From Armatimonadota bacterium (GTDB taxonomy: Bacteria; Armatimonadota; SYMT01), in the NCBI GenBank assembly GCA_041690135.1, contig JAWLHY010000007.1, forward strand, positions 288,001-352,000: 64,000 nucleotides of DNA. Reading direction: 5' to 3'. The position numbers were made by a program, and so were the translations under genes. The notes below the pieces were generated by a model. The model did not search any database. It saw only the letters and a program-made list of their open reading frames with translations, and was not told the origin of the DNA. Shown piece after piece: positions 1 through 64,000 of this stretch. Each line of letters opens with the position of its first letter. The first letter of the stretch is position 1.

Positions 1-1
1 T

Positions 2-1411
2 CAGGCGAGCGGAGGTCTCGGCCTGGCCGCTCTCGCTGCTCTGATCCAACAAGAAGCAGCCGCCGCCCCTAGCCTCCAGCCCCAAACCCCTGGCCCCCAA
101 TCCCCGGCCCCCAGCCCCCAACCCATGCCTCACTTTGCGCCCCGGGCGAAGCGGGTCATCTATCTGCACATGATTGGGGCGCCCTCGCACCTGGACCTCT
201 TCGACTACAAGCCGGAGTTGGTGAAACGGGATGGGCAGGAGTGCCCCGAGGAGCTGACGAAGGGGAAGCGGTTCGCATTCATCGGCGGCAAGCTCACGCT
301 GGCGGGCACGACGTTCAAGTTCCAGCGGCACGGGCAGAGCGGTCAGGAGCTCTCGGAGTTGCTGCCGCACCTCGGCAAGGTGGCGGACGAGATCGCCGTG
401 GTGCGTTCCCTGCATTCGGAAGAGATCAACCACGCTCCCGCGCAGATGTTCCTGCATTCCGGCTTTGGGCGCGGGGGCCGGCCCAGTTTCGGGTCGTGGG
501 TGGTTTACGGCCTGGGAACGGTGAACCGCGACCTCCCGGCCTACGTGGTGCTGCTCTCGGGACCGACGGGTGGGGCCGGGCAGAGCCTCTGGTCCTCCGG
601 GTTTCTCCCGAGTGTCTACCAGGGGATCCAGTTCCGTTCCAGCGGGGATCCCGTGCTGTTCCTCTCCGACCCGAAGGGCTATCGCGCCGCCGACCGCCGC
701 CGGGTGCTGGACGCACTCCGGGAACTGAACGAGGCGCGGCTGGGTGAAGTGGGTGATCCCGAGATCGCCACGCGGATCAGCCAGTACGAGCTCTCATTCC
801 GCATGCAGGCTTCCGTGCCGGAGTTGATGGACCTCTCGAAGGAAGACCCGAAGACCCTCGCCCTGTACGGTGCAGAACCGGGGAAGGCATCGTTCGCGAA
901 CAACTGCCTCCTGGCTCGCAAGCTGGTGGAGAAGGGGGTGCGCCTGGTCCAGTTGTTCGATGCCGACTGGGACCACCACGGCGGCCTGGAACGCGCTCTT
1001 GCCAACAAATGCAAGCAGGTGGACCAGCCGGTCGCGGCGCTGATCCAGGACCTGAAGCAGCGCGGCATGCTGGACGATACGCTGGTCGTCTGGGGCTCCG
1101 AGTTCGGCCGGACCCCGCTACGCCAGGGCATGAACGGGAACGGGCAGACCACGGCCGCCGGACGCGACCACCACAAGGACGCCTATACCGTGTGGCTGGC
1201 CGGCGGCGGCATCAAGGGGGGCATCTCCTACGGCAAGACCGACGACTTCGGCTTCAACGTGGTGGAGAACCCGGTCCACACCCACGACCTCAACGCCACC
1301 ATCCTCCACCTGCTCGGCCTCAACCACGAGCGACTCACCTACCGTTACCAGGGCCGGGACTTCCGCCTCACCGACGTCCACGGCCGTGTCATCAATGACA
1401 TCCTGACCTAG
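2..1411 (+). CDS. DUF1501 family (sulfatase-like) protein, 5' end outside the window
   Basis: The frame is open from base 2 ([14 protein letters not shown], a signal-like tail). It carries [39 protein letters not shown] and RLTDVHG motifs typical of DUF1501. Confidence 0.9.
67..122 (+). repeat. 8 x 7-nt tandem repeat (consensus CCCCAGC) inside the DUF1501 N-terminus
   Basis: ccctagc ctccagc cccaaac ccctggc ccccaat ccccggc ccccagc ccccaac. Confidence 0.85.
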
Positions 1412-2883
1412 GCAAGAAGGTCGCGGACGACGTGTCCATGCACGTCCGTGAGGCGGAAACGGCGGCCCTGGAAGACGTAGTTCAGGCGGGTGTGATCGAC
1501 GCCCAGGAGATGTAGGACTGTCGCCTGGAGGTCGTGGACGTGCACGGCTCCGGGCGTGAAGTGGTCTTTGCTCGGCTGGATGAGGCGACCATCTTTGTCC
1601 GCGATGTTGTAGCCGTAAGCGTCGGTCTGTCCATAGGTAATGCCGCCCTTGATCCCGCCGCCGGCCAGCCAGGTCGAGAAGCATCGGGGATGGTGGTCCC
1701 GCCCGTAGGTCTCCTTCGTCATCTTGCCCTGGCAGTAGCTGGTCCGTCCGAACTCGCCGCCCCAGATCACGATGGTGTCGTCCAGCATGCCCCGCTGCTT
1801 CAGGTCCTGGATCAGGGCGGCGCTGGCCTGATCCGTCTCTTTGCACTGGCCGCGGATCGCGTTGGGCAGGTTGCCGTGCTGGTCCCACCCCTGGTGGTAG
1901 AGCTGGATGAAGCGCACCCCCCGTTCCGCGAGGCGACGCGCCAGGAGGCAGTTGGCCGCGAAGGTACCCGGCTTGCGTGCGTCTTCGCCGTAGAGCTCGA
2001 AGACGTGGTCCGGCTCCTTCGAGAGGTCGGTCACTTCCGGCACGCTGGTCTGCATTCGATAGGCCAGCTCGTATTGGGCGATCCGGCTCTCGATCTCCGG
2101 GTCGAGCTGCCGCTGGAACTGGATCTCGTTGAGCCCCTTCAGCGTGTCCAGCAGCGCCCGGCGGCTGGAGGACGAGACGCCCTCCGGGTTGGTGAGGTAC
2201 AGAACCGGCTCTTTTCCGGAGCGGAACTGTACGCCCTGGAACCGGGAATCGAGGAAGCCACTGCCCCAGAGGCGCGCGTAAAGGGGCTGGTCGCCCTGGC
2301 CGGGAGTCACCAGGACGACGAACGCGGGCAGGTTCTGGTTGGTGGAGCCCAATCCGTAGCTCACCCAGGAGCCCATCGAGGGTCGTCCCGCGATCTGCGA
2401 GCCGGTCTGGAAGAAGGTAATCGCCGGGTCGTGGTTGATCGCCTCGGTCCACATGGAGCGGATGATGCAGAGGTCGTCGGCGACCTTCGCCGTATGTGGC
2501 AGGAGCTCGGAGATCTCCTGGCCGCTTTGTCCGTGCTTGTTGAACTTGAAGGCGGACCCGGCGAGCGGGAGCGCGGCCTGGTTGGCGCTCATTCCCGTCA
2601 GGCGCTGGTTTCCGCGCACCTCATCCGGCAGCGGCTCCCCGTGCTTCTGGTTGAGCAAGGGCTTGTAGTCGAACAATTCCTGGGCCGCGGGCCCGCCGCT
2701 CTGGAACAGGTAGATTACCCGCTTGGCCCTGGGCGCATGGTGCTGTGTGACGGATGCCGCCGGTGCGCCGGCGGCATCGGCCCCCTCCGCGGTGAGGGCC
2801 TGCAGGCCGAGGGCGCCGAGGCTGAACGAGGCTCCCGTGAGGAAGTGGCGGCGCGTAAGCGCGAGGGGATCGAGCGGTTCCAT
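1408..2883 (-). CDS. DUF1501 family protein with Tat signal
   Basis: TRRHFL Tat motif, plus [23 protein letters not shown] and GRDHHPR. Its stop overlaps the stop of the convergent paralog. Confidence 0.9.
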
Positions 2884-2888
2884 AGGTC

Positions 2889-5800
2889 TCACCGTTTCCA
2901 GACGGTCGCGTCCATATTCAAGATCGCCTGCGCGACGACGGTCGCCGCCGCAACCTCGGCGGGAGAAAGCGTGGTGTCCGGCTTGCGGTCGCCGATCTGC
3001 AGCAGCTGCGCCGCTTCTGGCGCTTGCCGGCGGAAATGCTCCAATTGCAGCGCATAGAGGGTGATGAGGAGCTTCTCCTCACCTGGCAGTGGGTCCCGCC
3101 CCGCGAGGCGGCGGAAGGCAAACCGGACCCGCTCCGCGGGGGTCGCCCCACCTTCCTTCAACATCCTCTCTCCCAGCACGCGCGCGGCCTCGACGAACTG
3201 CGGGTCGTTCAGGAGCACCAGCGCCTGAAGCGGCGTGCTGGTGGTCTGACGGCGCGCCACGCACACTTCCCGGCTCACGGCGTCGAAGGCCAGCATGTTC
3301 GGCATCGGGGCCGTACGTTTCAAGACGGAATAGAGGCTGCGGCGGTAAAGATCGGTGCCCACGCTCTGGCGGTACGCCGGGCTCATCACGTTGGCCTCGC
3401 GCCAAAGGTCTCCCGGCTGGTAGGGGCTCACCGGCGGCCCGCCGATCCTTCCGTCCAGCAGTCCGGACGCCGCCAGCGCGAGGTCGCGGATCTGCTCCGC
3501 ACTCAGCCGATGGCTCGGCCCGCGCGCCAGCAGCAGGTTCTCCGGGTCCTTCTGTTGCAGCTCCGGCCGCAGCGCCGAGGCCTGCCGGTAGGTGGCCGAG
3601 AGCACTATCAGCCGAAGGAGCGCCTTGACGTCCCAGCCAAGGCCTCCGGACGAATTTGCAATTGTCAATTTCAAATTGTCAATTGTCAATTGTCCAGGTC
3701 CGGCCCCCTGCCCCTGGCCCCCCTGCGTACTGGTGGCCACTGCCGGTGCGGAGAACCGAGAAGCCAGGTAATCCAGCAACTCCGGATGGGTCGGCAGCTT
3801 GCCCTGGAGCCCGAAGTTGTCGGAAGTTTCCACCAGCCCCTGGCCGAAGAAGAGGGACCAGAAGCGGTTGACGGCGACCCTAGTGGTGAGCGGATGACCG
3901 GGTCGCGTCAGCCACTCCGCCAGGCCGAGGCGGTCCCGGCGGAGCCCCTGGGGGAACGGCATCACGGCCGACGGCGTGCCCCGAGAAACGCGGTTGGCGT
4001 CCGTCTTGGGCGCGTCGTACTGGCCCCGCTCCAGCACGTAGGCGGGCCGCGGCTGCGGCATCTCATCCATTACGGCGACTTCGAACTGGGCGTCCTCGGC
4101 CTGCACCACGGCCTGCCGGGCGCCAGCCACGGCCGCGGCGGCCTGGCGTGCTTCCGGATCGATGGCGGAGAGGTAGAACTCTCGCAGCGCGGCCTCATGC
4201 CCGGCGGGGTTCTTGAGCGCGTCGAGGAGGGTGCGACCGTCGAAGAGTTGCGTCAACTCGAGACCGGAAAGGCTCCGGTTGAAGATCCGGAGGTCGTCGA
4301 TCCGGCCCCCTTTGAAGCCCTTGTCCCGGAACCGCTGCCCGAAGACCAGCGTGTGTTCTCCGGTGCCCTTCACCAGCCGATCCCGGAGGGTCTCCAGCTC
4401 GGCCGGCTTCCCGTTCACGTAGATCTTGAGGCCGGCGGCCCGGCTCGATCCATCGTAACTGACGGAGACGTGCGTCCAGGCGTCTTTCGCGATCGGGGTG
4501 CGAGTCCGGACGCCGATCGCGTTGCCCGGCCAGTGGCGGAACATGCGCGCCGAAAGCTGTCCTTTCTCGAGGATCAGGTCATATCCGTGGGGCCCGGCAT
4601 CGGTGCCGCTGCAGGCCTGGAACACCACGGCTGGCTCGGCGGCGATGCGGGGGTCGTACATCCAGAAGGAGATCGTGAACGGGGTATGCCGGGAGAAGCG
4701 GCCGAGGTTGGGAAAGTTGACGTTGTTCTCCCCGTCGAGCTGGATCGCCTTGCCGTTCTTCCCCGGCACCAGCGGGACTTCATCCAGCCGCGCGCCGTGG
4801 TGAGTCGCGCCCGGCGACTCGTTCCTCAGAGTCGCTCCCTCGAAGCTCTCGAAGCTGAACTTCCCGGTGCGGTCGGGCAGGGGATCGACCTTCGGTCGTG
4901 AAGTCAGCCAGTTCCGGAAGCGCTCTTCGGCGCCCGTGCGGGCGGCAGCGAGTGTTTGCTCCGCCTGCTGCAGGGCCTGCCGCGCCTGGGCAAGCTGCTG
5001 CTCCTGCGGAGGGGTGGGGAGGAGCAGGGAGGGGGAGGGCACGATGTCCGCGCGGTCGTAGAGGCCGTGCTCGTCGATGCTGTTGAAGAAGGCGGATAGG
5101 GAGTAGTAATCCCGGTGTGAAATCGGGTCAAACTTGTGGTCGTGACAGCGCGCGCACTCCAGCGTCAGGCCCAGGAATGCGGTTCCGAAGGTGTTGACTC
5201 GATCCGCTACCGCCTCGAGGCGCCATTCCTCCGGCACGCTCCCACCTTCGTTTGTCATCCGATGGATCCGGTTGAAGGCGGTGGCCAGCCGCTGTTCCCG
5301 CGTGGCGTTGGGCAGGAGGTCCCCCGCCACCTGGTAGGTGATAAACCGGTCGTACGGGAGATTGTTGTTGAAGGCCTGAACGACCCAGTCCCGGTACGGC
5401 CAGGTGGGAGAGAGCTGGTCGCTCTGGTAACCGTAGCTGTCCGCGTAACGCGCGACATCCAGCCACGGCACGGCCATCTGTTCCCCAAACCGGGGGCTGG
5501 TGAGCAGGCGGTCTACTACCTTCTCATAGGCCTGGGGCGCCCGGTCGGTGAGGAACGCCTCCAACTCCGCCGGAGTGGGCGGGAGACCGGTTAGGTCGAG
5601 GGTGACCCGGCGCAGCCAGTCGCTCCGGCTCGCTTCGGGGGAGGGCTTTAGCCCCGCTTTCTCCAGCCGGGCCAGGACGAAGCGGTCGATCTCGTTGCGG
5701 CACCAGCCGGCATTTTTCACTGCTGGCACGGGCACCCGGGCCGGCAGCGGGACGAAAGACCAGTGCGCCTCGTACTTCGCGCCCTGCGCCACCCACCGGC

Positions 5801-6272
5801 GCAGCAGTTCCTTTTGGGCCGGGGACAGCTTCCGGTGGGAAGCGACCGGCGGCATCAGGAGCGCCTGCTGTTTGGCGAAGACGCGCGCGATCAACCGGCT
5901 CTTCTCCGGCTTGCCGGGCGACAGTACCCCCCGTGCGAGCGCCTCTTCCCGGATGTCCAGGCGTAGTCCCGCGGCGCGGGTGTTCTTGTCCGGACCGTGG
6001 CACTGGAAGCAGTTGTCCGACAGGATCGGGCGGATGTCGCGGTTGTAGGAAATGAGCTGGGCACTGGGCTTTGGGCTTTGGGCTTTGGGCGTTGGAGATA
6101 CCGGCTTTTGCCGGCTGGAGCGGAAGGGGGTCTGTTTCTTTGCTCCCGCCTTCGGGGTCGTTGGTTTTGCGCCGGCGGTGCCGGCCAGCGTGGCCAGGGT
6201 GACCAGGGTCAGGAGGGAACCGGCTGCACTGCCGGCACGAGGACTGCGGAAGAGAACCACGAAACTCACCAA
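2889..6272 (-). CDS. PSCyt1/PSCyt2(DUF1549)/LamG/PSD1(DUF1553) planctomycete cytochrome c protein
   Basis: CFQCHG and CARCHDHKFDP heme motifs, WLDVARYADS, central LamG-like WTHVSVSYDG, PTHPELLDYLA and TPLQALVLLND. Start codon uncertain. Confidence 0.9.
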   Translation of the reverse strand: MVSFVVLFRSPRAGSAAGSLLTLVTLATLAGTAGAKPTTPKAGAKKQTPFRSSRQKPVSPTPKAQSPKPSAQLISYNRDIRPILSDNCFQCHGPDKNTRAAGLRLDIREEALARGVLSPGKPEKSRLIARVFAKQQALLMPPVASHRKLSPAQKELLRRWVAQGAKYEAHWSFVPLPARVPVPAVKNAGWCRNEIDRFVLARLEKAGLKPSPEASRSDWLRRVTLDLTGLPPTPAELEAFLTDRAPQAYEKVVDRLLTSPRFGEQMAVPWLDVARYADSYGYQSDQLSPTWPYRDWVVQAFNNNLPYDRFITYQVAGDLLPNATREQRLATAFNRIHRMTNEGGSVPEEWRLEAVADRVNTFGTAFLGLTLECARCHDHKFDPISHRDYYSLSAFFNSIDEHGLYDRADIVPSPSLLLPTPPQEQQLAQARQALQQAEQTLAAARTGAEERFRNWLTSRPKVDPLPDRTGKFSFESFEGATLRNESPGATHHGARLDEVPLVPGKNGKAIQLDGENNVNFPNLGRFSRHTPFTISFWMYDPRIAAEPAVVFQACSGTDAGPHGYDLILEKGQLSARMFRHWPGNAIGVRTRTPIAKDAWTHVSVSYDGSSRAAGLKIYVNGKPAELETLRDRLVKGTGEHTLVFGQRFRDKGFKGGRIDDLRIFNRSLSGLELTQLFDGRTLLDALKNPAGHEAALREFYLSAIDPEARQAAAAVAGARQAVVQAEDAQFEVAVMDEMPQPRPAYVLERGQYDAPKTDANRVSRGTPSAVMPFPQGLRRDRLGLAEWLTRPGHPLTTRVAVNRFWSLFFGQGLVETSDNFGLQGKLPTHPELLDYLASRFSAPAVATSTQGGQGQGAGPGQLTIDNLKLTIANSSGGLGWDVKALLRLIVLSATYRQASALRPELQQKDPENLLLARGPSHRLSAEQIRDLALAASGLLDGRIGGPPVSPYQPGDLWREANVMSPAYRQSVGTDLYRRSLYSVLKRTAPMPNMLAFDAVSREVCVARRQTTSTPLQALVLLNDPQFVEAARVLGERMLKEGGATPAERVRFAFRRLAGRDPLPGEEKLLITLYALQLEHFRRQAPEAAQLLQIGDRKPDTTLSPAEVAAATVVAQAILNMDATVWKR
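3654..3695 (+). repeat. 6 x 7-nt AT-rich tandem repeat (ATTGTCA), in-frame in the PSD1 gene
   Basis: atttgca attgtca atttcaa attgtca attgtca attgtcc; 42 bp encoding GQLTIDNLKLTIAN on the minus strand. Confidence 0.9.
6058..6099 (+). repeat. 6 x 7-nt tandem repeat (TGGGCTT), in-frame in the PSD1 gene N-terminus
   Basis: tgggcac tgggctt tgggctt tgggctt tgggcgt tggagat; 42 bp encoding SPTPKAQSPKPSAQ. Confidence 0.9.
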
Positions 6273-6369
6273 TCTCTACGAGCCGAACCTGGGGAAGAGG
6301 GAAGCCTTACCCATTTGACAACCGGTGTACCCCGCGGGTTTCTGCGGACGGCTCCGCAACCCCGGGTGA

Positions 6370-6675
6370 CTACTCCTGAACGTAATCGTACACCTGCACT
6401 CGTGCCCAGTGTGCCCGGTTGCGCTCGATGAACTCCTGGTGGAGCGGGTGATCCTGGTACACGTCGTGCCCCTCGGGGTCGTCGAAGATCACCGTCAGCC
6501 CGCAGGCATAGGAGTTGTCCACGACATCTCGCGGGGTGTTGGCCGGGGGACCTGCCCAGATCTGCCGGACCGTGGGCACCTGGCCGAGGATGGTTCGGCA
6601 GTCGTCGATGAGCTTCTGTTGCGCGGCTTCGGGGGCTCCGTCGTTGAGCCAGAAGTAAACGGTATGAATGAACAT
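6370..6675 (-). CDS. Dabb family stress-responsive A/B barrel protein
   Basis: MFIHTVYFWL...YQDHPLHQEF...VYD pattern; AGGAG RBS before the ATG at 6675. Confidence 0.85.
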   Translation of the reverse strand: MFIHTVYFWLNDGAPEAAQQKLIDDCRTILGQVPTVRQIWAGPPANTPRDVVDNSYACGLTVIFDDPEGHDVYQDHPLHQEFIERNRAHWARVQVYDYVQE

Positions 6676-6715
6676 GGGACTCCTACGGGTACGGTTGGGC
6701 ACTTCCGGGGTGCTG

Positions 6716-6750
6716 AGTTGCAAGTTGGAAGGTTGAATGTTGAAGGTTGG
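6716..6750 (+). repeat. 5 x 7-nt intergenic tandem repeat (AGGTTGA-like)
   Basis: agttgca agttgga aggttga atgttga aggttgg. Confidence 0.75.
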
Positions 6751-7035
6751 AACCCTGGATCAACCTGACGAGTTCGGTTGGGCACTTATGGGTTCCTGAG
6801 TTCCACGCCCCGAAAAGCCTCGGCTGCGTCGGTTAGGAGGGGCTGCATCAGGATTTCAGGGTTCAATCGGCTGAGTCAGCGGTTGCCGAGCCGCCAGGAG
6901 CGGTGTTGGCGTTTCGCCACTGGGGTTCCTCCTCGCCGAAGTCTTGAGATGCGGATTTCACTCTCAAGTGGGGAGTGGGGATCGCTCAATATGTAATTGC
7001 GATCTCTCGTTCGCCAATGAGGCCGGGATAAGGAT

Positions 7036-7848
7036 TTGAATCGGAGACAACTAACCTTCGGGCTTGCGAGTTCTGTGGTCGTGGCACATCCGCTGGCCGG
7101 TGGGGCGGCGACTCCGATGACGCCGGAGTCAGCGTTGATGCGCGCTGTCCGCCTCTTGAAGCAGGGGCGGTTGGACGAGTATGCCGCCGCCTTTCACCCA
7201 GGGGCGCTCGCCGGGGCTTGCGAAATGCTCACCCTGCAGATCAAGCAGGCGGAACGGTCCGGCGATGCCGAGAAGGCGCTGCCACTGTTCCGGGGCTGCC
7301 GAAGTATCGCGGAGGTTCGGCAACTTTCCCGGGCGGCGATGTTTGCAGCCTATCTCCGCAGCGCGCTCGCGCAGGCGCCTGACCTCAAGGAAAGCCTCGC
7401 CGCCAATCTCCAGAGTGTGGTAGGCCACTACCGCCAGGCTCCGGATCTCGCGCATGTAGTCTACCGTGATACGGGGTTGGATCGACGGGGCAAGAGAAAG
7501 ATCGGGGTGTACACGCTTCGGAAGACCGCCGGACGTTGGGGGTTGCTGCTTCCGGGAGACCTTCAACTCCGGGTAACGGTGACTCGGATCCGGTTGAGTG
7601 GGGGTGATCCTTCACGCAAGTTACCGGAGCCACAGGTTTTTCCGTGGGAGGTTGTCGGTCACGTGCGTGAGAGCCCCAGTACGGCTTACATTCTGACGCA
7701 ATTGGTCACACGGGTAGTAGATACCCGCCATGTGGAGTGGAATGCCGTTAGGATCGATGATCGCCAACCGGGGTGGGATCTGATGCTGCGAAAGGAATAT
7801 GCTGCGCTGACCAAACTAGCACAAGAGCGCGGAGGGCGGTTGCGGTAG
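7036..7848 (+). CDS. Hypothetical exported protein
   Basis: MNRRQL plus a hydrophobic signal-like N-terminus; TTG start after AAGGA; no family recognised. Confidence 0.6.
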   Translation: MNRRQLTFGLASSVVVAHPLAGGAATPMTPESALMRAVRLLKQGRLDEYAAAFHPGALAGACEMLTLQIKQAERSGDAEKALPLFRGCRSIAEVRQLSRAAMFAAYLRSALAQAPDLKESLAANLQSVVGHYRQAPDLAHVVYRDTGLDRRGKRKIGVYTLRKTAGRWGLLLPGDLQLRVTVTRIRLSGGDPSRKLPEPQVFPWEVVGHVRESPSTAYILTQLVTRVVDTRHVEWNAVRIDDRQPGWDLMLRKEYAALTKLAQERGGRLR

Positions 7849-8090
7849 TGCAAAAAACCCGGCAATACTTCCAGGCCGTACTGAAATGTGGAAAGGGTGT
7901 TTCGGTCGATTCGTCTGCGTACTGGATCGCTCCGAATAGCTGTTAGCACGTCTGGTGCTTGCCGGGCGCGAACGCCACTTGCCTGGAGTTCCGCAGCCCT
8001 TCATTCGAACGCGGCTAGAATACGCATCACGCTGTCCGAGCGCCGGGCGGATGACCTTCCGCCCGGCAATCCCACGCATACCGCTGCGCA

Positions 8091-9428
8091 TTACCCCTTC
8101 GGATGCACCCAGGGCTTCCGGTAGGGCCGCTTCAACAGGCGGGTGGCCTCGTCGTCGCCGGCCACCCGCTGCTTCTCCGCGTCCCAGGTGAGACTGCGGC
8201 CCAGCTTCAGGGACATGTTGGCGAGGATGCAGCTGGCCGTGGAGATGTGGCCCTGCTCGATGTCCGCGACCGGCCGGCCTCCGGTATCGATGGCCCGGAG
8301 CCAGTCTTTCATGTGGCCTCGGATCGCCGGCGCGACGTGCTTCTCCAGGTCTTTTTCCGTCTTGTCTTCGGGATACTGCTCCAGTTCGAAGACCACGTCC
8401 TTGTGGATCGGCTGTCCGTTCCCCATCGGGATGAAGTCGAAGCTGTTTACGCTCAGCTTCAGCGTTCCCTTGTCCCCGTAGATCGTGGCGCCCCAGGGAT
8501 ACTTGGGATCGTTCGGGTGGCCGTAGGTCCGATGCTGCCAGACGACCGGGAACTCGGGGAAGTCGAAAGTCGCGGTCTGGGTATCGCTGATGTTCGCCTT
8601 GCTCTCCTTCTGCACCAGGATCCCGCCCGAGGAAGAGACGCGCGTCGGCCAGCCCAGGTCGAGCATCCAGCGGACCATATCGAGCATGTGGATGCACATG
8701 TCTCCCACGATTCCGTTGCCGTACTCCATGAAGGCCCGCCAGCGGCGCGGGTGGACCAGCGGGTTATACGGCCGCATCGGCGCGGGTCCGGTCCACATTT
8801 CCCAGTCCAGATAATCCGGCGGGGTGGTGTCGGCGGGGTTCTCGCGCGCCCGCATGTGGTAGTAGCAGTAGACCTCAACGAGCCCGATCTTGCCCAGCTT
8901 GCCTTCCTTGACGATGGTATCGCGGGCCTCGATCAGGTGCGGCGTGCTCCGGCGCTGCGTTCCCACCTGCACCACGCGCTTGTGCTTGCGCGCGGCCGCC
9001 AGCATCGCCTGGCCTTCCGCGATATCGACGCTGATCGGCTTCTGCACGTAGACGTGCGCCCCGGCCTCGACGGCGGCGATCATCGGTAGGGCATGCCAGT
9101 GGTCCGGGGTGGCGATGAGGACCAGCTCCAGGTCCTTCTCCTTCAGCATCTCCCGGTAATCGGTGTAGGTGCGCGGCCGCTTTTTCGAAGCCTGGCGCTC
9201 CGCGATCAAGTCTGCCGCCTCGTCGAGCATGCGCCGGTCCACGTCGCAAATGGAGACGACCTGCACCGGCGCCACCTGGATCAGGCGAAGGAGGTCGGCC
9301 TTGCCGTACCAGCCCGAGCCGATCAGGCCCACGCGCGGCTTCTTGTCGGCAAACTCGGCGGCGTAAGCGCCGGTCGCGGAAAGGGCCAGACCGGCGGTTC
9401 CGGCCTGGAGGAGGTGACGGCGGTTCAT
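8091..9428 (-). CDS. Gfo/Idh/MocA oxidoreductase with Tat signal
   Basis: MNRRHLL, GLIGSGWYG, IATPDHWH, VYVQKP, QVGTQRRS, DMCIH. Confidence 0.92.
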   Translation of the reverse strand: MNRRHLLQAGTAGLALSATGAYAAEFADKKPRVGLIGSGWYGKADLLRLIQVAPVQVVSICDVDRRMLDEAADLIAERQASKKRPRTYTDYREMLKEKDLELVLIATPDHWHALPMIAAVEAGAHVYVQKPISVDIAEGQAMLAAARKHKRVVQVGTQRRSTPHLIEARDTIVKEGKLGKIGLVEVYCYYHMRARENPADTTPPDYLDWEMWTGPAPMRPYNPLVHPRRWRAFMEYGNGIVGDMCIHMLDMVRWMLDLGWPTRVSSSGGILVQKESKANISDTQTATFDFPEFPVVWQHRTYGHPNDPKYPWGATIYGDKGTLKLSVNSFDFIPMGNGQPIHKDVVFELEQYPEDKTEKDLEKHVAPAIRGHMKDWLRAIDTGGRPVADIEQGHISTASCILANMSLKLGRSLTWDAEKQRVAGDDEATRLLKRPYRKPWVHPKG

Positions 9429-9634
9429 GGTTCAGGTCTCCGGTGACTCAACACATCCGACAGGCCCAGTTGTCCATCCGTGCCGCAAAAACCTGCTTTC
9501 GATCCCACACCTCGGACGGGAGGCGCGGAATCCATTCCAACAGTTGGCGCATCCACCTCATGCCGAATTGGGGTCACAATTCCACGGGCCGCATCCGTCG
9601 CGGTAGGTTGGGTCCCGTCCGGCAGGCTCTTGAG

Positions 9635-9681
9635 AACGGCACCCGTAGGGAGCGTCTCGTACACCCGGCGAAGTTAGGGCC
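9635..9681 (+). repeat. REP-like dispersed element, copy 1
   Basis: ggcacccGTAGGGagcgtctcgtacacccggcgaagttagggcc, nearly identical to 16202-16245. Confidence 0.8.
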
Positions 9682-9697
9682 TTAGCGATCCTTTCGA

Positions 9698-12600
9698 TTA
9701 CGCCTGCGCGTCCCCAAAGCTGTCCGCTCCATGGAGCATGGCCTCCAGGCCGGCCGGGTCGATGGGTTTGACTAGGTGCTCGTCGAAGCCGGCCGCGGCG
9801 GAGTGCTCCCGGTCTTCCTGGCGCCCGTAGCCCGTCACGGCGATCAAACGGATAGAGGCCATTTCCGGATCGGCACGCAGGCGTCGTGCCACTTCGTATC
9901 CGTCCATCTCCGGCAGGCCGATGTCGCACAGCACGGTATCGGGACGGAACTCCCGCGCCAGCCGGAGACCGGTCTCCCCGTTCATGGCGACGGCCACTTC
10001 GTGACCGGTGAGTTCGAGGAGATCGCGGAGCGTTTCGGCGGCGTCGGGATTGTCCTCGATGACCAGCACCCGCAGCGACCCTCCGGCGGCCTCCGTTCCG
10101 GGCCCAGCGTGATCGGCGGACACTTCACTTTCCGCGAGAGGCAAGTAAACGCGGAACTCGGAGCCCTGGTCGCGACCGCCGCTCCGCACGTCCACGCGAC
10201 CCCCATGCAGTTCGACCAGTCCTTTCACCAGGGCCAGGCCGAGACCCAACCCACCCCGACTTCGGTCAAGACTGCGGTCTTCCTGCGCAAAGGGATCAAA
10301 GATTCGTGAAAGGAGCGCCTGGGGGATACCAATGCCGGTATCGGTGATCGAAAGCACCGCCCAACCCGCACCGGAGCCTTCTTGCTCCGGTGCCTCGCCA
10401 GGCGCAACCGCGGTAACGCCTGCTTGCAGGCGGGCGATCACCCGCCCGCCCGCCGGGGTGTACTTCTGGGAGTTGTGCAGGAGGTTGCTGATCACCTGGT
10501 GCAGGCGCGTCCGGTCTCCCACCACCATCACAGGATCGTCCGGCAAGGAGGTTTCGAGCGTGAGCCCCGCTTCCGCCAGGGCGGGGCGCTGGTCTTCCAG
10601 AGCCTCACGCAGGAGCCCGGAAAGATCGATGCGGGTCTGCTGCAGGTCGACCTTTCCCCGTTGGATCCGCGAGACGTCGAGCAGGTCGTCCACCATCCGC
10701 TGTTGATGGGTGAACTGGCGGCGCAGTACCGCGCGAGCGCGCGCAGCCTGCGGGCTGTCGGGGTCGGAGCGTTCCAGGAGGTAAAGCGCGTTGGACGCGG
10801 ACCCCAGCGGGTTGCGGAGCTCGTGCGCCAACATCGCCAGGAACTGGTCCTTCTGGTGTCCGGCCTCCGCCAGTTCGGCGACATACCGATGAAGCCGCTC
10901 CTCGGTATGCTTGCGGTCGATGAACTGCGCGATCCCGTCGGCCACTGCCCCGAGCTCTTGCAGGGTCGCCTCGGGAATGGGGGAACGGGAGAACATCGCC
11001 ATCACGCCGACCACGCGCTCCTCGACCAGGAGTGGAAAGCCGGCAAAGGCCACCATCCTTTCGCGTTGCACCCATTCCGGATCGCTGATCATCGGGTCGT
11101 GGGCAATGTCGTTGACCAGATGCGGACGGCGGTCGCCGGCGATCCGGCCGATTTTGTATTCGCCCATGCGGATCCGGCTGTGAGGTCCATTGAGATGGGT
11201 GTAAAGGCCGGCGCTGGCCTGCAATTCCAGCAGTTGTGCTTCCTCGTTCAGCGTCCAGATACGGGCAAAGGCCACGTCGAGGTGCCGGACCAGGGCCTCC
11301 GTGCATTCTTGCAGCACCACGCGCTGGTCGGCGTCGCGGGCAAGCACGCCACTGATATCCATCCCGAGTGCACCCAGGCGTGCCCGTTCGGCCAGGTGAG
11401 TCTCGGCCCGACGGCGCTCCCGGACTTCCTCCTCGAGTGCCTGGAAGTGCTGCCGCAGGGCGTGGAGCATGCCCTGGAAGTTAGTCACCAGGAGGGAGAC
11501 TTCGTTGATCCTGCCTTGCGGCCAGGAGACGGCGTGCGGGAGCAGGAGCTGTTCGGGGAGATTGGCGGTCACCTGGGCCAGATGGGAAAGCGGGCGGGCC
11601 AGCCACCGGGAGAGAAGCCAGGCCAACCAGAGCGCCGTGAGCGTGAGGGCCAACGTCAGGGCCAGGCTCTCGGAATATCGCGTCTGGAGGTATCGCTGGT
11701 AAGGCGCCATGGGCACCTCAACCAGTGCGGTCCAGGGAGCGATCCCCGCATCAGTACGGTGCATGTAAAAGGAGCGTTCCCACTGTGTTACGGCGGGAAG
11801 GCCGGCGGCCTGCGGCAACCACTGCTCGACGCCCCCATTCAATGGACGGATCACGCCACCCCGGGACGCCAGGTAGTTCTCCAGCGGCTCGATACCCTCG
11901 ACCGTACTGGCGATCACGCGACCTGCTTCATCCAGCAACGTGATCCGAGTGCCGTCCGCGTCGGCGAGCCGGTTGAGGAGAACCTCCACACGCTCAAGGT
12001 TCGCCGCCCCTAGCGCATAGCCATCGAACCGTCCGCGACGCAGAATAGGGACGGCTATGGTCACAATGGGCGCTTCCACGCCGCCGCGTCCCAGCAGCAC
12101 CCCCGAAATGACGGGACGCAGTGTTTCTCGCACGCGGCGGTAGTACTCGCGGTCGGAAAAATTGAGTCCCAGCGTGCTCCGGCCATTGGCTGCCGTGGGG
12201 GGATCGAAGGCGACCGTAGTTCCGGAAGCGTCCGCCACGTAGAGGTTGTAAAAGCTTGGAAAGGCCTGGTGCACCGCCGTGACTGCGCGCTGGAGTGCCC
12301 CCGGCGAAGGTGCGGGTTCGCTGCCGGCGAAGCGCGCCACGGATTCCACCGCCCCAAGATGACGCAGGCGCCAGGACTCCAGTCTTCCGGTCACGTCCGT
12401 GGAAGATACGGCCAGCTTCTCACGGACGTACCTCTCGATGATCCGCATTTCGTGGCGTCCGCTGGCCACCAGCAGAATCAACGAGGGGACCAGAACCGCG
12501 GCGACCAGAGTATTGAAGAGAACCTGACGAAGCGGTATGACGGTCTCTTCCGTTCTTCCGGCCCACCGGGGAAGGGGGGTGTGGGTGAGCAGCAGGCTCG

Positions 12601-13039
12601 CGATGAGCGCGTTGAGGATTCCGTTCACGCTCTGCTTCAGCATCACGACGATCACGGCTTCCCGGGGTGCGCCCATCAGGCCCCGATAGAAGAGCCAGAC
12701 CAGGGGCATGCCCAACGCCAGCCAGTAGAGTCCGTCAATCAGGACCAGGTTGGTCCTCCGGCGGCGGTGGACGATTCCGACCACGAGGGCTTCCGCGGTA
12801 AAGATTGCGATGGCCCAGGGGTGACTCCACAGAAAGTACGTGTAGATTCCCGCGAGCACGGCCGCCGTGGCTCCCCAGACCAGGCCGTACAGGCTGGTGA
12901 CCAGCAGCACGGCGATGCTGCCGAACAGGAAGTCCACTCCGAAGAAAATCGGTGTACTGAGAAGGTTCCCCACTACTCCCAGGAGGAGCAGGATGCCGAG
13001 CGTGATCGCAGGGTGCGAGCGGGCGTTGGCAATTGGCAT
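9698..13039 (-). CDS. Hybrid sensor histidine kinase (multi-TM N-terminus, dCache, GAF, HisKA, HATPase, REC)
   Basis: FSDREYY Cache motif, LAHELRNPL H-box, NLLHNSQKYT, DTGIG, GLGLGL, receiver CDIGLPEMDG...KP. Confidence 0.93.
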   Translation of the reverse strand: MPIANARSHPAITLGILLLLGVVGNLLSTPIFFGVDFLFGSIAVLLVTSLYGLVWGATAAVLAGIYTYFLWSHPWAIAIFTAEALVVGIVHRRRRTNLVLIDGLYWLALGMPLVWLFYRGLMGAPREAVIVVMLKQSVNGILNALIASLLLTHTPLPRWAGRTEETVIPLRQVLFNTLVAAVLVPSLILLVASGRHEMRIIERYVREKLAVSSTDVTGRLESWRLRHLGAVESVARFAGSEPAPSPGALQRAVTAVHQAFPSFYNLYVADASGTTVAFDPPTAANGRSTLGLNFSDREYYRRVRETLRPVISGVLLGRGGVEAPIVTIAVPILRRGRFDGYALGAANLERVEVLLNRLADADGTRITLLDEAGRVIASTVEGIEPLENYLASRGGVIRPLNGGVEQWLPQAAGLPAVTQWERSFYMHRTDAGIAPWTALVEVPMAPYQRYLQTRYSESLALTLALTLTALWLAWLLSRWLARPLSHLAQVTANLPEQLLLPHAVSWPQGRINEVSLLVTNFQGMLHALRQHFQALEEEVRERRRAETHLAERARLGALGMDISGVLARDADQRVVLQECTEALVRHLDVAFARIWTLNEEAQLLELQASAGLYTHLNGPHSRIRMGEYKIGRIAGDRRPHLVNDIAHDPMISDPEWVQRERMVAFAGFPLLVEERVVGVMAMFSRSPIPEATLQELGAVADGIAQFIDRKHTEERLHRYVAELAEAGHQKDQFLAMLAHELRNPLGSASNALYLLERSDPDSPQAARARAVLRRQFTHQQRMVDDLLDVSRIQRGKVDLQQTRIDLSGLLREALEDQRPALAEAGLTLETSLPDDPVMVVGDRTRLHQVISNLLHNSQKYTPAGGRVIARLQAGVTAVAPGEAPEQEGSGAGWAVLSITDTGIGIPQALLSRIFDPFAQEDRSLDRSRGGLGLGLALVKGLVELHGGRVDVRSGGRDQGSEFRVYLPLAESEVSADHAGPGTEAAGGSLRVLVIEDNPDAAETLRDLLELTGHEVAVAMNGETGLRLAREFRPDTVLCDIGLPEMDGYEVARRLRADPEMASIRLIAVTGYGRQEDREHSAAAGFDEHLVKPIDPAGLEAMLHGADSFGDAQA

Positions 13040-13186
13040 GGGGATCGCTTCAGGGGCGGCAGATGGTGAGCAGCGGTTTGTGGAGGATCTGATCCGCAAT
13101 TCGGCTACTAATAGATACGGCGACTCTGCGAAATTGCCCATACGGGTGTGAAATTCGGTATTCGGCCGGCAAAAGGATGGTGACCG

Positions 13187-14572
13187 ATGACAGGCGGCAA
13201 TCTCCCTGGCAGGCGGGGATCCACGTTAGGGTTTCTCCTCTGCGTTTGGCTGGCAGCGGTGGCGTACCTTGCCAGCAGGACGCCCGTCTCCGCCGCGCCC
13301 GCGCGACCGAATGTCCTCTTTCTCTTTACCGATGATCAGCGCGCGGATACGATCGGCGCGCTGGGCAACCCGGTCATTCGCACTCCCAACCTCGACTCCC
13401 TCGTGCGTTCCGGATTCACGTTCACCAACGCCTACTGCCTGGGTGCCAACGTGGGTGCGGTGTGCACCCCCAGCCGGAACATGCTTCTCAGCGGGAAAAC
13501 CTACTTCCGCTGGACCGGTAACCTGGCTCCCGCGGAGGGTCTCAACTTCCCCGTCTCCATGCAAAAGGCCGGGTACGAGACCTATCACCATGGCAAGCGG
13601 GGGAACACGGCCCTGCGCATCCAGGCGAAGTTCGAGCACAACTACTACCTGCGGAACGACATGGCGGAGCGGAACAGCGGTGAGCCGGGAAAGGAGATCG
13701 TGGACGCGGCGATCCGGTTCCTGGGCGAACGGAAGGGGGAACGGCCCTTCTTCATGTACCTGGCGTTCGGCAACCCGCATGATCCACGGGTAGCGACGCG
13801 GAAGTACCTGGACCTCTACGATCCCGCGAAGATCCCCCTGCCCCGTAACTACCGCCCACTCCATCCCTTCAACAATGGCGAAATGACCGTGCGCGATGAA
13901 AAGCTGGCACCCTGGCCGCGCACGGAAGCGGAGGTCCGGCGCCATCTCCACGAGTACTACGCCGTGACGACGGCGCTCGATGGGCATATCGGACGGCTTC
14001 TACAAACTCTGAAGGACCGCGGCCAGTACGACAACACGCTGATCGTCTTTTCCTCCGATCACGGTTTGGCTATCGGCAGTCACGGCCTGATGGGCAAGCA
14101 GAACCTCTACGAGCACAGCATGAAGGCGCCACTCGTTTTCAGCGGTCCCGGAATCCGGCGGGGGAAATCGGCAGCGCTGGCCTATCTGCTGGACATCTAT
14201 CCGACCGTATCGGAGTTGGTGGGAGCCGAGACGCCGGCGGACCTCGATGGGAAGAGCCTGAAGCCCGCCCTGGACAACCCGCGCGAACAGGTGCGAGGCG
14301 CCGTTTTCCTCGCCTATCGGGACATCCAGCGCGCCGTCCGCGACGACCGGTGGAAACTCATCCGCTACCCCCAGGTGAACGTGACGCAGCTCTTCGACCT
14401 CCGCAACGACCCGGACGAGCTCCGCGACCTCTCCGACGACCCCCAGCACCGCCGGCACCGGGAGCGGCTGCTGCGGCGGCTTTCCATGGAGCAGCGCCGC
14501 TATGGGGACACAGCTCTTCTCACCGTCCCCAACCCCCAACCCCAGACCTTCGTCCCACCCCCAACTGACTAA
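13187..14572 (+). CDS. Sulfatase (formylglycine-dependent, choline-sulfatase-like)
   Basis: [33 protein letters not shown]; N-terminal signal. Confidence 0.92.
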
Positions 14573-14582
14573 ACAGGGGTTG

Positions 14583-14709
14583 GGAAGGAACAGGATGGAC
14601 AGGATGAGCAGGATGGACAAAGTGCGAAAATGGCTGTTGGGTTAGACGCACGCGAGGACCAACCGCCAAATCCACTCATCCTACCGATCCTGCCCATCCT
14701 GTTCCTTCC
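14583..14709. repeat. Inverted pair of 9-nt tandem repeats (CAGGATGGA) between convergent genes; possible bidirectional terminator
   Basis: ggaaggaacaggatgg (14583-14598) is the exact reverse complement of ccatcctgttccttcc (14694-14709); three units per arm. Confidence 0.85.
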
Positions 14710-14733
14710 GATCGCTCTCATCCCAATTTGTGA

Positions 14734-15462
14734 CTAAGCCTTGCGTCCCGGAGCCAGCGCGGCGGCCGCCGTGGTCATGACCTCCGTCGGCACGGCGATC
14801 ACCACGGTGTTGCCCAGCCCGTCGCCGACCTGCGTCAGCGCCTCGATCTCCCGCAGGCGGACCAGCATCGGGTTCTCCTGCAGCATCCGCGCCGTGTTGG
14901 CCCGCGCCCGGGTGGCCGCCACTTCCTCCCGCGCCGCGACCAGGGCCGCCCGCCCCGTCCGCTGCGCTTCCAGCTCCTGCGACAGCATCTTCTTCACCTC
15001 GCCCGGCAGGATGATGTCCTTCACCCCCACGCGCAGCAACTCGAGGCCCAGGTCCGTGGCGGCCGCGCGACCCGGTTCCAGCAGTTCCGTGGAAAGCGCC
15101 CCGCGCCCCGCAAGGAGTTCATCCAGCGACCGCGTCTGCACCGCCTCCCGCAGGGAGAGCTGGATCGCCGTGTACAACGAGATTTGGTAGTTTTCCACCG
15201 TGTGGAGCGCGGTAACGGCATCGACCACGCGGTACTCGGCCGCCACGTTCAGCCGCACGGAGATGCCGTCCGCGGTCAGCATTTCCTGGCCGTTGATCGT
15301 CATCTCCGTCCGCCGGGTGTCGACGCGGACGATCTCCTGCTTCAACCACGGCAGGTGCAGCAGGCGGTGGCGCCCCGGCTCCACGGCGCCCAGGAACTGT
15401 CCGTTGCTATAGAGAAGGCCCACTTCCGTCTCGCGTACCGTTTCGTGATCGATCCACAACAT
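14734..15462 (-). CDS. SPFH/Band-7 (slipin/stomatin-like) protein
   Basis: VDTRR...QEMLTADGISVRLN, GVKDIILPGE, AREEVAATRARANTAR, LVRLREIEAL; AGGAGG RBS before the ATG at 15462. Confidence 0.9.
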   Translation of the reverse strand: MLWIDHETVRETEVGLLYSNGQFLGAVEPGRHRLLHLPWLKQEIVRVDTRRTEMTINGQEMLTADGISVRLNVAAEYRVVDAVTALHTVENYQISLYTAIQLSLREAVQTRSLDELLAGRGALSTELLEPGRAAATDLGLELLRVGVKDIILPGEVKKMLSQELEAQRTGRAALVAAREEVAATRARANTARMLQENPMLVRLREIEALTQVGDGLGNTVVIAVPTEVMTTAAAALAPGRKA

Positions 15463-15484
15463 CCTCGACCTCCTACAAACGTTC

Positions 15485-15648
15485 AAAAAAGCACAGCCGG
15501 CCGGCCGCCGGTCGCCACCGGCGGGGGCGCGGTTGACGCCGGAAGCGTTCCGGCCCGTAGGCCGGTTCGGATCCGGCGGGTATCCCCGCACCCGCAAAGC
15601 CGGTTTCGACACCGTCACCAGGACGGCTCACGGCCGGCCGCACTGCGC
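15485..15648 (-). ncRNA. Candidate structured RNA closed by a ~17-bp 5'/3' stem and ending in U6
   Basis: 5' GCGCAGU-G-CGGCCGGCCG pairs with 3' CGGCCGGCCG-GCUGUGC, followed by UUUUUU. Internal hairpins CCGUC/GACGG, GCGGGU/ACCCGC, CCGGC/GCCGG, CCGCCGG/CCGGCGG. High GC inflates chance pairing. Confidence 0.5.
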
Positions 15649-15702
15649 TCGCACAGGATTCGAACCTGCATTTGCCCAGATACCGGTTAACAGCCGGTTG
15701 GC
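15645..15702 (-). pseudogene. Partial tRNA-Asn(GUU)-like element (anticodon arm and T arm, no recognisable D arm)
   Basis: ACCGG-CTGTTAA-CCGGT anticodon arm (15682-15698) and GCAGG-TTCGAAT-CCTGT T arm (15653-15669); 5' part non-canonical. Confidence 0.7.
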
Positions 15703-15769
15703 ATGTGCCGGCCCGATGCGCGGAACGTCCTTCGGCACAGCCCCGGACGCCGCTTGGGTGCGCGGCACA

Positions 15770-15841
15770 TCGGCGCGCCTGGAGTCGAACCAGGATCAGT
15801 CCCTTATAAGGGGACCGCTCTAACCCTTGAGCTACGCGCCG
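15770..15841 (-). tRNA. tRNA-Ile, anticodon UAU (no encoded CCA)
   Basis: Full cloverleaf: CGGCGCG TA GCTC AAGGGTTA GAGC G GTCCC CT-TAT-AA GGGAC TGAT CCTGG TTCGACT CCAGG CGCGCCG A. Confidence 0.93.
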
Positions 15842-15850
15842 AAGACATGG

Positions 15851-15897
15851 AAAACAAAACACCCCCGCCGGATCCTGGGGGGACCGGCGGGGGTGTT
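15851..15897 (-). terminator. Intrinsic terminator/attenuator hairpin immediately upstream of tRNA-Ile(UAU)
   Basis: CACCCCCGCCGG...CCGGCGGGGGTG followed by TTTTGTTTT on the minus strand. Confidence 0.85.
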
Positions 15898-15927
15898 CGA
15901 AAACTTCCCGGAAAGCTGCTCGTACGC

Positions 15928-16083
15928 CTAAAGCGTGAAGAGCCTCCTCCTACCGGTCCGGATGGCCGCAGGGAATGCTATGCGGCCGCTGTTCCCAAAG
16001 AGGTACGGCCACGCATTCGCCCCCAGATTTCTCGGGGCGCGTATCGCGGCTTCTATTCGCTTGGAGTAGCGGTTCATCAACAT
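15928..16083 (-). CDS. Putative attenuator leader peptide, 51 aa (MLMNRYSKRIEAAIRAPRNLGANAWPYLFGNSGRIAFPAAIRTGRRRLFTL)
   Basis: Lies between promoter and terminator; 3 ATA, CGA, AGA, AGG x3 and 4 Asn codons; weak RBS; below the ORF-track length cutoff. Confidence 0.6.
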   Translation of the reverse strand: MLMNRYSKRIEAAIRAPRNLGANAWPYLFGNSGRIAFPAAIRTGRRRLFTL

Positions 16084-16133
16084 CGTCGTTTGCGGTTGCT
16101 CGGTTCCGTGCTGCCTAACCGGCAGTGATGGGA

Positions 16134-16162
16134 ATGGTAGCCGACAGTCCGGGCGGTGTCAA
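16134..16162 (-). promoter_or_regulatory. sigma70-type promoter for the leader/tRNA/SPFH unit
   Basis: TTGACA-17 nt-TACCAT; a second TTGACACC lies 20 bp further upstream (16175-16182). Confidence 0.75.
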
Positions 16163-16201
16163 CCCCTTTGGCTAGGTGTCAATGGATCTGCCAACGAAGG
16201 T

Positions 16202-16396
16202 GGCACCGGTAGGGTACGTCTCGTACACCCGGCGAAGTTAGGGCCGCAGCGTTCCGTTGTCATGGAGCTGATCCCGTCCTGACCACTCTTAGCTGTCCCG
16301 TGGCCGGAAGGGTCCGGCTTGGCCCCACGAGATCAACATCGGCGCCTGCGGAATGGAACGGCCCTAGCTGCGCCGGGTGTACGTCACATTCCCTAC
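16202..16396. repeat. Inverted doublet of REP-like elements (REPIN-like)
   Basis: 16202-16245 on + and gtagggaatgtgacgtacacccggcgcagctagggcc on - (16360-16396). Confidence 0.8.
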
Positions 16397-16581
16397 TATC
16401 AAGAGTGCACGTGACGCTCCGCGAGCCCGAACCACCTCACCAGAGGTGGATACAAAGCCGTAACGGACCCCCTGATGCACCACATAGCCGACAAATGCGG
16501 GTGACCACAGGGCAGTTGCCATGTGTAGCCGGGGCACCCACTCGTGGGTCGTCACTCGCCCAGCACAGCCCTTGGCAATCC

Positions 16582-17346
16582 CTAATCGGCCGCCCGGTCG
16601 CGGAGTGCCCGCCGCTCCCAGTGCGCCAGGACTACCCGGCCCCCTTCCACTTCCAGGCGGGCGATACCGGCGAAGAAGGCAAAGGCGTAGACCTGCAGGA
16701 TCGGCACGCCGTTCACCACGGCCGGCTCCAGCAGGTCCGTGTGGCTGTGGCCGCCGATGATGAGGTCCAATTCCGGGCAGGCTTCCGCCAGGGCCTGGTC
16801 TTGCCGGAACCCGATGTGCGTGAGCCCCACCAGCACGTCCACCCGCGGGCGCAGGTCCGCTATCTGCTGCCGTGCCGCCTTCAAGGGGTCGTCGAACCAG
16901 TAGTCGCAGAACGGCTGGGACCACTGCTTGCGCGTGAACATGGGGACCGTAACGCCGAAGACACCCACCTGGACGTCTCCTATCGGCAGGACTACGTGGG
17001 GCACGGTCGGCAGGGGAGCTCCACCCTTGGCGGTGACGTTGGCGCAGAGCAACGGAAAGCGGGCACGATCGACCTTAAGCGGGAAGCACTCCCGCCGGGG
17101 ATGCGTTTCCCGATTGCCCAGGCACATCGCTCGGCAACCGAGATCGGACAGCGTCTCCAATGCCGGTTCGCCACCGATCCGAAAGCCCAGGTTGCCCGCC
17201 GAAACGGTATCACCGGCATCCAGGTAAAGCGCACCGGGATGCTCCGCCAACAGCGCGCGCAGCCGCTCGGCCGGGGGCGGTCCGGGCTCCTTCCACTGCG
17301 CTCCAAAGCGCCCGTGGCTATCGTTGGTATGGATCAGGGTGAGCAT
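16582..17346 (-). CDS. Metallophosphoesterase (5'-nucleotidase N-terminal domain)
   Basis: HTNDSH, DAGD, LGNRE, THIG, GGHSH motifs. Confidence 0.88.
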   Translation of the reverse strand: MLTLIHTNDSHGRFGAQWKEPGPPPAERLRALLAEHPGALYLDAGDTVSAGNLGFRIGGEPALETLSDLGCRAMCLGNRETHPRRECFPLKVDRARFPLLCANVTAKGGAPLPTVPHVVLPIGDVQVGVFGVTVPMFTRKQWSQPFCDYWFDDPLKAARQQIADLRPRVDVLVGLTHIGFRQDQALAEACPELDLIIGGHSHTDLLEPAVVNGVPILQVYAFAFFAGIARLEVEGGRVVLAHWERRALRDRAAD

Positions 17347-17352
17347 GGGAAT

Positions 17353-17554
17353 GGTGTTCAGGTGGGCAGGTGTTCGGGTATTCAGGTGTTCGGTCCCCCC
17401 TGTGGGGGTAAACGTTGGGCATCGGGCCACCCCGCGGGTGGTAAACGTTCAGGCATTGGGCAATCAGGCTTTGGGCCGCTCCAAATACCTTGTGAAAGCC
17501 TGACTGCCGGAAAGTTTGGGAGCTGAACACCCGAACACCGAACACCTGAACACC
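17353..17554. repeat. Inverted arrays of an 8-nt repeat (GGTGTTCR / YGAACACC) filling the kdsC-phosphoesterase spacer
   Basis: 5 units at 17353-17392 and 4 complementary units at 17524-17554. Confidence 0.88.
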
Positions 17555-17556
17555 CT

Positions 17557-18135
17557 TTACTGCCGGGGCGGGGCGCCATGTTCTTGCTCCAGGCGGGCGC
17601 GGAACGCAGCGGCGGCCTCTTCCCAACGCCCCTGTGCCTGGAGCACCGTTTCAACGACTTCCCGAACCGCGCCTCGCCCGCCCGGCAAAGCCGTGATCCA
17701 GTCCGCGGCTTCCTTCACCGTCGCGGAGGCATCCGCCACGGCGACCCGGACTCCGGCGGCCTCGAAGGCCGGCAGATCGTTCAGGTCGTCCCCGATGTAC
17801 AGGACCTCGTCCTGTGTGTAGCCCAGGCGGCCTGCGATCTCCTCCAGGGCGAGGCGCTTGTTCCGCGCCCACTGGCTCACTTCCCGGATCCGCAGTTCCG
17901 CCGCGCGGCGGGCCACGATGGGGGAAACCCGGCCTGTGATCCACGCCACATCCATTCCGAGATCTGGAACCATGCCCAGGGCCAGGCCGTCCCTCACATT
18001 AAAGGACTTCAGCTCTATCAGGTTGCCCGCGGCGTCGGCGCCCCAGGTGATGCTTCCGTCGGTCAGGACGCCGTCAACGTCCATGGCAAATAGCCGGGTG
18101 GATTTCAGTTTTTTTGCAAGCTGAGTGTTCGGCAT
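17557..18135 (-). CDS. kdsC: KDO-8-phosphate phosphatase (HAD IIIA)
   Basis: DVDGVLTDG, FNVRDG, ITGR, IGDDLNDL, GGRGAVRE. Confidence 0.9.
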   Translation of the reverse strand: MPNTQLAKKLKSTRLFAMDVDGVLTDGSITWGADAAGNLIELKSFNVRDGLALGMVPDLGMDVAWITGRVSPIVARRAAELRIREVSQWARNKRLALEEIAGRLGYTQDEVLYIGDDLNDLPAFEAAGVRVAVADASATVKEAADWITALPGGRGAVREVVETVLQAQGRWEEAAAAFRARLEQEHGAPPRQ

Positions 18136-18342
18136 GGCGAGCCCAGGGTAATACCGGTGCGGTAGGACGCCGCCCTCGTAAGCGGGTCATTATAGCACGC
18201 CCTCACAGGCTGGTAAGTCGTGGGAGGTGTCGGTGGCACGCGGGGGGTGTGAACAAGAACACTTGGGATTGCCCGAGGAAACGCCGATCACTCGGTTAAG
18301 ATCGGCCTCTTGGACGCGGGTAGATGGGGCGTTGGGATAACC

Positions 18343-18963
18343 ATGAAAAACGAATTCGTTATACGCTGGTCCAAGATTATTGCTCTGGCCAGCGTGCTCT
18401 ACGGCATAGGCAATCTGTATCAGCCCACGGTGGTGGTGGGCAACTCCATGGCGCCGACCCTGGACAGCGGCAAGATGATCTGGGTAGACCGGACCTATTA
18501 CAAGACCCACACGCCCCAGCGGGGCGAGGTGATCATCTTCACCCATGACGGGGAAACGCTGGTGAAGCGGGTCTACCGCGCGCCGGGCGAAACGGTCCAC
18601 TACATTACCAATGGACAGGAGATCATTGAGCCGATCCGGGAGAACCGCGTGGCGGAAGCGCGAGCTCGTTTCGCCCGCGCCAACACCCGTCTGCGGGTGG
18701 AAACCCTGAAAGTGCCAAAAGACTCCGTTTTCGTGCTGGGAGACAACTACACCTGCTCGATCGACAGCCGCCAGTTGGGTCCGATCCCCCTCTCCAGCAT
18801 CGTTGGCCGTGCGCATCTTGAGCCCGATCCCACGGTCGCCTTGCCGTATGAATACGTGCCGCGGCAGGTGCGCCCCGTCCAGCATGTCCACCACGAGGCG
18901 CCGCGCCCGAGTGCGGGATTCGGAACCTCCCAGGCGTCGGAGGCGAGCCCCAAGGGCGCTTGA
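18343..18963 (+). CDS. lepB: Signal peptidase I
   Basis: GNSMAPTL, RGEVIIF, LVKRV, LGDN...DSR. Confidence 0.88.
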   Translation: MKNEFVIRWSKIIALASVLYGIGNLYQPTVVVGNSMAPTLDSGKMIWVDRTYYKTHTPQRGEVIIFTHDGETLVKRVYRAPGETVHYITNGQEIIEPIRENRVAEARARFARANTRLRVETLKVPKDSVFVLGDNYTCSIDSRQLGPIPLSSIVGRAHLEPDPTVALPYEYVPRQVRPVQHVHHEAPRPSAGFGTSQASEASPKGA

Positions 18964-19153
18964 TAAGTAGCAGATTCAGCGGCTTGGAACTGCAGGCGCA
19001 CTTGTCTAGATGCAGCCAAGAAGCGAGATGACGATTCCAGTCGGCGCAGGTTTACGCCCCGAGGGGGTGCCGACTTTGTGCCTTTCCAGCATGCGACTTC
19101 TAGTCGCCTACTAACAAGTGCGGCGGCAACGCCCCAGGATGCAAGTCTTGCGG

Positions 19154-19187
19154 CCGGGGAAGCGGGCTCTCTTACCCGCTTCCCCGG
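19154..19187. terminator. Perfect 13-bp hairpin between convergent genes
   Basis: ccggggaagcggg-ctctctta-cccgcttccccgg; no clear U tract. Confidence 0.55.
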
Positions 19188-19200
19188 TGGTTCGCGAGGG

Positions 19201-19440
19201 TCACTGGCTTTCGGGTAGACTCTCCAACTCCAGTTCGGCCTCCAGGCGGCGTAGTTCCGCCTTGATGCTGGCGTGAGCGCGCCGGAGAGCGGGCGGCACG
19301 GGTCGCCCGTAGGTTTCGCATTCGAGCTCGTGGAGATACAGCTCGTTCGAGGCGTTGATCAGGTGCTGCCGCAGTTCGGCGGCGCCGGGCTCCCGGCGCG
19401 GCGGCTCGTTCAACTCCACGCCCTGCCGCTGGCGTGTCAT
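19201..19440 (-). CDS. Small hypothetical helical protein (79 aa)
   Basis: AGGAGG RBS before MTRQRQG; coiled-coil-like composition. Confidence 0.65.
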   Translation of the reverse strand: MTRQRQGVELNEPPRREPGAAELRQHLINASNELYLHELECETYGRPVPPALRRAHASIKAELRRLEAELELESLPESQ

Positions 19441-19542
19441 TATCCATCCTCCTAAGCGAAACCGGGGAAGGGGCAACCCTACCTGCTTTCGTGCCCATTC
19501 CGCCCGAGAGGGACCGCTTCCTGCTCCGTTTGGCCCAGGCAG

Positions 19543-20559
19543 GTGTCGTGGTATGACCGGTGGGAGCATCGCCCACTGTCCTGGCGGTTGCCCCAGGAGG
19601 TGGCTTTGACCCAGTCCGCCCTAGCGTCTCAACCGGCGCGGCCCTCCAGCCAGGATGATGATCGATACGGATGGAGGCGGGAAGGGAAGGATCTTTTGCG
19701 CGCAGTGGCGGCAGGCGCCATCGTCGGCATCCCACTCCTTTACACGATGGAGATGTGGTGGCACGGCATGATCCTGCCGGAAAGCCATCTGCTGCTCGTC
19801 CTGGGCGCCATCCTGTTCTTCAACTTCCTGTTCAGCCTGTTCTCCGGGTTCCGGGAAGAATGCACTCCGGCTTCCGCCGCGATGGAAGCTGTGACCGCCG
19901 TGGGAATCGGGATCGTCTTCTCCGCCGTTATCCTGTGGCTGGTGGGGGAGTTTCGCGTCGGCCAGTCCACGGGCGAGATCCTCGGCCGGATCGTGTTCGA
20001 AGCCGCTCCGGTCAGCATCGGCGTCTCCTTCGCTAATGCGCAGATGCAGGGCAAGTCGCGAACAGGAGAAGAGACGGGGAGAGAGGGCCAGGTCGGAGGT
20101 GCGGGAAAGGAGGTAGACGGGACGGGGGATCCACCGCCGAGCCTGGCGGACCGGGAGCGGATGCAGCTACGCGCTGACCTCAAGGATGCGGGCGCCACCG
20201 CCGCCGGTGCCGCCGTGTTCGCGCTGAACATTGCGCCTACGGAAGAGGTGATCATGATCGCCACGCGTCTGCCTTACTGGCAGGTGGCAGTGATGCTCCT
20301 GGCATCCCTGGTGCTGGGCTACGTCATCCTGTTCGCTTCCGGGTTCGAAGAACTTCAGGTCTACGTTCCCAGCGTCTTCCAGCACCCGGTCGCGGAAACC
20401 ATTGTGGTTGGCGCCATCTCGTTGGTCGTGGCGGCCTGTCTCCTCTTCCTGCTGGGCCAGCGCGAGTTGTTGGGCCACCCCTCGACTTTCCTGGCCGCGG
20501 TGGTGACCCTGGGGCTGCCAGCCACGGTCGGAGGCGCGGCGGGGAGACTGATCCTATGA
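19543..20559 (+). CDS. TIGR02587 (DUF2391) integral membrane protein
   Basis: GIPLLYTMEMWWHG, NIAPTEEV, LGLPATVGGAAGRL; start uncertain. Confidence 0.88.
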   Translation: MSWYDRWEHRPLSWRLPQEVALTQSALASQPARPSSQDDDRYGWRREGKDLLRAVAAGAIVGIPLLYTMEMWWHGMILPESHLLLVLGAILFFNFLFSLFSGFREECTPASAAMEAVTAVGIGIVFSAVILWLVGEFRVGQSTGEILGRIVFEAAPVSIGVSFANAQMQGKSRTGEETGREGQVGGAGKEVDGTGDPPPSLADRERMQLRADLKDAGATAAGAAVFALNIAPTEEVIMIATRLPYWQVAVMLLASLVLGYVILFASGFEELQVYVPSVFQHPVAETIVVGAISLVVAACLLFLLGQRELLGHPSTFLAAVVTLGLPATVGGAAGRLIL

Positions 20560-21008
20560 GCCAGGCCGGAGTGCGGGAGCGGCCGCAAGAAAAGGCAGCA
20601 CCAGAAGCGCGGGGCGAGCGGCGCTCGGGAGGGCGCCTGTTGGCGGAGTGGGTCTCCCTGGGAGTCAGCGTGCTGCTGATTGCCGGGATCGCCGGTTACC
20701 TGCTCTATCAGGCACTGCTCCAGCAACACCGCATCGTCCCGGTGCTGGCGACTGCCCGGGTCGGAAGCTCCGGCCGGTCCGGCGAGCGCTACGTGCTGCC
20801 TGTGGAGCTTCGGAACCCCAGTTCCCGTACCCTCAAGGACCTGAAGGTGGAGGTTTCCTACACCCCGCCCCAGGGCGAGCGGGAGACCCGCGATCTGGAA
20901 GTCGCCTACCTGGGCGAGAAGTCCACCCAGACCCTCTACGTCTACCTGGACCACGACCCCCGCCAGGTCAACGTGGAAGTCACGCCCCAAAGCTATCGAC
21001 TGGAATGA
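20556..21008 (+). CDS. TIGR02588 family protein
   Basis: AEWVSLGVS TM segment plus beta-rich domain; ATGA overlap with the TIGR02587 gene. Confidence 0.8.
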   Translation: MSQAGVRERPQEKAAPEARGERRSGGRLLAEWVSLGVSVLLIAGIAGYLLYQALLQQHRIVPVLATARVGSSGRSGERYVLPVELRNPSSRTLKDLKVEVSYTPPQGERETRDLEVAYLGEKSTQTLYVYLDHDPRQVNVEVTPQSYRLE

Positions 21009-21176
21009 CGGTCTAATGTTCTGGGAATTCGGCACTTCACTTGGCAGCGCGAACCCAGGGTAATTGGACTTCGGCATAGCATCATTGGCCCCAATGCCAC
21101 TATGCCCTTTCGTTTGCCTGCCCACCTGGCAGGAATCCGTTATTTAGTCCGGCAAAGTAGCGGCGGAGGAATCGTC

Positions 21177-22391
21177 ATGCACCGTCGCCGCAGCACACTC
21201 ATCGCCGCCGTTCCGGTGGCTGCCATGCTATTCGCATCCACGGGCGCACGTCGCCCACGTCTCCTGCCCATCAAGCAGCTCACCGCCGAAGCTGGTCTGA
21301 CCGGCGGCGGCACCGGCCCGACCGTCAGCTTGGGTCTCGCGCCAGGTGGGGTGACCAGTGCCCACGTCCAGGATGGGGCGCTCACGGTGAATGACTTTGC
21401 CCTTTCGGCGCGGGAAGCGCTCAAGGGTGAGGTGGGAGCGCAAGGACCCCAAGGTGCGCCGGGCGTGCAGGGAGAGCCCGGTCCGGCCGGGCAAGGCCCG
21501 GCCGGCGCGATGGGGTTGAAGGGCGATGCCGGCGCGGAAGGTCCCGTAGGTCCGCAGGGGCCGCGAGGATTCCCGGGGGAGACCGGACCGCAGGGTCCCC
21601 AGGGTCTGCAAGGCCTGATGGGGCTTCAGGGACCGATGGGGCCGATGGGTCTGCAAGGATTGAAGGGTGACACCGGGGCGACGGGTGCGAAGGGAGGTAC
21701 CGGAGCGCAAGGACCGAAAGGGGACACCGGCGACACCGGACCGCAGGGGCCGGCGGGAGAGAGCGCCATCACAGACGGACCGGGCTCAGGGGGTACGACC
21801 ACGGAGTTCGCGCGTAGGGGGACACCAGCGCCAGGTGGGGGATTGTTCTACGGCGGCGGAATCGGAGGTGACCTCCTGCCTCGTTCAGTTGGAAACCGCC
21901 GAGGTGAATTGCTGTTCGCGACAGGGGTAGATGTAAACAGCGACGGAGCCTGGGTGAATGGTGTCGACACAGTCGGCTTGTTCCTGGCAGGACCAAACGG
22001 GATGGTCCGAATCGCCCATACGGGCATGGAAATGCCTGGGGGTGGGGTATTTGAGGTGTTTCCTGGTCTCGAAGAGGGGCAAGGCCTTAACGCTGTCCGT
22101 CAGGGAGTTTCCCTATTGCTGACCGATACCGGCGGTGTATACTTCGTGGTTTACACAACCGATGGAGTAGCCTCGGAGCGCTGTCTCTTCGGCTGGAAGG
22201 ACGGGCAGCTGTTCCCAATTAAGGGCCGTAGCGCAACCACCGTGGATGGACTACCCATTGGGGACGTGGCCGACGTACAGATACTATCACCGAACCGGGT
22301 TGGATATCGTGCCAGGGTGGCATCGAGTGCTCTTGGGCAAGGGTTCACTTCGTACATCGGTTCATTCGTCTATGAAACGCCTGCACCTTGA
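21177..22391 (+). CDS. Exported collagen-like (Gly-X-Y) protein with a beta-rich C-terminal domain
   Basis: Signal peptide; long GXY tract at about 21425-21760; GGAGG RBS. Confidence 0.85.
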   Translation: MHRRRSTLIAAVPVAAMLFASTGARRPRLLPIKQLTAEAGLTGGGTGPTVSLGLAPGGVTSAHVQDGALTVNDFALSAREALKGEVGAQGPQGAPGVQGEPGPAGQGPAGAMGLKGDAGAEGPVGPQGPRGFPGETGPQGPQGLQGLMGLQGPMGPMGLQGLKGDTGATGAKGGTGAQGPKGDTGDTGPQGPAGESAITDGPGSGGTTTEFARRGTPAPGGGLFYGGGIGGDLLPRSVGNRRGELLFATGVDVNSDGAWVNGVDTVGLFLAGPNGMVRIAHTGMEMPGGGVFEVFPGLEEGQGLNAVRQGVSLLLTDTGGVYFVVYTTDGVASERCLFGWKDGQLFPIKGRSATTVDGLPIGDVADVQILSPNRVGYRARVASSALGQGFTSYIGSFVYETPAP

Positions 22392-22570
22392 TCCGGCTGG
22401 CTCAAGAGAGCGACCCTCGTATTGCTTGAACAGTGATGGACTTGATTTGAGTTGGTTTCGGGGCCTATCAGGCCGCGATGCATCGCAGGCGTGATGGTCT
22501 CGCCTGCCTGTCCCGCTACATCTAGAGTCCTCCCCGTTTGGTGGGGAAGGGCTCTGGATATAACGGGCTG

Positions 22571-22789
22571 ATGTGGACAGGAAATGAACTCGACAACCTG
22601 CTGATGCGGGCCGCCGTGGCCCTGGACCTGGGCCGCTGGGAAGCCGGGCTGACCGATTGTTCGGTCTTGCTGCTCGCCCTGATCCTGGCGGAAGACCCCA
22701 CCTCGGACACCGGAGGGTGGGCGTGCGAGCCGTGTGTGTGCTCCCTGGAAACCCCGAGCTACGTGGCCCTGGGCATGCTGCGGGATTGA
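22571..22789 (+). CDS. Small hypothetical protein
   Basis: GC3-rich codon pattern; no family recognised. Confidence 0.5.
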   Translation: MWTGNELDNLLMRAAVALDLGRWEAGLTDCSVLLLALILAEDPTSDTGGWACEPCVCSLETPSYVALGMLRD

Positions 22790-22914
22790 GAGTCGCCGGA
22801 TCCACCGCTCCCCTGTGAGGCAAATCACCGCTACGGGGGGCCCCTGCTCGTCTAAAGGGATGAGCCTGAACGATGGAGAGCTACCTCCATCGGTTGAGAG
22901 AAAGGGGCGGTGCG

Positions 22915-23115
22915 ATGCGGAACCTGTTCATCCTGGTGGCGACCCTGGCGGGAGCGTGGTTCATGGGCCAGTGGGCGCTGGCGTTGGGGGGAACCCTGGC
23001 GGTCGGTTCCGCGGAGATCTCCCCCCTGGGTGGGTTGCTGATGGCGCCCGCCGTATTGACGGGTGCCCTGGCCGGCGCTCTGCTGGGCGGGCTGCTTTAC
23101 CCCCGAGCGCGCTGA
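22915..23115 (+). CDS. Small two-TM Gly-rich membrane protein
   Basis: MRNLFILVATLAGAWF...GALAGALLGGLLY. Confidence 0.65.
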   Translation: MRNLFILVATLAGAWFMGQWALALGGTLAVGSAEISPLGGLLMAPAVLTGALAGALLGGLLYPRAR

Positions 23116-23154
23116 CGCTTATCTAACGCCCGCCAGTTCTGTAAAAGTGTCCAA

Positions 23155-23197
23155 ACGCAAACGAGCGCCGCCTCTCCATCGGAGTAGCGGCGCTCGC
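23155..23197 (-). terminator. Terminator-like hairpin downstream of the 27-aa ORF
   Basis: GCGAGCGCCGC...GCGGCGCTCGT followed by TTGCGTTT on the minus strand. Confidence 0.6.
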
Positions 23198-23230
23198 GCT
23201 TACTGTATGCACACTCGGGTGTGGAGCGGA

Positions 23231-23314
23231 TCAGGCGCCCCGCGCGAGGAAATATCCCACAATTGTCATCACCCCTGCGCCGAGCAGGGCCACCAGAACC
23301 GACGCGACTTCCAT
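23231..23314 (-). CDS. 27-aa single-TM small protein MEVASVLVALLGAGVMTIVGYFLARGA
   Basis: GGGAG RBS 8 nt upstream, TATACT -10 box at 23335-23340, downstream hairpin. Confidence 0.65.
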   Translation of the reverse strand: MEVASVLVALLGAGVMTIVGYFLARGA

Positions 23315-23440
23315 ATTGACTACTCCCAGAAGCCAGTATAACCACTTCGCAACACAAATACGCAAGATTTCTGCGGCCGGCGCGCAAAGTTTCAGGTTTA
23401 TTTTCGGCAAGAGGATGTCAAACGCGAGGGTCGCAGCTCC

Positions 23441-25027
23441 TCAATTTCTCGCGCTCGTCCAGAGGGCCGCAGCCGCCACCGCGTAGAAGCTGAGGGCCAC
23501 GAGAAGTACGGATAGGGCCGCCACGTGGGGGCCGGGGGCGAAGTGGAGGTAGTCGTAGATGCGGAAGGCGACCGTATCGAATTCGGGGTGACGCACCAGT
23601 GTGGTGGCGTCGATCTCCCGCGCGGCCAGCACGGCCACCAGGAGGGCGCCGGTCACCGCCCAGGGTCGAACCACCGGCCACACGGCATGCCGGAAGCGCG
23701 ACCAGACGCCGGCGCCGAGAATGCGGCCTTCGTCCAGCAGCGCCGGGTCCACCTGCCGCCAGCCGAGCTGGACTGTGCGGTGTGCGAAGGGGAAAAAGAG
23801 CACCCCGTAGGTCCACACGACCCCGACCGGCGATTCATACAGGTCGCCGGCGAGCCCCGGCCGGTTGAGGAGCTGGACCATGGCGATGCCGATGAGCGAG
23901 GCGGGGATGGCGTAGGGCAGGGTGACCGCCAGGTCGAGAAGACCTCCGGATTTCCGGCGCCGGCCGAAGAGCAGCGCCGCGCCGGTCGTCACGAGCGCTG
24001 CCGCCCCGCTGGAAAGGAGGGTGTTGCCGAAGTGGTCTCGGCTCTCCGCCCACACGGCCGCATAGGTCTCCACCGGCAAGGAATGGGCGGCGAGCGTACC
24101 CAGGGGTAGGAAGACACTGAAAAGGAGGACGATCAACGCTCCCACCAGGGACCACCCGGCCGCGACCCGCGAGCGGAGCAGTGCAGGCTGGCCGCCGCGA
24201 TCTTCCCCGAGGGGGGTGTTTTCGAACCAGGCCCGCTGCAGCCACACCAGCGGAATCACCACCAGTAACAGGGGCAGTGCAAACCGTGCCACGGCGCCCG
24301 GGTCCCGGTCGAGTTGGTAGCGGTTGACGATCTCCACCGGATAAGTGGGAACGGCCAGCGTGTTCGCCACGCCGAAGTCCGCCAGGGCGAGCAAGAACAC
24401 GAGCAACAGGGCCGCCGGCAGCGTGCTGCGGAGAGCCGGCCCGGCCGCCCAGCGTGCCGCCGCGGCGTCCGGCAGGTGCAGGCGGGCGCTTTCCTCCAGC
24501 TCTCGCGGTACGGAACGTGCGGCCAGCAGCACCAGGCCCCCGACCACGGGCCAGTAGGTGAACGCCAGGATCAGCGCCGTCATGTACGGGCAGCCCTCGG
24601 CGCTGAAGGAACGTTCGATCCAGCCCCAGGCGATCAGCGTGCGGTTGATTGGCCCCTCCCGCAGCAGGAGTAGGATCCAGGCGTGCGCGGTCGCGTAGGG
24701 TGGAAAGAGAAGAGGCACGACACCCAGGAACAGGAGCACTCGTCGACCCGGAACGGGGTAGCGAAGCACGCACCAGCCGTACGCCAGCCCCATCAGCCCG
24801 GCCAGCCCCACGGCCATGCCCGCGATCCAGAGACTCCGCGCCAGGAGGTTCCAGGAGATAGGGTCGAGCGCCGCCGGACCGGACTCGACGATCGCGGCGC
24901 CGCATGCCCACGCCAACCAGAAGAGCGGGGGCAGCACCAGGCCCGCGGCCACCCAGCGATGGGTAGGAAGCGGACCGGGTGGGCGCGCCCCAGGCAAACG
25001 CACGGACTGGCGGGTCTTATTCGTCAC
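23441..25027 (-). CDS. Fe3+/thiamine-type ABC transporter permease (FbpB-like, two halves)
   Basis: Two EAA-type loops (ELEESARL; LLDEGRILGAG), LADFGV, many TM segments. Confidence 0.85.
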   Translation of the reverse strand: MTNKTRQSVRLPGARPPGPLPTHRWVAAGLVLPPLFWLAWACGAAIVESGPAALDPISWNLLARSLWIAGMAVGLAGLMGLAYGWCVLRYPVPGRRVLLFLGVVPLLFPPYATAHAWILLLLREGPINRTLIAWGWIERSFSAEGCPYMTALILAFTYWPVVGGLVLLAARSVPRELEESARLHLPDAAAARWAAGPALRSTLPAALLLVFLLALADFGVANTLAVPTYPVEIVNRYQLDRDPGAVARFALPLLLVVIPLVWLQRAWFENTPLGEDRGGQPALLRSRVAAGWSLVGALIVLLFSVFLPLGTLAAHSLPVETYAAVWAESRDHFGNTLLSSGAAALVTTGAALLFGRRRKSGGLLDLAVTLPYAIPASLIGIAMVQLLNRPGLAGDLYESPVGVVWTYGVLFFPFAHRTVQLGWRQVDPALLDEGRILGAGVWSRFRHAVWPVVRPWAVTGALLVAVLAAREIDATTLVRHPEFDTVAFRIYDYLHFAPGPHVAALSVLLVALSFYAVAAAALWTSARN

Positions 25028-26657
25028 CCTGGGCCACGCGCGTCAGCGCCCGCTCCAGCAGCGGCAGAATCAGCTCCGGGTCCGCCACGCGGCCGTCCGC
25101 CCAGGCGAGGACCGCCGCCCGGAGCCCGGTAAACGCCTCGGGCGCGACGGTATCCGTTCCGGTGGGTACATAGCGGGCTCGGAAACGCCTGCGGTCCGCG
25201 GCGTCGGCCAGCCCCAACTCCAGTCGCCCGTAGACGGCGGCTCCCAACGCCAGTGCCTCCAGCAATTCCGCCGTGCTTCCCGCATCCAGGAGCGCGGCTT
25301 GCGTGTGAGCCAGCCCGAGACCGCGCGCCAGGGCGGTCCACGCGCCGACGTCGTGGATGAGCGCCTCGGCCGTGGTGAGGTCGACGGTCTCCGGGAGTTT
25401 TCCGCCCGGCAGCAGGCGCAGGCGGGGCTCGCCCTCCGCCGTCAGGGTGAGGCGGGGCTTTGCGAGAGAGGCCACCACGCTGCGCTGCTCGTCGTCGAGC
25501 ACCTTCTCCAGCGGCCGCACGCGCAGGGCGACCTGGCGCAGGCGTTCGACCTGTCGCGCGCCGGTCAGGTGGATCTTGTGGAGGGAGCGCGAAAGCAAGA
25601 CCTGGCTTTCGTGTTCCCGGGTCCCGCCGCTCTCGGCTCGCAAACCCAGTTGCAGATAGGCTTCCACGCTGCGGGCGACCCGCGTCAGGTCGTCCAGGAG
25701 GAAAGATCCCCCCTCGGCTACCGCCTGTCGGAGGAAGAGGTACTGCAGCTCGTCCGCCACCCTCTGTTGCTGCAGCGTGGGCAGCGCGGCGGCGAGACGC
25801 ACCAGGGGCGAGCGGTCCGTCGGAACGAGCGCCAGCGCCATCTGCGGTTCCTCGGGCGCGGGTTCTTCTTCCTCGCCTGGGGACGGTGCCGCCGCTTCAA
25901 CTTCCGGGGCGGGAGCGAGCGCGTCCACGAGGATCGGGTCCTCCGTGAGCGTCTCCCATTCCAGGGGATGGTTCTCCTGATAGTCGATCGCGCGCAGCCC
26001 CTCGCGGATCAGGTCGACGTAGCGATCCTGATCGAAGTCCAACAGGTTCTGAAGGACGCGGGCCAGCGTGGGCTCCTTGATTGGGAATTCGGTGAGCAGG
26101 TTCTCGGGACCGATCAGGTCGACCAGCGTCTGGGCTGGGTCGACGAACAGGTCCGGCGCGATACGGGCGTCTTCCAGCGGATAGTCGCCCAGGGCGCGGA
26201 GGTGATCCTCGAATTCGGAGCGGGTGAGAAAGATGTCCACCAGCTCCCGTGTGGAGAGCAGCAGCGGCAGGATGTTAGCCCGCGCGTCCGTGAAGGAGAG
26301 CGCGGTGATCAGCCAGTAGTACTTCCGCTCCGGGCTGCAGAGGCTGAGCAGCGCGCGGAACTGGTCGAGGCTCACGTCCCCGAGCAGGTAGCGGTTCTCG
26401 TCCTCCACATTCTGGACGAGCGCGCCGATCAGCGGGGCGGGAAGAATTTCCAGCACCTGCCGGCGCTGAGGGTCTTCCATGGCCCAGAGAAGGGCGGTCT
26501 TCTGCTCCAGGGTGCCGCTCAACGCGACCGCCCGCGCGGCCGTAAGAGCGTCCACCTCCGCCAGTAAGTCTTCGAGCTCCGCTTCGTCCTCGGTGGTGAC
26601 GAGGGTGCGCAGGAGTTCCGGATCGCCGGTGCGTGCGAGAGATTCTGTCATGGGCAT
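25017..26657 (-). CDS. Hypothetical helical protein, DUF6178-like
   Basis: Acidic Leu-rich protein; QAVAEGG...YLQLGL resembles DUF6178 (from memory). Confidence 0.6.
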   Translation of the reverse strand: MPMTESLARTGDPELLRTLVTTEDEAELEDLLAEVDALTAARAVALSGTLEQKTALLWAMEDPQRRQVLEILPAPLIGALVQNVEDENRYLLGDVSLDQFRALLSLCSPERKYYWLITALSFTDARANILPLLLSTRELVDIFLTRSEFEDHLRALGDYPLEDARIAPDLFVDPAQTLVDLIGPENLLTEFPIKEPTLARVLQNLLDFDQDRYVDLIREGLRAIDYQENHPLEWETLTEDPILVDALAPAPEVEAAAPSPGEEEEPAPEEPQMALALVPTDRSPLVRLAAALPTLQQQRVADELQYLFLRQAVAEGGSFLLDDLTRVARSVEAYLQLGLRAESGGTREHESQVLLSRSLHKIHLTGARQVERLRQVALRVRPLEKVLDDEQRSVVASLAKPRLTLTAEGEPRLRLLPGGKLPETVDLTTAEALIHDVGAWTALARGLGLAHTQAALLDAGSTAELLEALALGAAVYGRLELGLADAADRRRFRARYVPTGTDTVAPEAFTGLRAAVLAWADGRVADPELILPLLERALTRVAQGDE

Positions 26658-26707
26658 CAGGGTGCATTCTAACCCTGCGCTCGCGGGATTTCCAGACCGG
26701 CGTGCCG

Positions 26708-27784
26708 CTACCAGAAAATATGGGTGATCTGGCTCGTCCGGGGATCATACCAGAGTCCGGCGGCACCATTCTCTGGAACCCGTCCGTCGAACGGCACCCG
26801 CAGGCCGCTGCGGTCGTAGACTCGGACGTCCGGGCGCGACCAGAGCGTTTTCTTCTGGGCATCCGTGGCGCCGTTCTCGATTGTGACGGCGAAACCCCAG
26901 CGCCCCTGGGCATCCTTCTTCAACTTCAAACCGTCCGCGGTCGGTTCCGCCAGATTCAGCAGGTCGTAATCGCCCCCGGAAAAGCTGGTGGTGGCGTTGA
27001 TCTTGAACGCGTCGACGTACCGGGCGCGGCGGGACGCGTCGGGGAGGATGTGGACGACGCTTCCCTTTTCGAGCTTCATCCGGGCCGAGGACACGGGGTC
27101 CAGGTTCACGGTGCAGGTGACGTTACCGGACAGCGGAATGCGGATCACCTGCGAGGCCGCCGTCGCGTAACTCTCCGGGTCCCACTCCGACCAGTCGGCG
27201 CACAGTTCCCGCGCCGGGCTCTCAATCCGTCCCCGGATCACCACTGCGTCCGCTTCCAGGGAGACCAGCCGCCCTTTCCAGATCCAGAGGAAGCTCTCAA
27301 GCTGTTGCACCCAGCCGCGCGGACTGAGCGTTGCCCGCACCACGGGAGAGCGGAAAGCCGAGCCGTAGGACTGCAGGTCCGGCAGCTCCTCCTCGGCGAT
27401 GGAGACGATGCGGCCCTCTTCCACGGCGTGGGTGCGGAACCGGACGCCGGGTTCCACGTGCAGCCGCTCTCGCCGGACGCCTCCCTCGGTGACCAGGAGG
27501 TCCACGTACGAAGTCTCCGCCGCGGGTTGGAGCCCGTCTCCTCCGCCGTCGCCTTCCGATCTGGTTTCTACCCGGGTGATCTGGTAGTTGAGGAGTTCGC
27601 CGCTCACCGTGCGGGGGCTGATGGTTACCGCGGGCGCGGGCGCTTTAGCCGGCGCCTTCGGCGGGGCGGCCCGAACGGCGCTCGGCGCTTGCAGGTCCAC
27701 CCCCCACAGCACGCCCAGCACGACCGTTGCCGCCAGGCCCGTGCCGACCGGGGGCCAGGAAGTTTGCAGCCCTATTCTTGCCAT
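26708..27784 (-). CDS. Hypothetical exported protein
   Basis: GGAGG RBS, hydrophobic N-terminus, Pro/Ala linker. Confidence 0.7.
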   Translation of the reverse strand: MARIGLQTSWPPVGTGLAATVVLGVLWGVDLQAPSAVRAAPPKAPAKAPAPAVTISPRTVSGELLNYQITRVETRSEGDGGGDGLQPAAETSYVDLLVTEGGVRRERLHVEPGVRFRTHAVEEGRIVSIAEEELPDLQSYGSAFRSPVVRATLSPRGWVQQLESFLWIWKGRLVSLEADAVVIRGRIESPARELCADWSEWDPESYATAASQVIRIPLSGNVTCTVNLDPVSSARMKLEKGSVVHILPDASRRARYVDAFKINATTSFSGGDYDLLNLAEPTADGLKLKKDAQGRWGFAVTIENGATDAQKKTLWSRPDVRVYDRSGLRVPFDGRVPENGAAGLWYDPRTSQITHIFW

Positions 27785-27879
27785 CTCCGCCCGCCTCCTC
27801 TCATTCCTTATAACCAGACGTTGGAGGGACGGTTAAGGGTTCGGGAGAAGGTTGCCTGTTTCCTTGTTGCGAGTGAGGA

Positions 27880-29271
27880 CTACCAGTCCGGTCCCAGGGC
27901 GGCCTCCGCCAGTTCGGGCGCGTACGGCTTGACGACTTCGATCGGCGTGGCGAGCGCGCGGCTGAGTTCGTCCAGCGTCATGTCGTCCATGAAGTAGTCT
28001 TCGCGCACGGCCACGCTGGGGAGCAGCAGTACGTCGCCGAGATCCCGGCCCGCGAGCTGCTCGGCAATATCCTGGCCCGTCAGGAGGCCGGCGACCGTCA
28101 CCGTCTCCCCGAAGAACCGGTTGACGATCGGCTCGACCGCCACCTGCAGGTTCTCCACGGACGAGAGGCGTTCCGCGAACGGGCGCAGGACGGGTTCGGC
28201 GAGAGTACCCGTCACGATCGTCACGCGCCGGGGTTGGCCGATGCGGGCGGGAATCCGCTTTTCGATCCGCTTCCAGTCGGCGTTCATCCGCGGGATCATC
28301 CCCACGCCGTTCTCGAACTGGGGGAATGCTTCGTAGGTGCGCGCGGAGGGAAGGGGCTCACCCGCCAGGAGATACATCTCATCGGAGGGGTAAACGAAGC
28401 GCGTCCCCAACTCCTTCTGGAACCGCTTCTGCCAGGCCTTGGCTTTGCCGATCACTTCCCGCGCCTCTTCCGGGCTGACGGTACGGAGGGCCGGGAGGTT
28501 GGAACGGTAGGTCGTGAGCCCCACGGGCACGATTGCCAGGGTCAGGCAGCCTCCGTGCGGCGGGTGGTACGCCGCCATCTCCTCCACGGTCCGATCCAGG
28601 ATCGCGCCGTCGTTCAGGCCCGGCGTGTAGACGATCTGCCCGTGGATCTCGATGTCGTGGGAGAAGAGGCGGTCCAGGTGCTCCTTCAACCGGGCGCCGT
28701 TCGGGTTCCGCAGCATCGCCACCCGCGCTTCCGGGTCCGTGGCGTGGATGCTGACGTAGAGCGGGCTGAGGTGGTACTTGAAGATCCGCTCCCAGCAGTG
28801 CTCCGTCAGGTTGGTAAGCGTGATGAAATCGCCGTGGAGGAACGAAAGGCGGTAGTCGTCGTCCTTCACATAGACCGACTTCCGCATCCGGCGGCGGTTC
28901 TGGTACACGAAGCAGAAATCGCAGTTGTTGCTGCAGATTCGGATGCCGTCGAACACGTCCGCCGCGAAGGTAACCCCCAGCGTCTCGTCGAGCTCCTTCT
29001 CGACGACCACGCTGTACGCCTCTTCCTTGCGCCCGCCCGGCGCCACCACCACTTCCACTTCCTCTTCCGTGATCAGGAAGCGGTAGTCGATCACGTCCTC
29101 CATGCGCTCGCCGTTGATGGTCAGGATCTCGTCGCCCGGCTCCAGCCCGATCTCCTCGGCGATGGAACCCGGCTCGATCTTCTCCACGATGGCGTGCGGC
29201 TCCGGCGGCCGGTACGGGTTGATCGGCCGTGGGAAGGCCGGCGGTTTCGGGCTCAAAACAGTTAACGACAT
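27880..29271 (-). CDS. DUF512 / TIGR03279-type PDZ plus radical-SAM-like Fe-S protein
   Basis: PDZ GSIAEEIGLEPGD, CSNNCDFCF, KDDDYRLSFL, QFENGVG, VTVAGLLTGQD. Confidence 0.92.
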   Translation of the reverse strand: MSLTVLSPKPPAFPRPINPYRPPEPHAIVEKIEPGSIAEEIGLEPGDEILTINGERMEDVIDYRFLITEEEVEVVVAPGGRKEEAYSVVVEKELDETLGVTFAADVFDGIRICSNNCDFCFVYQNRRRMRKSVYVKDDDYRLSFLHGDFITLTNLTEHCWERIFKYHLSPLYVSIHATDPEARVAMLRNPNGARLKEHLDRLFSHDIEIHGQIVYTPGLNDGAILDRTVEEMAAYHPPHGGCLTLAIVPVGLTTYRSNLPALRTVSPEEAREVIGKAKAWQKRFQKELGTRFVYPSDEMYLLAGEPLPSARTYEAFPQFENGVGMIPRMNADWKRIEKRIPARIGQPRRVTIVTGTLAEPVLRPFAERLSSVENLQVAVEPIVNRFFGETVTVAGLLTGQDIAEQLAGRDLGDVLLLPSVAVREDYFMDDMTLDELSRALATPIEVVKPYAPELAEAALGPDW

Positions 29272-29683
29272 TCAGATTTGCTCCGGCCGCATGATACGGG
29301 CTCGGCAGCGGACACGCAACCCCGCGAAAAGGACAAGGAAGAAAGGGATAAGGATAAGGAAGTCGTGTGCGTTGGGTAGTGGGAAGGGTTGAGCCAGGAA
29401 GGGCACTGTGGAAAAGGGCGAAGCTAAGGGGTTTAGGCAACTATATGAGCAGACATTGACCTCTCGGTAAGAACCTGTTTCTTATCGAAGGGCAGCGAGG
29501 CTTGCCGGAGTGACGGCGCTTGCGCGGCCTTGCTATGCCGAACCGTACGTGTTCAGTTGCTTGCACACACTTCTTGGGGCAATCCCCCAGGTACGTGGTC
29601 GTCGCTTTGGACAAAGATGCGGTCCGGCGGTGGTTCCGGCGTTGGGATGGGGCGAAGGGCGCCAATCTCTTGTATCTTCCCAT

Positions 29684-31084
29684 TCAACCATTGGAGCCTT
29701 CCTGTGTTGGGCCATCCACCGGACCTCTCACCCTTCGTATCCCCTCCCCACGGGCCATCCACGTAATCGCCAGCGCCATGATTGCGAACACGATCTGTGT
29801 GGGGATCTGCGCCTGGCCCTCCATCGGCGGCCAGAGCATCTTGAGAAAGGAAAGCCCCGTGTGCGCCCATGCCGTCAGGATCAACAGCCGGGCGGCGGCG
29901 CGCGGTCCTTCCGCCAGGCTCGCGGCGGCCCGCCCGATCACCGCCGTAAACAGCGCGAGGAGGGGGACCGCTACGGCGACGGCTACAGCCTTCTTCTCCA
30001 GGCAGAGATACTCGGCCACGTTGAACCCGGAAGCGTAGGCCAGCACGCCGCCGGTGACGAGCAGCGGGGTGATGCGGCCCGCGAACGCCGCTGGCAGGAG
30101 CAGCGCGGTGTGGACGAACGGCCAGTCCCAGTACGGCTCCGCGCCGAGCCACTCCTGGGTGGCGCAGAGGTGGAACGCTACCCAGAGCACGACCGCCGCG
30201 GTCTCCACGCGCGCCGGGATCTCGGAACGGGCGGGCTCGTCCTCCGGAGCAGCGGCGGGGTGGGGGAGGCGGGTCCAACCCCAGGCGAGCCCCGCGCCGG
30301 CCACCATCCCGAAGCCGACCTCCATCACCTTCCACCAGTCCAACCACGCCTGCACGTCCGCACCAAAAGGCTTCGCGTGCACACCCCAGGCGTTCACCAT
30401 CTCCGCGCCCGCAAACCCGATCCCGCCGGCCCCCGTGCCCCAGAGGGCCAGTTGCAGGGCCCCGCGGTCTCCACGCACGCAGCGGGCATACGCAACGAGC
30501 CCCAGCAGGGCCAGCAGCATGCCGCCCCAGTTCTCCATCCGGGGCTTGGGGTCGTACCAGCGGGAGAAATAGATTGCCGGGAGCCGTCCCGCCGCCGGGT
30601 CGTGGGGCCGGTTCAAGAGGTGCTCGCCGATCAGCGCCAGAAGGACCATCCCGCCGATGACGGCCAGGATTTCCCGGGCGCGGTAGCGGGTGCCGCCCCC
30701 CGCCATCCCGAGGAAGGCGCCGGGAATCCCGATCCAGACCGCCCCCTTCACTACCAGCCCCAGTACCCCCCACCAGTAATGGGGAGCCGGGTTCTGCTCC
30801 TGCACCAGGCCGATGGTCTGCGCGTAGGTCATCGAGCCGCCGACCGAGGTTGCCACCGCCCCGATCGCCGCCAGGCGGAGCGTCTCCAGGGCCGAAGCGC
30901 CGCGCAGGTAAGCCAGCACCAGCCCGATCAGCGCTCCCGGCACCATGGCCCCCGGCTGATGTCCGAACTGCCCGCGGATGCCCCAGCCCAACCCCATGGC
31001 CAGCGCCCCCAGGATCAGGGGGTACCATGCCCCGCAGCACGACTTGGCAGAAGGCGAAGGATGATCGGACAATTCCGCGTGCAT
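29684..31084 (-). CDS. Hypothetical polytopic membrane protein
   Basis: GWGIRGQFGHQPGAM, GGSMTYAQT, WWKVME; many TM segments; start uncertain. Confidence 0.75.
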   Translation of the reverse strand: MHAELSDHPSPSAKSCCGAWYPLILGALAMGLGWGIRGQFGHQPGAMVPGALIGLVLAYLRGASALETLRLAAIGAVATSVGGSMTYAQTIGLVQEQNPAPHYWWGVLGLVVKGAVWIGIPGAFLGMAGGGTRYRAREILAVIGGMVLLALIGEHLLNRPHDPAAGRLPAIYFSRWYDPKPRMENWGGMLLALLGLVAYARCVRGDRGALQLALWGTGAGGIGFAGAEMVNAWGVHAKPFGADVQAWLDWWKVMEVGFGMVAGAGLAWGWTRLPHPAAAPEDEPARSEIPARVETAAVVLWVAFHLCATQEWLGAEPYWDWPFVHTALLLPAAFAGRITPLLVTGGVLAYASGFNVAEYLCLEKKAVAVAVAVPLLALFTAVIGRAAASLAEGPRAAARLLILTAWAHTGLSFLKMLWPPMEGQAQIPTQIVFAIMALAITWMARGEGIRRVRGPVDGPTQEGSNG

Positions 31085-31246
31085 GGGCGCCACTCTTCCG
31101 CAGGGCACGTTCCCGGCCGGAACGCATCGCAACTGCCTCCAGAGTTACACCCGCAACCAATCCCCTCCTGCCACTTCCGCGTAGTGACGCACTCCACCCC
31201 GTTCGCTGCGCAGTTTGGGGCAGGCCCAGTCCGACGACCCTCAGCT

Positions 31247-31284
31247 AACGGCACCGGTAGGGAACGTCTCGCCGTAGCGTTCCG
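31247..31284 (+). repeat. REP-like element, partial copy
   Basis: aacggcaccgGTAG-GGAACG-tctcgccgtag-CGTTCC (GTAG plus palindrome). Confidence 0.7.
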
Positions 31285-31532
31285 CTGGCCGGGGGGTGAT
31301 CTTGTCCTGCTAACTCGTAGCGGTTCGGGTTCGGTAGGGTCGGCGGTTCGGAGGTCATGTGGCGTCCGTCGAGTACATCGATGTCACCGCGAAGTACCGA
31401 GAACCAGGTCAGCACGGCCGCCCTGGCCCGTCCCCAACTGTGGGAGTTCGCGGTGGCTGCCACGCGAGACCATTTGGGATGGCGCGCTGTAGGACCCGGG
31501 GGAAGAGCATTCCAGTTACTGCGCCCAACTGC

Positions 31533-32423
31533 TCAGCGCCTGGGAGACGCTGTCTTTTCCATCGAGCGCTTCAACACCCGCGGCTGTTCGGGCAGCGGCA
31601 GTTCAATCCGGGCCTGCTCGGCCGCCACGGTGACGAAGCTCTCCAGCAGCATCCCACGTTTCTTCATCGCCAGGATAGCCTCCGCCGCCGCCCTCCGCAC
31701 CGGGTACAACAACACCACTTCCTTTTTCGCCCCTGCCTGGCTCTTCCAAGCAGAACCCGAGTTGGTATCTTCTTGAATTCCACGCGCATTGTGGGCCTTT
31801 ACATTCCCACTCACTTTCTCTCTCCGTGTCGATCTCCGTGTCTCCGTGACTCCGTGGTGAAGTTCCGAAGAGGCACGCAAGGCGAAGATCCCCTGCACGT
31901 CCTCCCGGATCACCTGCGCCAGCAGCTTCCCCACGGAAGGATCGTCCTTCGCCAAGGCCTCCTTGCCCAGCGCCCTCACGCCCAATTCTCGGATCCGCAC
32001 GGGCCGGCTGCGGTCCGCCACCAGTTGCTCCACCGGCGCGCGACCCTCCGGATCTCCCCGCAGGAGCAGAAAGATCGAGAGGCAGTCCTTCACCTTCCCG
32101 GTCCCCATCTGGCCCCACACCTTCTTCAGGGTGGGATGGTCCGCCTTCACCTCCACCAGCCGCTCCGTGATCTTCGCCAGCACGTAGTCGTGGGTCACGA
32201 AGTCCGTAAACGGCGGCTTCGGTCGCGGCGTGGGTTGGACCATCTCATCCCGGTACAGCCGCAGCCCGGCCTGCGCGAGCTGCGTCGGCAGCCCGTTCGC
32301 CGGCAGCTTGCTCCGGATGCGCGCCAGGGCAGGATGCGGCGCGGTCTCAGCGCGCGAAGCACCCGGTGCCAGGCCCATCCAGCCGCATAAGAGTCCTGCA
32401 ATGAGCCTTCGCACCACCCACAT
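31533..32423 (-). CDS. Hypothetical exported protein with an in-frame repeat-derived insertion
   Basis: Signal-like N-terminus; CTCCGTG repeats at 31822-31857. Confidence 0.65.
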   Translation of the reverse strand: MWVVRRLIAGLLCGWMGLAPGASRAETAPHPALARIRSKLPANGLPTQLAQAGLRLYRDEMVQPTPRPKPPFTDFVTHDYVLAKITERLVEVKADHPTLKKVWGQMGTGKVKDCLSIFLLLRGDPEGRAPVEQLVADRSRPVRIRELGVRALGKEALAKDDPSVGKLLAQVIREDVQGIFALRASSELHHGVTETRRSTRREKVSGNVKAHNARGIQEDTNSGSAWKSQAGAKKEVVLLYPVRRAAAEAILAMKKRGMLLESFVTVAAEQARIELPLPEQPRVLKRSMEKTASPRR

Positions 32424-32659
32424 CCGGCTTTCACGGAGATTGGAATGGGGCAGGATACTCTCGGGTGAAGCCATTCACACAACTCCGTTCTCACGCTCGC
32501 CCAACACCTGCGCCAGGGAAAGGTCGGTTCCAGGGAGAGTGTAGGTAATAGTTCTATCGATTGCGAAATGCCCGATCTGAGTGGAAGAGCATTTGACCGA
32601 ATCGTTCCGAAGAACATGAAACACAGAAGAGCAATGTGCTCTCATGATGTCGATTGATC

Positions 32660-33112
32660 TCACTTCGCCTCCGCAAGCAAGCTGGGCTCATGAGATTGCA
32701 TATACTCAAGTATTCGTACATATACTTCGTCACTGAGCAGGGTTGGCAGTTGACGGTCGAGTTGGTCAAAAAACTCGGAAACAGTAGGCTCGTGTGCCTC
32801 AAGCCAGGCCCACCTTTCCGTCTCCAAAACTGGTGGCACACCACCCGGGAACACTGTCATGCTTTCCCTGAACACTCTTGCCCCCTCGAGAATACCTAGT
32901 ACCGCCATTGATTGAGACACATCTTCCGCATCCCAACGGTTCTCGTAAAAGTATCCTAGTCCCCCATTATCCGTGAGAGTCAGTGCTGACCAACCCGTAT
33001 AGATATGTCGGCTTGCTGGTGATAAGCTGGTTAGCCCTGCGGAATTCACTTTGAGGGCTAGTTTTTCGCAGACTGACTCCACTACGTCCACAATTGACCG
33101 TTCATCCATCAT
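32660..33112 (-). CDS. DUF4375/DMP19-like putative immunity protein
   Basis: DNGGLGYFYEN motif, acidic, low GC, downstream of the RHS toxin; GGAGG RBS. Confidence 0.8.
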   Translation of the reverse strand: MMDERSIVDVVESVCEKLALKVNSAGLTSLSPASRHIYTGWSALTLTDNGGLGYFYENRWDAEDVSQSMAVLGILEGARVFRESMTVFPGGVPPVLETERWAWLEAHEPTVSEFFDQLDRQLPTLLSDEVYVRILEYMQSHEPSLLAEAK

Positions 33113-33288
33113 GCGCCCTCCCATAGATGACCCACTTCAATCAGTTGCAGTTGTGGCTGTAAACGACGAAACATGTTTGTCCCACCAGTTAGCGTGTGCC
33201 AAATCCAAGAGAAAATGTGCCTTACCTCGTCTAGGTCCATGATGCAACCATAGCTGATATGACAGAACTTCTGGCTGTTGTGCCACTG

Positions 33289-36200
33289 TCATAATGGTGG
33301 GCCGAACGAGAGTGGATTACGCTGGTGCCACTGTGCAGGATTCCGTTGGTAGATACCGCGATTGAGTGGGTCAGCCCAGTATTCATCATACTCAGCTTGA
33401 CGAGCCTTCAATGCAAATGGAGTAAACTCCCAGAACGTCATTAAGCCACCCGCACATCCTTGCAAACGACCAAGGACACCATTGATTCTGACTCCCGAAA
33501 GTCGGGCCAGCGAGCGTTGTATTGACGCGCGAGCGGAGAACCGCTGCGTAACAAACCGGTTGAGATAGCTTCGTATAATTGGGTTTCTTGACTTCCGGAC
33601 GGCATACACAAATCGGTGGGCCTGCGCATCGGACATGGTTTGTGGAGTGATATTGTGTTTCGACAAGTAGGTATCCCACATTCCTTGCACAGTCCGGCTA
33701 TAAGCGGAATGCTGAGTATAGTCATGCCCGTAGGGAATGGGGCCAGTAACTGCATCATCGAGGATACGCCTTACACTTGTGCGTAAGGGTAGATCCCACC
33801 AGATGGCTTTGGGTACGTAGTGGTGACCTTTGGGGGCTAATCCGAGTGGGTCTACTGAATTCACCGGATCGTTCTCACAGTAGCCGTAGAGGTTCAACCC
33901 TCCGGCCCAGCCGATGGGGTCCCGGCTGATGAACCGGCCGATGGACGGGTCATAGTACCGCTGGTACAGGTAGTCCAGCCCCAGGCCGTCCGCCGCGGTC
34001 CGCTCGTAACCGTGGGCGCCGCCGTAAAGGAACGGCGTCGGCTGGGAGGGCGCGCCGCCGGCGGTGCCGCTGGTAAAGTCGGTCCCGCCGCTCGCACTCA
34101 CGTTCCCGAACGCGTCGTAGCGCACGGCTGCCGTAACCGGTTCCCAGTTGGCCGCGCCGTGGTCCAGGTAGCGCGTGGAGCCATGCCGGTCGGTGTGGTA
34201 GAAACGGTCCCAGCCGCCCTTCCGGTGGGCGAAGCCGGGCGTGTGCAGAGTGCCGGTCGCGCCCTGGGCGTCGTAGAGCCCGTAGTTGTCGGTCCGGGTG
34301 CCGGCGGCGCCGTCCGTCACGCGCAGGCGGCTGCCATCGGCGGCGTAGGCCGCGCCGAAGAGGGAAGTGCCGCCCTCGGAAACGTCCGCGAGCCGGCCGT
34401 CCGCCGTCCAGCGGAAGTTGAGGAAGTGGTGCGCGCCGGCAGCGTCGCGCCGGTCCCGGGTGAGGATCTGCCCGAAGGCGTCGTAGGTGAACCGGTTGTA
34501 CGGCTGCGTCTGGCCGGCGGAGGGCGGCGCATCCGCGGCGGAATTGGTCCAGAGGAGTTTGTCGGCGGCGTCTACCCCATACCACTCGCTCTGGCCGTTG
34601 CGGACCACCTGCCGGCGGTTGCCGTGCGGGTCGTAGCTGTAGAAGAAGCCGCTGCCGAGGTCGGGGTGGCGTTCTTCGCGCAACTGGCCGAGTGGATCGT
34701 AGACATAGTCATGTGCCTTCCCGAAGTGGTCGGTCTCGCGGATCAGGCGTCCGGTAGCGTCATAGGCGTGCGTGAACCGGTTGAGGAGATCGCCCGACGC
34801 CCGGTAGTGGGTGATTTCGTGGACCTGCCCGGTGGGCAGGTAGGTGTAGTCCGCGAGCGTGCGGGTAGGAACGCCTCCGCTGCCCGGCATCGATTGGCGG
34901 ACCAGGTCCCCCGCGCGGTTGTACTCGTTGGCAAAGGCCTGGCCGAGGGGATTGAGCCAGCCGCTCATGCGGCCCTTGCCGTCTTCGCGCATCTCCCAGG
35001 TACCGATGCCGGAGACGGTGGCGCGGACGATCCACCGCCGCATGTCCGCGTCGGCCTGGTACTGGACCTGCAACTGGCGCCGTCCGTCGGTGGGGGCCAC
35101 CTGGATCACGCGGCCGATCCCATCATAGGTATAGGTCGTGGCACCGTTCGCGTCGGAAGTACGGACGACTCTCCCGAACTCGTCGTAGGTCGTCTCCGCG
35201 GTGTAACCCGGGGCGCCGCTGGGGCTCGGCGGCACGTGGACCCGCTGCAGGCGGTGCAGCGCGTCGTACTCAAAACGGGTAACCAGCGCCTGTGGCCCGC
35301 CCGCGGCGGTATACGGGCGCATTGTCCAGGCCAGTGCACCGGCGTCGTCGTAGCCGTAGTACTGCAGCGTGCCGTCGGGGTGCCGGACCCGGGTGACCTG
35401 CCCCTCGTTCACCTCCGGTAGGACCAGGGACCCGTCCTCGGCATAGCGCCGGTAGTCGAACTCCACGGCGCAAGCTTCCCCTTTGGGTGGGATCAGCCGG
35501 GCCAGGGACCCGTCGAGGTTGTATTCGTACCGGGTGATGCGTTGCTCCGGCTCACCCACCGCCTGCGTCACCCGGAGGGGCTGGCCGTCGCCGTTGTACT
35601 GGATGACGGTTTTGACCCCGGCTTCGTCCGTGATGTCGTAGGGCCTTCCGGCGGGGTCGAGGCGGACGACGGTGTCCACGGTAGACCCGGGCCGCCGGGC
35701 GATTACGGCGAGGCAGCTATTGCCCTGCCCGCTGTAGAGCAGCGACGACTGCCGGCCAATCGGGTCGGTGAACCGCCACGGGAGACCGTCCGAGTTGTAC
35801 TCGATGTACGAGACGGAGGGCATCCGGTCCGCCGCTCCCAGCGGGGCCAGGTAGTTGTACGGGGAGCGTGAATTTACGGGGCGGCCATAGGTGTCGAACT
35901 CGACAGAGGTCATGCGCCCCGTCTCGTATTCGTGGAACCCGTTGGGCACGCTGGGCGCATTCTGCGCGTCGTAGCCGAAGTTGGTGGTCAGGAACTGCAG
36001 GGTGGATCCGGACCGCACCTGCATGAGATCGCCGCCGGAGCTATAGGTCCACCACATTCGCTGGTCGTGGGGGGCACCGTCCACCGCGCGCGGATAGGCG
36101 ATCCAGTGCAGCGGTTGGTTATAGGTCCCGAATTGGGTCTCCGAGACGTCGCCCAGGGCGTTGGTGCTGCGCACGCCCGTGATCGTGCGGTTATCCGCGG

Positions 36201-39200
36201 CAAAGGTGTACTCCAGCGTCGCCAGGGCGGGGGTTCCGTCCGGTTCCCGGTTGGTGCGCACGCTGGTCAGGTTATGGTAGGCATCGTAGGTGTAGCGGAC
36301 GTAGCGCCCGGTGCTCTCCTCCCGGATTCCCGCCAGGTCGCGGCCCGCGTACTCGTAGGTGAGACTGTTCCCACCTGGGTAGGTGAGCGTGGTACCGGCC
36401 CGGACGATCGCTTTCTCACGGCCCCCTTCGGTGGTGTCCAGATACCACGCGCGGACCAGCCGCCCGTCCCAGTCCATCCGGCTGGCACGGCCCGAGTTCA
36501 CCCCCTCGTACTCGTAGTAAACGGTTTTACCGGTCGGCTCCGTCTTGGCGATGACGAGATCCCCGGTGTAACTTCCGCCATAGAACGGCACGGCGGAAGC
36601 CGTGGTCCCATAGGAGAAGCCCCAGAGGTAGTCGACCCGGTTGGGGATTCCCGGCCCCTGCGCGCGCACGCTCGTCAGTCGCTGACGCGAGATACCCCAG
36701 TCGTCCGGCACCCCGGTGTAGCCGAAGGTGTGCTGCCGTCCGTGCGGATCTCCTACCTGCGTCAGGACGCCGTTGGTGTAGGTGAAGCTCAGCCCCCAGC
36801 CGGTGCCGTCCACCACGCTTTGCAGAAAGTCTTCCTGCCAGGTCAGGTCCACCGTGCGTCCCCAGCGGTCCAGCACCCCGGTGAGCAGGAAATAGGCCGT
36901 GGCCGTGCCCTCGTCCTTACGCCAGAAGACCCGGGTGAACTGGTAGCGGGTTCCGGCGCCGTCGGTTGCCTCAAAGGTGGCATACGGTACGCGCACCTCG
37001 ATCTTGACCACGGAGGAGGTATTGCCGCCGTCCGCGGTGATGCGCTTCTCCACCCACGTGCGCGAGGTGCCGGCGCTGGCCAGGGAGTGGTAGCTGTCGT
37101 TCGGCTCCCAGGTGAAGTCGTTCAGTCCGCTTCCCGGTATTTTGCGGAAGGAGACCACGCCCCCATTGCCGGTGTGCCACAGCGCGTGTTCTTCGCCCAC
37201 CTCGTCCTGCACCACCTCCACAAACTGCGCCTAGGCATGGGTCCAGCGGGAGTTGCGGGTGGCGAAGTGTGCGAAATCCGGGCTGGCCTGCGTCTTCGCC
37301 CAACCCGGCTGGTTCAAGGCCGGGTCCGCCCGGAGGTTGGAATGATAGTGCAGGGAGAAGCCGAGTTCCGTACCGCGGTAGGTCCAGCTCGTTACCGGCA
37401 CGTCGAACATCACGGCGCCCGAGAGCGGGTCGATGGAAGAGAACCCGGGCGCGCAGGAAGTGCAGCCGCAGGCGTCGTCGCTGCTCACGCTGCGCTGGGT
37501 GACGAGGCCGGGGTCGTCAATCCCGAAACACCAGGTGGTCGGCATGTGCGCCTGCGGGTCGTACGGGGGATCGTCGCTCGTACCGTGCTCCAGGCCCAGG
37601 AGCCCGTACCCGGCGTCGTCCACCTCCACCCAAACGTGGAAGTCTCCGGTGGTAGGCCCGTCCAGGGGCGGCTGGTAGTGGGTGATCTCGTCCACCTGCG
37701 AGGGGTCAAGTGCGACGAATTCTCCCACGGAGTTCAGCTTCCCGAAGTAGCCTCCTACGTCGTCCCGGTAACGCGTGATGCGGTGCCCGGCCGGGTCTTC
37801 CTGGGCCAGGCCGTTGGGGAAGGAGCAGCCATCCGCCGTGCACTGGTCCGTGTCGGGGACGAGATCCCCTTTCCGCAGGCTCAGCACCTCGCCCCGGAAG
37901 ACCCGGGGGGCATCCATCCCGTTTCGTTGGAGGAACAACGGCCAGCGGGCCTGGTTGGTCGAATCGGCCCACTCATGAACGTGGACCGCCCCGAACACCC
38001 ACACCATCGCATACAGCACTTCCGGGGCATCGTCGTAGGCGTCGAAGAACTCCCCCTGTTGCCGGGTCCCAGAAATACTGCCAATGGTCATCAAGGGTGA
38101 CCGAAAGCGTAATCGGGCCCTCGAAGTGCGGGGTCATGTAGTGGGTGACGAGCGCGGGATCGCTCGCGGGAACAAACGAACTGAGGTCCGGCCCGGTCAG
38201 GTAGCCGAATACGCCGCCTGCCCCGTCGTCGCTCCACGCGACCGGCTGCACCGGGTTGACCACCTCGCCGCCGGGTTCCACGCCATTCGGATCGTACCAG
38301 CGGTCCGTGTCCATCACCGCGGGGAACACCAGGTTCAGCGGGATCACTTCGTAAACCCCGGCCGCTCCCGGCGGGTTCAGAGAAGCACCACCCAGGTTGT
38401 TCACTGCTTCCCACTGCCTTGCACCGGGACCGTTTCCGGGACCGCCGCCCGGGCCTTCCAGTACCGATACGACGGCGCTCCCCTCCGTGGGCTGGTCATT
38501 CCAGGAGGTGATCCACCCGAGCTCCGGATCGTGAACGGACGTGACATCGTCGATCCGCACCGTGAGCGTATAATCGCCGGGAGTGGCCGGGGCCTCCCAG
38601 TGGGTGATGAGCAGCGGGTCCGTGGTGGGGGTCCACTGGCCCACCACGTCGTAGTATCCAAAGGCGCCGGCGGAAGCCTCCCATGCCACTGCCTGTGTCG
38701 CATTGGTCGCCATGGTGCCCAGTGTGCACGAGGGCGCGGAGCAGTAGTCCCAGTCCTCCGGAAGCTGCACGGACACCGAAACTCGCCCGCCGGCCTCCAC
38801 CATCCCCGGCGTGTCGACCCAGGGAGTGCCCAGGTCGTCCATCGGGTACCAGTCGTGTTCGTGCGCCTCGATCTGTACGGTGACGGTCCGCGTTACGTCG
38901 GCGTCGTTAGTGGTGGGGACGCTGTAGATCCGCGGGTCGTTGGCCCCATAGCCACTCCATGGCGGCGTTTGCGCCACATCGGCGGCAGTGACGGTAATGG
39001 AGGCGGTACCGGGAGGGCCGCAGCGGAAATGCGTGGGCCATTGGGTGCTCACATGGAACTGACCATAGGCATCCAGGTGGCCGAGATCGCCGCGGGTGGC
39101 CGTGAACGCCAGTTGAACCTCGTCGGAGACCCATGCGCCCAGCGCGCAACCATAGGGGTTGAGCCCACCACAGTGGTCGTTGTCGAACGCGTAGGGGGAG

Positions 39201-39400
39201 AGTGCCAGGATCTCATTCGGGGTCGCCGCAGTGGCGGAAATGTCGAGTGAGCATTCGATCGGCGTCTCTTGAGACCCGGGAAAACTGTGGCTATGCTCGT
39301 GGTGAATGACAGCGAGCACCACCTCGGGACGGACCAGAATGCCGAGTAGGGTGCCTAATCCAAACAGCACCCTGAGCCAACCCTGCGTGTTCCGTCGCAT
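33289..39400 (-). pseudogene. Large RHS/YD-repeat polymorphic toxin with signal peptide, interrupted by a +1 frameshift (38052-38056) and an in-frame TAG (37231-37233)
   Basis: Three ORF pieces join into about 2036 codons; YD repeats; core RYYDPSIGRFISRDPIG...NLYGYCENDPVNSVDPLGL; low-GC C-terminal GHH domain. Confidence 0.85.
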
Positions 39401-39668
39401 CGCCGCCTCCCCATGCAACTGGTTGCCGGACCGGAGTTTTAGCGCTCCAAGGCCAGGCTTTCCCTTGACCGGATGTTGAGCAACCGTTGAGCATTTCTAC
39501 GGTACCCTGCCCTACAGTGTCAAGAGAGATTTTAGGGCCAGACAGTTCGGGAACGGCCGCATTTAGCAAGCGGGCATTTGCAATGCAGGTGACGGAGCCT
39601 GCCGGCCCATCCTGGATATCCTGCACATCCTGTTCCTACTCCGCCTGTGCGCGGACGTGGACCCGGTC

Positions 39669-40328
39669 TCAGGTTGGCGGCGGAAGTTCCGCGGAGGGGC
39701 AAAGGTCGTTAAGGGTGCAGCCGGCGCAGTTCGGCTTGCGCGCGGAGCAGACCCGACGCCCGTGCAGGATGATGAGGTGCGAGATCGCCGTCCACTGGGT
39801 GCGCGGGAACTTTTCCATCAGGTCCCGCTCGATCTTCACCGGGTCGGAATGCTCGGTGAGCCCCATCAGGTTGGAGAGCCGCGTCACGTGCGTATCCACG
39901 GCGATCCCTTCCGCGCGGTTGAAGATATTCCCCAGCACCACGTTGGCGGTCTTGCGGGCCACGCCGGGGAGGGTGAGGAGCTCTTCCATCGTGCCCGGCA
40001 CTTCTCCCCCGTAGACTTCCAGAATCCGCTGGCACGCTCCGCGGATATTCTTTGCCTTGTTGCGGTAGAAACCGGTGCTGTGGATGTCTTGCTCCAGCTC
40101 CTCCGCCGGCACGCTCAGGTAGTCCTCTGGAGTGCGGTACTTCTGGAACAGGCTCCGGGTGACGATATTGACTCGTTCATCCGTACACTGCGCGGAAAGG
40201 ATGGTGGCGACCAGGAGCTCCAGCGGGTTCTGGAAGTTCAACTCGCACCGGGGCTCCGGATAGAGCTCGTAGAGGCGCTTGAGGAGTACTCGCGGCGGGA
40301 TCGGCTTGCGTTTTCGGGTGCGCGGCAT
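39669..40328 (-). CDS. nth: Endonuclease III
   Basis: LSAQCTD, LPGVARKTAN HhH, VDTHV, CSARKPNCAGCTLNDLC Fe-S motif. Confidence 0.95.
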   Translation of the reverse strand: MPRTRKRKPIPPRVLLKRLYELYPEPRCELNFQNPLELLVATILSAQCTDERVNIVTRSLFQKYRTPEDYLSVPAEELEQDIHSTGFYRNKAKNIRGACQRILEVYGGEVPGTMEELLTLPGVARKTANVVLGNIFNRAEGIAVDTHVTRLSNLMGLTEHSDPVKIERDLMEKFPRTQWTAISHLIILHGRRVCSARKPNCAGCTLNDLCPSAELPPPT

Positions 40329-40512
40329 GATCTGGATTCTATCCGGGTTGAAGCCGGTCTGGCGGGGCCGGTCCGGCGGAAGGGTTTGCCGAGCGAAGCC
40401 TTTGCGATTGCCGTGGCCTCGCGGGTAGGCGCCGTTTACCACTCTCACCGGGTTCCGGGTACAATGCATTCACTCCTCTCCCGGAGGTTTTTCGGACGAT
40501 CGGAGGTTCGAC

Positions 40513-40848
40513 ATGTCCAGGATCTACCAGAAGTTCCAGGGGATGGTTTCGCGCCGGCGGATCGAGGCGATCCTCGAATCGATGCCGGAAGAGTTGCGTG
40601 TTCCGCTCACGATGGACGACGCCGGCTGGCATGTCGATGAGATCGGGGAGGCGCTGGGCATGAGCGCGCTCGAAGCGAAGCGCTGGCTTCTCCGCGCGCG
40701 GGCGGAGTTTCGCGCCCGGCTTCTCGCGAACGCGGCAGAGAGACCGGGCGCGGCGGAGAGCCCCTTCCCCTGGGATGGGGAGCAACTGCGCCAGTTTTGC
40801 TCCGAGCACGATGTGGCGGCTGCCGTCCGCGGCTTTTACGGCCTGTAG
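40513..40848 (+). CDS. Stand-alone sigma70 region-4-like HTH protein
   Basis: LESMPEELR...DEIGEALGMS...KRWLLRAR; GGAGG RBS. Confidence 0.7.
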   Translation: MSRIYQKFQGMVSRRRIEAILESMPEELRVPLTMDDAGWHVDEIGEALGMSALEAKRWLLRARAEFRARLLANAAERPGAAESPFPWDGEQLRQFCSEHDVAAAVRGFYGL

Positions 40849-40860
40849 CCGGATTCCGGG

Positions 40861-41247
40861 TCAGCGCGGGGGAAGCGGGACGCCGGTCGGGGCTCCGCCC
40901 GCGTTAACCGGCTGGCCCGTGGGCGCCATTCCCGCGGTTGGAATCCTACCGGCTTGGGATGGACCGGCTGCGGGCGACATCCCCGGTGCGGGCGCTATAC
41001 CGGATCCGGGCTGCGGCGTCGGAACGCCCGACCCCGGCGCCGTTCCGGGTCGATTGGCCGCGGGAGTGGGCCCCAGCGAATCGGCGATGTCGCCGACGTC
41101 CCGCATGTAGTTCGTGTAAGGATTGGTCCCACCCCCGCCGGATTTGGGCCGGGGCCGCTCGCGGACGAAGTAGAACCACGTCGCTCCCACCAGCAGCAGG
41201 CTGACAATCCCGATGATTACGGCTGTTGCTCCCCGACTTTCCTGCAT
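40861..41247 (-). CDS. Single-TM protein with Pro/Gly-rich tail
   Basis: GGAGG RBS, one TM helix. Confidence 0.7.
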   Translation of the reverse strand: MQESRGATAVIIGIVSLLLVGATWFYFVRERPRPKSGGGGTNPYTNYMRDVGDIADSLGPTPAANRPGTAPGSGVPTPQPGSGIAPAPGMSPAAGPSQAGRIPTAGMAPTGQPVNAGGAPTGVPLPPR

Positions 41248-41394
41248 GGCCCCTCCCGTTCGGTCCTCGTTGTCGCTGGACGGCGATTCAGCGTGACTGG
41301 GCACCTTCCGGAATCAGTTATCGGTTCGGTCGGCCGCCACTGGAGGGGGTTACCCCGTGCCTGCACCGGACCCGAACTAAAAAACTCCTATTAT

Positions 41395-41689
41395 TTTTGT
41401 GGGCCTGCAGGTAATCCCACTCACCTCGCAGAACCATGGCATGAGAAGCCACAAACATTATGTCGGCAGGCGCTAAGCCTGCCACTCCAGGCAGGTTGGT
41501 TGGTCTTTTCACTTTAGCAACCACGAAGAGCGACCGACATGAAAATTGGCCTGCACCGGCCGGATCTCCAGGATCTCAGCTGACCCGCGGATGTCAGGCC
41601 GATCTGGTGGCTTTGGGTATCACCTGCGGCTTGTGGGCTTGGGCAGTTTCCGAGCACACGGCGAGGTGACGGCAGAAAGGTCCCGAAAA
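41395..41689 (+). ncRNA. Candidate ~290-nt structured RNA of unknown family
   Basis: Several long-range helices with G-U pairs favouring the + strand; no credible ORF. Confidence 0.5.
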
Positions 41690-41798
41690 CTCTGTGTGAC
41701 AGGGAGCGATTTTCCCTGCCGCTTGAGCCAAATCCGGGATATTCTGTGATGTGAATGCTCGACAAGAGCGTAAGTAAACACTCCGAGAGGGACACACA

Positions 41799-42380
41799 AT
41801 GAGCACGAACGGCGCTGAAACAGCGGAAGCGGCCGCAACCCCCACCTGGGCGGCCGGCGAGGTGATCTGGAAGGAGGGCGAGAAAGCCACCCCGATCCGC
41901 GTCAAGAAGGGGATCGTCGCCTACCGGCGCGGCAACATCGCAATCGGCCTGTTGGGTCCGGGACAGGTCATTCTCCCGGTTCCCGGCGTGGCGGGCGGCA
42001 GCGTGGCGGCTACGGATCTCGTGGCGGTCACCGAGACCTCGGCCACCGAGGTTAGCCCGGCCGATATTCAGGGCTCGGACCTGGAAGGCAGCGTGAAGGC
42101 GCTGATCACCGGGGCGGACCGCCTGGGCAATATGCCCCTGGCCCAGCGGCTCGCCGCCATCCTGCTGGAGATGACGGCTCTCACCAGCCACCCGGTGGTG
42201 CATTGCCGCCAGGATGTTCTCGCGATGGTTGCGGCCGCTCGCCGCGAGACCGTCTCCACCATTCTCTCCGTGTGGCGCGACGAAGATTGGATCGACACGC
42301 GCTACAGACGGGTAATCATCCGCGACCGCGATGCCCTTTCTCGCGTGCTGGACGAAGTGCGGGGCGCCGCCACCGCCTAG
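41799..42380 (+). CDS. Crp/Fnr-family transcriptional regulator
   Basis: GEVIWKEGE beta-roll start, QRLAAILL, HTH AARRETVSTILS; GAGGG RBS. Confidence 0.85.
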   Translation: MSTNGAETAEAAATPTWAAGEVIWKEGEKATPIRVKKGIVAYRRGNIAIGLLGPGQVILPVPGVAGGSVAATDLVAVTETSATEVSPADIQGSDLEGSVKALITGADRLGNMPLAQRLAAILLEMTALTSHPVVHCRQDVLAMVAAARRETVSTILSVWRDEDWIDTRYRRVIIRDRDALSRVLDEVRGAATA

Positions 42381-42410
42381 TCCCCGCCGAGGGAAGGTTC
42401 ACGATAGATT

Positions 42411-42444
42411 CGGGGGGCGCCACCGGCGCCCCCCGTTTTCGTTT
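42411..42444 (+). terminator. Intrinsic terminator after the Crp-family gene
   Basis: CGGGGGGCGCC-acc-GGCGCCCCCCG-TTTTCGTTT. Confidence 0.85.
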
Positions 42445-42467
42445 CTCGCCCGCATCAGACTTTGCTA

Positions 42468-43625
42468 TCAACCGTCGCCCGGCACGACGGACACCGGCAA
42501 CCGGCCGTTGACGGCTTTCGCATCCCCCGGCGCCTCCGGGCCGGCACTCACTAGTCGATAGTCTCGGCCGAGGGGCTGGTACTCGAATTCCTTCCCGGTG
42601 AAAGGATCGATTCCCAGGGCGCCGATCCGCAACTCGGCCAGGGATCCGGGCAGCTTGGTCTGTTGCCAGCGGTAACTCCGCACTCGCGCGTGGCACGCGA
42701 GCAGGCGTACCATCGCCGATTCGCGCGTGTAAGTCCGCATCGATTGCCGGAGCACGTTATTCACCGGCCCCAGGAGGCCTTTCGCCAGTTCCGGAGCATC
42801 GGAAATGTCGATCGCTGCGCGCTGCCAGGGCGGCTTCCGCATCTCCGCGAACGCGCGCGCGAACAGCTCGTCAGCGTAGGCTTCCGCCTGCGCGAAGGGG
42901 TTGACGCCTTCAGCCCCTTCCGTTGTGAACTGCTTGCGGTACTCGGCCAGGCGGGTCTTGACGACCTTCCGCTCCGCCTCCAGCATGGGAATCAAGGGGT
43001 CTGATTGGCTCAGCCATTCATGACAGACCTGCGAAAGGAGTTCGCAGTCCCGGAGGGCGAGTTGGTCCAGGTGTCCTCCCAGCGACCGGAGTGTGGAAGC
43101 CCCGATGGCCACCCCGACCATGCCGGTGAGCAGGGAGTCGGTCTGGACCGCGCGCCCCAGTTGGAGCCCCTGTCGCGCTACCAGTATCGCCTCCTGCACT
43201 CGCCCGTCCGCCAGCAGCACGTATTGCTGCATTACCAGCAGGCGACCCAGGCGGCGGAAGCCGTTGATTTCCGGCGGGATCTCGGGGCCGGGTACCTTCT
43301 GCCGGGGCGAAAAAACAGCCTTCGCCAGGCCCTGTTTCACCAGGGCAAGTGCTCGCTTCACGTCGCGCTCCGCGAGGACGCCCCGCTTTGCAGTGAGGGT
43401 GGCCTCCCGGTCGGTCTCGACCTTCCGGAACGGCTCGTTCCCGGCGAGGATGTCCGCGGCGAAGACCAATTCCTCATAGCCGTTCTTGCCCGTCGGCTCG
43501 GGCACAACTTTCTTGAAAACGTTGGGACCCTTGGCCGGCACCGTGACCGGCGTTCCCTGGGCGTAGGCGGCGGTGCCCGCCAGCAGCAATGATAGGCAGA
43601 GGGTCCGTAGATCCGGATGCGGCAT
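42468..43625 (-). CDS. Hypothetical exported helical protein with a T2SS-G-like C-terminal motif
   Basis: Signal peptide; C-terminal LPGSLAEL...DPFTGKEFEY...YRLVSAGP; GGAGG RBS. Confidence 0.7.
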   Translation of the reverse strand: MPHPDLRTLCLSLLLAGTAAYAQGTPVTVPAKGPNVFKKVVPEPTGKNGYEELVFAADILAGNEPFRKVETDREATLTAKRGVLAERDVKRALALVKQGLAKAVFSPRQKVPGPEIPPEINGFRRLGRLLVMQQYVLLADGRVQEAILVARQGLQLGRAVQTDSLLTGMVGVAIGASTLRSLGGHLDQLALRDCELLSQVCHEWLSQSDPLIPMLEAERKVVKTRLAEYRKQFTTEGAEGVNPFAQAEAYADELFARAFAEMRKPPWQRAAIDISDAPELAKGLLGPVNNVLRQSMRTYTRESAMVRLLACHARVRSYRWQQTKLPGSLAELRIGALGIDPFTGKEFEYQPLGRDYRLVSAGPEAPGDAKAVNGRLPVSVVPGDG

Positions 43626-43776
43626 CAGCGTTCCTCCCGAGGTTCTCTGTTTTCCAACGGGTGAGCATTGTCTGAGGTTACGGACGGTCGGAGTGATAAA
43701 CCAATAAGGTTGCCGCCAAAACCGGTTTGCAGTCGTCATCAGTTTTCTCGGATCCCACCTTTCGGAGAGCGCTCTC

Positions 43777-44754
43777 GTGCCGCCGACCACCCAGATGTCC
43801 GCTCTCGACCGCCTCTTCCACCGGCACGGCCTGGGCCCCGTCCGTACGGTCGAGCCGTTAAGTGGCGGACAGCTCAACAACGTCCGGCGCGTGAATGGGG
43901 AATGGGTGCTGCGGTGCCGGGAAGCCGCGCGCTCCACCGGCTCCCTGGTGCGCGAGGCGGCCGTCTCTCAGCGGATTCAGGGCCGCATCCCGATCCCGGA
44001 GCTGATTGCCTCGGGGGTCGATGACCTCCTGGGCGAGTACCTCATTCAGAAGTGGGTTCCCGGGCGCAGCCTGTTGGGGGCCTGGATCGCCAACCCGGAC
44101 GTGCAGACGCGTGAGTGGTGGATCGTCCAGTGGGTTGCAGTGGTCCGCGCTCTGCACGAGGAGCGGTTCGATCAGCCCGGGGAGTTTTGCGGGGCCGAAT
44201 TCAAAGGCGCTGCCAGTTGGCGAAAGTACCTGGAAGCCCGCATCCGGAAACGGTGCGACCTGCTCATGCGAGTTCCCGGCGCGGATCGCGAGCTGGTGCT
44301 GGCGGCCGAGCGCTTCGCCCGGCGGCTCGCGCCCGCCCTGGAAGACGGTCCCTGCTGTCTCATCCACCGCGACCTGCACTTCGGCAACGTGCTGGTGGAA
44401 GGTCCCCACCTGGCCGCGCTTCTCGACTTCGAGCTGGCGGAGGTTGGCCCCCCGGATTACGAGCTCGATACCATCTACCGCTTCCTGCAGTATCCGGCGC
44501 TTTACGCGGAGCCCGGAGCGGCCCAGGGCCTCACGGCCTCCCGCTTCGCCTCCGTCTGGATCCGGCTCAAGCGGGGCTATCCGGAGTTGTTTGCGGTGCG
44601 TTACCTGCGAGAGCGCCTCAGCCTCTATGCCCTCGACCGCGAACTTTCCTGCCTGCTCCAGGTCTACCGGAACGCCTGGGGCCAGGAGCGGGTAATCGAG
44701 GAGATCCTTGGTCGCGTCGGCGTCATCCTCCAGGGCCGGTATGGACCGACGTAG
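43777..44754 (+). CDS. APH/choline-kinase-like phosphotransferase
   Basis: LSGGQLN, HRDLHFGN, DFE motifs. Confidence 0.85.
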   Translation: MPPTTQMSALDRLFHRHGLGPVRTVEPLSGGQLNNVRRVNGEWVLRCREAARSTGSLVREAAVSQRIQGRIPIPELIASGVDDLLGEYLIQKWVPGRSLLGAWIANPDVQTREWWIVQWVAVVRALHEERFDQPGEFCGAEFKGAASWRKYLEARIRKRCDLLMRVPGADRELVLAAERFARRLAPALEDGPCCLIHRDLHFGNVLVEGPHLAALLDFELAEVGPPDYELDTIYRFLQYPALYAEPGAAQGLTASRFASVWIRLKRGYPELFAVRYLRERLSLYALDRELSCLLQVYRNAWGQERVIEEILGRVGVILQGRYGPT

Positions 44755-44765
44755 GGATAGTGAGA

Positions 44766-44827
44766 GTAGGGGAGTGTGGAAGTGCTTGCGCAGCCCATCA
44801 GCCGACATCGCTACCACACTCCCCTAC
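44766..44827. repeat. Inverted repeat built from ~8-nt units between convergent genes
   Basis: gtaggggagtgtgg (44766-44779) and ccacactcccctac (44814-44827) form a perfect 14-bp pair. Confidence 0.8.
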
Positions 44828-44846
44828 CTCGACACCCTCTCCACAC

Positions 44847-46949
44847 CTACTGCGTCGCTTTGCGGATCTGAAGCTGTTTCGGGTCCCACCCCAGCTTCTT
44901 CGTCGTTTCCAGCGGATAGCTCCAGTCCCTGGCTTCCGTGTTGTACAGGACGACCCGGGTGTTCTCGGCTGCCAGCGCCACGGCCTGGGGCACGTCCATG
45001 AACTTCAGCACATTGAGGAGCGCCGGCCCCTGCTGGTGCGATGCCGGGAGATCCCAGAGATCGAGCCGGGCGATCTTCGGCTCGAAGAGGGAGGCGTAAA
45101 GCGCGACTCCGGCCATCGACCGCTCGCCCTGGAGCCACAGCGGCGCCTCGGCCAATGGTTCGAGTGTCCGCAGGGCCTGCGCGGCGCGGCGGACGTCCCA
45201 CACCTGCATTCCCTCCAGGGTCTGGCCCAGCAGCATGAAGCGGCGTCGCACCTGGGTCTGCTTCTTCGGGGTGGGGTCCCAGGCGGTCGGCCCGGCCCCG
45301 CGCGGAGCCACGTAAGCCATGGTCCACTTGAAAGACCGGAACATCTTTTCCGTGTCCGCGAACGCCTGTTTGTCCGCGGCCGGCTCCCCGGCGGCACGGA
45401 TCTCCGCCGCCAACTCCCGCTCGAAGCCGGGACGCATCCCGGCGAGCCACTTTTGCCATCCCTCATCGTCCAGCACGTTCAGGACCGTGAGGTCCGGTTT
45501 CTCCAGGCCCGCGCGGTGTGCCACGTAGAGACGGAGGGGGAGGTGGCTCTCGCTCTGGAAGTCGTAGGCGGTCAGGCTTACCCCGTCCTGTTCGGCCGCA
45601 AGGACTTCCTTCACCTGTAGCTCGCCCGGCTTCTCCGGCCAACCGTTGAAAGACTTCTCTCGCAGCAGCTGCAGCCATTGGTCCCGTTGGCGCTGCCAGT
45701 CCGCCGGGGAAGTCGGCACGGCGGGAGCTTTGGCCCGGTCCACGAAGGTGTCGTGAATGCGCGTGTTGCGTTGGTCGAGCGGCAGCTCGGAAAAAACGCG
45801 GAGTTGCTCCGGCTCGAACAACCGGATGGCGGTGTTCTCCACCGGCGATTCATCGCCCTTCAGGAACCGGTTGAACCAGCGGATGGCGGGGACCTGCAGG
45901 TCCTGCGTGTCCTTGTGCGGTCCTTCGGTGATCAGCAGGCCGAGCTTATCGCCGGCCTTGTTGAGATTGTAGATGCGCCGGACCTGGGCGTGGACGCGGA
46001 CGATCCCTTCCAGCGGGAAGATGGAGTCCTTGTCGGTATTGGAGAGCAGCAGCGGGCGCGGTGCGATCAACGCGGCCACCTGCGCGTAGTCCCACCGGTA
46101 GGTGTTGACCATGAACATACAGTCGCAGTGGCCCTCCACCACGCCGTCCACCACGTGGTTCTCCAGGTCGGTGATCCCCGCCACCGGCACGGCCGCCTTG
46201 ATCCGCTCGTCCAGGGCCGCCACCCACCAGCTATACGCCCCGCCGCCGGAACGACCGGTCACGCCCAGGCGGTCGCGGTCCACTTCAGGGCGGGACTGAA
46301 GGTAATCCAGGGCCCGGATCCCGTTCCAGGCCTCCACTCCCGCGGGCGTGTAGCCGCGCGAGAGCCACCACCACATGCCTTCCCGGAAGGTGCCGTGGTG
46401 GAGCCCTTCGATCTCTCCCAATTGCAGGGTGTCGATGATCAGGCACACGTAACCGTTCCGCGCGAACCAGCCGCCGTGATGCTGGTAATGCGACTTGGCC
46501 CCGTAGCTGATTCCGTTCTTCTTGATATTGCCGTGACCGCACACGTAAAGGATCGCGGGGGCGGGCCGTTCCAGCCCCTTCGGCACATAGAGGTTGCCGG
46601 TAACGTAGAGCCCTGGCCGGGATTGGAACTGTACCCGCTCCACCGTGAACTGGGGGTGCTCCACGCGCCCGGTGACCTGCGCCTGGAGATCCGTCCTTTC
46701 CGGCATCGGCCAGAGGCCCAGCATCTCCTGCAGTTGGCGCCGGTAGGTCTCGCGACGTGCATTCCAGTCTTCCAGCGTGCTCACGTCCGCCAGGCACCGG
46801 TCCGCCAGTTCGCGGGTCTCCGCGCGGAAGTAGTCGCTCAGGACGCGGTCCCCACGGCTGGTGTCGCGCTTCGGGGCGTCGGCGGCCAGCGTGGCCAGGG
46901 AGCCGGAGAGTAGTGTGGCAATCAACAGGAAAAAGGGCAGCTTGTTCAT
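44847..46949 (-). CDS. Exported alpha/beta hydrolase (acetylxylan esterase-like)
   Basis: YVCGH, TGRSGGG nucleophile elbow, HCDC, IAPRPLL, GPH. Confidence 0.85.
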   Translation of the reverse strand: MNKLPFFLLIATLLSGSLATLAADAPKRDTSRGDRVLSDYFRAETRELADRCLADVSTLEDWNARRETYRRQLQEMLGLWPMPERTDLQAQVTGRVEHPQFTVERVQFQSRPGLYVTGNLYVPKGLERPAPAILYVCGHGNIKKNGISYGAKSHYQHHGGWFARNGYVCLIIDTLQLGEIEGLHHGTFREGMWWWLSRGYTPAGVEAWNGIRALDYLQSRPEVDRDRLGVTGRSGGGAYSWWVAALDERIKAAVPVAGITDLENHVVDGVVEGHCDCMFMVNTYRWDYAQVAALIAPRPLLLSNTDKDSIFPLEGIVRVHAQVRRIYNLNKAGDKLGLLITEGPHKDTQDLQVPAIRWFNRFLKGDESPVENTAIRLFEPEQLRVFSELPLDQRNTRIHDTFVDRAKAPAVPTSPADWQRQRDQWLQLLREKSFNGWPEKPGELQVKEVLAAEQDGVSLTAYDFQSESHLPLRLYVAHRAGLEKPDLTVLNVLDDEGWQKWLAGMRPGFERELAAEIRAAGEPAADKQAFADTEKMFRSFKWTMAYVAPRGAGPTAWDPTPKKQTQVRRRFMLLGQTLEGMQVWDVRRAAQALRTLEPLAEAPLWLQGERSMAGVALYASLFEPKIARLDLWDLPASHQQGPALLNVLKFMDVPQAVALAAENTRVVLYNTEARDWSYPLETTKKLGWDPKQLQIRKATQ

Positions 46950-47096
46950 GGGGGAAGTCCGTCCGATAACAATCTGGGGATCCGCGACGGTGGGTCCAGC
47001 CGCGCCTCGGACAAAGAGACCTTTTCCCGTTAGGGCTGCCGAGTCCTTCGTGCTGGCTATATCGGAGTTGCTGGCGGCACAAAGGACTCGGCTGTA

Positions 47097-47924
47097 TTAC
47101 CCGGCAACCGCCTGGACTTCCCACACCAGTTCCTGAACCTTCCTCCGGTCGAGCGTTCCGTGGGCCGTTTGCAGTTCCGCCGGTTGGAGGAAGTGTCGCT
47201 TGTCCAGGTCCAGTCCGGTTGACCTCAAGGTCCGTATCCACAGATCCGTGATCCGGTCCCAGGCCAGATCGCTGGAGTCGCTGCTGGTATGTCGGTTGAC
47301 GAAGAGACAGCGGAGAGACGTGTTTCGGAAGTGGAACGGAGCTCTCCCCAGTTCGTCGGCCAACAGTTGGTCGTACGAGCGCCGGTCGTCGGGAATGGGG
47401 GAGTCGGGACGCATGTCGCTCGGCAGCAAGATGAGGCGCGGCATGACCTCCTCACGGTCGTACAGCCAGGCTGCATGGCGTAAGGCCGAAAGGAGCGCGC
47501 TTCCCCGCGGGGGATTCGTGGGCGTTCGCAGCGAGCGGAGTGTCTGGTCGAGTTCTTTCTTTTCGCGCATCAACTGCAATCCGCGTCCCCGCAGCCCCAG
47601 CCGGGTTGGGGGGAGGAGCACATCACCATCCTGCCCGCTCCTGTTATCTGCTGCGAGCACGCCGAAGCTGGACCCGGCCGGAAGCTCCGCGAGAACGGTT
47701 CGGGCAACCTCCACCGCCTGCGGGAACAGGGCCGGGCTGGAGCGATCGACGATTACCAGCACGGAAAGGGGCTGACGGGCACCGGGACGAGCCGACTGCG
47801 GCGGTGCCGGCTGCGTGGAGACCGCGGGTCGTGTGGTCTCCGGCAGAGTCACGCACCCCGGCAGCAGTAATGCGATGAGCAAAGTGAGCGGACGGCGAAT
47901 GGGATGGCTTCTTGCTGACGTCAT
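47097..47924 (-). CDS. Lipoprotein with a VWA-like domain
   Basis: LPGC lipobox; VLVIVDRSS, GSALLSAL, ILLPSDM. Confidence 0.65.
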   Translation of the reverse strand: MTSARSHPIRRPLTLLIALLLPGCVTLPETTRPAVSTQPAPPQSARPGARQPLSVLVIVDRSSPALFPQAVEVARTVLAELPAGSSFGVLAADNRSGQDGDVLLPPTRLGLRGRGLQLMREKKELDQTLRSLRTPTNPPRGSALLSALRHAAWLYDREEVMPRLILLPSDMRPDSPIPDDRRSYDQLLADELGRAPFHFRNTSLRCLFVNRHTSSDSSDLAWDRITDLWIRTLRSTGLDLDKRHFLQPAELQTAHGTLDRRKVQELVWEVQAVAG

Positions 47925-49816
47925 TGGTTTGTCTCCAGAGAATCACGGCTTGTGTCGCCGTTTGTGGGGAAGGTGTAGAGCGGAGAGCGACGGCCCATGG
48001 GCCGGATCCGGTGCCCGGCTGCCGTTGGAGGCATAGGCCGTGAGGCCAGGGGCGAGGATTCCGCCGGAGCCGTGGTCTGCGGATCGCCGGCAGATGAGAT
48101 CGACCAGCGCACCCCCTTACGCGAGCGCAGCCGGAGGGCGCGGGAGAGGCTCTGCCGCGCGAGGCGGATCCGGAGCCGTGTCGTGTGCAGTACGGCGGAC
48201 AGTTCGCCCCACACGGCTTCCTCCGGGGAGGCTGCTGCCTGCTGGGAGCACGATAGCCCGTCGAGTGCGGCGGCGGCGGCGGCGATTGCGCTTACCGCCG
48301 CCTCGCGCACTTCTTCGGCCTGGCGCACGGCGAGCGCCAGTTCCCCGGACACCGTTGAAGCGAGTTTCCTTACCTCCTGCTCGTTGCGGTCGTGTTCCGC
48401 CGCATTCAGCTCGGTGGTCGACAGCGCCTGCGATAGGTGAGCCTTCTGTTTGTGCCCGGCCAGGGACTCGAGAAGATGAAACGATCTCTCCTGGAGTACC
48501 TGGAGCGCGGCCTCAAGGCCGCCATCGTTACAGGCGTGCCGGGCCTGGTCCAACTGGCGCTTCCCGCGCCCGGTGACCTGCACCGTTGCCCTGGGATCGC
48601 CGCTCCGGAGGGCTCTAGCCTGTTGCAGCAGACTGGCGATCTCTTCAAGAGCATGTTTCTCCCAGGCCGCGAACGTCGCGTACGCCTGCTCGTTGCGGAT
48701 GCGCCGCACGTTCTGCGGGGCACTGGTGGCCTCGATCGCGAGTGTTACCTGGGTGCTTTTCCCCATCTCCAGCAGGTAATGCGCGGCTCGCCCGTCGCCG
48801 TGACCGCTGCGCCTGAGGAGATCGCCGGCGAACTGCTCCAGACCTCGAGAGATCTCCTCGAGCCGGGTTGCGCGCTCCATCAGCGAGGCGGACACCTGGT
48901 CCCGCCGGCCGGGCGACATGCTGTCCCGTAGCTGTGCGGCTTCAGCGGCGACTTGGGTCGCGTCCCGCCGGGCTGCGGCGCAACGCTCTTCCGTGCGGCT
49001 CGCCGTTCTGCGGAGGGCCTGGGTCTCCGCCCGCAAGGCATAGACCTGGTCGGTGAGGTAGCCGGAATCCTCACTGCCGAATGCGAGAGTCAGCCAGGCG
49101 GAAACGGACAGGAGGGCCAGGCTCTGGATGCGATGGTAGAAGCTGGCGCAGGCCGGTTCTCCGAACAGGGCCCACCCATACTCCGCGGCCAGAACTGTGG
49201 TTACCGGCGGAACGAACCCCAGTAGCGCTGCGACCAGTACTCCGTAGCTGGCGGGGTCGCTCCAGTTGGCTGCGGTGCCAGGGGTGGCGTAGTACGCCCG
49301 AACGGTGGCGCCCACCGTTTCCAGTCCGATCAGTAAGGCCAGGAAGCTCCGGATCCAGAGCGTTGGTTCTCCAGCGCGCATCGCGATGCCGAGCTTGATG
49401 CCGGTGGCGATTTCCGCCAGCAGGACCAGTCCTGCCATGGCAGCCGCCAGCAGGGAAATCTCGTCCCACGGCGGTGCGGCTCCAATCCCGTCGCCAGGCA
49501 ACCAGAGCGAGAGCACCTGCGCGAGAATGGGGAAGTTGATCAGGGTGGCGACGCAGCCGAGGACGGAGAGGAAACTGCCCAGCGCAAATAGGGCGTAGCG
49601 CTGCACTTCCGTGCGGTTCTCGTCCAGTTGCAGCCGGCCAGCACCCCACGAGGTCTTCCCAGCCTCGTGCCATCGCTTCGCTGCCCGGCGGATATTGCGG
49701 ATCAGGGGAGGCGTCGCTCCGCGTAGTGCGCAGAAGATCTCGGTGGCGATGCGCACCGCCAGGAGCGTCGCTCCCAGGATCAAGGTGCCAATGAAATCGA
49801 ATTCCAGGACGGACAT
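47921..49816 (-). CDS. Membrane protein with a long C-terminal coiled coil
   Basis: About 5-6 TM segments followed by Ala/Glu/Arg heptads; ATGA overlap with the VWA gene. Confidence 0.7.
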   Translation of the reverse strand: MSVLEFDFIGTLILGATLLAVRIATEIFCALRGATPPLIRNIRRAAKRWHEAGKTSWGAGRLQLDENRTEVQRYALFALGSFLSVLGCVATLINFPILAQVLSLWLPGDGIGAAPPWDEISLLAAAMAGLVLLAEIATGIKLGIAMRAGEPTLWIRSFLALLIGLETVGATVRAYYATPGTAANWSDPASYGVLVAALLGFVPPVTTVLAAEYGWALFGEPACASFYHRIQSLALLSVSAWLTLAFGSEDSGYLTDQVYALRAETQALRRTASRTEERCAAARRDATQVAAEAAQLRDSMSPGRRDQVSASLMERATRLEEISRGLEQFAGDLLRRSGHGDGRAAHYLLEMGKSTQVTLAIEATSAPQNVRRIRNEQAYATFAAWEKHALEEIASLLQQARALRSGDPRATVQVTGRGKRQLDQARHACNDGGLEAALQVLQERSFHLLESLAGHKQKAHLSQALSTTELNAAEHDRNEQEVRKLASTVSGELALAVRQAEEVREAAVSAIAAAAAALDGLSCSQQAAASPEEAVWGELSAVLHTTRLRIRLARQSLSRALRLRSRKGVRWSISSAGDPQTTAPAESSPLASRPMPPTAAGHRIRPMGRRSPLYTFPTNGDTSRDSLETNQ

Positions 49817-49928
49817 GAGTGACTACCTTTCTATAAGCGTGGGTGCGGTCGATGCGTGCGGGCCCGGCAACCGGAGAAGTGCGGAAGTCTGCGGCCGAGT
49901 TCCAGTATCCAAGCGGTGGGTGGGCACT

Positions 49929-50741
49929 TTATTCGGTCCGGTGGACGGTGACCTCGGCGAGACGCTTGCCGCCGGGAAGGCGCACCTCCAGGCGGAAGGT
50001 TTCTCCGGCTCCTCCCTGGTCATCGCCCAGGTGGGCGATCCCCCGGAACTCACCGGCGGACACGAGGAACGGTCCGTCCTGAACCCAGGGCACTCCCGTA
50101 GACCGGGGGATAACCACCACCTCCAGGTGCTCGCCGTCCAGCCCCGGCGCCGAGCCCGCCACCGTGCAGGTCGGCCCACGCTGTCGAGCGCCGTCGGTGG
50201 GGGAGCTGAGGGTGACCGTGGGAGGGGGAATCGACCTGGGCTTCCGGCGCTCCGTGGAACTGCGGGTAGGCGTGGCCGTTCCGCCGGACGTGGTGACGCG
50301 GACGGGCAGCATCGCCTCCGCCGTGCACCCATCCGCTGCCCGCAGCCGGACCGGGATTTCGTCATCGCACCGGAAGGCCGGCGGATGGTAGCGGGTAGGA
50401 CCGCCGTTGGGTGCGACCTGTCCGTGTCCGTACGTCTTCAGGGCACCGAAACGGGGGGAGCCCAGCACCCACTCCACCACCGGCTCGCCGGTGCATTCGT
50501 GGACCGCGTCGATGTGGCCGTCCAGGTTGGCGCCGTCGGGGTCCCCGACTCGCACCCGGATCTCGCCGATAGTTCGGATCCGGATGCCGGGCCCTTTCCC
50601 GGCGTCCGGGGCATTCGTCGCCGGAAGCGTGGAGGCCGCCTCGGGTGTTAACGATTGGGACGGGCGTTTGATCCGGGCACAACCACCGCTGAGAACGAAG
50701 GCGGCCAGTAGCCCGAACGCCGCAGAACGATTGACTGACAT
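49929..50741 (-). CDS. Putative lipoprotein with Ig-like domains
   Basis: LSGGC lipobox-like; VTLSSPTDG and WVQ...GIAHLGD beta-sandwich pattern; GAGGAG RBS. Confidence 0.65.
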   Translation of the reverse strand: MSVNRSAAFGLLAAFVLSGGCARIKRPSQSLTPEAASTLPATNAPDAGKGPGIRIRTIGEIRVRVGDPDGANLDGHIDAVHECTGEPVVEWVLGSPRFGALKTYGHGQVAPNGGPTRYHPPAFRCDDEIPVRLRAADGCTAEAMLPVRVTTSGGTATPTRSSTERRKPRSIPPPTVTLSSPTDGARQRGPTCTVAGSAPGLDGEHLEVVVIPRSTGVPWVQDGPFLVSAGEFRGIAHLGDDQGGAGETFRLEVRLPGGKRLAEVTVHRTE

Positions 50742-50792
50742 GAGACTGGCTCCTCGGCGCCCCACCAGCGGGGCGCGCTCAGTCTCATGCGG

Positions 50793-50814
50793 CAGAACAT
50801 TCCGGGAATTTTCC
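50793..50814 (-). promoter_or_regulatory. Putative operator: two 11-bp units GGAAAATTCCC-GGAATGTTCTG
   Basis: 15-mer identical to 54540-54554; begins 73 bp upstream of the ATG at 50741. Confidence 0.6.
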
Positions 50815-50824
50815 CGACCTTGAC

Positions 50825-51988
50825 TTATGGGCGATGGAGGAACCCCCGCCACGAACGACGGAGCGCTTCCGGGAGCGGGCTGTTCAGTTCGAGGAGCGGG
50901 GCGGCGTCTTGCCTTTGGAGTTGGTCCACCCAGAGCAACAGGTCGCCCGGTGCGGGGGCAGGCCGGGATCCGCCCGCGGTACCCCGGTCGCCCATCTCCA
51001 GGAGTTTGGCCGCCGCCGCGGTTCGTTCCGTTTTGAGGTCGGGACAGTTGGCCATGTACAGCAGCAACGCCGCTCGGAAATACTCACGGAGCGACACTTC
51101 ATTCGACCACGACCGTGCACGGGCCCAGACTGCAGCCTCCTGGAGAGCGTCACACAGAATCTGTGCCTGGTCGGTGCTCCGCTCGTGCCACTTGAACTCC
51201 GTGCAGATCCAGTGCAGCTCCTTCCGCAGCAGGGGGCCCAGATCCGGTCCGCAATCCCTATGCGCGGACTGCCGAATCAAGTCCTCGACCGTCTCTTGCC
51301 AGCGCGATTTGAGACTACCGGCCCGCAGCCGGTCAACAGTCGCCTCCAGGTGCTCCACCACCAGATCCACGCCGACACCCTTGGCGAGGCCGCGCGCTCG
51401 GATCGCATCCAGGGCCACCTGGCACCGGTGAATTTCCCGAATGCGCAGTTCTTCATTGACGGGAACGAACCACGGATCAACGGCCTCCAGGTTGGTTTCG
51501 TAGGCTGGGAACCCTTTCTCCGCACCTCCGAAGCTCGATCGGAAGTGATCGGTGTTCTTACCGGGCGCGCCCAGGACTCGCACTTTGGCTCCCACCCACC
51601 TCGAGAAGCCGTCGTTCAGGTGGTTGATCAAGCGCGAAAGGCGCCGCATTTCGACGGAGTGCGCCTCCGATTTTTGGATGTAGAGGCCCCAGGTCCAGTG
51701 AAAGGCCCGCTCCATAGTTCCGAGGGTGAAGTCCAGATCGCAAAGTGCCGCGTGGCGCAACAACCAGTAGTCGGTCCCGCTCACGACAAGATCCTTGCGG
51801 CCCAGCCAGGTCAGGCGGGCGCCCTCCTGGAGCGGATCGAACTCGATGCGGAGTCGCAGAGATGGAAGTGTGGTGACCCGCTCGCGCGCGGGAAACGCCG
51901 CATACCAGGCTTCGATGGCCTCGAGCCGCTGGCGTAGCTCGTGCAACGTTTCGGCGATGCCGTCGGGGGTGCTTTCCGGTGTGCTCAT
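50825..51988 (-). CDS. Hypothetical cytoplasmic protein, possible DNA-binding output domain; in frame with the upstream SBP gene
   Basis: No clear RBS; separated from the 52043-53623 ORF by one TAA and 18 sense codons. Confidence 0.6.
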   Translation of the reverse strand: MSTPESTPDGIAETLHELRQRLEAIEAWYAAFPARERVTTLPSLRLRIEFDPLQEGARLTWLGRKDLVVSGTDYWLLRHAALCDLDFTLGTMERAFHWTWGLYIQKSEAHSVEMRRLSRLINHLNDGFSRWVGAKVRVLGAPGKNTDHFRSSFGGAEKGFPAYETNLEAVDPWFVPVNEELRIREIHRCQVALDAIRARGLAKGVGVDLVVEHLEATVDRLRAGSLKSRWQETVEDLIRQSAHRDCGPDLGPLLRKELHWICTEFKWHERSTDQAQILCDALQEAAVWARARSWSNEVSLREYFRAALLLYMANCPDLKTERTAAAAKLLEMGDRGTAGGSRPAPAPGDLLLWVDQLQRQDAAPLLELNSPLPEALRRSWRGFLHRP

Positions 51989-52042
51989 GGTCACCGCGTC
52001 TTGAAGGAGCGCAGGGGAGTCGGCTGGTGGACCGGGCTCCCG

Positions 52043-53623
52043 TTACGGAGGGTTCGGGGTGGGACGTTGGGCGGCCAACTCATCCCGAATCTGTTCGAGT
52101 TGCAGATACTCCTGGTTGCGGAGCTCCACTTCTTTCCGCCAGGCCGATTGGCGCAACGAAGATCGGACGTACAATCCCGTCACGATCAGCAATGCAACCG
52201 ATAGGCCGGCGATCAGGGTCAGTGCCAGGCGGCTTTGTTGTTCCTGCCGGACCGGTTGATTGGCGGCGGCTTCCGCGTTGGAGAGCGCTTCCCGGACCAG
52301 CTCTCGCCGGTGGGGTGCCGATGCCGGCTCGACTTCGTAGAGGGTGCCCAGTCGTTTCCAGAAGAAGTAGAGCTCGTCCAGGACCGCCTGCACTTCCATC
52401 CTTGCAGGCCATGCCGCGAGCCGGTGGGCCGAGGATCGGCTCCGGAGCGTGGCCAGATGTTGCGGGGAGCAGTCTCCGCCCAGGGCGGCATCGAAGAAGC
52501 GCCGGAATTCGAAGCGCCGCCAGGCGGTGTCGGTTGCGGGCAGGAACTGCACCATCTCGACGTGCCGGAGCTGGTTCTCCTCGCGCAGCAGGAACGTGAT
52601 CCAGTCCTGCTCCGGTTGAAGGGTTGCCGCCTGGGTGCCCGGGGGACCGATCACCGTCAGGACAGAGCCGCCCGTTACCGCCCGCACCGGATCGTCGCCA
52701 AGCGCGGGGGGCAGTACCGCGCCGATCTTCCGCTCCCAATCGGGTCCCAGTTGCCGACGCGCCCGCCAGGCGACCCAGGGCTCCATCACGGTCATGGCGC
52801 ACCGGCCGTTGAGAAAGTCTCGCGTTAGATCCAGGTTGCTCCGCTCATCGGGATCCAGGAACCCCTCTTCGGAGAGCGTCATCAGGAAATCGGCGGCCCG
52901 CTTTGCGGATCCCCGCGACAGGCGCGCTTCCTGCAATCCGGGAGCGTCTTCCAACAGATTGCCGCCGGCCGCTCCTACCCAGAAGTCCAGGTTCCAGAGG
53001 ATGTCCCAATCACGTCGCGTCGAAATGGCCAGGGGAGTGAGGCCCTGGTTCTTGATGCGACGAAAAGCCCGCAGTAGCCCGGTGCGGGTTTGGAGGTCCG
53101 CCGGGTCCACGTGCTTCTTCCAGTACCACAGGAGGCGCACGTCGTTGAAATACCGGTGGTGGGTTCTTACGATGCCCTTGTTCTGGAAGTGACGAAGCCA
53201 GGTGTCTCCCAGGACTGCCACGAACGGTTCGCGGGCGACGCGGCTCTCCGCCTCCAGGCGAGACAACCACTCCGGGGGATCGATGAAAGTGACGGTCACC
53301 CGATTTGCGGGGTACCGGGTTTCAAACGCCTGGATGTCGCGGAAGAGCTGCTTCTGTCCCAGCACCATCCGGGCGAGCCCGTGGTTACTCAGCAACTCGC
53401 TCTCGGTGTTCTCCACATTCGGATGATCGCGTTTGAACCGGCGCACCTCCGCAGGACCGGGGATTTGGGAGACTGGTTGCTCCAGGTGCGGCAGGCAGAG
53501 AAAGCGGATGCGGCGCTTCGCGGCGGGTTGAGCCGCGGCCCCGGCCGCCCACCCTGCGAGCAAGACCAACGCCAGCCAGGCGGCGGCCCTCCCTGCCGGC
53601 GTCAGTAAGGAACGGGGAGCCAT
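52043..53623 (-). CDS. Sugar-type extracellular solute-binding protein with a C-terminal TM helix and coiled coil
   Basis: Signal peptide; DVRLLWYWK, FLNGRCAM, GGSVL, FLPA SBP family-1 motifs; LALTLIAGLSVALLIVTGLYV TM segment. Confidence 0.75.
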   Translation of the reverse strand: MAPRSLLTPAGRAAAWLALVLLAGWAAGAAAQPAAKRRIRFLCLPHLEQPVSQIPGPAEVRRFKRDHPNVENTESELLSNHGLARMVLGQKQLFRDIQAFETRYPANRVTVTFIDPPEWLSRLEAESRVAREPFVAVLGDTWLRHFQNKGIVRTHHRYFNDVRLLWYWKKHVDPADLQTRTGLLRAFRRIKNQGLTPLAISTRRDWDILWNLDFWVGAAGGNLLEDAPGLQEARLSRGSAKRAADFLMTLSEEGFLDPDERSNLDLTRDFLNGRCAMTVMEPWVAWRARRQLGPDWERKIGAVLPPALGDDPVRAVTGGSVLTVIGPPGTQAATLQPEQDWITFLLREENQLRHVEMVQFLPATDTAWRRFEFRRFFDAALGGDCSPQHLATLRSRSSAHRLAAWPARMEVQAVLDELYFFWKRLGTLYEVEPASAPHRRELVREALSNAEAAANQPVRQEQQSRLALTLIAGLSVALLIVTGLYVRSSLRQSAWRKEVELRNQEYLQLEQIRDELAAQRPTPNPP

Positions 53624-53624
53624 C

Positions 53625-54422
53625 TTATCTGCCTTGCCCACGGATAGGCGTAAGCTTCACCTGCACTCGCGTGAGTTGACCGGCCCGAGCCTCTACACCT
53701 TCGATGCTTCCCTGGAACTGCCTCCCGTCCGCGAGCTTGCAGGCTACCCGGCAGTTTGCCGGCATCCCTGCAGCCACCGGTAAGGGCGCCGCCCCCTCCA
53801 TCCCGGTGGCGGAGGCAAGAGTACCGCCGGAGAGGACCACGCGAGCCGCGGGCGCCGGGCTGCCGTCGGGAAGGAGAGCTTCAAAGATCACTACCCCGGT
53901 CCGGAGGTCCCCCAGAGCACGGAGTGCTCCCTCCGCGGGGCTCCAGAAGAAGCCACCCTGCGGATCCCAGCAGCGTGCGTGCGAGAGATAAGCCGCTTGG
54001 GCGTAGGCCATTGTGGCCTGCTTCCGACTCACGGGTGTCGGCGGCTTGTCCCGCATCAGCGCTTCGGCGGTGATGAAGAAACAGGTGGCAGTGTCGTTCA
54101 GGAGTCCCCGCTCGTGGATCGCCTTTTCTTCTGCTGCGGATACGGTCCCCACTGGCGGCGATTGAGCCTGTTCCTGGTTTATCTGCGCGCTCAACCGGGC
54201 CTGCATGGCGCGTGCCTGCGTGTGGAAAGCGCCTGTCACTTTCCGCGCGCAGGCAACGGCTTCCGCGGTATTTCCCAGGGTCAGGTGCGCCCAGGCCTGG
54301 CTGGTCCATTTCACGTTGTCCGGCTGGCTCTCGGCGGCGGGATCCGCCGGGGAACCCGCCACGCCGGCGAAGGCCAGGCAAAGGAAGACAGATGTCCAGC
54401 ATCGACGGATCCGGTGAGACAT
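53625..54422 (-). CDS. Exported TPR-like protein (often labelled beta-glucanase precursor) with a C-terminal beta domain
   Basis: TSQAW...LNDTATCFFI...CWDPQGGFFWSPA motif recalled from beta-glucan-associated loci. Confidence 0.6.
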   Translation of the reverse strand: MSHRIRRCWTSVFLCLAFAGVAGSPADPAAESQPDNVKWTSQAWAHLTLGNTAEAVACARKVTGAFHTQARAMQARLSAQINQEQAQSPPVGTVSAAEEKAIHERGLLNDTATCFFITAEALMRDKPPTPVSRKQATMAYAQAAYLSHARCWDPQGGFFWSPAEGALRALGDLRTGVVIFEALLPDGSPAPAARVVLSGGTLASATGMEGAAPLPVAAGMPANCRVACKLADGRQFQGSIEGVEARAGQLTRVQVKLTPIRGQGR

Positions 54423-54539
54423 TTTGAACTCCTTGAAATCCCGTCAGGAAGGAACTTGTGGGCACAACTCGACAATTCCTCCGTCAGGTGCTGCGCCCCG
54501 GATGCCTTGCTGCCCCGCGCGCTTCTAACCCTTCCCCCC

Positions 54540-54561
54540 GGAAAATTCCCGGAACATTCCG
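54540..54561 (+). promoter_or_regulatory. Putative operator: two 11-bp units GGAAAATTCCC-GGAACATTCCG
   Basis: Matches 50793-50814; begins 70 bp upstream of the ATG at 54610. Confidence 0.6.
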
Positions 54562-54609
54562 GGGGAGTCCGGGTGGGGACGGAGGATCGACTGGTGGTAG
54601 GAGGGTGCC

Positions 54610-56571
54610 ATGCGACGTACCGGAGAGATGTTGAAATGGCTGGGGCTGGTGGGCCTTTGCCTGGCCGGGGCCGTGGTCGACGGCAGAGTTCAGGAACCTG
54701 CACCTCCGGCAGTCTCCGGACCGGCCACGCGTGCCTTTGAGTACCTCTCGGAGCAGATGGATGCGACGCATTCCAGCTTCTGGATCTACCGCGATGTCGA
54801 CTCCGGGGCGAACCACTACTACCCCAGCCGGTGGCTGAATGGGGCCACCAATATGAAAGTGGACCCCGCCTGGCGGCAGAAACCCTTCTCGGGCGACACG
54901 TGTATCCGCATCGAGTGGGACGGGAAACCGGGGAAAGACACTTTCCGCTGGAATGGTCTCCAGTTTACGGACTCGCCCACCCCGGAAGGCGATCTCGGCA
55001 CCGGCTACGACCTGAGCCGGGCCGTCGTGCTGCGGGGGCGGGTGCGGACCGAGACCCCCGGCATGCGGATCCAGACCCTCGTGTCGTACCCCGAGGCTCC
55101 CGGTGGGGTGACCGGGGATTGGACCGCTCCCCTCCATCGTGAATGGGGCGCTTTCGAAGTAAGTCTGGAAGGCCGGCAGGAGAGGCTCAATCCACTGCAA
55201 GTGCCCCTAACCGTCGTATTCAACGACTTCTTCGTGCCGGATCCCAAACGGGGCTGCGTTGTCTACCTGGATGAACTGGAGGTAGTCCTTTCCGAGCCGG
55301 CGCGCCGAAAACGATTGGACGAGCCGCGCCTGCTCGCCAGCTTTTCGCGCCACCCCGACGTGGATGTCCCCGCAAACAGATGCGTCTCCTACACATATGA
55401 CGTGGCAATTGTCGCGCTCGCTTACCTTGCCCGAGGTACGCCCGACGACGTTCGGCGGGCCCGCATTCTTGGCGATGGTTTGCTCCGGTGCCAGGAGCAA
55501 GACCGGGCGTTTTCCGACGGCCGCCTGCGGAACGGCATGCTGGCTGGGGACCTGGAACTACATCCGGGCGATAAGGTGCGCCTCCCGGGGTGGTGGGATC
55601 CGGAAGCGGGAGCTTGGAGAGAGGATCGCTTTCAAGTCAGCAGCCACCTGGGAAACACATGCTGGGCCGGCCTGGCTTTTCTCACGCTCCATGACCGGAC
55701 AGGAGACGCCCAATACCTTTCCGCCGCGGTGAAGCTGGGCGAATGGATCCTGAAGAACTGCCAGGATAAAATGCGCCCCGATGGGTTTATCGGGGGCTGG
55801 GAAGGCTGGGAAGCACGTGAGCTGGCCGCCAGGGGCCGGCTTCCGGTGACGCGAAGGCCAACCCCTCAGGTTCCGGCGGCATATAAGTCCACCGAAATGT
55901 GCCTGGACGCGATCCCCTTCTTCGCGCGCCTGTATCAGCGGACGGGGAACCGCAGCTATCTGGAAGCCTGCCACAGCGCTCGGAGACTGGTGCTGAAAAT
56001 GTACCAGGGCGGTCGCTTCGTCACCGGCACGCGCGTCCCAACCCCAACGCAGGTGGGGGATCTGCCCAACCCTGGACCTACCCCGCTGGACGTCAACACC
56101 TGGGCCGTGCTCGTGCTCGGAGCCACCCCCGAAACGCGCGCGGCCATGCGCTGGGCGCAGGAAGCCTGCCGGGTCAACGAGCGGGAGAGGAGGAGGTTCG
56201 ACGGGTTTGACTTCAACGCAGACGACCGCGACGCCGTTTGGGTAGAAGGGACCGGCCAGGCTATCCTGGCACTGCGCATGCTCGGACAGGAGAAGGAAGC
56301 GAACCACTTTCTCTCCGAACTGCGCAGGATCCAGGCGAGCTGCCCCGGTGGCGATGGGAAGGGCCTGGTGGCGGCCACACGGGATCGGATGACCACCGGC
56401 TTCAAGCTGACCGCAGTCAGCGCGCGGGGGGAGTTGGAAAGCGTTGATTGGCTGTACTACCGCCAGATGGCAATAGCCGGTACGGCCTGGTTCCTTTACA
56501 GCGAATTAGATTACAATCCGTATTGGGACTGCCCGACCGACCGGCCGGTCCCCGTGCTTCCAGACCTGTGA
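54610..56571 (+). CDS. Exported protein: CBM-like domain plus putative (alpha/alpha)6 glycoside hydrolase/transglycosylase domain
   Basis: NHYYPSRW...SGDTCIRI...YDLS...VYLDE jelly-roll; YTYDVA, DGRLRN, LPGWWD, GNTCW, KSTE, LDVNTW, WVEGTGQ; AGGAGG RBS. Confidence 0.7.
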   Translation: MRRTGEMLKWLGLVGLCLAGAVVDGRVQEPAPPAVSGPATRAFEYLSEQMDATHSSFWIYRDVDSGANHYYPSRWLNGATNMKVDPAWRQKPFSGDTCIRIEWDGKPGKDTFRWNGLQFTDSPTPEGDLGTGYDLSRAVVLRGRVRTETPGMRIQTLVSYPEAPGGVTGDWTAPLHREWGAFEVSLEGRQERLNPLQVPLTVVFNDFFVPDPKRGCVVYLDELEVVLSEPARRKRLDEPRLLASFSRHPDVDVPANRCVSYTYDVAIVALAYLARGTPDDVRRARILGDGLLRCQEQDRAFSDGRLRNGMLAGDLELHPGDKVRLPGWWDPEAGAWREDRFQVSSHLGNTCWAGLAFLTLHDRTGDAQYLSAAVKLGEWILKNCQDKMRPDGFIGGWEGWEARELAARGRLPVTRRPTPQVPAAYKSTEMCLDAIPFFARLYQRTGNRSYLEACHSARRLVLKMYQGGRFVTGTRVPTPTQVGDLPNPGPTPLDVNTWAVLVLGATPETRAAMRWAQEACRVNERERRRFDGFDFNADDRDAVWVEGTGQAILALRMLGQEKEANHFLSELRRIQASCPGGDGKGLVAATRDRMTTGFKLTAVSARGELESVDWLYYRQMAIAGTAWFLYSELDYNPYWDCPTDRPVPVLPDL

Positions 56572-56589
56572 ACTTGCGGCCCTGTATAC

Positions 56590-56618
56590 TTGACGGCCCA
56601 CCCCAGGAGTGCTACGCT
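56590..56618 (+). promoter_or_regulatory. sigma70-type promoter
   Basis: TTGACG-17 nt-TACGCT with TG extension. Confidence 0.6.
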
Positions 56619-56665
56619 AAACCTGACTAACCTGACCAGGTTACTTGTGTTTTCTCGAGGGCCAG

Positions 56666-57388
56666 ATGTACCCGGTTTCCGTGCCGCCGATCGAAACCAC
56701 CGCCGATTGCCTCCGCGCTTTTTTCATGAGCGGCACGGCCCTGCATCCCGGTCCGGTAGCGGAACTGGCGCCCCGTAGCGGCAACTGCCCGACGTTCCCG
56801 CGGAATGGATGCCTGGCATCCGTTCCCTGTGGTTTGGTGGACGTGCGGGACCTCGCCGCTACCCTGGTTCAACTGCCGGCGCCCCCCTGGAGCGAGCCGG
56901 AGCTCCGCTTCCGGGTGCGCCCGGAGGTCGCCTCGCGGCTGGCGCGGGCCGCCGAGATGCTTCCCAGCGACATCCGTATCGGCTTCTGGGAGGGTCTGCG
57001 TCCCCTTTACGTGCAGCAAGCGCTCTGGGAGACCGGCTTCGACTACCTCCGCCGCACCCATCCGGAGCTCACCGTCGACGCGTTGGAAAGCGTGCTCGAG
57101 CAATTCGTGGCCCGGCCGTCCGGAGCGGTGCCGCCGCACAGCACCGGTAGCGCCGTGGACCTCGCCCCCGTGAATGCCTTTGGCCAGGTGCTGTCTCCCA
57201 CGGATGCGTGGGGCCGCCTCGCCAACGAGACGCTCGCCCGGGCTCTGAACGCCGCCGGGCTCGCCAACTACACCCCCGAGTGGTGGCACTGGTCTTACGG
57301 CGACGAAGAGTGGGCGCGGGCATACGACTGCGCCCCCATGGCCTTCGCCACCGCCCCGGAATTCGACGGGCCGGGTGGGGGCATCTAA
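56666..57388 (+). CDS. M15D D-Ala-D-Ala dipeptidase (VanX/DdpX-like)
   Basis: EGLRP, PHSTGSAVDL, EWWHWSYGD; start uncertain. Confidence 0.85.
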   Translation: MYPVSVPPIETTADCLRAFFMSGTALHPGPVAELAPRSGNCPTFPRNGCLASVPCGLVDVRDLAATLVQLPAPPWSEPELRFRVRPEVASRLARAAEMLPSDIRIGFWEGLRPLYVQQALWETGFDYLRRTHPELTVDALESVLEQFVARPSGAVPPHSTGSAVDLAPVNAFGQVLSPTDAWGRLANETLARALNAAGLANYTPEWWHWSYGDEEWARAYDCAPMAFATAPEFDGPGGGI

Positions 57389-57392
57389 ACCA

Positions 57393-57569
57393 TCAGATCC
57401 GGATCAAGCGCCGCACCAGGCCCACGATAAAGATCACCACCAGCGCGACAATCGCCAGGTGCAGCACGGTCCATGCCAGCCCGAGCACCACGCTCACGAT
57501 CTTCAGGATCGTCGGTAGCAGTACCAGCGCCAGCACGATCCCGAGTACGATCTTCCAGGTCTCGCTCAT
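57393..57569 (-). CDS. Small two-TM membrane protein (58 aa)
   Basis: MSETWKIVLGIVLALVLLP...; GGAAGG RBS. Confidence 0.75.
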   Translation of the reverse strand: MSETWKIVLGIVLALVLLPTILKIVSVVLGLAWTVLHLAIVALVVIFIVGLVRRLIRI

Positions 57570-57823
57570 TTCTTCTGTCCTTCCCGCGCACTTCCGCCGA
57601 CCGGTACCCATGGAACGGTTGCGGCGGGTCCGAGGTTGCGCTTTCTGCGGACCATCCCCTCCAGTATACCCCGGTGCCAGGCGTGGATAGGGGTCTGGAC
57701 CGGCGGATGGTCGGCAGAAAGGCGGTTCGCCGGACGCCGTTTGCAGGAATAGAAGGGTGGCAGTGCCCAAAGGAGTAGGGCGGCCGGGCAGAAGCCGGGC
57801 GAGCCCAATCCGCACTGCCGCAT

Positions 57824-58843
57824 GTGATCTCCCCGAGCAGGCCCGAACCGGTGATGGACGACAGACCCCTCCCCCCGCTTCCCCGTCGTAAGAAGCGCCG
57901 CCGCGGCTGGCGCCACCAGATGCCCCGCTTCCTCCTGACCCTGGCGGCGGGTGGCCTCCTGGCGTTCTTCCTGGGGCAACTTCGGCCTGTGTTGACGGCC
58001 ACCGCGCAGTCCCGCCCCGCCAAGCTTCAATCCGCGGAAGTCCGCGGGGAAGAGAACCCTCCGTCTCGCGGGACGCCCGAGCGGATGCAGGCCCTCCAGA
58101 CCGAGCTGCGCCGCCGGGTGGCGGAAGCGCCGGCCCGCGCCGCGGCGGTGTACGTTCAGGACCTGCTCAGTGGTAACACGGCCTCCGCTAATCCCAACCG
58201 GGAGTTCCTGGCCGCCAGCCTCATCAAGCTGCCCGTGATGGCCGCCGTCTACGAGGTTTGGGAGAAGCAGCCCGAGAAGAAGACGCGAAACGCCCTCACC
58301 TGGATGGAGTGGATGATCACCGTCAGCGACAACGCCAGTACGGATCGCCTGATCACCATCGCGGGCGGAGCGGACGATGTGGTCGACTTCTGCGCCGAGC
58401 GGGGCTGGCCGAATTTCCGGGTAACCCACGGCATCTACGCACATCGCCAGCGGAAGGGACCCAACATCTGCACCGCCCGGGAGGTCACCGAATTCCTCGC
58501 CGCGCTGGACCAGCGGAAACTGGTGAGTCCGGCCGCCGATGAGGAGATGTGGCAGGTGATGTGCCGGTCGAAGAAGCTGTTGCGCATCCCGGCCGGCGTA
58601 CCGAAGCTGCCGGGGGTCCTGGTCGGGAACAAGTCGGGCACGCTTTCGAACGTGCTGCACGACTCGGCCATCGTGCACACGCCCAACGCCCGGTACGCGC
58701 TCACCGTTCTCATGTCGGGCCACCGGGGCGAATACCGCGGCAACCGCTTCTGCAAGGAGATCTCCCGGCTCGTGTTCGACACCCTCCACGGCCCAGCCGA
58801 GACCCCGGAACTCATCACCACCTCCGGAAAACGCAGTCGCTAA
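57824..58843 (+). CDS. Membrane-anchored serine hydrolase, class A beta-lactamase fold
   Basis: AASLIK (SxxK), SDN, NKSG motifs. Confidence 0.85.
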   Translation: MISPSRPEPVMDDRPLPPLPRRKKRRRGWRHQMPRFLLTLAAGGLLAFFLGQLRPVLTATAQSRPAKLQSAEVRGEENPPSRGTPERMQALQTELRRRVAEAPARAAAVYVQDLLSGNTASANPNREFLAASLIKLPVMAAVYEVWEKQPEKKTRNALTWMEWMITVSDNASTDRLITIAGGADDVVDFCAERGWPNFRVTHGIYAHRQRKGPNICTAREVTEFLAALDQRKLVSPAADEEMWQVMCRSKKLLRIPAGVPKLPGVLVGNKSGTLSNVLHDSAIVHTPNARYALTVLMSGHRGEYRGNRFCKEISRLVFDTLHGPAETPELITTSGKRSR

Positions 58844-58855
58844 CCAGCAACCCAC

Positions 58856-59974
58856 TCACCCCAATTCCAGGGCTAACTGGTCCGGCTCGAACGCGGGCCG
58901 CGCGGTGCCGGTGCGGAACCCGACCAATCCGTGCCGCTCCTTGAGGCGCTGGATCTCCGCCAGGATCCCGCGCGAGTAGTTCGTAAGCGCCTCGGTATGG
59001 TTTGCGGCATAGAGCCTGCGGTAGAAGGGGACCAGGTCCGGAAAACGCTCTTCGATGAAGGGGAAGAAGCGCTTGCGCGAGCAGTTCCGCAAGAACAACA
59101 CCTGGGCGGCCAGGTAACTCGCACCCGCCTCCCGGGCCGCTCCGATCAATGTGTCCAGGTCCTCCAGCCGGTCGTTGATACGCGGCAGCACCGGCATCAC
59201 GAACACGCCCACCGTAATTCCCCGGTCCGCCAGTTGACGAACTGCGGCGAGGCGCTTGTCCGGACGGGGCGCCCGGGGCTCGATCCGCCGGGATAACGTG
59301 TGGTGGGGCGTGGTGACCGTCACGTTGACATGCACCTCGTTGTGCTCGCTGATCCGCTCCAGCAGGTCGGCGTCCCGCGCCACGAGATCGCTCTTGGTGG
59401 TCACCGAAAGCTGGAGGCTGCGGCGGCCGGCCAGCACCTCCAGCACCGCGCGCGTGATCCCGTAGCGGCGCTCCGCAGGCTGGTACGGGTCGGTCGCGGT
59501 GCCGATGGCCAGCCATTTCCCCGCCAGGTCGCGACGGCGCAGGTCGTTCAGCAACACCTCGCGGGCTCCCGTCTTGACGAACACCTTCCGCTCGAAGTCG
59601 AGCCAGTGCTCCAGCTCCATGTATTCATGGGTGTACCGCGCGTAGCAGTACACGCAGCCGAACTCGCAGCCACGGTAGGGATTGAGGGTGTAGTCGAAGG
59701 GCACCCGCTGGCTGTCGCACGCCGCGATCACTGTGCGGCAGGGTAGGTCGCGGTACTCCACCTCATTCCGCTCGTCGATCTCCACGGCACCCGCGGCCAA
59801 CCGCGCGATCCCCTTCAGGTGGCTCCCCTCCGTCTCCGGGCAGAGCGCCGTGAGCGGGACGAACGCCTCGCTCCCAACTCCGGCCGTTCCTCCGGCTCGC
59901 GGAACCGCCTCCACCCGTTGTGAATCAAAGGAAGCAGGCGGAGGCGGGTCCTGAAACAGGCTGCGCTGGCGCAT
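58856..59974 (-). CDS. Radical SAM protein, SPL/Rv2578c-like
   Basis: NPYRGCEFGCVYCYAR, GTATDPYQPAE, TTKS, IEPRAP; AGGAGG RBS. Confidence 0.9.
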   Translation of the reverse strand: MRQRSLFQDPPPPASFDSQRVEAVPRAGGTAGVGSEAFVPLTALCPETEGSHLKGIARLAAGAVEIDERNEVEYRDLPCRTVIAACDSQRVPFDYTLNPYRGCEFGCVYCYARYTHEYMELEHWLDFERKVFVKTGAREVLLNDLRRRDLAGKWLAIGTATDPYQPAERRYGITRAVLEVLAGRRSLQLSVTTKSDLVARDADLLERISEHNEVHVNVTVTTPHHTLSRRIEPRAPRPDKRLAAVRQLADRGITVGVFVMPVLPRINDRLEDLDTLIGAAREAGASYLAAQVLFLRNCSRKRFFPFIEERFPDLVPFYRRLYAANHTEALTNYSRGILAEIQRLKERHGLVGFRTGTARPAFEPDQLALELG

Positions 59975-60010
59975 CAATTGGTCCTCCTGGGTTCTATTTC
60001 CACTTGAGGG

Positions 60011-60039
60011 GTTATACCAAACGGATTTTTGCGTGTCAA
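60011..60039 (-). promoter_or_regulatory. sigma70-type promoter of the radical SAM gene
   Basis: TTGACA-17 nt-TATAAC with TG extension. Confidence 0.7.
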
Positions 60040-60452
60040 CCAGCCAGCCAGGCGGCTTCATCCCGCCCAATCCAGTGGGGCACCGCGAACGCTAAACAGT
60101 ACCGGAGAAGACTCGACCCGTTTGAGATCTTCGCGACCTACCTTCTTCCGTTTCTTTCCGCGTTCTTCCGTGTGTTCCGCGGGCAAAATGGTTCCTCAAT
60201 TCCGCGGTTTTGTTTAGGGCCAGGATCGTTCGCATTGCTCCCTTCTGCCTGTCTTCCATTCAGGTCGCGACCTCACCCATTCCCATGAAAGAAGGGAGCA
60301 ACCGGAATTCCGGCCGCCCCCTTTCTCCCATTTTTCGCTTTTCCCGTTCAAAAGGGGGAACGGCAGCGCAATGGCCATGGTCGCTCCCATTCCCCCATTC
60401 TTCCCTTCCCCCATTCGCCCCGGTTTCCAGGGTCCGGGTGGATGGGCAAAGG

Positions 60453-63400
60453 CTACGGTCGCACGCGGATCTCATTCCCTACTGGGGACCGCACGTTCAG
60501 CAGCACTCCGCCGACCTGCACGGCCTGACCGTTGTCGACGTAGGTGAGCACGAGGCGGTCCTTGCGCACCCCGGGCTGGCCCAGGTCCGCGGCTTCCAGC
60601 CGGAATGGCACTTCCACGCCGGTGCGGATGCGGAGCGTTCCGAACAGTGAAGCGGTCTTGCCGTTCACTCGCATCGCCGTCAGCCGGGTCGCGGTGGCAG
60701 TGTAGCCCAGGTCCGGAATCCGTAGGGAGAACGAGCCGTAAGGTACCCGCTTGCCTCTTCGGAGGATGTTGACGACGTTCAGCCGGAACGTGGAGAAGAC
60801 CGGCAGACCGCCGTTCAACTCGCTGGCGTCCACCGTGCCGCTGCCGATCACCGTGCCCCGGTCGGTGGAACTGTCCGGGAAGGTGGTGGTGAGCGCAGCC
60901 GTGTGGCTGACGAGACCCAGCATGGCGCGGATCGTGGCGGCCTGTTGGCCGACGATCGGCAGCGTTTCGACCGGGAAAGTCGCCGTCGTCTGCCCGCCCG
61001 GCACCAGGACAGTGGCGGGCACGGAGACCACGTTGGGGCTCAGGCTCTCCAACTCGACCACGGTGCCGTGGGTCGGCGCGGGGCCGTTCAAAGTCACCGT
61101 GCCCTGGCCGGTGCTGCCGGCTTCCACCGTGGTGGGCGCAATGCTCACGCCCACCAGGGACACGGGGTACCCTTCGAACCGGGCCGCCCGCAGCGCCTGG
61201 GTGGTGAGGCCGGAGGTGGCTACCAGCGACACTCCGGGACCATCGACGAGCAGGTCGACCACGTAGAACGGACCGTCCACCGCGTTCTGACCGATCGTGA
61301 GGCCGTTGAAGTTGAACGTGAGGGTGTGGAGTCCGCTGGAGAAATAATCGTCTCCTGCCACAAAGCCCAGTTCGTGCCCGGTCCGGTCGATCAGGCGGCC
61401 GCTGTAGCTGTAGTAGCCGCTGAGCTGGAGGTCCAGTTCCAGCTCGGTTTCCAGCAGGTCGAAGAGCCCGTTGGCATTGGTGTCTACGCCTCGCGAGGCG
61501 CCGGCGCCCGTCAGGGCGATCGCGTCGTGCTGGAACACGCGGAAGTTGTATCCGGCGGTGTCGTAGGCGTTCTGCGCGTAGTCCACCGGCAGGACATCGG
61601 TGTCCGTCACCTCGGCCAGGGCAAGGCTGGCGAGGCGGTAGGGACCGCTCACCCGGCCGTCGTAGAGGTCCTCTCCCGAGAACTCCAGATCGAGGGTGGC
61701 CGCTCCGGGATTCAGCTCCGCTTCCACCGTCGCCTCATGCGAGTGGCCCTGGCCATCCTTCAGGATGCCGCGCAGCCGGTAGGTGGTGGTGTCGGTAACG
61801 TTCACCCCCACCCGGACTCGCAGCACGTTGAAGAGGAGGTCGGGGTCGCTGTCGTCCAGACCGCTGTCCTGATAGCTGCCGGAGAAGCTGGTGGCGCTGC
61901 GGCTCACCGTGGCCAGGGCATAGGCGGAGCGGCTGAAGGGGGCGCCGGCGCCGGTCAGGCCCGTCGCCGTGACCACGAGCGGGTAGTTGCCGGGCTGCAC
62001 GGTGGTATCGAAATCGCCGGAGTAGATGCCGTCGTTGGCCTGCCCGTCCCCATTGATTCCGTCGTCGTGCAGCGCCACCGGGATCGTCGTCTGATCCGGA
62101 AGCGTTACCTGCGCGCTCACGGTCGCTCCCGGGAGGGCGGCTCCGCCTTCGCTCAGCACAGCCCGGAGCTGCAGCGTCTCCCCCCGGCGGACGGAAAGAC
62201 GCTCGGCGCCGGCCGCAAGCGACAGAGTCGAGCCGCTGATCCAACCATTCACCGCGTAGTGGGTGGCGCCACTCGGGTCCGTTACCTGCGGCGCGCGGAC
62301 TTCCACGGTCCACAGGCCCACCTGCGGGGCTGCGAAGCGGAACACCTCGAACTTCGCGCCGGAAAGGTCGCCTTCCGATACGGAGATGTTCGGATTCCCG
62401 CCGATGTTGGTCCGGTCGAACCGCTGCCCCGAGGGAGAGACCAGCGTCAGGTCCAGGTTACCGGAGGGGTAGAGCACGGAGAAGTAGGCGGGGGCGCTGC
62501 GGTCCACGGGCAGGGTGTGGGTCCGCACCTGTCCCTGCTGGATCGCGCCGGTGGCGGTTGCCGTCTGGCCGAGGCCCGCCGCGGGTGCCAGCGCCTGCCG
62601 GCCGACGCGAATGCCGGAGCCGGACGGTGCCTGGCTGCCGGTGCTCCGGAGCCGGTCGAGCACCAGCGCGAACACCCGGGCGGAGTTGGTCTGGGCGATG
62701 TTTCCGCTTCCGGACGTCAGCACGGCGTGCCGGGCGTCCAGGTCGCTGCCGATGGTGGCCACGACCGGCTTCTCCGCGTAGGAGAGCGCGTGGGCGGAGC
62801 TCACGGGCACGATGCCGTCGTTGGCGAGTTGGCCGCTCTGGCCGGTGATCTCCGCGACGAAGGCGTCTTCCTTGAAGACCGGGCTCTGGTAGTTGCCCGC
62901 CAAGCTGACATAGGTCACATTGCGGTTGCGGCCGTGGAACTCGTTCCAGAGGTTCATGTAGGCCGTGGTCTGGTAAGCACCGCCGCGCCCGGCGAGCCCG
63001 CTAAGGGCCTGCCGGATATCCGGGGGAAGCTGCAGGGTGGCGCTCTGGATGGCGTCCGCCAGCGGCGTGCCGGCGTTGGCTGTTCCGATCTGGATCAGCC
63101 GGTCGATGTCGGCCGAGCCCTCCGCGAGCTTGCGGGCGTCAACCCCGCCGCGATCGTGACCGATCAGGGTGACCTGGTCCACACCCAGCCGCGCCCGCAG
63201 GTCATCGACACGGGTTCCGAGGGTCCGGGCGTTTTCCGTGTAGGAACGGGTGCTGGGCAGGTTGACGAGGAGCGGCTCCGGCAGGCCCGCCTGCTGGAGC
63301 GCCGTGCTCCAGTTGATACCGGAGGGGCTCTGCCAGATGGGAGGACCCCCGAACGAGCCGTGGACCAGCACCGTCGGTCGCGCGGCCTCGATGCTCAGGG

Positions 63401-63998
63401 CTGCCCAGTCGATCGCCATGCACCAGCTCTCACTGGCATTGGCCACATCGATGTCGATGCGGATCGTGTTGATCCCGGGGGTAGGGGCACCTCCGGGATT
63501 AGGCGTGGCGAAGTTGACCCACTCGATCGGTACTTGAAATCCGTTGAGCTTCCAGACGCTGTCGTCGCCCGTGAGGTACTCGGTGGGGACGATATGCCCG
63601 TTGAACGACACACGGTCGCGTTCCGGCTGCGTTCCGAAGCCGCCTCCGTAGAAGTCGATGTCGTACGCCGGCATCCGCAGGGTGGCGAACTGGCCGATGA
63701 GGCCGTTCTGCTTGAGACGAGCCACGTCTCCCACCACCCGCGTCACTTCGATGTTGAAATAGAGGGGCCCATCCGAGCGATAGGAACAGCCGGTATCGAG
63801 ACCCGGCGCCCGGTCCACCACGAAGGTGGTGTCCGTGCCCTTGGGTGGATCGAAGGGCGAGGAGCCGTAATGGCCGGCACTGTTAACGAAAAGCTGGCGG
63901 CCGCCGCACGGCTGGTGGCGGTCACCGATAGGTTTCGGGTCGGCGGCGCGTCCGGGCCGGCCGGCCAGGGAGAGCAGCACGAGCGTTCCGGTGACCAG
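60453..63998 (-). CDS. Large exported multidomain protein: lipase-like alpha/beta hydrolase, choice-of-anchor-X-like and Ig-like domains; 5' end outside the window
   Basis: VLVHG, LIGHDRGG, GTANAGTPLAD, NDGIVP; LHDDGINGDGQANDGIYSG; frame open to the window end. Confidence 0.85.
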   Translation of the reverse strand: MVTGTLVLLSLAGRPGRAADPKPIGDRHQPCGGRQLFVNSAGHYGSSPFDPPKGTDTTFVVDRAPGLDTGCSYRSDGPLYFNIEVTRVVGDVARLKQNGLIGQFATLRMPAYDIDFYGGGFGTQPERDRVSFNGHIVPTEYLTGDDSVWKLNGFQVPIEWVNFATPNPGGAPTPGINTIRIDIDVANASESWCMAIDWAALSIEAARPTVLVHGSFGGPPIWQSPSGINWSTALQQAGLPEPLLVNLPSTRSYTENARTLGTRVDDLRARLGVDQVTLIGHDRGGVDARKLAEGSADIDRLIQIGTANAGTPLADAIQSATLQLPPDIRQALSGLAGRGGAYQTTAYMNLWNEFHGRNRNVTYVSLAGNYQSPVFKEDAFVAEITGQSGQLANDGIVPVSSAHALSYAEKPVVATIGSDLDARHAVLTSGSGNIAQTNSARVFALVLDRLRSTGSQAPSGSGIRVGRQALAPAAGLGQTATATGAIQQGQVRTHTLPVDRSAPAYFSVLYPSGNLDLTLVSPSGQRFDRTNIGGNPNISVSEGDLSGAKFEVFRFAAPQVGLWTVEVRAPQVTDPSGATHYAVNGWISGSTLSLAAGAERLSVRRGETLQLRAVLSEGGAALPGATVSAQVTLPDQTTIPVALHDDGINGDGQANDGIYSGDFDTTVQPGNYPLVVTATGLTGAGAPFSRSAYALATVSRSATSFSGSYQDSGLDDSDPDLLFNVLRVRVGVNVTDTTTYRLRGILKDGQGHSHEATVEAELNPGAATLDLEFSGEDLYDGRVSGPYRLASLALAEVTDTDVLPVDYAQNAYDTAGYNFRVFQHDAIALTGAGASRGVDTNANGLFDLLETELELDLQLSGYYSYSGRLIDRTGHELGFVAGDDYFSSGLHTLTFNFNGLTIGQNAVDGPFYVVDLLVDGPGVSLVATSGLTTQALRAARFEGYPVSLVGVSIAPTTVEAGSTGQGTVTLNGPAPTHGTVVELESLSPNVVSVPATVLVPGGQTTATFPVETLPIVGQQAATIRAMLGLVSHTAALTTTFPDSSTDRGTVIGSGTVDASELNGGLPVFSTFRLNVVNILRRGKRVPYGSFSLRIPDLGYTATATRLTAMRVNGKTASLFGTLRIRTGVEVPFRLEAADLGQPGVRKDRLVLTYVDNGQAVQVGGVLLNVRSPVGNEIRVRP

Positions 63999-64000
63999 GC

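Follow-up and report, generated by a model that had tools for sequence, protein, structure and literature searches.

What governs the expression of a tRNA gene that begins only a few nucleotides behind an intrinsic terminator? This question is raised by a stretch on the minus strand of the window, the 64,000-nucleotide segment of an Armatimonadota bacterium analysed here, in which a first-pass annotation had listed a promoter, a 51-codon ORF with three ATA codons, a terminator, a tRNA, a structured RNA and an SPFH gene. All of these parts were found on the minus strand at, or no more than 1–2 nt away from, the positions it had given, and they follow one another in sequence on that single strand. 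The stretch is probably one self-contained cassette with a single promoter, gated by a ribosome-sensing (leader-ORF) transcription attenuator.

Parts of the cassette

The promoter-like site TTGACA-17-TACCAT (16134..16162, minus strand, as for all features below) matches the sigma-70 consensus at 10 of 12 positions and is the only sigma-70-like site on either strand of 13500–17500, where shuffled sequences contain 0.6 on average; a -35-like TTGAC/TTTAC was read by eye at the corresponding place in nine related leaders. The leader ORF (15928..16083), presumably translated, starts with ATG about 44 nt after the -10 element, comprises 51 codons plus the stop, and harbors in-frame ATA codons at 16056–54, 16044–42 and 15981–79, three AGG codons counted from the sequence (15952–15944), and CGA and AGA codons. 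Its stop lies 31 nt from the arm of the intrinsic terminator (15851..15896), a G+C-rich hairpin followed by a T-run with a folding energy of -33.5 kcal/mol, which was overlooked by a simple consensus terminator scan because its loop exceeds the limit of that scan; terminators of similar sequence occupy the equivalent place in related loci. The T-run is followed after 8–9 nt by tRNA-Ile(UAU), placed at 15769..15842 by ARAGORN and at 15841..15770 by the Rfam tRNA model (67.1 bits), which displays a standard cloverleaf with a C1-G72 acceptor end and no encoded CCA.

Next in order is a folded RNA of about 280 nt, delineated by covariation and consisting of a long irregular hairpin with invariant internal loops (domain 1, 15705..15768) and of nested helices that surround conserved internal loops, with a long-range G+C helix closing the domain (domain 2, 15491..15648). 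In domain 1, 87% of the cells of a 15-sequence alignment are paired, compared with 36–53% when the partners are slid, 26 cells are double changes, and none of 500 shuffles reaches the observed value; the 29 pairs of domain 2 are 80.7% paired compared with 41–46% when slid, with 17 pairs changed on both sides and again 0 of 500 shuffles. The domain 1 model, R1, has a single match in the genome, at the window locus (76.6 bits), and the fold of the whole 306-nt sequence, taken singly, gives z = -4.0. Rfam 15, which includes tRNA-like Y RNAs and tmRNA, returned only tRNA matches, in the window at E<=1 and in 13 related loci at gathering scores. A 'tRNA-Asn(GUU)' was called by ARAGORN only at 15645..15722 (78 nt, anticodon at position 32) and is not matched by the Rfam tRNA model even at E<=1; the stretch contains an anticodon-arm-like hairpin at 15699–15682 (loop CTGTTAA) and a T-arm-like hairpin at 15669–15653, the latter seen by eye in 11 of 16 related RNAs, absent from four and variant in one, with a hairpin loop that varies. 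Since the 5' acceptor strand of this call overlaps the covarying hairpin of domain 1, the cloverleaf is partly an artefact. The stretch, earlier described as a tRNA-Asn-like fragment, is part of the larger conserved, covarying RNA, which has no Rfam match, and is not by itself a decayed tRNA gene; a second odd ARAGORN 'tRNA-Asn', on contig C16, was discarded as lying inside a coding region and unrelated. Any function of the RNA is putative.

Directly 3' of the domain 2 closing helix stands a six-T run (15485..15490), which was flagged as terminator-like and is not kept in the other loci read, followed by AGGAGG (15474–15469) and by the stomatin/slipin-type SPFH gene (14734..15462; 242 aa, Band_7 E=1.3e-27). 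The strands of its AlphaFold2 model (pLDDT 83.6) run from residue 3, a long helix spans residues 154–212, and the best fold matches are human stomatin (E=1.4e-18) and HflK/C (E about 1e-13); atlas clusters carry the name 'slipin family'. The designation as a membrane-stress protein is unproven for a product whose model is without an N-terminal membrane segment or helix; the orthologues of genomes G385 and G402 carry, by eye, a hydrophobic N-terminal extension. The scanned neighbouring ORFs contain no NfeD domain, defence-system profiles gave no match for the SPFH or GNAT proteins, and any function of the SPFH protein is a predicted one. DNA-level paralogues of the leader, tRNA, RNA or SPFH gene were absent from the genome, in which only flanking repeats recur.

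The leader ORF and terminator in related loci

The arrangement at the head of the cassette was compared among related leaders. In each of the ten leaders in which a promoter-like site and a terminator were both recognised, a single ORF of 20 codons or more has its stop 23–36 nt before the terminator arm, the search window of 20–40 nt before the arm having been picked post hoc, after the data were seen. The chance of such a terminal ORF is 0.10–0.22 per leader (2000 dinucleotide shuffles), with a product of 2e-8, and the loci are related to each other, so that these counts overstate independence. The same layout heads six further modules: it precedes modules of 19, 11, 4 and 1 tRNA genes adjoining more distant SPFH genes, a single tRNA-Arg(GCG) in locus L026, and a 10-tRNA array on contig C4 of the window's own genome, where the stop lies 27 nt from the arm. 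The peptides themselves are dissimilar, the best pair among 16 having E = 0.005 in a 16-sequence database, which argues for a regulatory ORF and not for a small protein. The leader ORF is conserved in its position relative to the terminator, in the ten leaders and the six modules, and not in its peptide. A conserved unit of promoter, short ORF, terminator and tRNA is supported by these comparisons, and the kept position of the ORF end, together with the same layout before tRNA arrays, makes a ribosome-sensing attenuator well supported. The layout is not universal: a scan of 23 more distant SPFH loci (upstream sequence up to 1500 nt, 3000 nt for L008) detected a terminator plus terminal ORF in only six, and of the 16 close RNA/SPFH loci that are distinct, three (G214, G400 and L048) have no leader or terminator, another gene abutting the RNA, from which it follows that the attenuator is not obligatory. 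In three further loci (L057, L061 and L068) the contig ends within the locus.

A conventional small gene ending in a terminator of its own, with a downstream tRNA/SPFH unit that is reached by leaky read-through or from an unrecognised promoter and is not regulated by ribosome position, would account for part of this picture, as terminators normally follow stop codons at about 20–40 nt and the 50–110 nt that separate the terminator from the first tRNA in some loci could accommodate a promoter. By contrast, this gap is only 0–9 nt in the window and in G255, which leaves no room in the window for the separate constitutive tRNA promoter that the first-pass annotation had named as the case against its reading. 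We consider the small-gene explanation unlikely because the peptides of the 16 leaders are unconserved while the ORF position is conserved, and because no second promoter-like site occurs in 13500–17500; moreover, the promoter-ORF-terminator-tRNA unit travels together into different genomic contexts. The leaders are also 180–290 nt long and strongly folded, and the downstream RNA illustrates that the cassette makes use of elaborate RNA structure, features that would suit a non-coding regulatory leader (a riboswitch, or a protein- or tRNA-binding leader) controlling the terminator, with the ORF incidental. Such a leader is very improbable, given that the leaders show no sequence alignment except at the promoter and terminator, that the stop of an incidental ORF would not fall at a fixed distance in 10 of 10 leaders, and that the Rfam search at E<=1, tRNA apart, gives no match in the window stretch.

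The geometry of the preferred ribosome-sensing switch was modelled in the same ten leaders. In six of them, the 5' arm of the terminator has its best partner within the last ~40 nt of the ORF. The antiterminator duplex energies are not above chance, 33 to 239 of 300 shuffled leaders doing as well, so an antiterminator is not shown by duplex energy, a result that also suits the small-gene explanation. A simulated ribosome occupying the last ~14 codons lowers the pairing clearly in three leaders, weakly in two (the window among them) and has no effect in five, and the no-ribosome state is likewise predicted to give read-through, so the direction of the switch is put forward here as a model-based proposal. 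Thermodynamic folding of full leaders always retains the terminator and cannot tell the state of the switch. Overall, the attenuator claimed earlier stands in its conserved arrangement, with the stop at 23–36 nt in 10 of 10 leaders; its mutually exclusive antiterminator is not shown above chance. The run of three AGG codons, present as the first-pass annotation had recorded and read by it as rare codons, may instead represent the G-rich strand that could pair with the C-rich terminator arm.

On the proposed mechanism, RNA polymerase would start at TTGACA/TACCAT and transcribe the 51-codon leader ORF, which ribosomes would translate. A ribosome keeping pace would cover the last part of the ORF and mask the G-rich stretch from the C-rich 5' arm of the terminator, so that the terminator would form and transcription would end 8–9 nt before the tRNA. 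A lagging ribosome, most plausibly at the rare ATA located 17 codons before the stop, would leave the G-rich stretch free to hold the terminator arm, and the polymerase would read on into tRNA-Ile(UAU), the ~280-nt folded RNA with its tRNA-like parts and the SPFH gene, whose stomatin-like product would be soluble. With the additional tRNA, ATA would be read faster, which would close a negative feedback loop.

ATA codons and the spare tRNA-Ile(UAU)

ATA is the candidate for the codon that is sensed. The genome uses it at 1.32 per 1000 codons, or 3.7% of Ile codons (3096 long ORFs), and the three in-frame ATA codons among the 51 of the window leader contrast with 0.067 expected from genome usage (Poisson P = 4.8e-5), an enrichment that had been anticipated; when the ORF is itself dinucleotide-shuffled 20,000 times, the corresponding P is 0.0155. 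Every ATA trinucleotide of this leader (3 of 3) is in frame, and the codons are single and scattered, with no tandem runs. Across the related loci, 12 of 16 leader ORFs contain at least one in-frame ATA, compared with 5.9 expected from shuffles (P = 9e-4), and in seven of the first ten an ATA lies 12–27 codons before the stop (P = 3e-4, for a range chosen post hoc). ATA accounts for 9 of 13 Ile codons in leaders linked to a UAU tRNA and 7 of 27 in the others (Fisher one-sided P = 0.012). The earlier claim that ATA is the sensed codon is favoured by this Ile-codon choice and by the 12 of 16 leaders; it is not favoured by the frames of ATA over the 16 leaders, 16 in frame versus 12 offset by +1 (not significant), or by its presence in 6 of 6 leaders with a UAU tRNA versus 6 of 10 without (P = 0.115). 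The case for ATA as the sensed codon is only suggestive.

The single locus with a GAU-anticodon tRNA of the same unusual acceptor stem has two ATC and zero ATA in its leader, and a tandem CGT CGT stands two codons before the stop ahead of tRNA-Arg(GCG). It can tentatively be proposed from these matches between leader codon and the tRNA behind the terminator (ATA with UAU, ATC with GAU, CGT CGT with tRNA-Arg(GCG)) that the cassettes are tRNA genes regulating their own supply by attenuation on the cognate codon, such that, when decoding capacity runs short, a stalled ribosome would cause the terminator to open and the tRNA supply to recover; the co-transcribed tRNA-like RNA, with the soluble SPFH cage protein, would make up an additional translational-stress device, and the whole would constitute a new class of decoding-capacity homeostat spread horizontally with tRNA arrays. 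It is equally conceivable, and held with no greater confidence, that the attenuator senses translation stress in general and without codon specificity, any slowing of ribosomes by antibiotics, starvation or ribosome damage causing read-through, with ATA incidental or merely slowing and tRNA-Ile(UAU) an interchangeable cargo. The occurrence of the same leader-terminator layout before arrays without a UAU tRNA, together with the ATA presence and frame counts given above, would fit such general sensing, as would the tRNA array and slipin gene of Anabaena, which respond to translation inhibitors generally (PMC8421152; PMC10272220). The differing Ile-codon choice, the coincidence in one case of a GAU anticodon with the loss of ATA, and the excess of ATA over what composition predicts all speak against it.

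The usual route of AUA decoding, through TilS and tRNA-Ile2(CAU), was recovered as the first-pass annotation had supposed: tilS is present in the window's genome (188.5 bits, above the cut-off), as it is in four of five other carrier genomes tested, and contig C9 carries a CAU tRNA whose anticodon arm we take, from its general features, to be tRNA-Ile2-like. With both present, tRNA-Ile(UAU), which alone of the assembly's 71 tRNA genes has a UAU anticodon, is a spare. Its charging with Ile is presumed, and it may be poor in the host, since the host IleRS keeps the Trp-type motif (Arg-Cys-Trp in the C-terminal zinc domain), the residue having been mapped to that of PMC3575796 by motif and not by a numbered alignment to that structure. 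In E. coli IleRS the Trp-type motif goes with poor charging of a UAU anticodon, and some bacteria are described as carrying a tRNA-Ile(UAU) gene alongside tilS (PMC3575796). The tRNA-Ile(UAU) of Mycoplasma mobile resembles the present one as a bacterial UAU anticodon able to read AUA without lysidine and differs from it in replacing TilS, whereas here the tilS system is retained; the wobble-contacting Trp of the M. mobile IleRS is replaced by Arg, whereas the host enzyme is not of this adapted type (PMC3575796). Unlike the M. mobile gene, the UAU tRNA here sits behind a terminator in a mobile-looking cassette. The further suggestion that it serves as a backup when TilS fails is not supported.

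Distribution and relation to known systems

Close SPFH orthologues (54–69% identity) were identified in nine other genomes of the phylum, eight of 401 sampled plus G402, and the motif is carried by 5 of 32 genomes in one family and by 2 of 24 in a second, the cassette not being found in the six other genomes of the window's own family. A metagenome scan with the motif yielded 29 loci, nine of them beside an SPFH gene and/or tRNA (L048, L052, L057, L058, L060, L061, L063, L064 and L068), of which three are near-duplicates of other loci, leaving six distinct ones. The remaining 20 adjoin no SPFH gene or tRNA; four of them lying inside long ORFs, which when scanned all have Pfam domains, were treated as chance matches. 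R1 does score some at up to 33 bits, but the core of that model is already set by the scan pattern. L059/L066 and L067, the latter adjoining a Fic gene, are motif matches with neither SPFH nor tRNA. Viral contigs gave 0 matches, and a scan of genome contigs with the SPFH protein detected one distant locus (39% identity, no tRNA). The SPFH gene is present in all loci and a GNAT gene in two; an RNA ligase and a methyltransferase follow the 10-tRNA array on C4, and GNAT genes, RNA ligase and slipin-type SPFH genes are physically linked to tRNAs across loci. Relatives with the same SPFH, RNA and leader carry 19, 11 and 4 tRNAs, while the window has one tRNA plus the tRNA-like RNA. Flanking genes differ between loci; a divergent upstream gene that is kept within one family lacks a Pfam domain, is unlike the window's neighbour and was not counted as part of the cassette, and a cyanobacterial origin was dismissed for want of a Photo_RC gene. 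The patchy distribution suggests horizontal spread.

The cassette shares with the trp, his, ilv and pheA leader-peptide attenuators a promoter, a short ORF and an intrinsic terminator, all preceding the genes under control, with the ORF ending near the terminator, and may share a rare or limiting codon upstream of a segment that could pair with the terminator arm. Those attenuators regulate biosynthetic enzymes, use tandem regulatory codons and sense amino-acid supply, whereas here a tRNA or tRNA array, a folded RNA and an SPFH protein would be regulated, the candidate sensing codons are single, no anti-antiterminator hairpin is demonstrable, and the signal would be the decoding capacity for one codon or general ribosome speed. 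Dar et al. 2016 are said to have found by Term-seq antibiotic-responsive leader-ORF attenuators in which stalling on a short ORF relieves a terminator and translation inhibitors induce the operon; these control resistance genes, whereas tRNA genes are concerned here, and we know of no attenuator of that type that controls tRNA genes. A literature search likewise found no tRNA operon under leader-peptide attenuation.

A functional parallel is the tRNA array of Anabaena PCC 7120 (PMC8421152; PMC10272220), which also consists of extra tRNA genes of patchy, transfer-like distribution, expected to stay silent as long as translation is unimpaired; linkage or co-regulation connects it with RNA-repair genes, GNAT acetyltransferases and a slipin-family SPFH protein (PMC10272220 Table 1). 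TrcR, the reported repressor of this trn array, also represses rtcB, two GNAT genes and alr0739-alr0740, annotated 'slipin family protein' (PMC10272220), and control is described as repressor binding to repeats at the -10 box (PMC8421152; PMC10272220); the words leader, terminator and attenuation are absent from the main text of PMC8421152. Control is by a repressor in Anabaena and appears to be by the leader ORF and terminator here, and the long array with a co-regulated slipin gene contrasts with the single tRNA and physically linked SPFH gene of the window. The cassette would be a minimal relative of horizontally spread tRNA-array operons that respond to translational stress in other bacteria. 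In the papers returned by the literature search, SPFH was not co-mentioned with tRNA-array terms.

The control of bacterial tRNA genes is usually assigned to their promoters, and a ribosome-sensing terminator ahead of such genes would represent a new control principle, which could explain how tRNA arrays that were acquired horizontally and are normally silent become coupled to translational stress in bacteria without the cyanobacterial repressor. If ATA is what is sensed, the cell would gauge its capacity for the rarest sense codon and answer with a modification-independent tRNA, which would bear on the evolutionary exchange of AUA decoding systems. The cassette further supplies a covarying RNA of ~280 nt that has tRNA-like parts and is undescribed, and the consistent genetic link between a stomatin-like SPFH protein and tRNAs offers a testable entry point to a family about whose roles in bacteria little is known. 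Through such cassettes, the cell may bring spare components of its translation machinery into use when its ribosomes falter.

Anatomy and distribution of the cassette

Every element listed by the first-pass annotation was confirmed on the minus strand and in the order described. These include a TTGACA-17-TACCAT promoter-like site (16162..16134), the sole sigma-70-like site found when both strands were scanned from 13500 to 17500; a leader ORF of 51 codons with an ATG start (16083..15928), in which codons 10, 14 and 35 are ATA and which also contains CGA, AGA and AGG AGG AGG; a terminator comprising a G+C-rich hairpin and a T-run (15896..15851, -33.5 kcal/mol); a tRNA with the anticodon UAU (15842..15769), called by ARAGORN and by the Rfam tRNA model at 67.1 bits; a folded RNA; and an SPFH/Band_7 gene of 242 aa (15462..14734), recognized by its Band_7 match, with AGGAGG ahead of its start. 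Repeats were observed on both sides. A repeat of roughly 120-200 bp that is dispersed in the genome lies at 16195-16400, immediately upstream of the promoter, and overlaps the start of a 408-aa ORF (16300-17526) without a Pfam domain; it matches more than 80 places, spread over 15 of the 25 contigs, some of them in both orientations, so that it resembles a palindromic element of the MITE or REP type. Just past the SPFH stop, a long inverted repeat (14578-14710, arms of about 35 nt) gave only spurious sub-threshold microRNA matches in Rfam; its arms recur on contigs C1, C3, C10 and C11, and it may serve as a terminator of repeat origin between the SPFH gene and the convergent sulfatase gene.

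The distribution of the cassette is patchy: one family has it in 5 of 32 genomes, a second family in 2 of 24, and it was not found in the six other genomes of the window's own family. The flanking genes differ from lineage to lineage. A DNA search of 41 related genomes detected the tRNA and downstream RNA in one same-order genome (G007). Of 401 genomes searched in the phylum, 45 have the SPFH protein at E<=1e-30; eight of these form a close group of their own at 54-66% identity, and family and order searches added G402, with 69% identity. Scanning metagenome contigs for the RNA motif yielded 29 loci, nine of which adjoin an SPFH gene and/or a tRNA (three being near-duplicates of already known loci), and the other 20 adjoin neither; four of these 20 had long ORFs scanned, all of which have Pfam domains, and were treated as chance. 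Viral contigs gave no matches to the motif. The UAU tRNA lies upstream in the window, G007, G255, G402, L052 (the same as L060), L061 and L068; G248 (the same as L063) shares the unusual C1-G72 acceptor stem and has GAU as its anticodon; in G358 (49 bits) the loop is of the UAU type and the anticodon stem is weak; and no tRNA was found in G385, G044, G214, G400, L058 and L048. A GNAT acetyltransferase gene follows the terminator in G385 and L061.

The leader ORF and terminator across loci and tRNA arrays

Leaders were compared at 10 distinct loci having both a promoter-like site and a terminator, several of which are kin. In each of the ten, a single ORF with 20 codons or more has its end 23-36 nt before the 5' arm of the terminator; the chance of such an ORF end is 0.10-0.22 per leader, with a product of 2e-8 (2000 dinucleotide shuffles each), for a search window of 20-40 nt before the 5' arm that was chosen after seeing the data. 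The comparison left out three near-duplicates; L057, L061 and L068, which are cut by contig ends; and G214, G400 and L048, where another gene abuts the RNA and neither leader nor terminator was seen, so that the attenuator is common, yet not obligatory. The leader sequences do not align beyond the promoter and terminator, and no real similarity was detected among 16 leader peptides (best E = 0.005). The array leaders L079 and L080, which belong to one family, share the short peptide motif Tyr-x-Pro-Thr-Phe-Asn, the sole hint of peptide conservation among the 16, which may serve in nascent-peptide arrest.

More divergent SPFH genes (36-46% identity) lie inside or behind tRNA arrays, the heads of which display a TTGACG-type promoter followed by a leader ORF of 67-85 codons, a strong terminator and the tRNAs, with the leader stops 22-38 nt before the terminator. 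This layout was found ahead of modules with 19, 11, 4 and 1 tRNA genes, as well as ahead of a lone tRNA-Arg(GCG) in L026, and an automatic scan of up to 1500 nt of upstream sequence (3000 nt for L008) detected a terminator with a terminal ORF at 6 of 23 distant SPFH loci. The window's own genome (G000) contains a second attenuator-like unit (contig C4:52411-54300, locus L091) with a TTGACT-17-TATAAT promoter-like site, a leader ORF of 53% G+C in a 65% G+C genome that bears one ATA five codons before its stop, and a -37 kcal/mol terminator 27 nt after that stop; a 77-aa ORF and then ten tRNA genes follow the terminator, and the array is followed by genes for a 549-aa protein that matches vWA weakly, for an RNA ligase (PF09414) and for a methyltransferase. 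The proposal that the leader acts as an attenuator is thus well supported by comparison, through the fixed ORF end in 10 of 10 leaders and the recurrence of the layout ahead of tRNA arrays.

In 6 of 10 leaders, the segment that pairs best with the terminator 5' arm falls within the final ~40 nt of the ORF. The pairing energies are matched by 33-239 of 300 shuffles. The transcript up to the terminator loop was also folded with a 30-nt ribosome mask shifted codon by codon; with the mask over the last ~14 codons, upstream pairing of the 5' arm falls clearly in G255, G248 and G402, weakly in the window and G007, and not at all in five leaders. These folding results fit a scheme in which a ribosome near the stop would permit termination and a ribosome held back would give read-through. 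The same folding predicts read-through without any ribosome too, so the direction of the switch is one that we infer.

ATA codons and AUA decoding in the host

The assembly (9.1 Mb in 25 contigs, with a G+C content of 64-66% in all contigs except one) uses ATA at 1.32 per 1000 codons, or 3.7% of Ile codons (3096 long ORFs). The window leader exceeds the expectation from genome coding usage, P(>=3 ATA) being 4.8e-5 by that measure and 0.0155 by shuffles. At least one in-frame ATA occurs in 12 of 16 leader ORFs versus 5.9 expected from shuffles (P = 9e-4), the loci behind these and the other ATA statistics being related to one another, and 7 of the first 10 leaders place an ATA at 12-27 codons ahead of the stop (P = 3e-4 for this post hoc window). 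ATA accounts for 9 of 13 Ile codons in the six leaders linked to a UAU tRNA versus 7 of 27 in the other ten (one-sided Fisher P = 0.012), and the leader of the GAU variant (G248) has two ATC and no ATA. On the other hand, ATA is present in 6 of 6 leaders with a UAU tRNA versus 6 of 10 without (P = 0.115), and the leader ORFs contain 16 in-frame ATA trinucleotides, with 12 more at offset +1 and 2 at +2, a split that carries no clear codon-level signal. Leader ATA codons are single, not tandem. ATA is a tentative candidate for the sensed codon, somewhat short of an even chance. Two other leaders fit a cognate-codon rule (n = 2): in L026, the leader preceding tRNA-Arg(GCG) shows tandem CGT CGT two codons short of its stop, and in L082, where tRNA-Arg(ACG) follows, the leader contains four CGA codons, of which one adjoins the stop.

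The tRNA had been proposed as a backup for failure of TilS, and this part was not supported. G000 encodes tilS (188.5 bits, above the cut-off), one of its five CAU tRNAs has what we take, from its anticodon arm, to be tRNA-Ile2-like features, and the UAU tRNA is unique of its kind among the 71 tRNA genes of the assembly, which makes it an extra and not a replacement. Four of five other carrier genomes tested also have tilS, the fifth genome being 88% complete. The host IleRS is of the bacterial type, and its C-terminal zinc domain retains the Arg-Cys-Trp motif. In the available text of one study, this Trp is linked to poor charging of the UAU anticodon by E. coli IleRS, and tilS and a UAU tRNA gene are stated to co-occur in some bacteria (PMC3575796). 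tRNA-Ile(GAU) and tRNA-Ala(UGC) were not found in the G000 assembly, most likely because the assembly lacks the rRNA operons; its contig C1 carries a selenocysteine tRNA.

The folded RNA, the SPFH protein and related systems

The 306 nt between the tRNA and the SPFH gene fold strongly (z = -4.0 versus 100 shuffles) and matched no Rfam family. Domain 1, a hairpin with invariant internal loops (15768..15705, minus strand), is supported by covariation among 15 sequences, with 87% of cells pairing versus 36-53% when partners were slid and 26 double-change cells, a value reached by 0 of 500 shuffles; four core pairs in these counts were fixed by the scan pattern and are hence uninformative. Its covariance model has a single match in the genome (76.6 bits) and weak matches (12-21 bits) upstream of SPFH on the same strand at 8 distant loci, array loci included, at offsets of about 220-300 nt by coordinate subtraction. 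Domain 2 (15648..15491, minus strand) consists of five nested helices, in which 80.7% of cells pair versus 41-46% when slid, with 0 of 500 shuffles reaching the observed value and changes on both sides in 17 of 29 pairs. Between the two domains lie an anticodon-arm-like hairpin with a variable loop (GUU in the window) and a T-arm-like hairpin, the latter seen by eye in 11 of 16 RNAs, absent in 4 and variant in 1. For its 'tRNA-Asn' at this place, ARAGORN takes a part of domain 1 as the acceptor strand; Rfam makes no such call.

At the place of the tRNA-like hairpins, the low-G+C locus L057 has a complete tRNA (~5331-5404, minus strand; 61.7 bits by Rfam, anticodon ACA by ARAGORN), followed by a hairpin with a GAU-anticodon-like loop. 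Full-length domain 1 matches of 24-25 bits with no adjoining SPFH gene were observed at L059/L066 and L067, with an unannotated ORF of 152 aa downstream and a Fic-domain gene nearby; they may be chance hits or a genuine role for the hairpin in other contexts. Six T in a row (15485-15490) lie directly 3' of the long-range closing helix of domain 2, just before the SPFH ribosome-binding site. This T-run was picked up as terminator-like by a simple scan, lacks conservation in the other loci read, and may provide a second checkpoint that acts on the SPFH gene alone.

The AlphaFold2 model of the SPFH protein (pLDDT 83.6) comprises an SPFH domain and a long helix, the nearest folds being human stomatin (E = 1.4e-18) and HflK/C, and its atlas clusters carry the name 'slipin family'. 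Unlike some orthologues, the window model has no N-terminal helix, and its designation as a membrane-stress protein was not borne out. Defence-system profiles gave no match to the protein.

According to the text available from the Anabaena literature, long tRNA arrays are horizontally spread, in Anabaena respond to translation inhibitors by induction, and are linked to RNA-processing genes (PMC8421152), and the Anabaena array is controlled by the repressor TrcR, the targets of which in Table 1 include rtcB, two GNAT genes and alr0739-alr0740, a 'slipin family protein' (PMC10272220). The words leader, terminator, attenuation and SPFH are absent from the array paper's main text as available (PMC8421152). 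In our literature search, which covered article text, no paper was found that describes a tRNA operon under leader-peptide attenuation, and none that brings SPFH and tRNA arrays together.

The putative rare-codon feedback loop is attractive and only suggestively supported. On comparative grounds, the best reading of the cassette is that of a leader-ORF attenuator gating what would be a small translational-stress module, made up of a spare tRNA together with a new structured RNA and an SPFH protein of the slipin type, and related to the tRNA-array operons.
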